Position numbers and translations under genes: made by a program
Assembly: GCA_003693705.1 (NCBI GenBank)
Contig: RBZT01000684.1
Coordinates: forward strand, 115,485-179,484
Length of the DNA stretch: 64,000 nt
Origin: Polymyxa betae A26-41
Taxonomy: Eukaryota > Protista > Endomyxa: Phytomyxea
Direction: 5' to 3'
Part shown: positions 1 through 64,000 of the stretch, piece by piece
Layout: every line of letters starts with the position of its first letter
Numbering within the stretch: position 1 is the stretch's first letter
The notes under the pieces: generated by a model
The model's database searches: none
Seen by the model: only the letters and a program-made list of their open reading frames with translations
What the model was told of the DNA's origin: nothing

Positions 1-830
1 TCCCAGATCAACACAAATCGGCAATTCTCTTTTAACATCCTAGCGTAGCAGTTGAGAACTAACCAACTGCTGTAATCAAGAACAATTTACACCCGAATTC
101 TATCTACAACACGACGGGCGACTTCGTCGCGTAGATAATGAAAATAACCAGTCGAGTCAGCACGAGCCTTCTGAATTCGCTTCAATCCTGTTCAGCCACA
201 TAAGCAGTAAGATGCTGCAGTGATCTGTATTATCTACTTCGATCAAAAACTTGGGCGCCAGTCGTGGACATGAATCGGCGTCCAACCCATGACAATAACA
301 TTGTGCGCATCTTTTCCGATTAATGTACTCCGATAAGGTTTATCTTCAAGTCAAGAATCAATTCGCCATTCAAAAAGCTGCATCTTGCCTCATGACAGAA
401 TCCAAAAGTCGGAGATATACATCTTTTTCAGCAAGTATTTGCCTTTTCTCTACCAAAATAACTTAAAAAGCGAATTTCGAGACAGAAAGATATCGACAAT
501 TCACAACGAGAAATGGTATAAGATAAAACGTGATCACTTGGGAAAGTTGAGGACAAACTATAGCTGAATCAGCGGAAAAATCTTGAATAGAGCTGGCGAA
601 GGGCATCGGGATTCGGAACGTGATTCATAATCGGAAGTGAAACCACTGACACAACTGTGAGAAGTTCCGAGTTCCAACGGAAGATGAAATATTATTAACG
701 AGGACAGCTGAAAAAGTGCGTGTAGTGCTGAGCCTAGCGGGTAATTGCGTCCGACATGGCCTTCAGTCTTCAATCGATTCTTGCTCAACGAAATCTCCTC
801 TCCTAACACTTTTCAATTTACCAACTAACA

Positions 831-1238
831 ATGTCGTCTGTTGAGAACGCCAGCTCTACCGAAGCCTCAGTCGCTGAAATCGCTGAGACTGTCGAGAAGA
901 CCGTCGATGCTGAGGCCTGTGAAGTTGCCGAGACGTCTGGCGATGCCAAGGTCGATGAAGTAGTTGCTTCTGAAGACGCTGCTGAAACTGAAAACGCCAA
1001 GGCTGAAGATAAGCCTGAAACTGAGAACCCTAGCGAGGAGGCTGCTAACGAAGAGTCCACTGAAGCTGAGAAGCCAGCCGAATGTGGCGAAAAGCGAAAA
1101 GCTGAGGACGTTGTCGTTGAAGAAGATGCCAAGAAGCCGAAGACCACCGAAACCTCCGAAGTCGAAGCTGTTGCCGAGAAAGCCAACGCTGAAACCGAAG
1201 CCAACGCTGAATCCGAAACCACCCAGGTTGCTGCTTGA
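831..1238 (+). CDS. Small acidic, intrinsically disordered nuclear protein (prothymosin-like composition)
   Basis: Intronless 135-aa E/A-rich ORF with biased codon usage, a bipartite NLS-like KRKAED...KKPKT and AATAAA just after the stop. Confidence 0.7.
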   Translation: MSSVENASSTEASVAEIAETVEKTVDAEACEVAETSGDAKVDEVVASEDAAETENAKAEDKPETENPSEEAANEESTEAEKPAECGEKRKAEDVVVEEDAKKPKTTETSEVEAVAEKANAETEANAESETTQVAA

Positions 1239-1382
1239 GGTTCTGGCTAAATAAAATGCAAGTTGGAACTAAACACGCGCTGCTGTTATCTTAGAGTATG
1301 CTCTTGTGAGATCGAGTTAATTATTGTAATGTTTCGGCAGCGCTCGGTTAACAATCATTACCGGCAGCAAATCTTTTTTATG

Positions 1383-1962
1383 ATGTTAAGATTCCCGCTG
1401 CTAATATCTATTTATGAAGATGCGGAGGAGCTCCCTAATATTCACTCAGTTGTCGTGGATGTCCTCATCCGTTGATAATCAGCTTTTTATTCACCATGTA
1501 ATGCTTTGTGACAGCTGTCTGAAATATCATGAGAGAGGTCGAACATACAACTAAATGCTCCCAACAAAGACGGCGTCGTTACGCGAGCAGTTCACGAATG
1601 ATGGTCGTCTCTCTAGTTTTTTGATTAAATTGTACAGGAAAACATCTTCTGACTTAAATGCTTACATTAGTCCACCAAAGGGATTTCTGAACGATTTATT
1701 GATGCTGTGTCGAATTCTCTGAACAATTTAGTGTGCCAAAAAGCATAGCGACTAACGAGATTAACGTGTTTTTGACAAACTAGGTAGGCACAATTTCGTA
1801 CTTGTACACCTTTTCAGGACGCTATCGATTTCGCCTCGTTTGGATACCATCCAGCGGGGAGATCGAGGTTCAAACCGTGCCCGTTATCTCGCCTCAGAGC
1901 TCTGGAACGACGATGAGACCCATCATGCCGGTCATTCCATTCCTGGTTCGCCTATCACCTTG
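1383..1962 (+). pseudogene. Degenerate copy of the GT60 GlcNAc-transferase gene at 16686-18458
   Basis: Pieces translate to MLRFPLLISIYEDAEE (gene: MLRRPLLTSSHEEAEE), STKGISERF (identical), RFRLVWIPSS/RARYLASELWN (gene: RVRLIRMPSS/HARYIASKLWN) and HSWFAYH (gene: HSWFAHH); contains stops, frameshifts and an internal deletion. Confidence 0.85.
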
Positions 1963-2705
1963 CCGATCGCCTGCCAAAGCTACAGTAAAGATGTTGGCTG
2001 ACGATCAACATGGCACGAATCTGGCTGCCTCGAACTCGGTCGCCAGCATGGACGATTTTGTCGTGAAGAAGCTGTGGGATAGACATTCTGCATCGATCAT
2101 TTCATTCTTTGTGATGGGATGTTGTCTGATAGGTCACCTGATCCTCTCAGCGACTAAACGGGCGCATAACACATCAGACAGGCGACGTTTCATTTTCAGT
2201 GAGACCTACCAAGATCTAAATGGATTACCACGCGAGGAATCTTCAGGTTTAGATCTTAAAAGTCATAAGATTAGGTGCTATTTCGCTGATCAGGTTCGTC
2301 AATGGGTGCTCTCCCTGAGTGTATAGCCGAATTATGAGAAAACACGTGCTGAGATTGTCAGCCGCCATACGAATGACTGTTAGTATATGTCTCAATGCAA
2401 CAAGGGCATTACTCTCATGATGAGGATCGATGGATTTCATACATACTTCAGATCTACTGTTTCATGATTTTTATGAGAGTGAAACGGAATGTATGAGCTA
2501 CGACCGTTTACTCAATTCGCTTGCTTTGCCGTTGTTCGGCCGTACCTGGAGACTCGTTGGGTGGCTGCTACCCCTTGGATCCATTCCAATTAATGTTTGT
2601 TGATTGCAGTTAACCAAACTGCAATCATACTGCTGATATGACATTCATCCATATGGGAGCTTTTATTACTGGTGCTTATTACAACTGGTGCTTATTACGG
2701 AAAGG

Positions 2706-3431
2706 TTAAGACGAAAATATGTCGAAGTCCTCCTCCATATTGCCGGAAGTTGGACCCAGCGAAATGCCTGCGGAGAACGGCATCGATCGCGAACCATCTC
2801 CAGCGCCACCAGGGTATGATATATTCGAAGCTCCAGGCAAAGTGGGTGTGAATGGCACTTGTGTGAAATCGAATGGCGCCGAAACCATCTCTTTGCAGGA
2901 GATTAGACGCCACGAAACGACATTCTCAGCAATTGATCTCACCTGATGTTGTTGGCGGCATGACGGGAGGCTGGGAGCCCGGGAACTGAGCTTGTTGCAG
3001 ACAGCAAGTGACTTTCGCTAGTTCTGCTCTCAAACTGGCCTTTTCCGATCGGAGGTGCTCGTTCTGGGCTCGAAGCGCGCTAATCATGTTGATGGCTTCG
3101 CTCAGGATCGTAAATTTCTCGGTTTTGTTCGATTGGCCCAAATTGAGGATGTTGCTCATCACCTGAGTTTTGACATTAGGCGTATTGAGGCGCTGTAATA
3201 TTGTCTAACCTCGAATCGATTGTTGAGCTCAAAGCGTCGCTGCTTTTCACGGTCGTTCTTGCGAAGCTTTCTTCGTGAGATCCCTGCCTTGACGTCGGCA
3301 GGTGTTGCTGCTCGCTTCATTCCGCGATTCTTCCTACCCGGTTCGCCGGATGACCTATCGTCGTCATCATCGGAGACGCTGGAATTCCTAGAAAATGGCA
3401 ATCCGGATGACTGGACTTTGAAGGATTCCAT
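2706..3431 (-). CDS. bHLH-leucine zipper transcription factor (3 exons)
   Basis: Basic region RRKLRKNDREKQRRFELNNRF, helix 2 KTEKFTILSEAINMI, heptad zipper LRAQNEHLRSEKASLRAEL; two GT-AG introns restore the frame. Confidence 0.85.
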
Positions 3432-4076
3432 CAAGGAAGCGGCAATATGGGATTTTGCAGCAGCCGAAATCAGGGTACGTTCGAATGATTGGGGCTGACA
3501 GGTCGATCTAATAATCATTCGATCTGTATCTAATCGTACGATCTGATATGAGTAAATGTTACAGAGAACGTCCCCATAATACATTCGGCATCTTCGTCTC
3601 TTTATCGAGCTCGTACCTCAGTAAATGGAACAATACGCGATCGAAACTCTCATGGGCAGCTTAGAATGCGGATTAAGTGTTCCTGAAAGACAAACTTAGA
3701 GGTTTTGATAGGCGATAAACTGGTCTGTTAAGCGGAAGCCAGAATACTTTACTGACAAAACGAAGTTCTGTCTACCAGAAGGACCGGGACTTGTAGATTG
3801 CTAGCTCATCTATGTTGTTTTGGCTCAAACTTCATTTCACCAAAACTGCGTCTTGCTGAACCAAACAAATCCATGCATGAATTCCAAATCAGAAATTCCA
3901 ATTGAATATCTTTTTCATCTAAAACGACTTTGATTGATTCTAAACCATTATCGCAACGTAAACCAGAAACAAAAAGGCACCAAGAATAAAATGAAATGTC
4001 AACACAAATCAACAATCAGGTGTTTGTTAATAATCTCTGTATACAATGTATGATTGAAACAAATACGATATACGAT

Positions 4077-6346
4077 TTAATCTTCATCGTGACCAACGGG
4101 ATCTTCACCATGACGGTCTTTGGACTGGGGCCGGCCAGCACGCATCACTTCATCTACGAGAAGCAATTTGGTGGCAATGATTGACCCGAGATGTAAGAAT
4201 TGCTTCTTCACTGTAACATTGTCGTTAATCTGGGCATCGACAGCACACATTGGTTTGCCACTGGTTAGATCCAATCCAATAGCACCCTTAGCGCCTTCCT
4301 GATTCTGTTTGGCCTAACCGAAAGTCACGTTGCATTCTGGCAGCTAGACTGGTTTTCCAACCTCGTCGATCAGCTCCAAAAGAGATTGCTGAACATCCAG
4401 ACCAGCATTGGCAGCAAGAGTTTTCGGAATCACCAGAAGCCCATCAGCGAAGGCCTGGACTCCAAGCTTCGCTCTGCCTTTAACAGTTTCTTTGAATTTC
4501 AAAAGGTTCAGGTAAGCGGCTACTTCGAAAGCTCCAGCTCCTGGAACTGAGAAGCATTTTCTATCAATTTAAAGCACGTCGTGCATAACGAGCAAACTAA
4601 CCGAATGCCCTATCCAGAATGCAATTACGGACAGCTCGAAGACCATCTCGAATGGCGTCCTTAATTTGTTCGATTGTGTGCTTATTCGGACCTCGAATGA
4701 GAATCGTGCAACTCTTACTAAGCCCAGCAGTCTCGATGAACGTGTATTTGTCGTCGCCCATGCTATGCTCATAAACGGACTGAGCAAATCCCTTGCAAAC
4801 TTCATCAGGGCCTTGCTTGACAATGATGATGATCAGCTTACCAAGCATGAGGGCTCCAGATCGTCAACAGAGTTGACGGCATAACCTCCACAAGCCAATG
4901 CCAAACGCTCCATATTACGCCGTTTAGCACGACGAATGCCAACGATGCCCTACAAAGGTGAATAGAACATTACAAAGAACGGAATAGAACGTACAGCTTT
5001 TTGCAAAAGGTCGAGGCTGACAGGATCGATGCCTTTCTGGTTGATAACAACGAATCCGTATTTTTCCTTGTCACCAACACAAACCTGCTTTTTCAGAGCG
5101 ATGATTTTTTTAACACGATCATCTGTGAAAGCCTTCAAAGTAAAGTGAGTTGCTAAGAAAACAAACAAACAAGACGTTACTCTTTCAGCAGCAACCATTT
5201 TTTGGCGTTCTTCGGCAGAACTGTAGAAAAAACCCGAATTCACCTAAAATCGTGAGTCCATCTGTACCGAAGAGGAAGTGTTTCCCAATACCTCGGTCTT
5301 TTCGTACTCCAGCGAGACATTACAAGTTAGAATGAAAGCATTCTCAATCGATCTGGACAAGAAAGTGTTGAAAAAGCCTTCAGAAAACCCATGTAAATAA
5401 TCCTACCGAGGAGCTTGGGGATGTCGGGCGCCATGGTCCAGAACAAGACCTTTGACCAATTTTGTATCCAGATCTGATTTGGTCTTGATCTCCATAATCT
5501 CAACCATGTGCAGATCAATTTCGGCGCCGCTCGTTACTGCCAACACCTTCGGAGTGCAATTAACAATTTGGCGTATCTGGAGCAACTAAATCTCGTAACA
5601 TACAGCTTCGACAACAGCTTCAGTAAGATGATCAGCAAGATCACGACGAACTTTGGTTCGCAATGAAGTTCGGGCTGTGGCTGTGAGAATCTTCTGCAGC
5701 TCCTTTCGATTCTCAACATCAATGGGGATGGTAAATTCCGACAAAAATCGATTGGTCTCGTCACGGGCCATCTCCATTCCCTGACAAGCAACTTGGTTTA
5801 CATAATAATGAAAAATGTGAATTCTACCTCCACAAGCAAACGAGGGTGAAGTCCATCCATAACATATCGTTCAGCTTGCTTTAGCAGTTCACCTGTTGAT
5901 ACAATAACGATTCGGCAAAATAAAAAGTAAAAATATTGCATTACCGGTAAACAGGACATTGGAGGTGGTTCCATCACCAGTAATATCATCTTGGGCTGTC
6001 GCAGTGCGGCCGATAAGGGCAGCAGTTGGATGTTGAATTTGCTGCAAAAGAATTTAGGGGATGGTTAAGCATAACGGTTTAGATACCATGAGGTGTAAAA
6101 GTGCATTGCCATCTTTAGTTAGTTTGATATCACCACCGCCCGAAACCAACATCTTAATGGTCCCCATCGGTCCCAGGTTCGAAGACAGCACATTCTGCAT
6201 AGATTTAGCGGCACCGATATTGATCTAGGCGGCAAATCAGAGCCACTGGCACTGCGACGAAATGGTCTAAGCGTCACCTGCAGGGCGACATTGGACCCTC
6301 CGATCCGGTCAGCGTTCGGGTTCAAGGCGGCCAAGCTGGTGCTCAT
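4077..6346 (-). CDS. CCT6: T-complex protein 1 subunit zeta (multi-exon)
   Basis: [64 protein letters not shown] motifs across exons. Confidence 0.95.
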
Positions 6347-6601
6347 GACGATGGTTGTCTGGTTTATATAACGACGACAATGATGTGTGGACGCACCTTC
6401 AAGGGCAGCCGCGGCGCAACCAAAGTCCGTCACTACTCACTCATGCAACGTTACGTCTTCTGCGAATTTTATGGACATTTCTTTGTAACCGAAAATTTCT
6501 TCTAAAAGGCGGCAATTTTCGAGTCGTCGCTTGCAAGAATCACGCCTCAGGGCCTTCGCTCTCTGTATTCAAACGCTGTCTCGGAAGAAAGGCGATCGCG
6601 A

Positions 6602-9600
6602 ATGGCCGATCGTCTTGAGAAGGAGTCTCCGTAGCAATGGAGTGCGGTTTGAACCCGTTATAGACTTGTTTCTGTATTGTTTTGTGGTAAGTCAGGAGGG
6701 CTACAGCAACTCCAGTTTCTCCTGATCGAATTCGCAATCATAATCGCTATCGCGCAGCTCAAAAGAGCCCTTCAGCAAGAGTCTGTCGATATGTCCACGC
6801 TAGAAAATTTAGTGTGCTCATCTTTCCGATGCGGTTGCTAATGCGCTTTGCTCTTTGCGGCTTGGGCGGGAAACAATTTTCTCAATGCGATTTATGAAGA
6901 GGTATCGACTGTTTTGCCGTCATTCATGACAGAGAACTTGTACGGCACATAGAACCTATGCAAATCTGCATCTTTACATTGCTCGTGCTTGCTCTCGGCG
7001 CTGTGGTTGAAAGGTGACCAAAACCAATGGGCTTGAATGTTCAGGTCTCATCATTTCACATGCAATCTTTGTTATTGGCCATCGGATGTACTTGCACGTA
7101 TGGATGTGTCGTGGTCTCTTTCCTGTCAGCATTCTTTCAATTCTTGACAATTGTACGGTGGAGATCGGCGCCTTAGCAAAATCTGGTCCGAGATATTTAT
7201 CATGATCGGGGCTCCCTGTACTTTATGTCGTCATCGCAGGTGCCTGAATCCATCACTGTTTTCGTCAGGGATCCATTCCCCAGCGATACGCTCGGTACTT
7301 TTGTCACCAGCTTATGGTTGATTGGCTCAATTCCTGTTACAGACGAAAGCGACAGCGCCCATCCGAATCCCGACGAACCATTCGATCATGGCTTGAAACT
7401 GGCTGAACATAAACCGAACCTGTTATGCCCCTTAAGCCCATTAAGCCGATCACGGCTTCAGAAGACTATCTCCAGGACCGGGTTTGATCAGCCTGTAAGG
7501 CAGAATCGCTGCAGTTCAGACTGCCTCTCTCATTGTCGAATTAGTCATTGGGCAAACCGCGAATGTCGACGTCAGAAATCATCCAGTTAGCGAACGCCCC
7601 CATTACCGAGGCGGCTGCTAAAGATTTAATGGATCGCGGTTTCTACGCCCAATCATCGGCCCGTTATTCGCAACTCGCCGATTCGATACCCGGCGACGGG
7701 CGGATCCGTCGCCTGAGCAATGTCGCAGCGTAATCGCCAACAAAAGTATCGTACTGACAGAAGCTGATATGGACATTCAGCTATCTATCAAACGATTATT
7801 GGGGCCCGGTCGTCCCTCGAATGTGGTCGCGGTTCCTGCGATTGGGCGGCAACGAGGAGATCCCCAGCCTTGTGGCGAAAGATTTCGCTGAAGCGGTCGC
7901 CGAGGACTCTGACTATTTGTATCAAAACGGCCAGTATCACGCGTCTTTAATGGCGCTTGATGTCTGCGCCTGTATTGTTGGTCATGAGCCTCTTCCCGTT
8001 CTAGAAGGTTGAAATTAATTTTCGACTTTTTTGTATTGATGGCCTCACGTTTACCTTTTTCTTCGCTCTGTTGCTAAGTTCCAACAAACCAGGACAGAAA
8101 CTCGTCAGTTACAACCTGTGCAAGGAATTCCAGTTTAACGAGCGGTTCCGTGCTCGAGTTCAAGACATATTTAACCGGCTAGAAAAGACGAAGGCCGTCG
8201 GATCCAACAGCCGAATTGAGAAGCTCCGGCAGCGTTTCGTCTTGTTGGAAAAGTCGGTGTATCGTGGTCTGGAGCAGAGTGAAGGAATTTCACCGCTTGT
8301 ATTGCATCTGGTCGATATTGGCCGATTGTTCGATCAAGGCAATACTGAAAGTCACGACCTGGCCATGTTCTGTTTCGATGCCGCTGCTGCATCCGCTAAG
8401 TCGGATCTAGACCGAACTTACATCGAACGTGCGATCGGGCGATACAAAGTCGATTTCGCCAAAACGAAGTACGTCGTCCTCTCTAGACCGCCCCTAAAGT
8501 TCTGTTACTGAACAGTGATCGTTCAGAGGAGATTTGATGGAAAATCAGCGCCAGGTCATGCAGAAGTTCATGTCGGGCGTGAAATCGCTTCGTCAAGGGA
8601 GCGTTGCCGGAGCCCTCGCCGAACTCAATCAGGCCCTGCGTTTGTCTCCCGACAACGCCGCCTGCTTCGCCAAGACACTCGAAGCTCGCGTCGCTGTCGA
8701 TGCGAGCGCCGCGGTCGACGCCATTCAACGAATCAGCACGCTGCTTGTTGACGGTTCAGAATTGGATGCCCAATGGTGTTTGAAAGTCGCATCCGATCTT
8801 GTCGAAGCGAACATCGCCGGTATCAGATTATTCAAAGAAAAAATGTTTGTAACGAATCACTAGGATTGGCTCCAGCTGTGCTGAAGGAGATGGCCTGGAC
8901 CAGGCAACAATCGCAATCGAAGCAGATCGGATCAATCCAAGATCGGTTGGTGGAATACGATCTACGCGTACAGGCCAATGCTGAGTTCGCAGCTGGCAAC
9001 CTGCCCGAAGCGGCAGCATTGTACGCGAAGATTGGCCAATCTGCAAAGCAACATCTTGCAGACGTCCAATCCGTCACACAAGCATTGGAGCTTTCACGAA
9101 AGGTAAAATGTCATGTTGAGTTCTCCCTGATGACAACCGAATTTCTTTTTCAAAAAAAATGCTGACTTTAGACTTCTTTTCCAAAAATGTTTTTTCTCTT
9201 TAACAAGCGATTTAACAAGCGACTATCATGGCTCTGAAGGTTGTCTTTGTTTGGCTGTAGACAACGGCCAGACCCGAAGCGATTACGTTGATTAGGAGTG
9301 TCCAAGAGAGACACCTCGATTTGACCAAATTGCAAGACATGATCGACGACCAGACTCGGAAGTACCTGGCCGGCGCCATCTATCCATTATGGCGAAAGCA
9401 TGCCCTGGAAGAGCTACGGACGACATCGCATGGCGCCATTGGCCTCGTTCTGCTTCAGCAGCATGCACTGAGATACGCTGAACAAAGCGGCTTACCCGAT
9501 CTCGTATCTGATGCGAACAAATTGATTTACGCCGCCACTTTAAGAGCACACGCTGAACAAATTCTGAACGACGAATCGGTAAACGAAATAGTCGGCTGTT

Positions 9601-10489
9601 GGTCTCAGCTTTCAAAATTTGTTTTTTAGGCGAGCGAGCAAGCGGTTAAAGATGCAAGAACAATGTGGATAGAGTCGAAAGAGACAATCGGAGGCGAAGG
9701 CGAAGTACCGAGCAGCGTATCGCGTCGTTTGGCAGGGATGGAATCAGTCAAAGAAGCGTTCGAGACCATTCAGGTGTCGTTAGATAATGGCCGTTTACAG
9801 CGTGCCCAGCGACTGATTAGCTCGATCATGGCCGTGGATCCTGGCCATCCCGATATTCGGCGATATCAACAAGCGTTGAAATCGGCACGAAAGAACCGCG
9901 ACAAAGCTCGTGCTGAATATGTCGCTTCTTGCGAGGTCGTATAATATGCTATTCTTGATTAAGCAACAACTTTCATTTTGCAATTTCGACTATGCTATCG
10001 AAACCTTTTGCCGATTAAGTGTATGCAGGCTAAATATGATAAAGATTGGGAACAAGTTGTGCAGCGACTTAGGACAGCTCATCAGCTTAGACCGTGTGAA
10101 TTCTATAAAGGGCAACTACAGCATGCAGAATCGATGCTGGAATGGCAAACGCCTTCTATCGATATTCACCATCAGGTAACGATGAATAGCTCATTGTCAA
10201 ATTTTCTTCTCATGTTGATCAACAGATTTCCCAGTTGATATCTCAGAAGAACTGGAACGAGGCCAAAGAATCTGTGGAGCGTTTGGCTCAGATTAGGACG
10301 GACGAGATAGCTCTCGATCGGTTACGGGCGTTTGTCGAGGTCGGCTTGGAAGATGAAGAGCGGAAGTTATCACAGCAAGAGAACATCAAAACAGAGCAAT
10401 CACAAGCTGAAGAAAGCGCAACTATTTTGTCGTCATCTCGAAACTCGGCCGCTCCTCATCAGTCTGCTTCAACTAAAGCTGAGCAGTGA
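6602..10489 (+). CDS. Large multi-exon alpha-helical/TPR-like repeat protein of unknown function
   Basis: Chain of + strand ORFs separated by short introns, with TPR-like helices (GALAELNQALRLSPDNAA; ANAEFAAGNLPEAAALYAK; IMAVDPGHPD); 5' end uncertain. Confidence 0.55.
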
Positions 10490-10494
10490 ATCAA

Positions 10495-10538
10495 AATTAT
10501 GCACAGGGGAGCGAACAATTATGCACAGGGGAGCGAAC
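10495..10538. repeat. 22-bp direct tandem duplication in the 3' flank
   Basis: AATTATGCACAGGGGAGCGAAC x2. Confidence 0.9.
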
Positions 10539-10994
10539 TATCCAATTCTGTCATCAATTAAATTGCTTCAAACCTAGACATGCAGAAGCTGGCTTCATCT
10601 GATGTCCGCTTTCACTTTCTTAAGTGTAATATATTATAGATGAACAGAGCCTGCCCGTGACTTCGACAACCTGGAGCAAGACGTTGTCCAATAGTGCATA
10701 GCGAAAATTCAGACCAGGTTCACCTTGTCGGAAATATCTATAGAGTCTAGATTTCCAAGATCGTTAGAAACAGTCAACCAGATGGAAACATTGATTATTC
10801 ATATGATGAGCTGGTTAGGCAACCAGCTGCTTAGCTAACAGGGTCTGGGTTTACTTTCCGATATTTCTGCTTTCATAACAGTGATGAGTATCGGAGTGCT
10901 GGTTGGCGTCATTGAATGAATCACATTTGTACCTATAAGTCTCATACAGCTGTTTGTCCGTAAATGTGAATTTCTGTGTGCAGCTTTGATGGTA

Positions 10995-12412
10995 ATGGCG
11001 TCTCCGGTGTCGGCAGATCTGGATCTCTGGGTGCGTCCTAATAAAGCCATTAAACGAATTGCCGACTGACACGATTGCTCCAGATCCAAAATCTTAGCGC
11101 CTTCTTTCGCTCTCCTATCAAGACATTGGGAACTCGATGGTTCGAGATTGGATTGACAACATCCAAATGGGCGATCCGGGCCCTGATTGCAGGCTTGGTT
11201 TTAGCGTTCTGCTTATTCTCGGCGTCATTAGTCTTCACTTGGATTTACTTTACAATGATGCCTGTTAAACATTTAGAGAAACAAGCCTATTTTGATTTTT
11301 CGAAAGACTCCCCCGAGGCGCTAGTCTCGCTTATGGGCAACCAATGGGAATATAAAACTCCAAGCCCTTACAATCTACAGCCCATCTTGACCTTCTTAAC
11401 ATCCGGGGTTCCTTACGACGTTGATGTCGAATTCACTGTGGCAAACCAAGTCGCCAACTCTCAATCGGGTATGCTTATGATCGAGGCGACGGCCGAGCAT
11501 GCATATCGCGATCAAGTGCAGACTGTGGCACATTCCAAACGCCCAATTGAACTTCAAAAAGTCCCAGCCGTTATTCAGCTGATTCGTGATTCGTTCATGC
11601 TGTTCCCCATGCTGATCGGGCTTTATTCGCCTTCAATCCGTGTGAAAACTCGGGTTTTCGAAGTAAATTTTGCTATTGGTTTGTTGGAATTGTCCTTAAT
11701 GTTATTGTAGAGATTCGTAGATTACCAGCAGTTCCCGATTTCAACGATGAACTTAACATTAATCAGAGCACCTACGCATCTTGGGGAGCTTCATTTGACA
11801 AATGCTTCTTTGACGTTCTCCTTACATCTATCTGGATGGCGCTTCTTATTCTATAACTACTTCTGGACGTCGGCGTTCATACTAATCCCGATTTTGTCTG
11901 TAGTTCTGTTTCTGCTTGCTTTAACAGGCTACTTTACAATGACCACAAAACCAACAACAACGAAGCAACCAGCAGTCGAGGAAGAAGAAACTACTATCGA
12001 ATCTGTGCCAACAAGCAGCTCGCCTTCGCCGTCCCCGCTTTCCGATGGGAAATTTAGTTCGTCGAAACCTAACATCGGAATTACACGTCGTTCGCCTAGA
12101 GACGGCATCGTGGGGAATGATGATGATGACGAAGTCGTTGTAGATGACGGTAAAGTTGTCAATGCTGGCGATCCTCATACTGTGGAGCCGTTTCCAGTAG
12201 CTTCTAAGACGCATTCCATTGATGACGAAGATGAAAGCAGCGATCTACCTACACTGTCCGAGGATGATGCCAAATCTTCTGAACATGATCGAATCGATGG
12301 GCGAGCTATGAGCGATTTTGAACAAATCACGAATGACTTTGAAGACGACATTACAGTGGCATCATCTCCTGAAAATGATGGCAAAGTTGACGTTCATCAC
12401 GACAACAAATGA
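10995..12412 (+). CDS. BSCL2: Seipin (lipid droplet biogenesis protein)
   Basis: Two TM segments flanking a lumenal domain (YFDF, GVPYDVDVEF, N...GMLMI, LTFSLHLSGWRFLFYNYFWTS) and an acidic tail; spliced start MASPVSADLDLW. Confidence 0.85.
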
Positions 12413-12486
12413 TTTTTAGATGCTCTTAAATTATTTGGTTTGTTCACGATTCCTATCTATTTGATAAACATCTCTTCAACTGGCTT

Positions 12487-13508
12487 TTAGATTAACACGA
12501 ATTGCCTGTCACCAGAATACTTTGGCAAGCCCACGAGGCCGAATTTTTGCACCAAAGTTGGCGGTAAGAAGCGGCCGCCAACGTAATGACGACCTGAAAA
12601 CGATCGGGAGCACAGCTTGGGTGCTGACAACGATACCAACACAGAAGGCTTCACTGCCAGTTCGCTGTCATCTGGACGTTCTGTGTCTATTTCAGAAAGG
12701 CGATTCTTTCAGCGTGAATCCTACGACCTTGATCTACAGTCATCCCAGATGGGACGTCTACAGAGATGCAAGGCAGTCCAGATTCATTCAGCCATTTTGT
12801 CAGAGCATCGAATGGTGATCGAAGAGACCCATGAAAACTGAATCCGAACATGGCATCAATTGCCAAATCTACACCTAAAAGCGAGCTCAGCATTTCTCAA
12901 TCCAGAGATACAGAAAATCTGAGATCCATAAGCAATCGCAATTCTGAGCACCTTGGTTTAGAATGTCGTCTGGTAATTTTGAGTACACTGTAATGTCGAC
13001 ATCTTTGCATTGCATCAATAAACGCTACGGAAGGATGTTAAGCAAAATGACGTGATTGTGTCATAGCACACCTAACCTCATAGATTCCTTTCTTAGGCGG
13101 TGTTGGATACACCACTATCGGCTTCAAACCGAATTGTGCTAAATGCCGCGCTGCGACTAAACCATCACCGCCATTATCTGCTAGATTCAGCAAATAATAA
13201 TGTTAAGTCAAAACATACTGCCAGGCCCGCAGATAACTAATGGACGACGTGCGTCTGGATAGGCATCGATTGTCGCAGAGGCGACAGATAGACCAGCAAG
13301 CTCCATTAGCTGGTCTAACGAGAACCCATGAATAGCCATGAGGTCGTCATCGAGCGACATCGCTTTGACAGCAGTCAGATACGGCTGAATCAGTCTGGTT
13401 AACATCAACAGGCGGCCGTGAAACCGGGTATACCACAGTTGACATGAAATTGGCTCGGTTAGCTGACGTTAGAAATGTTCGAAATGAAGAGAAAAGAGAC
13501 AGTGTCAT
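12487..13508 (-). CDS. NAXE: NAD(P)H-hydrate epimerase (YjeF_N family)
   Basis: GFSLDQLMELAGLSVA, ICGPG-NGGDGLVAARHL, DAMFGFSF, ISVDVPSG, HYVGGRFL motifs. Confidence 0.92.
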
Positions 13509-13971
13509 TGTAGGAAGGTCGCAGTTTTGTTCAAAACTCCAGCTTGGAATGTGGCTGTTCATATCGAGCATAGCTTGTGTTTGAAACTGTAGAGAATCTT
13601 TCCTAACCTGGAGTCAGAGGGTTTGAACCTTTTCGGTCGTAGAAGCGATGGCGGGGTGCCATGGCCATCCTGTTTGCGTCATTCACCAGAATTGCTGATC
13701 ATACCGAGGACTTCGGCTAATCTGAGCATTACACCATATATAATTACAATCGTTTTACTCTGTTATCCGTCAATATTAACTAACATTTCATCAAGCTCCA
13801 AAGTGCTTGGTGAATGATAAAACGAAATGCGCAGAGCTTAGTACATGAGCTTAAGCACAGGGGGAGTGACTTCTTTCATCTTCCTGATTTTTAAGTTGTG
13901 TTCTCAATAGTGCTTGAAGCAATCCAAAAATTTTGGAAGTTGCGATTCATATCATTATCGCCGAAGGCTTC

Positions 13972-15482
<1,511 letters not shown>

Positions 15483-15693
15483 ACGAATATAAAATGCAAA
15501 ATGAAATTATTTTTGGCAGTTGCAGCCCGCAGGCTGTCACAGAGGGGCGGCGTGGCCTCCTCCATAGCAGGCACTCACACATAGCCGCATCATATTGTGC
15601 GCATATCTGCTGCATCTAATATTCGTCGACCTGATAGCATTGCACAATCAATACAAAGTCGTGATCGTCGCTTGGTAATCTGGTCCCGAAGCG

Positions 15694-16526
<833 letters not shown>

Positions 16527-16685
16527 TCGATCTAATATAAAGCCAACAAAGTCAAGATTACAATTTACTGTCGCTCTCAATCTCCTAATACATTTCGCGC
16601 GATTGTCGTTCTCATTCAGTAAGGCGTTGCTACGATGGTTTCAGTTGGGCGCTGCTTTGTCTTTGACTGAAACACTATTATGGGT

Positions 16686-18458
16686 TTAATCGTCATTTTC
16701 AAACATCGGCAGTCGACCGGCAGCTTCGGTGTCGAATACCGGTTCGTTTTCGTTTACCCATTTGTCATTCTCCCAGCGCTGCTTGCACCTTGATTGAAAT
16801 ATGCCTTTCGACATCTGCTCGATTCCGGCAAAAGCCAAGTATTCCTTGAGCGGTCGCTCCTAACACTCTGTGTCAGTTATCGTTATCACTGTCTTTTGCC
16901 TGCTGTTTTACCGTTCCCATTCCAAGGTGTTCGATTTCTGATCTGTCAAAGTCTAAATCATTTTCGACTGGAGTCTGTAGCAGAAATCGAGCCCGAGCTT
17001 CAGATTGCTTCCCGATTGGGCCCCAGGTTGGCGTTTCTGCCTGTTTTGGTTTAGGATGCACATCAATTTGATAGTTTGATTTCTTTACATGTACGTTCTT
17101 GACTCGGGGCGAATAGTTGTGAGCTACTATGTTGACAATGGGAGTATATAAATCCCATCCCGAGGTCCAAAGCCTGGCAGCTATGAGAACTTCCTCTCCG
17201 TGAAAGATGTATCTGTAGAACAGCTCTCGAACGGAATATCAATAGCTACCAACATTCCTTACGGTAGATATCGATCAAACGGAGTATCGTAGAGAAAGTT
17301 ACTTCGAGCTGCGAAGAACCCGCCTCCCATGAATGGGCTCAAACAGGTAGTTCTGGTCCCGTCTGACTTCAAAGCTATTCCTGGTGATTTGTTGGGCTCA
17401 CGGCAGACATCTATCAACACATTCAGATCAGACTATGACAGCAAATTCAACCGAAACACCTTGGCCTTGCACAAATAGTCCTGCGGGTGCCTATTCTTCA
17501 TTTAGGTTTGCAAAGCGGGTTGGGCATAAATTTACCTGATCGTGGAGTTTCGCCTCGCAAACCCAGGTCACACCGGGCTGACCCAATTCTGCCTCGGTTC
17601 CAGGTGGGTAATGGGTGATGGCGCTTCTCATCGGGTCGGGTAATGCATTCAGGTTATCGAATAGCAATGTGTCCCAGTGATGGGCGAACCACGAATGGGC
17701 ATCGATCTGCATATAAGCCTCCTCACCGTTCCAAAGCTTCGAGGCGATATAGCGAGCATGGGTCGGACCTTGAGCTCGGCTGGACGGCATCCGGATGAGG
17801 CGAACTCGGGAGCGTTCTGAGGGATGTAGCAGGGCTTCGCAAGGGACGTCATCGCTGGATTCGTCGAGTTTGGTTTGATCGACGACTCCGACGAATACGC
17901 GTTCTGGCTAAGAACAGATCAGCATTACGTTGATGGATTTGGTCACATTTCTGAATGACTGACATGTTCGGCCCGATCGAACAATTGCCTTAATGCCAGC
18001 TGGCACTTGATGTCGCGAAAGCTTGCGATTGAGACGAAGATGGTGCCTGTTTTGGAATAATCCAGCTGCCATTTGATTCGATCTCTGTATTCTGGCACAC
18101 TAAACCTGTTCAGCAGATTGAACGCTGTATTAAAACGTTCAGAAATACCTTTCGTTGAAGAATGGGGCATTCAAATCCGAGTAGATCATTCTGTACGATT
18201 TGGTCAGAATATGGAATCAAGATCATCGTCGGTAATTTACTCATTTAAAGATGCCACGTAATTGTTCCGGATTTTGGTTTTACGTTCGACATCTTTCACG
18301 AGGATGAAGATAACGGCCACAAAGACGAGCATGGCGAGTACAAGGCTGATGATCATTGGAACCGGGGACCGCCGCGACAACCGAGTGATGGCTTTGGCGA
18401 ACCAGGATTTCTCCTCCGCCTCCTCATGACTAGACGTTAGAAGCGGTCGCCTCAACAT
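16686..18458 (-). CDS. GT60-family (Gnt1/GlcNAc-type) glycosyltransferase, type II membrane protein
   Basis: N-terminal TM anchor; TIFVSIASFRD, GPTHARY, YMQIDAH, PFMGGGFFAA, FHGEEVL motifs. Confidence 0.85.
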
Positions 18459-19760
18459 CGTTTATGAAATATCTGTTGTCGGCAATGATAAATGGCTGGC
18501 CGGTTGCCAGCAAATACATGCAGGCACACGCCCAACATTATCAAAGGTTCCGGATTCTTCTGTGCTTGAGTGATAGCGATCTCATTAGTGTAAAGCTGAT
18601 CAAATGACCACAGCTTGAAGATTGGCATTAAATGCCACTCGAGTTAAGACTGGCAGCGACAACAGACCTTCCAACAGGACCGATTTTTATCCTCCAGCAA
18701 TCGAGCAAGCAAAAGAAAACAAAAGTAATGTTACGAGTTTTGCCCAGAATGGCGGTTTCCGTCTTTTGTCGTCATTAACGGTGAGATCGGTACCGATTCT
18801 AAGCCTCTGTTGGCGTATTGACCATGACTTCGTCAGGTGCTTTGCATGCCTAGGTCTGCAGGTAACGCCGCAAGAACTTGATCCTAAAATGACAACTCTT
18901 CAGACAAGGGCGTTTTGAATTTCCGCCTTAATACTAAAAGAAAAAAAAACAAAACCGATTCTGATACTCGAGGAAATTGTGCTATTTCAATGTCTATGAA
19001 CATTTCATCTGCAGGCGACAACAGCAAATGATTTCCTGACAAGAGAGTTATGCTGACTATCACGATCATATGCTGATTAGATGCCGAAAGGCAGCGACGT
19101 TGATCTCAAAGCCAGATCGGAAGTCGTCAAGATATTTGGATCCTGAAGTCCATACATCCATGAATATGTAAATTTAATGGTCTGGACAGTAGTCAACATG
19201 CAATTGATGGCGCCGATTCAGAGTTTTGGAATTTTGGCTCGAACGTTGTTTCTTCTCGGCGCCGTCAAAATTCTCATGCTGTAGCAGTCAAAACATCGAC
19301 AGCAACGGCTGAACGGCTACATCATGCTCTTACTGGGATCTAGCTCATGTTAGTGTGTTTGGAAGTCGCTGTCTGACTAGTTCCAGACGCTCCCGTTCCA
19401 CAAAAACGCTTCATATTTGATTGTTTAAACAGCCTCAGTTTATTCTCAGTGAATTCGTGTGGTTCGTCGTTGTACTCACAATCGTGATGTCAGTACGTAC
19501 AAAATTTCCCGGTTCTCAAAACTGGCAATGACAATCAGTAAATCAAATACATGAGCACATTTGTGTATATGTCGAAATCAAGCTCAGCCTAAATCCAGTT
19601 GAAACTTCTGCTGTACCAATCACAAATGAAATACTTTCGTGCAAAGGCAAGCAAGGATGCTTTCCATGCTGTAAGACAAACTGAATTGTTTTCATCTATC
19701 TCAGAAATCAGCTTGATCTCACAAGAGCATCATATATTAGCAAAGCGTATTAGCCCTGAA

Positions 19761-19895
19761 TTGCATTCTATTAAGCCACAGCCTCAAGCGACAACCTGGG
19801 TGGATTCAGTTTCAGCGTCTGGTTTCTCGAGAGCCGCTTCGCCTTGAACCCTTCAGCGACACCGTCCTCAGCTTTTCGCTTTTCGGCGCATTCGG
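19761..19895 (-). pseudogene. Inverted, internally deleted remnant of the 3' end of the acidic-protein gene at 831-1238
   Basis: Reverse complement contains CGAAAAGCGAAAAGCTGAGGACG and CCACCCAGGTTG...GCTTGAGG...AATGCAA, matching 1078-1262. Confidence 0.85.
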
Positions 19896-19925
19896 ATGCC
19901 ATTCAAAACATCAAATAAGGGAATG

Positions 19926-20040
19926 GGCGACCCCAGCACCCCAACATGGCATCAATCATCATTCAAGAGTGCAAACTGGGCGACCCCAACACTCCAACAT
20001 TGCATCAATCATCATTCAAGTGTGCAACTGGGTGGCCCCA
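19926..20040. repeat. ~53-bp imperfect tandem repeat (about 2.2 copies)
   Basis: GGCGACCCCA(G/A)CAC(C/T)CCAACAT(G/T)GCATCAATCATCATTCAAG(A/T)GTGCAA(A)CTG repeated. Confidence 0.85.
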
Positions 20041-20088
20041 TCACACCATCACTGAAATTGCGTATCTCTCTCATTCTACATCATATCG

Positions 20089-22558
20089 ATGCAGAATGAT
20101 GAGCTACGAGATGTCTATCCGCCACGATTTCGTCGCGGCACGATTCAGGGCTGGGTCGTCCATGCTGGCGATCGAGTTCGTGCCGGTCAGGTTTGTGCCC
20201 GGTTCGATCGTCTGCCAACTTCTTTATCGTCGCTTGGTAGGTAATCGGCAAGATATCCTCGGCTCAGGACGTCGTTTATGATTTAGTCTCTCCCTATGAA
20301 GGGACGTTAAAAGAATTAAAATTGAATGTCGGTGATGATGTCCAACCTGAGTAAGGCTCTCCTTTTCGTCGGGCCGGCTCTTGCTGAAGTTGACAACAGC
20401 GTGTCAGTCGCGATCGTTTCGGTCTGCCGACATTTATCGGATTATAGAGGCCTTTGTACTGCTTGTGGTGCAGACGTCACCGTGTAGGGACATCACTGTT
20501 GCTAACTTTCTCCAAAGTAGAATGGGTTGCAAATGACCATGCTTTATTGGACTTTTAATCTCGAAACGTTTCTCAAAATAGTTTCTTTAGTGTTTACTCT
20601 GCATTTTCCTGTATACTTGAATACTCAGCTAATTTTATATGCTTTTCAAACGAAAGTGGCTTCCTTTTGATCACTGCAGAAAATTCGTTTCTTTTGAGAC
20701 GGTGTGTATTACTGTCATCTCATTGTCAAAAGCCCTATTGCAGTGCAACGGTCCATTCTATAATCCGCATAAAAATCACAATATCTTGATAGAAAATCTG
20801 CTCAATATAAGTTTCGTCGGGATTATTAAATTCAAACGCCACTCCTATCTGTTTGACGATTTCTGCATTGCGCTGAATGTCTTGTTTTACTGGTACTGAG
20901 TCCTTTTGTGTTCAGGTCGAGGTCGAATGGCGGTGCTCCACGGGCAACAATGAAAGTGTTCGGGAAGCAGTCCCTGAACGTCACGAAAGAAGGTGGCGAA
21001 TGCATTCTAGCTAGTCATTTCCGTATTCTGATTGTTTTGTGTCATGCTTCCAGGGCTGGCGCTAATTAAGCAGAAGTTGGCTAGTGATCTGCGTCGCAAA
21101 CAAAAATTGCTTCTGGTTCTTGACCTCGACCATACCGTCGTACACGCCTCTGTTGATCCGAGGTTAGCTTGTCCTATGTGGTCATCCTGCCGTTTCATGT
21201 TTAATCGAATTTTATTTGCATCTTGGAATCCATTACGTAGACATTGACTTTGTTTCTTCCTGCATGTTTGGCACACTGATAATCTAACCAGAGCGAAAGC
21301 GTGCGTAGACAATGTGACGGGGATTGAGTTTGAGCTCAACAACCGAACTCATTACGTGAAGCTTCGGCCTGGCGTTCATTCTTTCTTAGAATGCCTAAAC
21401 CCTTTCTTTGATATTCAGATTTTCACCTGGGGCACTCGTCAATATGCTGAGATGATCGTCAGCGCTCTAGATCCCGATGGCCAAAGTACTTTTTTGAAAC
21501 GTTTTTCTACCCGATAGTGAGCTCCTGTAGTTATCAAAGGACGAATAACGGCACGAGATGATATCGATGAGGCAGCTGCTATGCACAACAAAGTGCCACC
21601 GCAAAAGCAGCTAGAGCGTCTGCTGCCTGTCTGTGAATCGATGGCGCTCATACTGGACGACAGTGCATGTGTCTGGCGCGATCTGCTTCCAAACCTGATC
21701 GAGATTCGCAAATTTATTTTCTTTCCGGTCAGGTCGGAATACGCTCATGGGCATGCGCAAGCTTCGCCTGCATCCGTGTTCCTTGACGACGGATTCGATC
21801 AACAAACTCTGAAAAACAACGAGCGCGATAATGTCCTTCCAAGTATTCAAAAGCTGTTGGTCCGGCTTCATCGCGAATACTATTCCTCCTCGGCAACATC
21901 CGACGTTCGGGATCTGCTGCGAGTTGCCAGGGGCAGTATTCTGAAAGGGTAGCCTTTTTTGCTTTGGTCGAATCATGCTGATGATGGGTTGGGCAGTCTG
22001 GAAATTGTGTTTACGGGTGTGGTCCCATTGGGCACCGATTTAATGTCGTCGAAGGAAGCGCGACTCGCCCGCGACATCGGCGCCGTTATTGGTGTTGTTC
22101 TGAGGCCGACGACGACTCACCTGATCGGTGTTTCACGTCAAAAAACCACCAAGTTAAAGGAGGCAGAATCCATGCTGAACAGTGATCAATGTCGCCTTCG
22201 CCATATCGTGCATTTAGGTTGGGTTTTGATCTGGAAATCAGCGTTGTTAAATCTGCTTCCAGATTGGTTGATGGCCTGCGCCGCACATTTCGTTCGAGTT
22301 CATGAAAGTGATTTTGAATTGCATTCATACTCGGCTGGCGATGCATCGCGAGTTAGTTTTTTGGAAGTGAGTAAAATCAGCGAGGAATCGATGAACTCTT
22401 GTGATTCGGAATCAACGTCATGCGAAAACCCCGGCCTGCTGTCAAGGAAGCGAACGAGGCAGGAGGAATCTCCATCCAACAACGGCCCGGAGTCAGAGGA
22501 TTACCACGAAAGCGACTTCGAGAGAGATTTTGAAGCTTTTATGTCTCAACCACAATAA
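20089..22558 (+). CDS. FCP1: RNA polymerase II CTD phosphatase FCP1
   Basis: N-terminal lipoyl-like fold (WVVHAGDRVRAGQ...SPYEG), CRH...GLCTACG Zn motif, HAD motif DLDHT, KLRPG, ILDD, BRCT domain (IVFTGVVP...TTHLI...W). Confidence 0.9.
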
Positions 22559-23286
22559 CTCCCTATTCCCTAGAGTAATACTCAGATCAGATGTTTCTCT
22601 ACTCGGTTCATTCTACTAAATCCATCCATCCCATATTTATAACTGTTATTCACTCCTTATTGCAACCCCATTATGACGTCTCAAACTATACAGAATCATA
22701 TAGCGACATCGTTTTTGTTAAAATTAAATGATAAGTGTCATAGTGCTTTGAGATTTTTGGTCGCAGAGTGCAATCGTTACTAATATAACTACTCCTATTA
22801 AATATTGATAAGTGGGCAATTTTGGCACAAATTTTGATTTTGTCCATATCAGATCCAACATTGCGAAGCCAAGCGCTCTTGGGCCGGCTTAGTACTAGTA
22901 TGGGGAACCAGATCGAGAACTGTATGGGGAATAATCTTTTTGGCCACTTCATGATCTATAATTTTTCCAAGAATGCGAGCAGATCCATGTCCCAGACTAG
23001 GTATGCGTATAATCCAGCTCTCAAAGATCTTTACAGCTGTTCATCGTGAGAATGAAGAGTAGCATAAGTGCACCATCAGTATATCAGCCGAAGAAGGCAC
23101 AATAATGTGCCAGCATCAATTGCAACTCTTCTCGCAAATCGGCGACACAAGCCGAACGGAATTTGAATGAGAGTGGTGGACGTCACCCATTCCGATACTC
23201 ATCATCCGTATGAAGAGTCATAGAGGAATACGAGCCGGAGGGAAGATAAGAGGATGCTCTAGCAAAGAAGCCATTCTCGAAAGTTC

Positions 23287-23496
23287 ATGTCGAACGTGAC
23301 GTTGCTGCTGTTGGTGATGATGCAGGTCGTTCTTGGCGCCCTGCACGTATCTCATTGGGATTACCTTCCATCACATCACGACTACTTCGATCATGGTCAT
23401 CATGAAGACGACTGGGACGAAGAGGAAGCAGAATTCAATGGCCATGGCCACCATGGATACTGGGGCGACGATCATTGGGGCGACGAACATTGGTGA
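23287..23496 (+). CDS. Small secreted His/Asp/Trp-rich peptide
   Basis: Signal-peptide-like LLLLVMMQVVLGA followed by a low-complexity H/D/W/G mature region; AATAAA downstream. Confidence 0.65.
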   Translation: MSNVTLLLLVMMQVVLGALHVSHWDYLPSHHDYFDHGHHEDDWDEEEAEFNGHGHHGYWGDDHWGDEHW

Positions 23497-23627
23497 ATCA
23501 ACAAGAAATGTCTTCACAAGCATTTAAACTGTCAACGCTGAATAAACGTTCAGATTTACATTCAGATTGCATATATTATATATTTTGTGGATAGATAAAT
23601 TTAGTGTTTTAGGGTTTGGTTGAAAGC

Positions 23628-23946
23628 TCAGCGCCGCTTAGCCAGTTTACGTTGAATCTGGAAAGGAAATCGAGTCAGATTAGAATGAGATATATAAAAG
23701 GCGTCGAACTTTTTCGAATAGGGCATCGTCGGCTTCCTTTTGCAAGGCGGCGTTCTGCTGCTGAACGATGCGGAGATTGTCTTGAAGACGGTTCTGAGCG
23801 GCATCGTCGCGCTCCTGCTTCAGAAGACGGCGTCCGAGTCCGGCAGCATCCCGACGTCGGATCAGACGCCCACTGTGCGACTGCCCATCATCTTTCAGAC
23901 GCCGATTTAGGCGCTTAAGCTGTCGCTGTACCAGTGCCGAGGACAT
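23628..23946 (-). CDS. Small basic protein, possibly AROS/RPS19BP1-like
   Basis: MSSALVQRQL... and RLQDNLRIV resemble AROS from memory; one intron before the terminal IQRKLAKRR. Confidence 0.4.
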
Positions 23947-24169
23947 TGTCCAATTGGTCCTGCCCCGGACTTCGAACAATCCGCATCGTCGTGACTTTTT
24001 ATGAAAAATTAAGAAAAAAATTGTGAACTTTTTTGTTAATTTTTGGCATACTTTTTGAAGCCCAGGCGAGGTTTTGATTCTTTCGAATTGCTTTTTGTTT
24101 AAGATTCTCGAGCGCTATTAGATTATTTCAGCATCATCGCGGCGCCCGGTTCGGACGTTCTTTGGCCCT

Positions 24170-25128
24170 TTAATCAGCTGTCTCCGAATCGGCGTGCAAG
24201 ACGATATACTGCCGGGAGCTCTGCCCGAACTTCAAGCAATCTTTCTCGAGAAGCTCATAAAACCTGGCCGACTCGATTCGTTCATCGTTCAAAAAGGTGC
24301 CATTTGTGCTACCGAGATCGATAACATACGGGCAGACACGTTGGGTCAGGTCGCCGACCACATTTCGTGTCGTCTTCTTCCTGAACTGAATTGCAGCGTG
24401 CTGCTTCGAGCAGGACGGGTGCTCGACAGGGATATCGGCGACGTGACGTTCACGTCCGAGACGATAGCACGATTTTCGATGCAGATGCAAGGTGTCAACG
24501 ACGGCGCCGTCCTTGAACACGTAGAGACGCCAGAAGCGATCGGAGAGAGCGGCGTCGTGAGGTTCATGATACCTTTCAATGAATTATTGAGGTCGTTATA
24601 TGTCCTGATAATAACGTCTGCTTACTGAAGACGAACACCGCCATTTAGCTCGTGTCCATCACTATCTATAACATCTAGAAGGCCGGTCTGGTTTAGATTG
24701 AATTTCTCTTTCACAATATTCTTCTCCTCTTCTTCTTCTCTGCAGAACGTTTCAGCAAAACCGTAACATACTGAAACAAGGTTGCTTCATTCTACAAATA
24801 AAAATAACAAAATCAAAAACTTATCGAACTTCTCTTTGATTTCTTTTTCTGCAGCCACAGCCCTACGTCCGAATCTATCATCGTATGAGGCTTTTGATGT
24901 ACGATGTGGCGGCGAACGACGTCGTTGTGGCGCGGGCGATCGCCGACGCCGAGAAGACGGCGAGGGGCGTCGTTGAGGTGATGGCGATTGACGAGGTCGA
25001 GGAGACGGCGACCGGCGTCGTCTTGGAGGTGAGGCACGACGTCGGGGAGGCGACGGTGAGTGTCGAGCTCGTGGTGAAGATGACCGCCTTAGTCGGCGGC
25101 CATACTGATCTCGAGGATCTGATGACAT
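24170..25128 (-). CDS. SNIP1: FHA-domain splicing factor SNIP1/DAWDLE/Pml1
   Basis: RS/SP-rich N-terminus; WRLYVFK, LGRERHVADIPVEHPSCSKQHAAIQFR, YVIDLGSTNGTFLN, FGQSSRQY. Confidence 0.93.
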
Positions 25129-25276
25129 GAAAATCTCGTTCTAGTGGAATCGCACTTCTCAGTCTGGCCAAACCCTAACCCTAGCTCTAAACCGAAACTA
25201 CCATTTGCAGTCGTCTTGAACTTAGCTTTTGATCAGTTTAATCAATGGAGAGAAACTTTACTGAAAGGTATTTATC

Positions 25277-25833
25277 TAATTCGCATTTGTAAGTGATGGA
25301 ATGTCTGCGAATTCCAGTTCTTGTCCAGTGGCTTTAGCAATCGCCCAGAGCCAGTACGACGGTTTGCGTATTGACCAAGGGACGGCATTGAAACTGAGTA
25401 TCGGCTGGTATCGAATTGAAATAGCTATCCACGACTACCCGGACCTGTAAATACGATCACGATGACCATCATCTCAACGATCAGGCAGTAAGACCGTACC
25501 TTCTTGTCACTATCATTGACAATAGCAAGAGGACTGACAGCTCCAGCTGTCACGCCCAGCATCGACGTCATTTTATCTGCCGAGGCTAAGCTCAGATTCT
25601 GCAGGCCGGGGGTCTTGGAGAGCGCTTTCAGATCAACACGTTTATCTTCTGGTACAACGACAATGAGATAGTTCTTGGCTTTTTTTATCCTTTAAGAACA
25701 TATTCTTGTTATTGATTCCAGGCAGATCAGGGGCAGATCGATCGATATCATCAACTGTGAATAATTGAGGGTGATCGAATAACTGGTAACTAATCGATAG
25801 ACTCGATAACAGTTCAAGAACCGGGTTCGACAT
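25277..25833 (-). pseudogene. ProX/PrdX (YbaK family) aminoacyl-tRNA deacylase, frameshifted
   Basis: HPQLFTV, KNMFLKD, GVTAGAVSP motifs; +1 frameshift in an A7 run (25680-25686), second frameshift near 25340, conserved HP reads RP. Confidence 0.75.
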
Positions 25834-27382
25834 TGACCAACAGAACGAAGGTCAGATTCGTCAACCGTACTGGTACCCGCACTGTTACCGTAGCGAACAG
25901 CTTCTACCGTTGCGGACTTTTTAAAAGGGCGTTTCAAGGCGTGTGACTAAACAGAGCGCTCCGGGGGCAGCCCCTAAAAAAAGCCCCCAAAAAATTACTC
26001 CTACTGTACCAGACAGGCCTCCTGTTTAGTCATTCGCGATTTCGCATGTTTCAAGTAGACAAGTAGTTTCACGCAATTTATTAATTGCGACTCCAGCCAA
26101 TCAGATTGCGCCCCCGATCATTTGAGATGGACAGTTCACGCAATCAACCAATTGACCTCCGTGACCTCATTAATCACTACTACAGCTGTATCTAAGCTAT
26201 TTCTGTCTTGATGGCGGCTACAGCTGCAGCCCTATCGACACGATTTGCTGCTAATGTATTGCGGTCGCTGTAAGCGAATGTGGGAAGGATGGCGATCGTG
26301 GAGAGCGCCAATATCGTGTTTAATCCAGCAACAGATTTTGGATTGATGGCGGCAGCAGTCCTTGATCTGCCATTATCTTCAGAATTCACAGCGAAAACTA
26401 CCGGTAGGCAGGATACCTGCAATTTGCGGAAACCCGTAAATCTACAACTACCAACGCGCAATTTTAGAAAATCTCGCGTCAAAACATGGTTCATTGAATC
26501 ATTTACGAATCTCAAAACCGAAACCAACACTTTTTAAGAAAATGCGCGTCTGTATTCGACATTTTTCGCGGACGCAATATGATGGTTTGCATCAAAGCAT
26601 CCGATTTTGCTATCAACCTTAAAGTGCTAAAATTCGGTCACATATATTATTATTTGAAGTTGGCTTCATATTTTGGAAGTACTCGACGAGATCTGTCGAT
26701 TTTTGAAGAGCTCTGGTCTTGTGAGGTCCTCCAGAAAATCCCTTATGGGTTGGTATTTTGTCCCATACAAGGATTGTAGATTTGAGATGTCCGCCACTGT
26801 ACTCTCAGGAATTGGACTCCAAGACTGACAGCATTTATTGGCACATTCTGCGCAACAAGCAAAAGCGACGCGAAAATGTTCGCCTCGCTGAGACCCATCG
26901 AGTATGAAGGAATCGACCATGGTCCTGGGTGTTACTTATAATCTCTGGATGGGTTGCTATTGCAAAATTGTAGAGTTAAGCTGCCCGCCACGGTAGCATC
27001 GAAGCGGCTATTTCCGGATCATCGGTCTTAACGTTTAAGCTTCTGGCTTAAAGTTGGTAATGGACTAATGGGATCTTCACCGGGACTTTCCTGTCAGCCG
27101 CTAGACGATCAATGCAGCAATGATGTTAGGTTCGAGTTATTGGTTAGCTCATTAATCCGGACGATGTATGAGCGAATCTTCAGTTACCAGTAGCATTGCA
27201 GCTCTGCGATCCCTGCGTGCCAGCTACAGTACTGTACGCGCCTCTTTGCAAAATTTGCGATCATTTTTTCGTTACTGAAGCAGAGTGGCGCACAATTTGT
27301 TGCGAGCCAGAGCAGAAGGTCTCCCCTTTCTTGCTCTGATTCACTTTCTGTCTTTCTATATGGTCTGTTGGATTTGCATCAC

Positions 27383-29626
27383 ATGATCTGCCTATTGTAC
27401 AAGGTCGGCAACGGTCGAGGACAATTCTGAGCTCAGATTGATCTCAGGACGTCTCGTAGGTTCAATATGAAGGCAAACCGACGCACCAATTAGTGGTTTC
27501 TGGTGGCATTCCCCAGTTTGGTGAATGGGACCTGTCCAGGGCCATCCCGCTTCGTCGATCGGAGCTGGATCGTGATGCGAATGTCTGGAGATGCGAAGTG
27601 AAAGCGCCCTCCATCAATTTCGAGTATGCCTTTGTTGAAGTCGCTATTACTCCTGGGCAGAAAGACATCTGGTACCCAAAGTGAGTTGTTTTAGTCCCTT
27701 TTTGCAGAATGTGCTTCTGAGGCATTATTAGACGCGAAGCCAAGCTATATGGAAAGTCAGAGGTGGATACAATTTTCCAGATTTTTATAGCTAAACTGTT
27801 TTTTTCTCCTTACTGGTTGTTTTGTCTTATTATTTTTGAAAAGTTCTAAATGCATCTTCATTTTGATTGTCAAACGCATGTTAAATTTCATCCAGACGGA
27901 GCCGGTTGTCTGTATCACCGATGATGGTTTTGGGGAATCTCCATCCTGCAAGATGCGATCATCCGGTTCAGGTTCGGATCCCGATATTCGAAGTAAGAGC
28001 GCCATGCAAAACGATTTCTTGGCGCTCTGCAATCGGTACGCTGCCGAGTTGGGTGTGACGTCGCCATCGATTCCGGTCTCGGTCCAGACGGGCATCGTCA
28101 ACGCCAACCACAAAGTTCGACTCCTTCGTCGATCCTGGCTGTCGCTTCGGAGCGACGTTAATCAACTTCTGGAAGGCGGCACCGACATGATGCCTCTCTA
28201 TAGTCTGCTCGACGCTGTGCAATCTGAGCAACGATCCCGGGAGCAACTGTTTGCAGCTTATGTGAAAGAAAATCGCGAACGTCGCGCCCTGATCGATCGA
28301 ATTCAGATGATGCGCGGCAAGATTCGCGTCCTGGTTCGAATACGACCTAAACTGGAATCGGAATCCGATCTGGATTGCGCTATCGACCAGATTGACGATA
28401 CAACATTGTGCGTTCGCGATAAAACGTTCACATTTGATGGTGTTCTGGGGCCTTTCTCGACACAGGCTGATGTGTTTGATGAAGTTGAAGATGTGGTGGC
28501 ATCCTGTATGGATGGCTTCACCTGTTCCGTCTTCAGTTACGGTATGTACCGGGCATTTTTTTAAGGCTTTTTTATTCTATTGCCACACTTTGAACATCGA
28601 TTCTTTCAATAATGGCTTGACATTTCCTCTATAGGCGCTACCAATAGCGGTAAGACGTACTCGATGGAAGGGCCCGAATATGATCGCGGCGTTAGTTTCC
28701 GCTCGATACGCAAGCTATTCGATTTGCGTGACCAACGCCAATCATCGTCAGAAGTGACGCTCCATCTCAGCGTCCTTGAGGTCTATAACGACGCCATTTA
28801 CGATCTTCTGGATCCGAACGAAGATCGGCCGACCTTGGAAGTGATGACAACCGCCAGCTCTGATGATCTTGGCCGAGTCAATAACCTGATCTGGCTCCCA
28901 GTCGAATCGACGGACGCAGCCTGGGCCAGCATTCAAAGGGCGACACGATCTCGCAGCGTCGGCGCTACTCGGAGCAACGAACGCAGCTCTCGATCACACC
29001 TGGTCGTGTCCGTCGCTGTTCATTCAGTCGATATTCGGTCTGGGACGAGGCTGATCGGGAAGCTTGCGCTGGTCGACTTGGCCGGAAGTGAACGTCTGCG
29101 TATGTCGGGTGCCGTTGGTGAGCGCCTACGCGAATCGCAAGCGATCAACAAATCGCTGAGTGCCTTGTCGAATGTGTTTCGAGCTCTCTCCGGCTCAGGC
29201 GACCAGCACGTTCCGTTCCGGGATAGCCGGTTGACGTTTCTGCTGCAAGATTATCTCAATATGAGCGCACGTGTGATTACGATCGTTCATGTGAGCCCGT
29301 GCTCTGGTGCCAGCGTTGACGAATCCATTTGTTCGTTACGATTCGCTGAGAGGGCAAAATTCATCGAACTTGGAGCGGCTTCGCGCCGAATTGAATCGTC
29401 AGAATACTTCAAGTATAAGACGACTCTTCAGGCCAAAGACAAGATGATCGAGAAGCTTCAGTTCGAAGTGGCCGCGTTGAGGAATCGTTTGGCACCAAAC
29501 GGCAGCATTCACAGCAGTTCCCCCTCCAGAAAATCTCCAGCGCCAGCCAGAACCCCCAACCATCTCAAGCACGCATCAAGGCTTCGATTTTCTGCCACGA
29601 ACGAAAATCTCCCCGCTAATAGATAG
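27383..29626 (+). CDS. CBM20-coiled coil-kinesin-14 motor fusion protein
   Basis: Exons 27383-27403, 27460-27680, 27732-27762, 27896-28541 and 28635-29626 splice in frame. CBM20 (VSGGIPQFGEWDLSRAIPL...W...FEY), kinesin-14 neck (RGKIRVLVRIRP), P-loop GATNSGKT, NERSSRSH, LVDLAGSE, HVPFRDSRLT. An alternative upstream start near 27168 is possible. Confidence 0.88.
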
Positions 29627-29686
29627 ATGACGCTGCAAATGCGGATGCTGAGCGACTAAGTTATTTCTGCTCGGTTCCAATTCAAC

Positions 29687-30885
29687 TTAAACAATGTATT
29701 TATGATAAAAGCTCTCAAAGATATCGTATGACAATGTGGCAATACCGAAGAGAGGTCCAACAACGAGACCCCGGGCTGATGCCCCTTTGAAGAACGCCCT
29801 GGGACCCTCTTGTTTCAGAACAGTACTGAATGCATTCATGACGCCCGAATACTGGACACCGCCGGACGATTTACTCTGCAGGCGGGTCTTGATTACATCG
29901 CATGGTGTCACAAACACGGCACTAAGACATTGTCAGTGGTATTATGCATGATGTTAGAAGCTACACAGACCTGATAATACCAGAGAATGTGCCTATAGCA
30001 ATGGTGGTAGATGCAGGCAGGGAACCATCACTATCAGAGAGGGTCTCCTTCAGTTTACAGTTCAGAGTGAAGAACAGAACTGAGAATGGAACATCACGGA
30101 GCAATGTGGCAGCATTGCCTTTATACATCTGGCTCAGGCCAAGCTCGGTAATCAGCTACAGCATTCGCTTAGGGTCTAGGGTTTTAGGGTTTGACACCAC
30201 CGATTTCACCTTGACTGTGCTTGTACCAGGTCCAGCCATCTGTGCCCGGATCTTAACGATCTCCATCGGTGTCGTTATAGTACATTGTGCAAATCCAGTC
30301 AGAGCACCTGCCGCCAGCTCGCTCGGTAGCGTCACGACGCCGGCACCGTCGGCCAGCATCTCCCGGAACTGAGCATTGCAGGCAAGTTTCAGGGCCTTCT
30401 CGGGCATGACACCGACTTCATCATATCAGTGAGGAAGACATCGGTATAACCATATCAGGGGGGCGTACCGAGATTCGGGAACAGACCACGATAAGCACCA
30501 CGAAAGCCATCACGACCGATTGACGATGTTAAGCAGTGAAGGACACCTCGATATTGAATAGGCGAGGATGAAGTCTGATTCTGAAGTCGCGTCTTGGCAA
30601 GATCAAGTGGAAATATCACTAAAAACGGAATGTCTCAGCAACCGCAAATAAACGAGATGGGAGATTGTCAAATAGAAATGGTTGTTAGGCGAAAGACGCA
30701 ATAAACGATGGAATGAGAATAAGAAATATTACAGGATTAGAAGCATGATATTGAATACCTGCAGTACCAACGAATCCTCCAATGGCTCCAGAGACCAGCT
30801 TCACCGAGAAGGGCGTCGTTACCTTGGTCTGGTCTAATGCATTATTCGGCGTCTGCACGACTGGATGAGGTATACGAGATGACAT
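29687..30885 (-). CDS. Mitochondrial carrier (SLC25, glutamate/aspartate-carrier-like)
   Basis: Three signature repeats PLDLAKTRLQ, PMEIVKIRAQ, PCDVIKTRLQ; PEKALKL; LRDVPFS. Confidence 0.92.
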
Positions 30886-32161
30886 TCCAGGAACCGGTTT
30901 CCGTTTCTGGATTCAGTCTGGTCAAGTACACTGGCTCAACATCGATCAAATCTGTACGGGGTTACCGCAACCCGAAAACCCTAACTGCACAAATCTTTGC
31001 CCAATTTCCTGGGATTAACTTTTTAAGGCTCAAATCAGTCAAATGTCAAAAGTATCAAATATTACTTCATTTGACTCCCGATAAAACCAATATTATTTTG
31101 TACGAGTAAATAATACACAGGATTGGACCATCAATGATCCATACTATCAGATAGTCAATTGTAGCTGGTATTGTTGCAGATAGTGTCGTTCAATGATAAT
31201 GCAATGCTTTGGTTGCGGAGCATGACCACCAACACCATAACGAATCTTTTACTGGCCGACAATTATATGATGTTGAAGATTGTCCAGTATGATGCGACAC
31301 CTGCAATTTTCGTTGTGCTTCCACGAATCGAAAGAATAGAGTTCCCTCTCGTGTATACAGATCACCGATGGCAACATCACGAGTATAATGCATTGATAAC
31401 ATGTTGTTATGATTCAGAAATTAATGAACTTTATTATGTGTGAGATCCTGACCATGAAGGTTTAACATTGGATATTATCATCGAGTCTTCGTCCAGCGAT
31501 GTGAAAATCGAGGGCATGGCATTGGACCGATTTGCAAACAGGTTCGAAGATGTTGTCTTCAAAAGATTCTCAGATATATAATCTCATCATTGTGCATCAA
31601 TCACCATATAACTTCATTATTTTCATAGAAATAGGTTGGGCATTTTCTAGTACAACATATTTGCCTGTTAGTATGGAAATAAAGACGGTTGTATTGGAAT
31701 CTCTGGTTGCAGATATAATCCTGTGTGCCATTCTCTGACGTTGATTAGTTCTGGAGCATAGCTAAATATTCAGCCAGAACTGTTATTATGCCGAGCATGA
31801 TGTGATCCATACAAAATGTTGTAGATAAGCCTTTATTGCTGGATTTTATTATCATTCTATCGCTGAATGAATAATGACTGCCCATCACATTTCCTGCGAG
31901 ATTCGAAAATCAGGTTAAAGACCTGCTAGACAGATGCAATCGAAGGAGAGATAAAGGCGCATTGAAGTAGAAGATGGAATAGGAACTCGTAACCAGAGAC
32001 CGAAGGTTCGGGCTGGAAACCGATACGATTTGGAGGTGAAACCCTAACCCTAACATAAATAATACACAAACGGCACACGCAGGTGCAGCACGTCTCGAAC
32101 TGGCCCAGATACCCTTCCGGGGGGATAAATCCGGGCAGTACGACCCGGAATGCTGACTAGA

Positions 32162-33445
32162 TTACAACGCCCCTATAGTATTGGGATCTTGAGCCATCAG
32201 CTTGAGAATCACATCTTCAGACATTCCATACTTGAATATAGCAGGTTCTGATATATAACGTCTCTGTTGGTTACGATCATCATCTGATAGAGTTCGTAAC
32301 TGGGTCTGTAGGTCGCAGAACTCCTTGTTCGTAGCCAGATCATCATAGGCCGTCCGATCCAGGTCCAGCTGGGACAGGACGCGGGCCAGGACGTCCTCGG
32401 ACGTCGCCTCGTCAACGTCCATGAAACGGAATGCAGGATTCTGACGGAACCAGGTCAGCTGGCGGCGAGCGAGCTGTCGTGATGCAGTCTGGAAGTCGTC
32501 CAGGAATCGGCGGAACCCGGCCAGGTCGAACTGAAAGAGCTAGGGTTTAGGGGTTTTAGGGTTTACGCAGGGTTTTGTAATGTTACCTTGCCCTGGAATG
32601 TGTCCAGGTATGCCAACGCCTGCCTATATCCCACAGATAGTGCAGGTGGTGATCCAGGTGGCAGTTTCCCGGCACCGTACAGGCCCACGACTTCATCGAG
32701 CAGTCCGCGTTGTAACATATGCTCACATCGTCGATCGATATCACGATACAGAGATGGACGTGATCGGACGAGAGTCACGATACGGAAATCGATATCCGAT
32801 GGGGGCGTGGCGGCCGTCGTGCTGCATTCCGTGGCCGCATGACGGACCCGATACACAGTACGTACGAGACGGCGCTGGTTGCCGTACTGGACCTGCAGTA
32901 GCGGCCCCGGATCGATGGAGAGACGTTGCGCTATCCAATTGATAGCTTCCGTCCAGTTGTATGTTGCTAGAGCGTACTGGACCATATTGGTAGTGACAGA
33001 ATCAGGACGTTGTTTGGCACCATGATACTGATCATGTCCATCTATGAGAAATGAGAGATACATTCCAGATCCACCACATATGATAGGAAGATTGCCACGT
33101 TCTGATATAGAGCGTATAGCATGATGGGCATCACGAGAGAAATCGGCAGCAGTATATGGATGTGTAGGAGATAGTTCTGGATCAGCAATATCAATAAGAT
33201 GATGTTGAACAGATCTCTGCCATAGACGTGATGGTTTAGCAGATCCAATATTCAGTCCTCTATATACAGCTACGGAATCTGCTGATATGATCTCTGCAGG
33301 ACGTATTCCTGCTATACGCATAGATAGACTGGACTTCCCAACACCAGTACATCCTAATACACACACACACAGGGGATCAGGTCCGCGAATCGGGGTCGTA
33401 CTGGATCTCCCTACCGGCCAGGATCAGACATCGAATAGGAGCCAT
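32162..33445 (-). CDS. tRNA dimethylallyltransferase (MiaA/IPT9-like tRNA isopentenyltransferase)
   Basis: Spliced N-terminus MAPIRCLILAGCTGVGKS; IISADSVAVYRGLNIGSAKP, HHLIDI, GGSGMYL, IDRRCEHML, VGYRQ, RQLARRQLTWFR. Confidence 0.92.
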
Positions 33446-33578
33446 CTCGGTCGCTGTAGCAAAGCTGTGTGAAATGACGGCGTGGCAGAGCGCAGTCCGA
33501 AGCCCGTAACATTTGATCTCGTGTTTCTGTGGAAAGCCGACGGTCGTACTGGATCCCAGCCATCGTCGGGTTGATCGC

Positions 33579-34999
33579 ATGATGACCGCCGTAGAGATCG
33601 TGGAGGTGCATGGTCCAGCCCGGGACCCACAGACCGATGCGCTGCGCGTACTGGCCCCCGGAGCCCGGTTCTCCGCCCAGGAGCAGCCGTCCGATCTGGT
33701 TGTCGTACTGGCCGATGGACGCAAGATCGGCCCGTTCGACGCAGTCGTGGACTTGATCGGCGCTGATAGCGGGCTTGTAGCAGCGGCTCTATCACAGGAT
33801 ATGAAACGTTTCGATGACCATCTGATGTCCAGGACGTTCTTATGCGGGTCTGTTAGGGTTTAGTTTCTAGGGTTTTCCAGGGCTGTTTCTTGGTTTCGCC
33901 GTTTCTGGGCAGTTTGCGAATCGTCAGCATACGATTCTGATTCGAATTGCTTCGTAGAAATTCGTTATCGGTTACGGACCGGGTCGTACTGGGCCTGCTG
34001 CATTCGTACGTGGCCGCCCTGCCTGATACCGAACTCTATAAGTACTGTTGCGTCGCACGATGGTTCGATCACATCCAGTTCGTCGTACCAGTCCTGCCCC
34101 ATGGTAACGTAATCGGTCGACTGTAACGAAATAGGCTGTGATTAACGTTTCCGATCGCTCCAGTCAATATCAAGACTACTGTTGATAACCGACCACCAAA
34201 GGAGAATAAAAAGGCGAAGAAAGCGGCCGCCAACTCCAACAAGGGTGCTGGGGCCAGCACGTCCAGCTCCGTTGCGGATGCCGCCTGTTTCGATATTCGT
34301 ATTGGTCGCATCGTACATGTTGAAGGTCCCCGGATTTCTACGAGACGTTTCCCATTTTCGTTTCGCTTCTGGTTTTAAGTCATGTTTTCGTTACACCATC
34401 GCAGCTGCCTGATCATCAACTGATTATGTTACACAGCACATCCGACCGACCCGGGCCTGTACGTCGAGCAGATCGATGTCAGTCGGAGTCTGATACCTGG
34501 AGCCATCGCTGTTACTGAATCATACCATATAGCTTGGTGAAGGCAGCGGCCCCCGACAGATCGTCTCTGGTCTAGCCCGATTCGTTCCACTGTCGGAGAT
34601 GCAGGGCCGGTACGTCTGCGTCCTGGTGAATATCGACGCCTGTGAGATCAAGGGTGTGAAATCATCCGGTCTCGTATTATGTGCATCAAATCCTCCTCAT
34701 ACGATCGTTGAACCGATTCGCCCACCCGAATCCGTTCCTGCCGGCGAACGTATCATGTTCCCGGTAATGAGCTCCGCGTCTATCTCGGCCCCGATCGTCA
34801 CCACTCACTGTCTCTCCAGGGCGTACCGGCCCAGGACGCGATCGAGGTCCTGAAACCCAAGAAGCTGCATAAGCTGTTCAAATTGCTGAAGACGACCGAT
34901 GATGCCGAACCCTATGCTGTATGCGGCGATCTTGCCTTTATGACGACCCGAGGACGTATCAATTCGTCGTCCAATCTACGTAACTGTCAGATCAAATAA
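33579..34999 (+). CDS. Arc1p/AIMP1-like aminoacyl-tRNA synthetase cofactor (GST-like plus tRNA-binding OB fold)
   Basis: FLCGNSLSVTD...ARWFDHIQ (GST_C-like), K-rich linker, DIRIGRI, LYVEQID, PRQIVSGL, GVKSSGLVLCAS. Confidence 0.85.
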
Positions 35000-36025
35000 A
35001 CAAACCAGCAGAATAGTCGTGCTTGCCAGCATCTGTGCGTAAGTCCCGTTGCGCCGGGGACCAGTATTCCCGTGGGTTGTGTGGTTTCGGGGACCTCGTG
35101 GTGACGCGATCCCGCTGGCCCCGATGCTGGTGAGCTCTGGTGTGTGATGATATGGAGGGCGGATGCTGATCTCTGTATGATAGAGTCTGATGCTGGAATT
35201 AGACCCGCCCTCAATATCTGCATATCTACTAGGTGCGACTGTATTATTCGTTGGGGTCGTCGTACCTCTTATCATCATGGTTCGGCGTAATAAGCACGAA
35301 TTCAAGCTGATCTGAGCGTTTCAATCATGGCGAGCTGTATTCATCCTATCTTTAAACTATATCGACGCTGTATACGACGTCTGGGTTCTATAACGATTCG
35401 ATGTGGTGTTTCCTGCGATTAGCATCGTATTGCAGCTAGTCTTTCAAACAGTTCGTATTCAAGATTGATTCTTAACTAAAATGAACGCCTGAGCTTGCGT
35501 AGCCGATAGTTGTCGCTGATTGCTGAACATGCTGAATGTATTCTGCAATGGCTGCCATCCGATAGTCGATGGGAATAAGAAACGAACAATCTTTATCATT
35601 GTCCTAATTGCGATGAATGCCAATCAGTGAAAGCTGTATTATTAGAAGCATATGCAGACAACGGCAGGATTTGTTTCGATGTTTATAGACAGGTCAGAAT
35701 GTGAATCAATCTTCCAATACTGCAGATCGATGTCCAACATTTGGTTCATTGAACCACTCGATCATCGTCCGAAATGTGGAGATGATCGGATGTCATTCAT
35801 ATCTAAGCACATTGCTCAGACGAGATGCTAAACACGCAAACTGAAACAGATCTCCACATCTGCTGACAATTTTCAGCAACGAAATCGAGACAGAACCGCC
35901 CAGGCCCCAAGCTCATCAACTACCTCGATCTCAGTTTTCTCAGTAGAACCAATTCGAACTAAGTCCTATATACACTTATACAGGCAAATGAGCTTTACAA
36001 TTCGCGTTGTATTGGCGAACCATGG

Positions 36026-36034
36026 CTATATAAA
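36026..36034 (+). promoter_or_regulatory. Putative TATA box
   Basis: CTATATAAAG about 120 bp upstream of the HTATIP2-like ATG. Confidence 0.35.
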
Positions 36035-36151
36035 GGCCGTCAGGTAGTGGAGTTTTAATAAAAAAAGCGTTTTTTTCAAAAACAATTTTTTTGGGAAAAA
36101 TCAGCCCTGTCATACGTTTTTATGTTTCCTTAATTTTGTGAATTTTGTTTC

Positions 36152-37036
36152 ATGACCCATATCAGCCACTTCCCATTTCTGTTCATTCTCATCATCTCGG
36201 TCGTGTCCTGTACATCGGCCATGTCCGGTTATCGTGCTATAGTTCTGGGATCAACCGGCGCTGTTGGCCGCCATGTCGTCCAACATCTGGTTCGCAGCCC
36301 GAAATGCCAAGGTACATTGGGACCTCTCGCCCATCCTATCGGTCCATGATTGTCTCTGTTTAGCGATCACGGCCGTCGTTCGTCGATCGGGATCCGGCAA
36401 CGATTTGTTTGGCGTCAACTCCGATAAGATTCAGATCACCGTCGTCGATTTCGATGCCCTGGACGCCGAGCTCTTCAAGGGATTCGATATCGCCTTCTCT
36501 TGCTGTATGTTGTCGAACATGATGTCTCTGCCTGCTGAACTTTAATGCAGTAGGAACTACACGAAAGCAAGCTGGATCTGCAGAAGCATTTAAAAGAGTC
36601 GATCTGGATTATGTCGTGAATACAGCGCGACTATTAGCAGAGGCTGGCACTAAGCAGATGTTCCTGGTGACCGCCGCCAATGCCAATGCTAATAGCTGGT
36701 TTCTGTATCCCCAAACGAAAGGTCTCGCTGAACACAAAGTTGCTGATCTCAAGTTCCCTCGCCTGGTCGTCCTACGTCCTGGATTCCTGATTCGTGATCA
36801 GACAGATCGATTGGTGGAGAAAATCGGTGTCATGCTCACACCTTGTAAGATGATCAATATGTTTGTTAGCTGTATTGATGATAATGATAGCGTACATTCA
36901 AGTACATGCTGAACAAGTGGCCCGAGCTATGGTCAAATTAGCTGACGAATACGATACAGACATCGCCAAGCCAGAGACGATAGAGTTCGTTGAACATTCC
37001 ACGATCAAGACGATTGCTGCTAGTAGCTCGCTATAG
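36152..37036 (+). CDS. HTATIP2: HTATIP2/TIP30 (Fmp52-like) NAD(P)-binding atypical SDR
   Basis: VLGSTGAVG, FSC-GTTRKQAGSAEAFKRVDLDYV, SWFLYPQTKG, LRPGFL; start either 36152 or ~36221. Confidence 0.88.
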
Positions 37037-37157
37037 CCTAGATATGGAGATAATACATGGAAGTACTTGATAGATGATGTTCTCGAATGTTTCTGGAGCG
37101 TAACTCCTTCGTTCTGGATGATCTGCCAATTCTCAATTATCTGTGAATGTCCCAAGC

Positions 37158-40100
37158 ATGCTTAAAATATCGAATCTGTTAGTCTTCTTATATTTGATCC
37201 TGATTTGCTCGGCATCAGCTTTTGCATCCAATAATGTCAAGTCGTATGTCTACTGTTGGATGTTCATGTGATGTTATTGAATTATCAATAGGGATACCAC
37301 CAAGCAGCAACCGAACATGGCAATGCATCAGTTGAAGGGATCTTCATCGAATCACGATTCAAATGTGATGTCGTCGTCAGCAAGTAGTTCAAGCAAAAGC
37401 TTGAACGATAGAGATTCCAATCACAACGTATTTGCGAGCTATATATGACATTTGAAAATTATTTAATTAGGTTTAGGTGCAGCCTGTTAATCATCGTTCA
37501 GAGCAAGGTGCAGAATCCTATAAAAAAGAAACACATTTGGGCAATAAGCCCGTTAAGGCAACTTCAAAGCAAGTGGGTCAAGCTCCAACTTCATCGTCTT
37601 CTCTTGCAGTTGCTCCACAGAAAACTGTACCACCATATAATGGTGAAGTAGAGCTTCCGCCTCCTCACAAGACTCTTGCGAAAAAAAAACCGAAACAAAC
37701 TTCGCATGAAAATGGGAAGAAAGCGATTTTAAATCACAAAACACTGCTAACTGGGGAAACACACCAAACCAAGCCAGTTGTTCGGCACACTACACGAGCT
37801 CCTTTGAAAAAACAGAAACGAACTCAGCATGAAACCGTGAAGAAGAAAATCTTAAAGCAATNNNNNNNNNNNNNNNNNNNNNNNNNNNNNNNNNNNNNNN
37901 NNNNNNNNNNNNNNNNNNNNNNNNNNNNNNNNNNNNNNNNNNNNNNNNNNNNNNNNNNNNNGAAGAAGAAAATCTTAAAGCAATTAACTCTCAGCGCTCC
38001 TTTGAAGCCAAAACAGAAACGGACGAAAAAGAAAAGTTTGAAGAAGACAACTATGAAGAAAACAGCTAGGAGCAACATTCCTGCTTCAATGCCGGCTTCC
38101 ACTGCTATGGCAACACATACGACAGCAGCACCTTCTCAAGATACTATCATTGTGCCACCATCTTCAAGCGTTCCAGGTTCTGGCAACATCCCTATTCCAG
38201 GAACCAGTCCGATCGCAACGCAAACAATTCCAGCTCCAACCCAAGGCGATATTATCGTTCCGCCATTTACAAGCGCCTTGCCTTCAGACCACAACCCAAC
38301 AACAGCGCCTCCTTCCACAGCGATGGCAACGGAGATGACTACAGCACCATATCAAGGCGTTCATTCCACTTCAAGCGCTCCTTTGGGCAATATCCCAACT
38401 GTAACATCTGCTCCTCCTGTAATCGAAATGCACACCACAGCACCAATTCACGATGAAGTAGTTGGTCCTCCTTATACGAGCGCTCCATTGGGCAATAGCC
38501 CAACTGTAACACCCGCTTCCCCTGCTACTGAGATGCCCACCACAGCACCAATCCATGGCGAAGTAGTTGGTCCTCCTTATACGAGCGCTCCATTGGGCAA
38601 TAGCCCAACTGTAACACCCGCTTCCCCTGCTACTGAGATGCCCACCACAGCACCAATCCATGGTGAAGTAATTGTTCCTCCTTATACGAGCGCTCCATTG
38701 GGCAATAGCCCAACTGTAACACCCGCTTCCCCTGCTACTGAGATGCCCACCACAGCACCAATCCATGGCGAAGTAATTGTTCCTCCTTATACGAGCGCTC
38801 CTTTGGGCAATAGCCCAACTGAAACACCTGCTCCCCCTGCTGTCGAGATGCCCACCACCGCGCCATATCAAGGCGAAATAATTAAGTCTTCCCTTTCAAA
38901 CGCTCCTGCTTTGTGCCCTTGTTTAGTTTCAACCCCCGTTCGCATGCAGACACCGACAACAGAACCAACTACAGCCCCATATGAAGGCGAAGTAGTTCTG
39001 CCTCCTTCTCCGAGCACTCTTGCTTTAGGTAACACTCCGACTTCACCGCCCGCTTCAACTGCTGTCCAAGCACCGACGACAGCGCCAGTTCAGGGCGAAA
39101 TCATAGCTCCATCACCTTCGAATGATATTACGTATCAACATCTGCCTGATAGCCCCATGATCATAACTCAAAAGTCTTCTCACAATTCAGATAAGGCATC
39201 GACGGAAGATTCCAATTTCTCGGCACCGGCATCAACATCATGGGAAGGTAATGCAAACTAACTGTAGCTGACTGTTTCTTCAAACTAAGCTCAGATCCCT
39301 CGAATTCGCAAAAATCGTCGCCAAAGTCTTTAAGTTATGATTCACAGTCAACCAAAGACGACGATTACTCTTACCAGTCACCATCAATATCCCGGTCAGC
39401 AGAGACAAACTTGACAATGGGTAACATTCTTTACCAGTCGGATTCAAGCCCCCATATTGAACATTAGGTACAAGCGACACAGTGGCTCCTAACCTTGTCT
39501 CGATATCTGGAAATGAAACATCAGCAACGGATGCAGGCTCAATTAGCACAGCATTGTCTAATGGATCATCCAACACTTCTAGCAACTGGACATCATCCGA
39601 CAACTCTACTTCAGGAATAACCTCAAACTGGACCACAGTGGTCGCTTCGATGCCGAATGTGTCCTCAAATTCGACAGCAACGGATGGTTCTAACTCCACT
39701 TTGCTGAAGGGCAATTCAACAGGCTCTTCTGAGGTAGACGAGCAGTTTGTCCTAAAACTACTAACTAATGGCATTGCTGTAAACAAGGTTTCGATATCAA
39801 TCAATACTACAAAACCCACAAAAGGTGCTGTCATAAAAAAGAAGAAGGCTTCAAAGAAAAAAAGTACTATAGGCCGAGGAGACGGCCGTCTTAACCGCAG
39901 CATGTTAACAGTAATGTCACAACGTAAGAGAGCTAAGCCAACGAAGTCTACCAGAAACCTTAAAACCCCTTCATCAGCACAAAAAAAATCAGTCTCAACA
40001 TTGAAACACAAGCAAACCAAGCGCGTTAATGCATCAGCCATGCAAAAGGATGCAACAATCATGCCAACAGTAACGGCAATCATTCAAACAAAGAGGAACA

Positions 40101-40363
40101 AAAAATCTTCAGCGGCCAAGGGAGTGCCGAATACAGCACCCGCCACTTCAGCTCCGATCGTCGCACCAGCAACACCAAATCCCATTCCTAGCGGTCAGAT
40201 TGTTACCTTGCAACCGTTTCGACCTCAAATCGCAACCAGCGCTGTCTTCTCGAGCAGAAAAGCGGCCCCATCGGAGATCAATACCAACCAAGCGCCTCAG
40301 TCCATGAAGACTTCCCTAGCTTTCACGATAACATTTATAGCTCTTATGACGTTTGTAATATAA
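37158..40363 (+). CDS. Secreted mucin-like surface protein with Lys-rich blocks, P/T repeats and a GPI-like tail
   Basis: Signal peptide MLKISNLLVFLYLILICSASAFA; short introns join ORFs 37477-39261 and 39482-40363; hydrophobic C-terminus TSLAFTITFIALMTFVI; spans the N gap. Confidence 0.7.
37862..37961. other. Assembly gap (100 N)
   Basis: Run of N flanked on both sides by GAAGAAGAAAATCTTAAAGCAAT, suggesting a collapsed repeat. Confidence 0.98.
38374..38880 (+). repeat. Coding minisatellite, 105-bp (35-aa) unit, ~5 copies
   Basis: AGCGCTCC(T/A)TTGGGCAATA starts at 38374, 38479, 38584, 38689 and 38794. Confidence 0.95.
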
Positions 40364-40416
40364 ATGTTTCCAATCTTAATAATAAACTAGTACGCTACAG
40401 TTTTAACCATTACTGA

Positions 40417-41503
40417 TTACTGTGACCTTGGATCTTTATGTAACCTCAACGCCGATTTGATCTTTTGAGACTGAAATTCTTCTATGTCAAATCGAGGATC
40501 TAAAAGCTGGTCACGATTAGCAATGCAATTATCTGGGATGTCTGTTTGAGCAGCTAGACAACCTAAGTGATCGCCGATAAGATTTATACCTATTCATTAA
40601 ACATAAAACACAAACCTCCAATCCACTTTAACGTATCAGGTGGGTAATTAGGCTTAATTATGTTAACCGAAGACCTCAAACCTATTAAACAGTGAGCAAA
40701 GAATGATGAGTTCATTGATTGAGCAAACTACCATCAAATTTCTTATTTGAATCGCCATCTATCCGTCGAAAGAGGTGATTCAAGATTAGATCCGGTATTC
40801 CAGGGATTGCAGCTACACCTCCTGATAGCACAATAGAGTTGATTAGGCACCGTCTACAGTCGATTGGCGATTTCGAGATTGTTTGAAGTAATAGATCTGC
40901 TGCGTCTCTAGCATAATCATCGCAGATTGCCATAAGTGTATCAAGTTCAATTATATGTCCTGGAAAATGACTGGATTGAAATCCTATTTTCGATCTCCGT
41001 TTCGGGCTCTTTACTTGCATATTCGCCAGGCCAGAAACCGTCATTAACTCGACAATATCGTCATCGCTAACTTCAGAATGTTCCAATCTTGTATATAAGC
41101 GGAAAAGTTCCAGAAACGGCTCCGAACTGATTTTCACTGCTGAGGAGAACAACTGGCCGAATATAACAGGAGCCACAGTCGTATGACGATAGGCGAGTTG
41201 AACGACTAAGACAGTACGACGAGCTGCTGTTAGACTAATCAGCAACGGAGCAGCAATGAATGCAACGTGTTTAGCTCTCAAAGACGCTAACTGCTGGGCA
41301 ATTTTTCGCTGCTTCGGTCTCGACCAATTCGTATCCCAGCAGACCAGAACGCGACCATTTCGAATCGCTGATATTGGAGGCAGATGTTGCAGCTCCAGCA
41401 GACGCCGGCGATGGGTCGCTGTATAGATGGGTCGCGGGTGTGATGCCAAACCATACAATTGCAATCTGGATCCCGACACTAACAAGACCCAATCAGAATC
41501 CAT
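40417..41503 (-). CDS. Divergent actin-related protein, Arp10/Arp11 (dynactin) type
   Basis: TVAPVIFG, LLQTISKSPIDCRRCLINSIVLSGGVAAIPG, KWIGG. Confidence 0.7.
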
Positions 41504-42015
41504 GTGAGGCTCTTCGTAACGTGAAAGACACTGAGAACTACACTGCACGCATGTGATAGGACTTCCGACCCGTTCACCTCACAATTTAGTAGGGCGGGTG
41601 CTATCAGCCTGTCAGAATAGCGAGGGGTTTCAGGGTTTGCCTTTCCATGCCAGCACAACCGGTAACTTCAATTCTAAGTGAAATAATAGATTCGAAATGA
41701 GTTATGATTGTATGTTTTTTTGAGCACAAATCCAGCCCGGGCATCATTGGCTTGGTTGTATTCATAGTCATCGTCAGTGAAAACGACGTTGTGGTCTGAC
41801 ATAAGTAATGACTGAAAGGAGAGAGAATCGTGAAAGCTTGAATCACAATGTGAGATGAAATGAAATCAGCCAATACGTCGTTGGTCAAAGGCAAGACAAA
41901 AACCACAATAATCGCATTAATGGGAAGATGACAACCTCGCCCCAATCATTAACGTCTACAAATGGATAAGGCTGCCATCAACAATAAAATGAAATAATTG
42001 GGATTTTTATGGAAT

Positions 42016-42513
42016 TTAAGCAGCAGGGACATCGACTTCACCGTTGTCGAGCTGGACCTGCAGGTCACGAGGGTGCTGGCCGTCTATTGTGCAGCCGACA
42101 GAGAAGCAGGTTCCCAGGATCTCCTTGACGGTTCCCTTGAGCTCCTTGGCCATGGATCGGGATCGCATAGTACGGGCGATGTCCAACAGGGCCTCGAACG
42201 AGATGTCACCGTTGTGCTTGATGTTCTTCTCCTTCTTACGATCACGGATGGGCTCCTTGAGAGCGGCAATGACTAGGGAGGAAGCAGATGGCACAACCTC
42301 GACCTGGGCCTGACGATTCTCAACGGTCAGCTTGCAGGTGACACGCAGACCCTTGTATTGCTGAGTGGCCTTGGCGATATCATCACCGATTTTCTTCGGG
42401 GAAAGACCCAGAGGACCGACTTTCGGGGCCAGAGTAGAGGCCGGGGCCGGTTCTCCTCCGAAAACACGAAGGTAGATGACGATAGTCGCGCCGGCTTCGA
42501 ACTTGGGCGGCAT
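42016..42513 (-). CDS. RPL12: 60S ribosomal protein L12 (uL11), intronless
   Basis: MPPKF...[23 protein letters not shown]...[16 protein letters not shown]. Confidence 0.97.
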
Positions 42514-42707
42514 GATTAACAGAAGAGAATTTGGATAATTGACGGACACCGTCGCGGACTAACATGGATCGGCCTATACTGTATCAGCGCTAATATGAGC
42601 ACCATTCATCTCAAACAAATCGTCGTTCACGACTTTTCGAAGAAGGCTACAATCGGATATTTAACCGAAGCATTCACGTGAACAGAGCGATGTTAGCCTG
42701 GTTAGGT

Positions 42708-43460
42708 TTATCGAGGATTTAAACTAATATGTGAAAGCATTTCGGGAATAGAAGCCAAGCAATGGCCGTATTGCGATGAATTGTTATACAGATCGAACAA
42801 AGGAACGGCGAGGAGTTTCAGATTGGCTGGGACAGCAAAGGCACACTTCTCTGGTAAAGGGACGAGATACACTTTACGAGCTTCTTTAGGAGAGATGACA
42901 TGAGGTGGAATGTAAGGATAGGCGACTTCTTCGAATGTTGGTCGCCACCAGGTCGCGATCAAAGGTCCGATCTGAAACGAAACCATTTTCAGCAAACGCT
43001 TTCGTCGTTCGTCAGGAACAGATTGTTACCGTCCATTCAATCGAGGTTTCGTTGCTATTGGCATCAAATGAGAGTTTCGAGGTCAGTTTTCTCTTCAGGC
43101 CTTCGATTTCATCGTCGCCAGCTTTGAGACGCCCTCCGGGACTGCATTTGAGCACTGCTGTATTAAAAACCTACTACAAATACAATAACGATGCTGATTT
43201 ACAGTTTAAAGCGATTCATGCCTTCCTGCAGCAGCAGGACGTGTGGATGGTTATGCAGATGAACGAGAAGGATCCCTTCAACGGAACGCTGCAGGCCTCC
43301 GGCTGCAAATTTCTAAACGGAGTGAGAGCCCAGCGTTCGTATTGGGACATCTCGATACCTGGCGAAGAATCACCTTCTGAGGTGCCTCTTTGCGCTTCAA
43401 AGGCGCCTTTTCACCAAACATCGAATGGCTGACATTATGGACATCGAAGACAGTGACCAT
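42708..43460 (-). CDS. NUDT21: Cleavage factor Im 25 kDa subunit (CPSF5)
   Basis: HNHPHVLLLQ, PGGRL, WWRPTFE, YPYIPPHV, LLAVPLFDLYNN...YG. Confidence 0.92.
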
Positions 43461-45047
43461 ATTAGATGGATCTCAAATGCGCATAGGCAGATGCAACGTC
43501 AGCCTCAGGAAACGCTCAAGACTGCTCCCAGATCTGCAGGCTGTTGAGCACGGTAGTAGGTAGAGAGAGAGAGCGACGAATTCACTCCTAAATGAAATAT
43601 AAAGCGCAAATCAACGCAGTCCATTGTGAGATGTTGAAAGGTAGACAACAACCTCTGATTTGATGGTTCAGGTTTGTTTCCTTTTAAGACCTTTCATATT
43701 CGGCCTGAACCCGATCAAACTCCCCATGCAAGGTTACGTCATACTTCGACAAATCTTCATGACACTGGGCACAAACAGCCCTTAGGACCCAGAGGCCTGC
43801 GAAATCTGGACAAGATTTTATTAGGACGAATACCTGTATTGTCGTCATGAGGTGAAATTCTCGACTCAGTCGTAATCGCTGATCAATCTGTCTCTGCGAA
43901 CGCTCTTTGGTCGTTGCTTTATTGAGTATTCCTCTGATAATTCATTGTTCATCATTCTCGATTGAAATTGGTTGTTCTGTTCTGTATGCCCGATTAAGGT
44001 TTCAAGACTGTTATTATTCCCCTTTTTGTGGCCAACAATAATTTAAGATTCTCTATAGAAAGAATATTATTTTAGTAAATAAAGGTTCTAAAGTCTTCGA
44101 TAAGACCAGTTCAAGACAAAGATGAACATGCCGTTGCATTCCAAAACCGGGTCTTCAGAAAGGCTTTTCGCATGTCACCAACATGCAATGAAATTGCAGA
44201 TAAATGGCCAGGTTTAACCGATCAAACCATTCTCGGGATTTTCATACAATGCAGTAAGATCATATCAGCCAGTTCTGTATTGTATGGTGTTGTAGGGGCA
44301 GCCGATTGAGGACGAGATTAAAGTGCTCAGCGACAAGCTAGCAACCGCAGAGAAAAATATAATGACACCGAGGATAAGCTAAACGATGTTTGTCAGGACG
44401 GATGGATGCCAGAAGGAGGTTAGCGTTATGATCTCTTCGAACCAAAGAATCGTTGCTTGATTAAGAAATCACAGCACAGCTCTGTTTGGGTTTCCAGGTG
44501 GATCTCATTGACGAAATCCACATTGTTGTTATGTTCCAGCAATTGTCGTTGCATCATTACAATGAAGTTATGAATTCGTGGCCTATTATGCCAGTAATGG
44601 ATCAAGGAATGCAGAAGACGCTTGCTGTAATTCATCATGGCTTGATCTCTAGAAGTCCAATTAACAAACGAATATTGAATATATCACAAAACAAATTATT
44701 AATTCTGGAGTGTTATTAAGGTACCGCCTTCGCTAGGAACTGGAATATGATCGCTATGAAAGCCGAACATTATCACATCCAACTCATTTCGGTTCAGCAA
44801 GGAATCAACACTCGCCTTCATCAAAACAACAAAGGATTGAACGACGTGCAGAATGCGACCTGTCTTCTAACTCCATATACCAGTTGCTAACAATGTAGAA
44901 AGCGTACAGCTACACAAGCGAAGAATGAAGGCAACAAAGAGAGGCATTTGAATCGAGCTAAGCCCGAGACAAAGCGACAGCAAGAGCGACACTCAATGAT
45001 TAAGATCAGAACAACATGTATATTGGTGCCATTGAAGAGATATTTGT

Positions 45048-45417
45048 TTACTTGTTCATAACTTCAGACAGTTCTGAGAACTTGGCCTTGGCGCGCTTGT
45101 GTGTACCCAACTGAGCCAACGAATTAGACGAAGACAAAATCAAAACGTTAAACAAAACATACGCGTTTCTTGGCGAACTTCAGGGCTCGCTTCTGTGAGT
45201 TGACACCACCGCCCTTGATCAATTCGATAATGCGTTTCTCGTAAGGAGCGAATCCGGTGACGGCTCGGATCACGCTGCGAACCTGCTTGGTACGAGCTCC
45301 GAGCTTGCCCTTGCGGTTCGAAGGTCTGGGACGGGGGACACGCTTGGTGACGACATGGCCCTTGGCAAGCCCAGCGGCAATGCCTGGAACGGATCCCTCA
45401 GGGCGCTGGAACAACAT
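45048..45417 (-). CDS. RPL36: 60S ribosomal protein L36 (eL36)
   Basis: [35 protein letters not shown], intron, then LGTHKRAK. Confidence 0.95.
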
Positions 45418-45815
45418 GGTGATAACGTCGATGTGAAGCCAATCTCCTGAAGGAGTCCGCGAACTCCGTACGGACTCATGGCATATACGGCAGGCCCTAA
45501 TCTTTCCAAAAAAAATTCAGACAACTTTCCAATTTTGAACAGAAAAAATTACACAGCCTCAAACGTATATTTAATCGGCAAAGCCAGTTATGAGTGGATT
45601 GAAGCGATAAAACTCGTATTTTATATTGCATTTCCAGGCTCCAATGATCAGAGTCTCCCGAGCTGCTTCAGTAGCATTCAAAGAAGCCGTCTAAAATACT
45701 TCATACGAATGCTGATTCGTATCTTTTAATGTCCCGTTCAAATGAGTAACAGACGTCCATAATAATCTAGTTTTCAAATTATGCTTAGTCGTCTTATTAG
45801 GTTTTTCTACATTAT

Positions 45816-46541
45816 TTAACGAATATAGCTCCTCGATGAAGTAGTTTTGCGTTTCTTTTTTGATTTTTTGGAGCCAGTCCTGGTTGGGCAGGATTGGGCT
45901 CCATGACTTTCCGAATTGCATATGCTGCATCTATGTGAAAACTGACATTCCTTCGAGGAATTCCGACAGTGACTGTCGTTGAAGTAATGGCAAGACGTTT
46001 CGTCTGACCCAAGAGCCCTCTCATGAGATTCTTTGTGGGAGCGCTTATTAGATGGCTTCTCACGATCACGACTTCTGACATCGTTCCGACAATGGTTTTC
46101 TTTGTTATCAAAATCAGGGAGCTCTCCTGCTTCTAACTCGTCGTACATTCGTCCAGCATCCCTGTGGGACGAATGGATTCCTTTCTCAGTTTCCTTATAC
46201 TCCTTGTCCATAGGCGTAAACGTCAGAATATAGGTTGCAAAGTCCCTCATTTGCTCACAAAACTGAACCGAGCCTATTATCCAATCAACATAAGCAGCAG
46301 CAGATCAATACATCTCACGCTCTGCAAACATTCTCACATCCGCCGATTGAGATTGAAACGACGTCTCAGCAGGCAGATAAATAACTTTGGTGCCCGACGC
46401 CTGGATCTGATCTAGGATTTGTGAGAGAGCCGCTTGAGCAGCCAGACGAATTCGCCGTTCCTCAGCGATGGCCTGTCGGAGAGTGGCATTCTCTATTTGG
46501 AGACGAGCGACGACCTCTGGGTAAGAAGGCCAGGCGGACAT
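45816..46541 (-). mobile_element. Gag-like relic with DIRS/Ngaro-type CCCH-CCHC zinc finger
   Basis: CHYFNDSHC...CQFSHRCSICNSESHGAQSC followed by a basic tail; upstream coiled-coil ORF; no RT or recombinase recognisable. Confidence 0.45.
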
Positions 46542-47364
46542 GCTGCTATCCGATTAATGACAAGTATACAGAATCGACAGAATAATGTTATAATGACAGT
46601 CTAAGACTGCTTGTTGCTGACAGATAAGGCTAACTAACGAGGGTTTCAGCACTGACATCATGACCCGGTCAACAGTCATGTCTCTCCAACGTTACAATTC
46701 TCTAACGGGCAACTTTCAGCTTGTGAAAAGTTTCTATTTACTTGCTCTCTTGGTGCTCTCAACCTCAGATAAGATCAGGAATCTATAATGTAAACGGTCG
46801 AAGGCTCCGAAATTTGTCAGCTTTGTTTGCCTGCGGGAAGCCTCTAGGTGAGCAGAAACAGCATGGAAACGTTCCTTTGGGATTTTTCATCCAGGGACAA
46901 GCCGCCTATGGATCTAAATTTAGATCTTTACAGAGTCTTGCACAGTTGCTTCCAAATCCAGCGAATTTTTCGTCATTACGAAGTTGCTGGCCATTGTCTC
47001 AGCCGCTTAAATGCTGATAATGTGGATTCGAGAAGCTACCGCTCTCTCTCTCTACGTATGCTCGCTGTTAAATTGTCTATCGCATTGTAATTTTTTTTCA
47101 TTGTGGTCTTGAACTTCTCACGTTAATTTGCGATAAACACTAACAACAACCGCATTGGCGGTGCATCATCAAGGATGCATTCAATCTGGTTTGAGAAAAG
47201 AGAACAGGAATGCCAATGGCTTTCGTTAACCTCTAAGCTGAATCTTTCTGCTTTGCTGGTTTTAACTGATGTCGCGCCTGCCATCTGCTGTGACTGACCT
47301 CTATTCAGTTCACAGAATTGTTTCGAAAGTAAAACTTAAGACTAGCCCGCTGAACAATCAAGTC

Positions 47365-48048
47365 ATGAGTATTGGCAAGATAATTGCATGGTCGTTATTG
47401 ACCGTTTTGGTTTCTCAAATCCAGTCTCATCTCGTTGACTATAAGTCATGCTCGAGCTATCAGGCAGATGACGAAACTCGCCTTCAAATCAAAGAGGTTT
47501 GGACCAACAAGTTTGTAGTGCATCTGAGTTTGAACCGAGTCCATAGATAGATATATCACCATGGCCGATCCGTCGAGGAAGCGATGCTGCTGCCACATTT
47601 GGCATGAATCTGAAATCTGCTATAGACAAAGGTAGCCACTATGAAGTTGAGGTTGTAGTAAGATGATGAGATCAAGACAGTGGTTAATCTTAGCATTAGG
47701 TGAAATACAGAGGTTTTCCGTTAATCAAGCAGAGTGGCGATCTTTGCACTCTCGATCCAGCTTTAACGTGCCCTCATGAACCCATTGATTCAGCGACTCT
47801 TTCGTACCGCTTCACTATGCCAAATGTTCCGATTGCTGGGAATCTGGACATACAATTGCAGATTTGGAATCAAGACAAGCAAGAATGTAAGTTCTAGATT
47901 ATCATTTGTGCAGGATTGAAATAACGAACGTGTTCTAGTGTGTTGTGTCTCATTCGCAATGGCAATCGCGGAATTATATGATCAAGATTTTGTGAATCTA
48001 GGAGAATTGATATCCAACCGCCAGCAAATAAACATAGTAACAGAATGA
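47365..48048 (+). CDS. Secreted ML-domain (NPC2/MD-2-like lipid-binding) protein, paralogue 1
   Basis: Signal peptide, YKSC, IDISPWPI, GDLCTLDPALTCP, LCCVSF; 4 exons. Confidence 0.85.
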
Positions 48049-48496
48049 TCTAACATGTGGAATGCAAGATCGCCGCATAGTTTAGGCACATAATCAATAA
48101 CACATCTGGACTGTCAAAGTGTATCGATCAGAAGTTCCTAGCTGTAGTGTAAACGGCGAAGCCAGCATTACATGAAACAAAATATGAACCATAAAATTTC
48201 AGCATGCAGTACTGTATAGAATTATAGATAGTATAATAGATTTATCCCTGAGTTGGTAGCGAGGTACCATGTATAGAGCTATGTTAGGACGCAGTTTTTT
48301 TGCGGCCTTATCGATTTACAGTCGTATTTTATTCAAAAATAACTTTAAAGTTAATAAAAGTAAAAAAGTGATTCGAAATCTTGAAATGAACCGGTCGCAA
48401 ATACAGATAGGGTATTGCGAAAAGTTGCCATTGCGCCACACCTAGGATTGGATTTTTCCATTCACGAGCGGAAGTCGGCAGTTCATCCATAAAGAT

Positions 48497-50834
48497 ATGA
48501 CAAATTTCCCTGGACCTCATGAATTCCACGATATTTATCTGGTCGCTCGACGAAACCGGGTCTGGAAATTCATCTTAGGCCTGCATGGGATTGCTCATGG
48601 TTCTAGCAGACACCTGGGAATTTGACGCTGGGCTTGGATCAGATATCATGGTCAGCGAAGCGAAACTCAGATAGAGTAGTCAAGATTTCGGCTACCGATA
48701 TCAGCAACATGAAATGGTGTCAAGCCGATCAATACTTCCAGCTCACGGTTGATGCAAGAGACGAGGATGCCTTCTCGTTCCATGGTTTTAAAGACAAGGT
48801 TTTTGTTGCCTATCTTTCTTAGTCGATTTTAAATGCTGCTCTTAGGAATTTGATGTGTTGACAAAATTTGCTAATAGCAATGGAATCAATATCCAGAAGG
48901 TGAAGTTGGCCACATCAGGCTGGAATTGGGGCGATTGTACTGTCGATGATGGCCAGATTTCATTCAAAACTGGCGAGGATTCGGTTTTTGAGATTCCTCT
49001 AACCGATATTTCTCAGGCAGCTCGTCAAGGTCGGTTGTATTTTCGCAGGAACGTCGCTATTGTTCATTCTGCTATCATAGGCAAGAATGAAGTATCAGTC
49101 GAGTTTCATCAAGACGATACAGCTCCTCCTGATGAAGATTGTCTTGTAATTAAACCCCAAAACTGATATCTCGCGAAGCTAACCAGCTCTCTAGGTTGAG
49201 ATGAGATTATACGTGCCGCCTTTGGGTCTTGATGTAGCCGACGAAGATGAAGCTACTCGGCAAGAGATAGCGGTCAGCAAGTTTCACGAGACCATTCGAG
49301 AGAAGATTGTTAGCACAGGGCTACAGGTGTGCTTCTTTGTGCTTCATCGGGCTTCATTCAACGCTCGCTCAGGACGAAAGTATCGCGACCTTTTCGGAGG
49401 TGCTCTTTATATCGCCTCGTGGCCGTTACGAGATCGAAATGTTCGCATCGTATCTCACACTACATGGCAAGACATTCACGTATAAAATTCTGTATAAGAG
49501 CATCAGCCAGCTATTCCTGCTGGAGAACCCAGACAAAGTTTGTTGCAATCGGACTCGAAGCTTGTTTTGACTTTCTAAAGTATGGCTGCAGGTTGTGTTT
49601 GTGGTTGGGCTGGATCCTGCTATTAGACAGGGAGGCACCATGTACCCTTATCTGTTGATGTCTTTCGACCCCGAAGACGAAATCGAACTACATCCAAACT
49701 TGAGCCCGGAGGTCGTCAAGGAAAAATACAACAGTTCGATCTGTGCCTCGTCGTAAAGCCTTAAAGTTTATATCTTCTAGATAAACTTGCCGTCGATATG
49801 GAAGGTCCCGTTCATGAGATCATCGGTCGAGTTTTCCGAGCTCTGACCAATCGCAAGGTGGCCGCAATTCTCAGCAATTCTCCCTTGAATTGGTGATATT
49901 TATCTATCTCTACAGGTGGTGGTTCCCGGAAGCTTCTGCAGTGCTGAAGGCAACAAATGTGTTCAATGTTCACTCAAAGCCAACGACGGCTTCCTGCATC
50001 CGTTGGAGAAGTGTTTCTTTTTCGTCAACAAGCCTGTCACATATCTGCGATACGACGACATCGCTTCTATCGAATTCGCGCGAGTCGATGCCAAATCGAA
50101 GACTTTCGATTTGATTATCACTCGCCGCCAGCCAGGCACTATCATCTTCACACAAATTTCTCGTGACGAGTACACGTATGTTTCATTTCTGCTGTCTTTG
50201 TGTTTGCTTTCACTGAGCAAGCTGGTAGACCCCTTTTGGAATTTTTGAAATCCAAAAACATTCATATTGCCAATATGACTAACGAGGAGGTTGAAGAGGA
50301 CGCCGGCGATGCTCGAGTATCGAGCTCTGGGCGCAAGATTCGACCCAATAAAGAAGCAGATGAAGGTTAGTTGGCATTCCATTGCTAACTTTATCGTTGA
50401 CCGAATTGCTATAGAACCAGCTGAGGAAGTGGATGAAAGCGAGGATGACGAGTCGTTCAAGGCTGAAAGCGAAGACGAGGTGTCCGACGAGTACTCGTCT
50501 AGATCTCGAGCCTCCGATGAAGAAGGTGGAGATGTTGAAGATGATGCTGATGATGATGACGAAGAGGCTGGAGATGAAGATGAGGTTTGTGATGCACCAT
50601 CGCTTGTCCTTATAGTGTTGATTTGTGTGTATCTTTTAGGAAGAGCAAATGAGTGATGACGATGAAGTCGAGGAAGAAGAGGAACCGGTGAAACCTAAGA
50701 AGTCGAAAGCTTCCGGTTCAAGCAAACCCGACCAGGTGAAAAAGAAGCAGAAAAAGGTCATCAGTATTGGCCTATTTCAGGTTTCATCTGTTGAAGATTT
50801 TGTGTAGGCATCAAGGGATTCTGATTCTGATTAA
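48497..50834 (+). CDS. SSRP1: FACT complex subunit SSRP1/Pob3 (no HMG box)
   Basis: SGWNWG, KNEVSVEF, EMRLYVP, PRGRYEIEM, LDPAIRQGGTMYP, KANDGFLHPLEKCFFF, acidic tail. Confidence 0.95.
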
Positions 50835-50911
50835 TGTTTGGAAAATAGCTACATATACATTCACAAAGATTTTGTTTATCTTGCGGGATGATTCATATCG
50901 TCAGTTCGAGT

Positions 50912-53140
50912 TTATTTTACAGAGACGATGACGGGAGCTTCAAGGTCGAAGTGCACTTTCAGCCTATCATCATCCTTACTGTTGGATGGGAAACCGTCAC
51001 TGAACGGAAATCGGTCTTTCGAACGTTCCTCAGGTCGAGCACCCATCGGCGATCGCGGTGGCATTGGTCCGTTCGGCGGCGCCAGGTACGAACCCTGTGA
51101 TGCCATCTGCGACGATGGCGAGGCCTGAGACGCTTGTGACATTGGCGAAACTGGAGGCGATACCGGCGATGGTGGCAATCGTATTCCTTGCTGAGCCATG
51201 GCCATCTGTTGAGCTGGAGTCGGTGTAATCGGCTCAGAGCGCTGTCCAGTTCCGGTAAAACACTGTGCTCTCGGCATCAGCTCGGGAAGCAACGCGACGT
51301 CGTCATCTGGAATCGAATATTGCAGTTTGTACGAGACTCCGGCATTCAGAGGAATTTCCTACAACAGATTCAGCGAATCTCACTTGCTGCTAAAACTTAT
51401 AACTAACGGTTGGCATCTTGGTGACGTGTTTCTCGCGAATCACACTTGTATTGATGTTGACGTTCGTGTACGTGGCATTGCCAATGACGGTTGCAGCTGG
51501 TTGAGCGGGGGCCGGCACGATTGTAATGTTGTCGTCGTTGAAGATGACGGTCGGGATGGGTGTGACGACTTTCAAGAACGTCTCCATGTTGTTGGCGGCG
51601 GTATCCTCTTCATTAGGTCCCAGAGATTTATCATAGATACAGTTCTCGACGAACCCTCCGAACACCTTATCGTCTTCCATTCGCTGTTTCGGCTGTCCAC
51701 ACAGACAAGCATTGATCACCTGTAGAGAGTTGGCATACTGTAGTCGGCGACTATGTATCCATTACCTGTTTCATGACTTCTTCGCTCTCAAAGACAGGGT
51801 GTCCAGGAATCTTTGATTTATCGGCTTCTTTAACTGGAGGTGGAGCAATGGAAGCGTTGGTGGGCGCTGATGTAGGTACAGGAGTAGTGACATTAGCAGA
51901 TGGTGAAGTTGCATTCATGCTGGGACTTGGAGTTGGGACTGTCGTTGGCGCTGTCGTCGCATTTGTTGGCGCTGAAGTTGCAGATGATGGGGCTGGCGTC
52001 GTCGCTGTCGTTGTTGGTGCTGGAGTTGCTGCTGTTGTGGAAGCTGGAGTTGCCCCAGATGTGGTAGGAGCTGGAGTTACAGCTGCTGTGGTCGGCGCTG
52101 GAGTTGTCGGTGCTGGGGTGATAGGCGCCGTTGTTGGAACTCTGTCATTGGGGTTTAGCTCGAGATGTGACAGTTTCGTGCCTGTTCTTACGAAGTCTGG
52201 TTTACAGGAGCAGACGTTGGCTGAGTTGTAGGCGCCCTATTTAATTTCACTAACAAGCAGCAAGGCATAACGGTCATCTTACGTCGTGGCGTTGGTTGGT
52301 TGCGGCGTCGGCTTGGGAGTTGGAGCCGTTGTAGGCCTAGTAATATGTTTAGATGGGAAGACAACGAAATTGCTAACTGGTACTTGGGTTTGCAGTTGCC
52401 CGAAAATTGGTGGACTTCTGAACAAGCGTGCTGAACAGGTTTCGTGGGTTTTGTTTGTGGCTTGCCAGAGCAATCACCACAAAGACCACTACATTTCTTC
52501 GTCGTCGGTGCCCGAATTAACATCTGTTGAGGTTTACAGATGACGTGCACGACACCGTCGTTCGTCTTAAACACGATGTCGTTATTGGCGTCAAACGTGA
52601 TGCCAAACTTCTTGTCGACATTCTTGTCAAGGAAAGCCGGGCCGTTCGTCACTTGCATTTTTTCGCCTAAAGACGGTCAATCTCTAGAAACAAAACCTTC
52701 AACAGCAAATATCGAACCGTTAATGATGATATTATTAGGCTCTTTAATCGACCGAGTTTTCATGACAAAATTGCAATCATCTTTGACAAACTTAATGCTA
52801 CAGTAATCAACATAGGCGACTGGTTTGTCTTTCTGCAAAAACTCCAATTAACAGAAGCCCATCTCCTATAAACTTGATACTTACTGCCATAGTTTGAAAC
52901 ACTTGAACTTCGAGATCTTCCGATTTGAAAGCAGTAAACAATCCTTCCGCCTGATAATCGAATCTTGTTTGTTTATCACACATACTGTAAACAACGTTGT
53001 CAAAATAGAAGTACAGAATTGGGCTCTAAACCAGCTTACATCCAATGTGGGTCTCCAGATGCGGTACATTGACAATCGGCCGATATCAACATCGGCAATA
53101 CGATAGCGGCTGTCAACGCCAACATGGAAATCTTCAACAT
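50912..53140 (-). CDS. Secreted vWF type D-domain protein with P/T linker and C8-like domain
   Basis: Signal peptide; CTASGDPHW...RFDYQAEG, CSGLCGDC, TPAPTT repeats, FVENCIYD; exons splice in frame. Confidence 0.75.
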
Positions 53141-53349
53141 GACGATATGAAATAGAAATTATATAACGGCTTCGTAGGAATATAAAATTTTCAGGAATGA
53201 TTTCGTTATCGTGAATATCATGATGTCAGCTGACAACATTCGTGATTCAATACCATCAAAAACCATGATTCAACCACAGACTTTTATCGTTTACATTTCG
53301 ACTAATCTCAAGAATAATTCGATTGCAGTTAACAAGGAGGACGTGACAT

Positions 53350-54033
53350 TTAGTTATTTTGATTGGTCTTAGCCTTGCCGTCTTCCCTTCGTCGAAAGAT
53401 TGATTGGAGCAGATCCGAAAGCGAACCGGAACTACCTCGTTGTGGTTCGACTTCAATATCGAACGAGACACAACAAACTAGGAGAACAAAGTTGTTAAAT
53501 AACCTACAAAATACAACTTTTTGCTTACGTTCAAGGCTGTCCTGGTCCCAGATCTGAATTCGAAGATTCAATTTGCCAAAAACTGGCAGTTGAGGCATTT
53601 TGAAATGATATAACATTTGAACATTGTCATTGGGCTCTTTTGGACAAGTTAGTGATGGATCCAGTTTGCAGAGATCACCCTTCTGATGTACGATCAGATA
53701 TCGCCCATAACGGATCTAAGACCAGCTAAGACCCGACGTCATTGCAAATACTGTATAATGATCAATACCTCCAGGTCGTATCTGCTGCCTTGATCGAGAT
53801 GTTTTCTTAGATCGATCGTAAAGTTGGCGCTTCCATCATTGCCGTCCTTAACTGGCCATGGATTGATATCGATCTGAACCATATAAATGAGAGCAAAGCG
53901 AATCGATAGGAATTACAGTTTTGATGTCCAATCTGGTCCTGTCATCAGATGGATGTTTAGCACAAGATTTGAAGGGGACTTGATGGGAGCTTGTAGCTGA
54001 TATGAGCAATACGAGAGATAATATTCGTAGCAT
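53350..54033 (-). CDS. Secreted ML-domain protein, paralogue 2
   Basis: Signal peptide, FKSC, IDINPWPV, GDLCKLDPSLTCP, CCVSF; same intron positions as paralogue 1. Confidence 0.85.
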
Positions 54034-55521
54034 TGTGATAGCGTCAGTGGTAAATACTGGCTCGGAGGTACCTGATAAACAGTTGGCTGCTTTATGGTGA
54101 AATTTGCATCTGGAAAGAAACTGGACGGCGTAAGGATTCCGTTCGTACAGCAGAACACAGGTTGTGAGGACGGAAAGACCCGCCACAATACAGACATTGG
54201 TTCTGCTAGCTGATTTTTCAGTGTATTGCTGTACTCAGTTTTTACCAGAAGCGCAGACTGTAATTAGGCCGAATACCACTGCTAAAAATGATGCAAATAC
54301 TTACAAATGGATGTTAGAGCAAAAGTCAGCGGTCGCATTGACAGCCCGAACGTTCTGCCGCCGTATATCGGTGGTGGAAGCTCTTCACGACTTGTGAATT
54401 CAGCTCGTTCAGCTCGCTGTTCGTTATAGTGAGATGCAAGTTTATCATTCATGGATAGGGGACACCAGGACTTATCCTGCGATCAAGGTTTCCTTTAGGA
54501 CGATGGGCCAACCGCGAACGAACTTCAAAATGATGGAATACTGACAGCTTTGAGCTCAAAATAGGAGCACCTAAAGTCATGAGCATCTGAATAACTGAAG
54601 CCATACCCAGCTGCCTAGAATATTATGCTGCTTATTGAATACCTTTAACAAATTTAGTCGAATTGAATTCAATACTACTTCCGGTTCCAATCTTTACCGC
54701 CAGGCGCCTGCAAAGAGTTTTTGCAGATGGCTGTGCTGCAAGCAATTCTGATCCCAGTTGAGCAAAAGCGATACATAATCATACTTCTCTATGATCCTTG
54801 AGTGTTATGAAAGGGAGCGGTTCCAAGCTTGATCATGACGTTGAGTGGCTTTGGGACCATACAGGAATGGATTAAAATCAATTTGCTCTAAAAACTGGAT
54901 AATTGGTACTCTATAGCCGAGAAATTTAACAGAGATGTTTGAAGTACAGAGCAACATGGTAACTTCAGTGATCTGCCACCCAAGGAATTGAGATAAGTCT
55001 GAACAGAGAATAAGCAATTCTTGAATTTCGCCATCCATTGTTGAAGGAGCTGATTGCAGCTCAGCCGGAAACTCTATCGTTTTGATAAAAACACAAAGAT
55101 CGAGTTACTGTAAGTAGTTTAGAAACTGCAAAAGCACAACTTCATGGGAAAAAAAATCAGAATGCAAGATTCTCAAATTTAGGATACTCTGGTCGCATTT
55201 CAGGGTTGAGGGCTTATTAGGTCTTGCCTTGATGTATACATTATGGATCGATAGTATTTTGATGGCCAATATACTAAATCAAGGTTAACAACAAGAAAAG
55301 CAATGGCACTGTTTCAGGCGAGTTATTTACCTTAACGATCAATCGTGATCTACTGCAGCACAAAAACCAATAGGAGATTTTGAGTGCTTGGCCAGGCACA
55401 AAGTTGTAAACACTATGGAAATTTGAATTTTTAAGTTTCAAGCACATCTTAACATTACATGCAAGTTTTCAAAAGCACAAGGTGGACATGAAAGGGAAGG
55501 TTATGTACTGGGTAATATAGT

Positions 55522-58500
55522 TTAGATATTAAATTCGATTACGTTTTCGGTCAGAGACAATAGAGTAAAGAAATCATTGGCGTTGCAGTCCTCATTATTT
55601 TCTGACAGCGACTCTGTTATGGGGCAATCCTCGACGATTCTGTCAGCCATCAGAACTAAGCAATATGCATCAAGCGCAGCATAGAGAATCTATTCGAGGA
55701 TTAGTTTTTATGCGTTGAGACTCAGAAGATTGCCTGGCACCTGTGATTTCCTTAAAGGCCGACGCTCCCAGTTTGAAACCTGCTCTGTTTTGTCAAGTTG
55801 AAGACCAAGAATGGACTCGCAAGCTTGCGAGAGACCTAAAACAAGAACTCTGAATGAATTTTTCAAAAGCCGAAAGTTATATCATACTCAAGCCTTGCTT
55901 TTTTGATTCGGAGGGAATGATCTTCATCATCACCTTCTGCAGATCCAGCACCGAATGAATTTTGGTGAGGCTTGGGTCCATGAGTGTTTTGACGAGCATT
56001 TGCACTATAAAAGTTGATGTGACTTTCAAAGGGCTTCAGCTAAGGAAGCACACTTACAATCGCTCCCGACTCCAAATCCGATCTTGAGAATATCGGGATT
56101 TTCAAAAACTGATCGCAAGATCTTCAACCGGCGATTCCCAATGGGTAATGTTAAGTCCAGTAGAACACAACAATTTGGTGTTGCTAGCTAAACGACAAGC
56201 TTAAGGAAAGAAGAAATTGCAACAGAAAACCAACCTGGAGGAGAGCAACTTTATCAGATTCGGCCTGACTCCAAACGCAGAAGTGGGGCCTGCATTCCAA
56301 ATCGATGCTAATCAAAGACGAACTTAATAACAAGTATTCGAGCTCGCTATCACTGGGCTCAAAAACACACTCCACAGGCAACGTGAGGTAGTTCTGAGGT
56401 GTCTCCGCGAAGTCCTTCTGGTCAGAGAAGCAACTATTTAACAGTATGAGCCATGGCTTCAGTGATAGATAATACCATACACAACACATTCTTCAGGAAT
56501 AATAATATCAAGATCAAGAGCGAGATCATCCTCAGAGATTCCAAACATAGAACAAAGAGCATCAGCATCGGACCGATGACCAGATTTAAGTGCAGCTATT
56601 GCTATCTCCAATTGAAGATCAAAATTATCGCCACAAATAAGCTCAGCAAATTCGATAAGAAGACCTAATCAAGTTATAAAAACAAATAAAAAGAATTTTA
56701 GGAACTAACCTTGATGCATAATGGCCTCTAGTTCGGGAAGCTTAGCTGCAATTTCGATTTGCGGATACCCATGAACGTCCATTGAGCAATCAAAGACAAT
56801 CCGGAGGGCTTGTTTAGCATCTTGAGAGAAAGCAGCCATGACTAACTGATGCAGGAGAACTGGATTGCCTTGTGCAAGCTCAGCTGCCCACTTATAATGT
56901 TTGGTTCTGATTAAAGGGTCGAACAGCTCTTCGAATGGCAGCAATGACTGAAGCGAAAGCTCCTTAACGAAGACGTAGACGTCATCAAGGCGGCCAACAT
57001 TTGTAAGGAGTTCTCGAGTCTTTGCAATCAGATTTTCTTCGGACAGAGGTAGTTCCAAAAGATTAATAAGATTGGCCCAAATTTTAGGTGGCAGCCCTGA
57101 CCTGGTTGACAGTTAATTAATGGTGATGACAAAACATTGCAACTGCCAACCCAAATGCCATGAGTTTCTGACGTAGATGACTCCCATCTTCCTCTGGAAA
57201 ATTGGTATAATTCTGTTCACAAAGCTGCAACAAGATAGTAGCTAAAGGATTTAGAAGCCAGAAAAGTGCACGCTCGTGGCTGGGAGAGTGCCTTTGTGTG
57301 GATCTCATGAACCAGAATTCCACCAATTTCTGTTACAAGTCAGGACCAAGGAAGATAGGCGGACAGTCGAGCGTACTAGAGCAAATCTCAGTGGATTAGA
57401 AACCTTCTCTACTGAAACAGACAAGTTGGAATTGATCCAATCATGAGCGCCGTTGAAAGAGAGCTTGAACAAAGCATCAAATGTACCCATGCCCTCTTCA
57501 GCAGACAGTTTGACATTGAAATCGTTAATGAGCATCTCTCTAAAAAAAATTCAAAAAGCACACACACGAGGTGCCATTGAAAAACCTTTCTTGGCGTTTC
57601 TTTTCATTAGCATTGCGCTTAGCTCGTCGAGTATTTTGACGGCTTTCGACATAATTGAACCCTCCTAAGGAATCAGGTCGCGAAAGAAACCTGGATGGGT
57701 TTGCAGACTGTAGATTTGGCGATTGAATCTGAGAAATGGTTGGCGACGGCGAGGAATCTTCTTGATGCGGCTGATTGGTCTTGGGTTCTGGATTTCGAGT
57801 ACTCGCCGGCAAGGCATCATCTTGCACTGATTCATTACCCAGTGGTGAGGATTCCTGAATACGCTTCAATCCCTAATCAAAAGGACTGTTAACGTTTTGC
57901 TGACGCTCTTGCAGAATCGAGGATACCGATACAGAACTGGTTCCTATATTATGGCCACGTACAGCGATAGTTGCTGTGCGACCAGGATTCAGAGCATCAC
58001 GGGTCTAGAAGCAAAATTAGTCATCACCTAAGCAAGGGATACACCGTCGACCTTATCAGAATCAGGCTGTCGGCTTTCCAGAGTAAAAGAGGAAGTCGCT
58101 GGTCTTGAAACCTGATGTCATAATTTGACTAAGCGAAAACGAAGCTGTATTTTTGCTAGTACAAATCGTTTCTGGGCTGCAGGGTGAACGGAAGGAAGTG
58201 ATATCGGCTTTATCAACTGACGAGAATCAAAACGTCTGTATGTGCATTTCATTTTTGGTTTCGATTTATTGGAGTCATTGGGAATAGACTCAGTCTCCTA
58301 AAGGGCAATCAGAACAATATTGTTTTTTTAGGAAACACTACCGTTAACGGATCAGAAGAATCGGATGGACTACCGAGCTGACTGTCGTTTTTTATCTCAT
58401 CCACTGAAACATCTGGGGTCTGTCAACTATCAGCTAAGGTGTTAAAGCCCACAACCCGATTTACCTCTAGCTCAGTATTGGTATCAACGTGGCTTGGAGA

Positions 58501-59416
58501 GGAAGAGGCAGAAGGAAATAATACATGGCTGACATCGCGACGATCCTCGATGTCTGTTGTTGTTTCGTGGTTAAATTCCTAGAAACAATCACGTACATTG
58601 CAGAAATGATATGCCACTATACAGGCTGTTTGCTTTTTGCTGCAGAACTTATCCACAATGTCTGCTTGTCTTCAGTGAAATCATCGGGGTTTTCGGTCTG
58701 TGGAAATGTCAGATCATGGTCTAAATCCGCTACGTTAGATGAGACACTTAGAGTTTGTGGCTGCAACACAGGATGAATGTTAGAAAACCCATTTTCCTTG
58801 AGTAACTTCACCACTAATAGAACGGTATTTAAGATATAGCTTACCATTTTCAGTTTCGAGAGACGCTGCAAGCCAGAGCGCATACCCAAACGAGGCACTA
58901 GAGTTCCTAACGACGCTGGCTTGGATGCATTGATAGTAACCTCCGTCGCCGCCTAAAAATTGCTGAGTTTAACGTTCAGCCTTTCCAAAAAGTGATGACA
59001 GAAAAGCATCACAAAACAACAACCATTCAAGAAATAAATAGAGCACAGAGAAACTCACAGGAGCGAAATGTTGCATCGGCAAAACCCTCCTGGCATTTGG
59101 CTTTGCGATAGGTTGCTTTGTTTGCTACAAATTTGGAAGATTGAATAACGACATAGATTCTATAGAAGCCTGGCACCTCAGCTGAGGAAGAGCTTTGATA
59201 TCCCGAGTCTGATTCTGATCGACTGCTGAGAAAAGTCGTTTAAATTTTTCGATAAAGACGGGCGGCGAAAACCTACAGAGCTTCGCTACTCGCAACCGCT
59301 GTGGAAGCCGATTGCAGAAACAGCTGCTTATCAAACCTGACGATAGCAGTTAGAGAAGCTTTCGAACTCAAATGCCAGTAAACTCACCGTCTATACGACC
59401 CTGGAGCGCCATTCAT
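55522..59416 (-). CDS. DEDDy 3'-5' exonuclease, EXD3/MUT-7-like, with long low-complexity N-terminus (5' end uncertain)
   Basis: ExoI ISIDLE, KVALLQ-LAT, GLSQACESILG-LDKTEQVSNWERRPL, ExoIII YAALDAY. Confidence 0.75.
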
Positions 59417-59978
59417 GAACTCACCGGAGGTAAATGAGAGCAGTCATACGAAGGTAGTGGGAAGAATGGCCTAAAGGTGACCTCAAGCCACCAAGAGAGA
59501 TGCCGTTACACAATTTCCAAATATTAACGGATCTTCCTCTGTTAGTGTTGAACCAGTTGCCGATGATGACGAGGTTAATGGACCGGGCAGCTTCGACACA
59601 CGGAACCCCTAACGCGACGGGATCGGATCTAACAAAATTTGCGCGACTCGTCAGCAGATAACTATGATGGCTCAAGTCCGATCTTAATGGACTTGGCGGG
59701 AAATCGGTTCTCTTTGGGGCATTCGGGTTCGCTGCCAATGCGGCAATGTCTCTGCGCAGCGCTGATAAGCTGGATGCCATTTTTCAAGTCGTTTGTAGAA
59801 AACCTCGATACTGATTGCGGTTCAACATTTAATATTCGGTACAACGCTTTCTTCGGCTTTAAAAATCATTCCTTTGATTGTGGTCCTCAGCGCAGACAAG
59901 GCGTTGATACACGCCATGCTTCAAGGGCTCCATTTCCTTATATGCAGAGGTAAATTCTGGAAAAGCATATTCGTTTAG

Positions 59979-61510
59979 TTATTTAGCCATCATCAGCTCC
60001 AGCTTTAGCTGTCTAAAATTCTCGTCGAAAGGTTTCACCTGAAGCGATTTATCAATAGTTCGCCTAGCATCTTCGAGAAGGCCAAGGTTATTATAGCAAA
60101 CAGCAAGATGGTACGATGCCGTCAGCTTGTCCTGTGGATACCTAACCACCGATTGAATGCTGTGTAATTGAGCACCCATGTACGTACTCGGCTATAATTG
60201 CTCGCCAAACAACAGAGGCTTGTTCCCACAGCTTCATGTCCATTAATAAGCGACCAATAGCTAAACAATGCCGAACGCTTGAAAGAAACCTCCGCTCAAA
60301 GACATTCAGTACAGCTGTCTGTAGTCTGTTTTTGACATCGTCAGGAGCATCAGAATATTGTAGTCGGCCTTCTAAACGAATAAATACCTGAATTTGAATT
60401 CAGAAATTAAAGTTATAAAGACAGCGAAGAACAATGTACTTCTGGGTCAAATTGAGAATGCTCTAGCAGCCATAAAGCGGTTAAAATATTTATATCCACT
60501 TTGAAGTCCTGTAAATTTGGAATAGAACCATCGCCAACAATGTGATTAAAGGCCGAAACTGCATCAGGAGAATACTTTCCAAAGCATACCAAAGCCGAAT
60601 TAGGAGATAATTTGTTCGAAAAGATGCTGCCACCAAGAACAGTCATTGCGGATCTCAGCGATTTCCGTAGACATTCACCAGGAAGCTGCCTAAGTTAAAG
60701 GTTAACTATTAATCATTGAGTAAATATGGGTATCGCGACGTACAAAACGTTTGGGCAATCGTCGATCGCCATAAGCATAAAATTTCCACGAGTGATATGA
60801 AGAAGATTAAGAATCGCATCGAAGGCCCCAACTGGAACACAGAAATGTTCTCCTCCTTCTTCCTCAGCTTGCTCTAAGATCCGATTCAATGGCTTGTGTT
60901 CCCCCGTATAATACGGCGTCTTCGCCAGATCAACAGATGAGAAGCTCAGTTTGATTCTTGATCGCTTTATGATCTCTTCATCTTGTAAATCAGGTTCCCA
61001 TTGCCGACAGGAATCTACTTGAACTAGACCCTCAAACAGCTTTCCATCTCGCATTGAAAAAACATCGAACCTAAGGCGATCAAGCAGTAGCGACTCAGCA
61101 ATAACGGCGGTCGGTTCGGGCTTGAAACGGCGACCGGAAGAGAATCTACATTCTGTGTCATATTCCGGGTCGTAAACCGAAAATTCCAGGTTGTTGAAAT
61201 TCGAGAAATTTCGACGCTCGAAATACGACTGGCACCTCATTATGTAATCACGAGACGGATCGGCTAAGATAAAGACAAAAGACTCTAGCTTGGATGATAA
61301 AATGTCCACAAGAGTTCGGAATACCAGAAAAGCAAATTCACCATTCCTGCAATTCAGAATGAGAATATTGGGCACAATCGACGCCGGTTGACTATTCACA
61401 AAGCCTGCCACAACGTTGGCGCAATAAGCTGCCAGATCGGCGGCGTGCCGCGGCAGCTTTCTTGGGATCTGCCAGACCGAAGAATGGGACAAGCGGCGAG
61501 GTGCCATCAT
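59979..61510 (-). CDS. MidA-like methyltransferase-fold plus TPR protein (ends uncertain)
   Basis: RLSHSSVWQI, ILILNCRNGEFAF, FVFILAD, LDRLRFDVF...GKLFEGLV, PVGAF; C-terminal TPR (ASYHLAVCYNNLGLLEDARRTIDKSLQ). Confidence 0.55.
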
Positions 61511-61733
61511 CGTTGTGCTTTATCAAAACAGAGATCGCCTGTTTAGTGGCGCGGACCTCAATCTGCAACAGCCAGTTAGAATCTCGGTATTTGTTATGGC
61601 GATTTCGAGTCTACACGCCCTCAACCATGCTAATTGCACTCAAAATAGTGATTTGATTAATACTTTGTCGACTGTTCGTGTTTGATTTGTTTGATTGGTT
61701 GGGTGTTTATTGAATATTACAATTTCACAGGAC

Positions 61734-63252
61734 TGATCTTTTCAGTTGGATCGCAACGGCGACATCTTGGAGAGATTTCTGGTTCTGTCATGGCCAGTTT
61801 CAATAATCTCTAATTCCTGAAAATTATACGAATCACCTTTGAATATTGCACGACGGATAAGTTCCTCCTGCTGACGAATGATCTGCTTGAGATCCTTAAT
61901 AGTCGATGCTGGATCATCTACAAGATGATCATTGGAGGTAGCTTCTTCTGGCAGATCTTGTTTTAGCGGGTTATCCAGCTATTCGAAACAAAATCATTCC
62001 ATGATGGACTTCACAGAAAGTTTGCTAACCTTGGCAATAAGCCTTTCTACAATAGCTTGTAGATGCTCGCCAGAAAGCTCTATTGGAAGGTTTAATATCG
62101 TCTCATCAAGTGTACATCTCTCTGAGATGTCGTCCGAATTATTCGAGCGCATTCTGCTGATAACCGAATGAAACAACTCGCGCATGCGAGCGTTCTCATG
62201 ACTCTCAGCCTGCAACCTTTTATCCAGCCGCTGATTCGTTTCTTTCAACAGAATACATTCCTGCATTGCAAGTTATCAGCATCAATAAGTTATCAAATAG
62301 AAGTACCTGCTGCATGTTTTTGCTTTCAAGTTTTGCAGTAGGCAAAATTTGGAAAGACGATTTCATGGAAGGATTCTCAGAGCCGGGCTTACTAGAAGCC
62401 ATCACTGAACGTAATTTTTTCTGGATCTTCTCGCATTCCAGTTCTCGCTTTCGGATCTCATTCTGAATATAATTTAGCTACATTGAAATGAACGCCAAAT
62501 TCGTACATTATACTGCTTATCCTTGAATCGTATCGCATTGTATCTTTTCTCTAATGCCGCATAGTTCAACTTAGCTTTCTTTTCAGCAAGCTTCTGCTCT
62601 TTTTCTGAATCGCCAAGTCTTTCTTTTAATATATGTAACTATCCAGATACATCAGACAACAAGGCAAAAACTCTATTCGGCATTTACCGTCTGCTGCAGA
62701 TGCTCTATCTCTACGTTTAATGACATCTCGGTGTCCTTATGCGAGATGAGTGCAGCCTAACCACTTTAATGACGAACACGTTCTAAAACACAGTCGTTTA
62801 CTTTAAGCGAGGTGTTTTCATGCATACATTCTTGAACCAATTGATTCAGATGCGATATTCGTTTGATAAGCATGGAGGTCACTTTCCTCACAGGGTGATC
62901 GGCAACGTCTGGAAAATCGCATTCGTCCACGTCTGAATATGTCAGCCCTAGACTTTTCAAGGATTCGATGATGGACAGCGATCCATCGTAGTTAACAGGA
63001 TCGTGATTGAACTCGAACTTTCTAAGCAACAAAATCGTATACTGGACAGAAAATCACTGGACGCTAACCATACAGCGGCTTCTTCACTTTGGTCGGCGAT
63101 CTTCTCAAAGTTCGCATTGCTGGCGTCCGATTCTCTTTCTGATGACGCTGCCTGACCCGAGCAGCAGCAGACACAGCTGGCGGCGAAACAACGAATGCCA
63201 TCGGTCGCGGTCGCGATGGTGCATCCTTATTGCTGTCTAACTGACCATCCAT
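61734..63252 (-). CDS. Multi-exon coiled-coil protein of unknown function
   Basis: Series of minus-strand ORFs with E/K/Q/L heptads separated by short GT-AG introns; KEN-like motif (KENR) near the N-terminus. Confidence 0.55.
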
Positions 63253-64000
63253 AGCTGATAGCCGTTAGTATAAATACAATTTTGAACTTGGGACCATTCA
63301 GCGCGCTTAACAGGACAGTACACAAAATTCTGCGTCAAACACTTGAATGAAAACGCATACGCCCATACGGTACTTAAATTAAAGAAGCATTTTTTCCAAG
63401 TTATCAAAATGATAATTTGTTTTTAATTTTAATTACAGTATATGTACTTTTAAAAAAGTGGTAGCATACCAGTATGTGCATGATAGTATGATACCGAAAT
63501 CTTGGAAGGTCGAAATTTATCCCCTTCTGGCATAGGTACAGAAGATCACAGAGTCTGTTGCTTTACAGAAATTACCCCGAAGTATCCTATCCATAAGTGG
63601 TTTTCTCATCTAAACAGATTGCTGGGGTCGATTTGAGATCACAACTGTAGACTCGCCTTCGAAGCCATCCGTTTCAATGGAGAAGCTGATAGGTTGCCAG
63701 AATTAAACGAGTTTATATGAAATGAATAGTCCTATCGAGCAGAATGCGATCTTTCCACAACAGCTTTCAGCGCTCTGGATAGAGTTTTCTACAGTTTCTG
63801 ACAATGGGCAGGGAATTGTTAGCATGATTTTGTTGAAAAATATTAATTACATGAACACATTCCTTTCGAATCTTTCACAATTTCTTTTTACTTAATTTGA
63901 ATCTGATTACGAACGCTCGAAGTAATGATTACCACACGATCATCAATAAGGGGTATTATCGGCGAATGTAGTTTGGCGTAGTTGATAACACAATCTAACA

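What the first reader, a model, noticed from the sequence alone, without database searches (positions are those of the whole stretch)
27383..29626. Starch/glycogen-binding CBM20 domain fused to a kinesin-14 motor
Seen in sequence: three small exons upstream of the kinesin ORF splice through canonical GT-AG introns (27404-27459, 27681-27731, 27763-27895) in frame into it. They give MICLLYKVQYEGKPTHQLVVSGGIPQFGEWDLSRAIPL...VWRCEV...FEYAFV...WYPKRE...CITDDGFG, then a coiled coil and a C-terminal motor with a kinesin-14 neck. Established: G..P.LG.W....A..L / W / FEY is the CBM20 signature, the DDG.FG ending recalls GPCPD1-type CBM20, and C-terminal kinesin-14s are minus-end directed. Inference: a motor whose cargo-binding tail grips alpha-glucan directly, which would be a microtubule-based system for positioning glycogen/starch-like granules. 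I know of no described CBM20-kinesin. The ORF track splits the two domains, so automated annotation could miss the fusion.
Basis: partly seen in the sequence, partly recalled or inferred. Interest (0 to 1): 0.9.

Follow-up and report, generated by a model that had tools for sequence, protein, structure and literature searches.

The report
Kinesin motor with worn starch-binding domain
A root parasite of sugar beet and its relatives carry a real gene that joins a starch-binding-type domain to a microtubule motor, but the parasites appear to make no starch or glycogen and the domain has lost a key sugar-gripping residue, so it probably holds some other cargo; the red-algal version, with an intact site, is the better candidate for a motor that grips glycogen.

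Summary
The fusion is real. The genome matches the Polymyxa betae draft. Two other proteins carry the same chain, P0122 (colinear across all three CBM20 junctions) and Plasmodiophora brassicae PBRA_005211, whose first exon encodes CBM20 through the motor start with no intron. The architecture is not undescribed: a 2010 kinesin survey lists Cyanidioschyzon CMT097C as PLAT-CBM_20-KISc, and Galdieria has it too. I found no functional study. Yet the domain is 53-56% conserved between genera, so it is used. Best reading: a cargo or partner adaptor on a kinesin-14B, like plant malectin kinesins; ligand unknown. Neck residues that set direction are also changed, so minus-end travel is unproven. RNA check unavailable. 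No earlier scan note of this fusion was found.

The parts
27383..27403 (+). Exon 1 (aa 1-7), first beta strand of the CBM20 domain
   Evidence: 5 of 7 residues identical to P0122
27404..27459 (+). Intron 1, 56 nt, GT..AG, phase 0
   Evidence: gap-free alignment across it to P0122
27460..27680 (+). Exon 2 (aa 8-80), core of CBM20
   Evidence: Pfam PF00686 32.7 bits, E 6.6e-8; only CBM20 match in the genome
27526..27528 (+). W30, equivalent of site-1 W543 (A. niger numbering), kept
27586..27588 (+). W50, equivalent of W563, kept
27628..27630 (+). A64, equivalent of site-1 K578; alanine in all three plasmodiophorid-type proteins, lysine in 82 of 96 other CBM20 domains
27670..27672 (+). W78, probable equivalent of site-1 W590 (register from MAFFT; the HMM alignment places it differently); following E and N not kept
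27681..27731 (+). Intron 2, 51 nt, GT..AG, phase 2, begins with an in-frame stop
27732..27762 (+). Exon 3 (aa 81-91)
27763..27895 (+). Intron 3, 133 nt, GT..AG, phase 0, 29% GC
27896..28541 (+). Exon 4 (aa 92-306): last CBM20 strand, linker, helical stalk, neck, start of motor
28280..28330 (+). Kinesin-14 neck (aa 220-236) with D at the usual N of LHN and GK for GN
28542..28634 (+).
28635..29626 (+). Exon 5 (aa 307-636 and stop): rest of motor with P-loop GATNSGKT, switch I NERSSRSH (28976-28999), switch II DLAGSER (29075-29095), then tail
   Evidence: Pfam Kinesin E 1.5e-71; motifs
29387..29497 (+). Post-motor coiled-coil helix (aa 558-594), followed by a low-confidence basic tail

Best explanation
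A single spliced gene encodes a cytosolic kinesin-14B (KIFC3/KCH/MDKIN branch) with an N-terminal CBM20-fold domain. Shown: gene structure, both domains, conservation in three genera-level lineages, intact ATPase motifs, no membrane anchor. Inferred: the stalk dimerises the motor; the motor binds and moves on or slides microtubules; the CBM20 domain acts as the cargo or partner adaptor. In plasmodiophorids it probably no longer grips alpha-glucan with useful affinity, and binds a protein or other non-starch partner through a surface conserved only in this group (the two or three exposed tryptophans plus the basic LxGK..EPVVCxTDD end). Most likely job, by analogy with plant malectin-domain kinesin-14: nuclear division or cleavage of the plasmodium.
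For: Fusion. Fold: AlphaFold model of the P0122 domain pLDDT 87, best matches all CBM20s, Z 13.5, rmsd 2.4 over 99 residues. Under selection: domain 53-56% identical between genera against 19-30% for the stalk and 66-76% for the motor. Against glucan cargo: no match in the genome for PF00343, PF05693, PF08323, PF06202, PF00128 while GT20, GT48, GH31 controls hit; P. brassicae list has no GT3, GT5, GT35, GH77 (PMC4815078 Table S6); K578 is alanine, site-2 Y527/Y556 absent; these residues are the binding ones (PMC9069913) and a natural lysine-less CBM20 added little affinity (PMC9920598). 14B placement 100/100. MDKIN2 precedent at spindle and phragmoplast (PMC7094084).
Against: The site-1 tryptophans are kept in all three proteins, and the lysine-less StDPE2 domain still raised binding capacity about threefold, so weak glucan or malto-oligosaccharide binding is possible, more so in a dimer. 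The genome is a draft (about 91% of core genes) searched exon by exon; P. brassicae has two GH13 genes while my GH13 search here was blank, so blanks can be false. No partner protein, localisation or expression data were obtained; the mitotic role rests on analogy only.
Confidence: 0.55

Rival explanations
1. The domain still binds a soluble or non-starch carbohydrate (malto-oligosaccharides from host starch, trehalose-related sugars, or a beta-glucan made by the parasite's GT48), so that sugar is either cargo or a switch for the motor.
For: W30, W50, W78 kept; genome has GT48, three GT20 and two GH31 loci; P. brassicae has putative maltose/oligosaccharide transporters.
Against: Loss of the lysine and of E591/N595 removes the polar contacts to glucose; no CBM20 with beta-glucan specificity was found among structural matches; beta-glucan stores are usually in vacuoles (own knowledge).
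Confidence: 0.2
2. One reading: the motor grips the parasite's own glycogen- or starch-like granules and positions them along microtubules.
For: True CBM20 fold with site-1 tryptophans; same architecture with an intact W/K/W/E/N site in Galdieria.
Against: No detectable pathway to make or mobilise such granules in P. betae or P. brassicae; K578 lost.
Confidence: 0.1
3. The domain engages host starch grains, which plasmodia engulf.
For: P. brassicae plasmodia surround and internalise starch grains (PMC10953367).
Against: The grains lie outside the parasite membrane or in phagosomes; the protein has no hydrophobic segment (max Kyte-Doolittle 1.1-1.2) and a motor must be cytosolic.
Confidence: 0.05
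4. The domain is a relic with only a structural or autoinhibitory role (folding back on the motor or capping the stalk).
For: Binding residues eroded; motor on a long branch (1.8 changes per site) with unusual neck and P-loop.
Against: Conservation of the domain far exceeds the stalk's and includes surface aromatics; no evidence of a domain-motor contact (full model pTM 0.56, uninformative on this).
Confidence: 0.1

Closest known systems
Cyanidioschyzon merolae CMT097C and Galdieria yellowstonensis KAK4528664.1 (PLAT-CBM20-kinesin-14B)
   Same: CBM20 upstream of a coiled stalk and a 14B motor with a post-motor coiled coil. Catalogued only; no functional paper found.
   Different: About twice as long, extra PLAT domain, much longer coiled coils, canonical neck and P-loop, intact site 1 (W, K, W, E, N). 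Common origin with the plasmodiophorid gene is possible but not shown: 98/88 in one tree, not recovered in six variants.
Plasmodiophora brassicae PBRA_005211 (CEO96602.1, A0A0G4IN55) and UniParc UPI0006B2AF92
   Same: Orthologues: same architecture, same K-to-A change, same neck and P-loop variants, shared intron, clade 100/100, shared neighbouring genes with P. brassicae.
   Different: P. brassicae lacks the three CBM20 introns. Named only 'kinesin-like protein' or hypothetical. The organism of the UniParc entry is not given; Spongospora subterranea transcriptome is my inference.
Plant malectin-domain kinesins MDKIN1/2 (KIN14Q/R)
   Same: Kinesin-14 with an N-terminal carbohydrate-module fold of unproven ligand, internal motor, post-motor coiled coil; act in cell division (PMC7094084).
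   Different: Malectin fold, not CBM20; about 1100-1200 aa; orthology not established (near in some trees; separate).
Non-catalytic or scaffold CBM20 proteins (STBD1, laforin, GPCPD1)
   Same: Same fold, Z 11.9-12.6; CBM20 used as a targeting module.
   Different: They link to membranes or enzymes, not to a motor; STBD1 and laforin bind glycogen in cells that make it.

Membership tests
CBM20 | Pfam PF00686 above gathering score | tested here: met
   32.7 bits on exon 2; 37.5 P0122; 30.4 P0147; cut-off 23.3
CBM20 | About 100-residue beta-sandwich fold | tested here: met
   orthologue model pLDDT 87; Z 13.5 to glucoamylase CBM20
CBM20 (functional starch binder) | Site 1 tryptophans W543 and W590 | tested here: met
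   W30 certain, W78 by MAFFT register
CBM20 (functional starch binder) | Site 1 lysine K578 | tested here: not met
   alanine in all three; lysine in 82 of 96 others
CBM20 (functional starch binder) | Site 2 aromatics Y527, Y556 (W563) | tested here: not met
   only W563 kept; site 2 is variable in the family
CBM20 (functional starch binder) | Measured binding to starch, glycogen or cyclodextrin | not testable with these tools
   needs protein
Kinesin superfamily, active motor | P-loop GxxxxGKT, switch I NxxSSRSH, switch II DLAGSE | tested here: met
   all present; P-loop variant A/N for usual Q/G (3 vs 209)
Kinesin-14 | Neck N-terminal to the motor; motor groups with kinesin-14 | tested here: met
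   PF16796 hit; inside the KIFC3/KCH (14B) side, 100/100 against 14A; only kinesin-14 rows were in that tree, and all best database hits were kinesin-14
Kinesin-14 | Canonical neck residues (N of LHN, GN) | tested here: not met
   D/D/G and GK; N in 158 of 176 and GN in 171 of 176 fetched sequences
Kinesin-14 | Minus-end-directed motility | not testable with these tools
   Ncd N340K moves both ways (PMC2922096), so the neck change matters
Red-algal PLAT-CBM20-kinesin-14B | N-terminal PLAT domain | tested here: not met
   no PLAT in P0122, P0147 or the exons
Red-algal PLAT-CBM20-kinesin-14B | One clade by motor sequence | tested here: inconclusive
   98/88; not
MDKIN (KIN14Q/R) | Malectin domain PF11721 | tested here: not met
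   versus 46

The most novel reading that the evidence does not exclude
There is an old, unstudied group of kinesin-14B motors that carry alpha-glucan-binding modules (CBM20 in Cyanidioschyzon, Galdieria and plasmodiophorids; a CBM48-type module in the unidentified eukaryote of contig L008) and attach directly to a polysaccharide, with no protein or membrane adaptor. The red-algal form would move or position cytosolic glycogen/floridean starch; the parasite form would be a derived version with a changed sugar ligand, and possibly changed direction.
Probability: 0.3. Interest if true: 0.85.

Novelty: new variant of a known kind. Interest (0 to 1): 0.6.

Why it matters
How storage glucan particles are placed or shared out in cells is little understood, and no motor that binds glucan directly turned up in my searches. 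This locus points to a small set of proteins where that can be tested at once: the Cyanidioschyzon/Galdieria protein (intact site; C. merolae has only five kinesins, and is transformable, own knowledge) beside the plasmodiophorid one (site eroded, pathway absent, domain still conserved). The pair is a natural experiment in how a sugar-binding module is reused. For plasmodiophorid biology it marks a group-specific motor with an unusual neck, shared by parasites of beet and brassicas.

Tried and rejected
The spliced model was searched exon by exon by reference; the joined protein was never sent to a search tool and was used only inside scripts for alignment and trees; tool-returned orthologues stood in for it in full-length searches and folds. 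Led nowhere: exon-5 homologue search, limited to 575 aa; region search with the P0122 N-terminus found only itself; Atlas searches gave leads below 0.8; metagenome scan gave only distant kinesins, 23-38%; P0071 and P0152 contigs show no carbohydrate module among called genes; CBM21 search uninformative; three papers not held. A single origin with red algae looked strong but failed robustness checks. The paper library lacks most subscription journals, so a functional study may have been missed.

Full report
Source. The window lies in an assembly of 27,085,814 bases in 1,001 contigs, matching the Polymyxa betae draft (1,001 contigs, 27,085,946 bp; PMC6328671), a plasmodiophorid root parasite (Rhizaria).

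Observation. A fourth intron, 28542-28634, splits the P-loop; with it the five exons give an open frame of 636 residues. Searched exon by exon, exon 2 scores above the Pfam cut-off for CBM_20 (32.7 bits, E 6.6e-8) and exons 4 and 5 give the kinesin motor and the kinesin-14-type Microtub_bd model. It is the only CBM20 match in the genome. The joined protein was not sent to any search tool. RNA could not be checked.

The fusion is independently supported. A phmmer search with exon 2 alone against 1.84 billion representatives returned, as best single-domain hit, P0122 (688 aa, 56% identical), one chain with CBM_20 and Kinesin (UniParc UPI0006B2AF92, organism not given; its Met-less leader suggests a transcript-derived model, and Spongospora is my guess). 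It aligns to the model without gaps at all three CBM20 junctions. A search with its motor gave Plasmodiophora brassicae PBRA_005211 (632 aa) with the same domains. In that genome residues 1-293, from CBM20 through stalk and neck into the motor, are one uninterrupted exon, the next-but-one intron sits at the position of P. betae intron 4, and several neighbouring genes have their counterparts in this window. AlphaFold folds the P0122 domain at pLDDT 87; the top structural matches are all CBM20s (Z 13.5, rmsd 2.4, 99 residues). The full model shows beta-sandwich, helical stalk running into the motor, a post-motor helix and a disordered tail.

Is it described? In part. The 2010 kinesin survey lists Cyanidioschyzon merolae CMT097C as Kinesin-14B with PLAT-CBM_20-KISc in a supplementary table (PMC2867816), without comment in the text; an earlier survey noted only its LH2 domain (PMC1434745). 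Galdieria yellowstonensis KAK4528664.1 has the same three domains. Six text searches found no functional work and no mention for plasmodiophorids.

Does it grip alpha-glucan? First, the cargo seems absent: no match in the genome for glycogen phosphorylase, GT3 or GT5 synthases, GH13 or debranching enzyme, whereas trehalose-phosphate synthases, a beta-1,3-glucan synthase and GH31 enzymes are found by the same method. The published P. brassicae list has no GT3, GT5, GT35 or GH77, though it has two GH13 and one GH15 (PMC4815078 Table S6). Limits: draft genome, exon-wise search. Second, the site is eroded. Site 1 of CBM20 is W543, K578, W590 and site 2 Y527, Y556, W563 (PMC9069913, PMC9920598). 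The three plasmodiophorid-type domains keep the tryptophans but have alanine for K578, which is lysine in 82 of 96 other domains, and lack E591, N595 and the site-2 tyrosines. A natural lysine-less CBM20 gave little gain in affinity, though more binding capacity. Galdieria keeps W, K, W, E, N, and these algae store cytosolic alpha-glucan (own knowledge). Host starch is engulfed by P. brassicae (PMC10953367) but lies across a membrane, and the protein has no hydrophobic segment. The domain is not decaying, however: 53-56% identity between genera against 19-30% in the stalk.

Motor. P-loop, switch I and switch II are intact, so ATPase activity is likely. The neck is odd: the asparagine of LHN (158 of 176 fetched kinesin-14s) is D or G, GN (171 of 176) is GK only in these proteins, and the P-loop reads GATNSGKT. 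A change at the first position makes Ncd bidirectional (PMC2922096), so direction must be measured. The motor falls on the 14B (KIFC3/KCH/MDKIN) side at 100/100. In the careful mixture-model tree it grouped with Galdieria and P0150 at 98/88, and the contig of P0150 carries a CBM48-type glycogen-recognition module just upstream across a 10-N assembly gap (28 bits, cut-off 26.8). That clade was not recovered by FastTree or in six variants; the plasmodiophorid branch is long. One origin is therefore possible, not shown. Rows left out: partial motors under 250 residues, P0149 as a duplicate of P0269, and seven long rows in two variants.

Mechanism. Shown: one gene, CBM20 fold, stalk, intact 14B motor, conservation. 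Inferred: a dimeric cytosolic motor whose CBM20 is a cargo or partner adaptor, probably for a non-glucan ligand (0.55), working in nuclear division or plasmodial cleavage by analogy with plant MDKIN2, another kinesin-14 with a carbohydrate-module fold of unknown ligand found at spindle and phragmoplast (PMC7094084). Rivals: soluble or non-starch sugar ligand (0.2), own alpha-glucan granules (0.1), structural relic (0.1), host starch (0.05).

Verdict. Real, conserved, rare and unstudied; architecture already catalogued once in a red alga; new here are its presence in Rhizaria without PLAT, the coupled loss of the binding lysine and of the glucan pathway, the altered neck, and a likely CBM48 counterpart. 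New variant of a known kind; interest 0.6.

Noticed in passing
L008:3-482 (JGI 3300017104, Ga0186639_101103): AMPK1_CBM (CBM48-type) module 5' of a 10-N gap, upstream of a kinesin-14B ORF (P0150) on the same strand; probably one CBM48-kinesin chain in an unidentified eukaryote.
   Followed up: partly
L009:3001-6811 (Galdieria yellowstonensis KAK4528664.1): PLAT-CBM20-kinesin-14B with fully intact starch-binding site 1; best candidate for a glucan-gripping motor.
   Followed up: partly
G000 whole genome: No detectable glycogen/starch synthase, phosphorylase, GH13 or debranching enzyme; one GT48 beta-1,3-glucan synthase at C739:16556-19189.
   Followed up: partly
L023:1474-1827 (G000:C667): Second, weak AMPK1_CBM-like module (24 bits, below cut-off) besides the AMPK-beta-like one on C941.
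   Followed up: no
window 29687-30885 (minus strand): Mitochondrial carrier gene converging tail to tail with the kinesin, about 60 bp from its stop.
   Followed up: no
window 32563-33366 (minus strand): tRNA isopentenyltransferase-like gene (IPPT, E 3.7e-43).
   Followed up: no
window 24170-25128 (minus strand): FHA-domain gene with an Arg/Ser/Pro-rich N-terminus, SNIP1-like.
   Followed up: no
L002:10001-12068: P. brassicae orthologue lacks the three CBM20-region introns of P. betae but has an extra intron at codon 293.
   Followed up: yes
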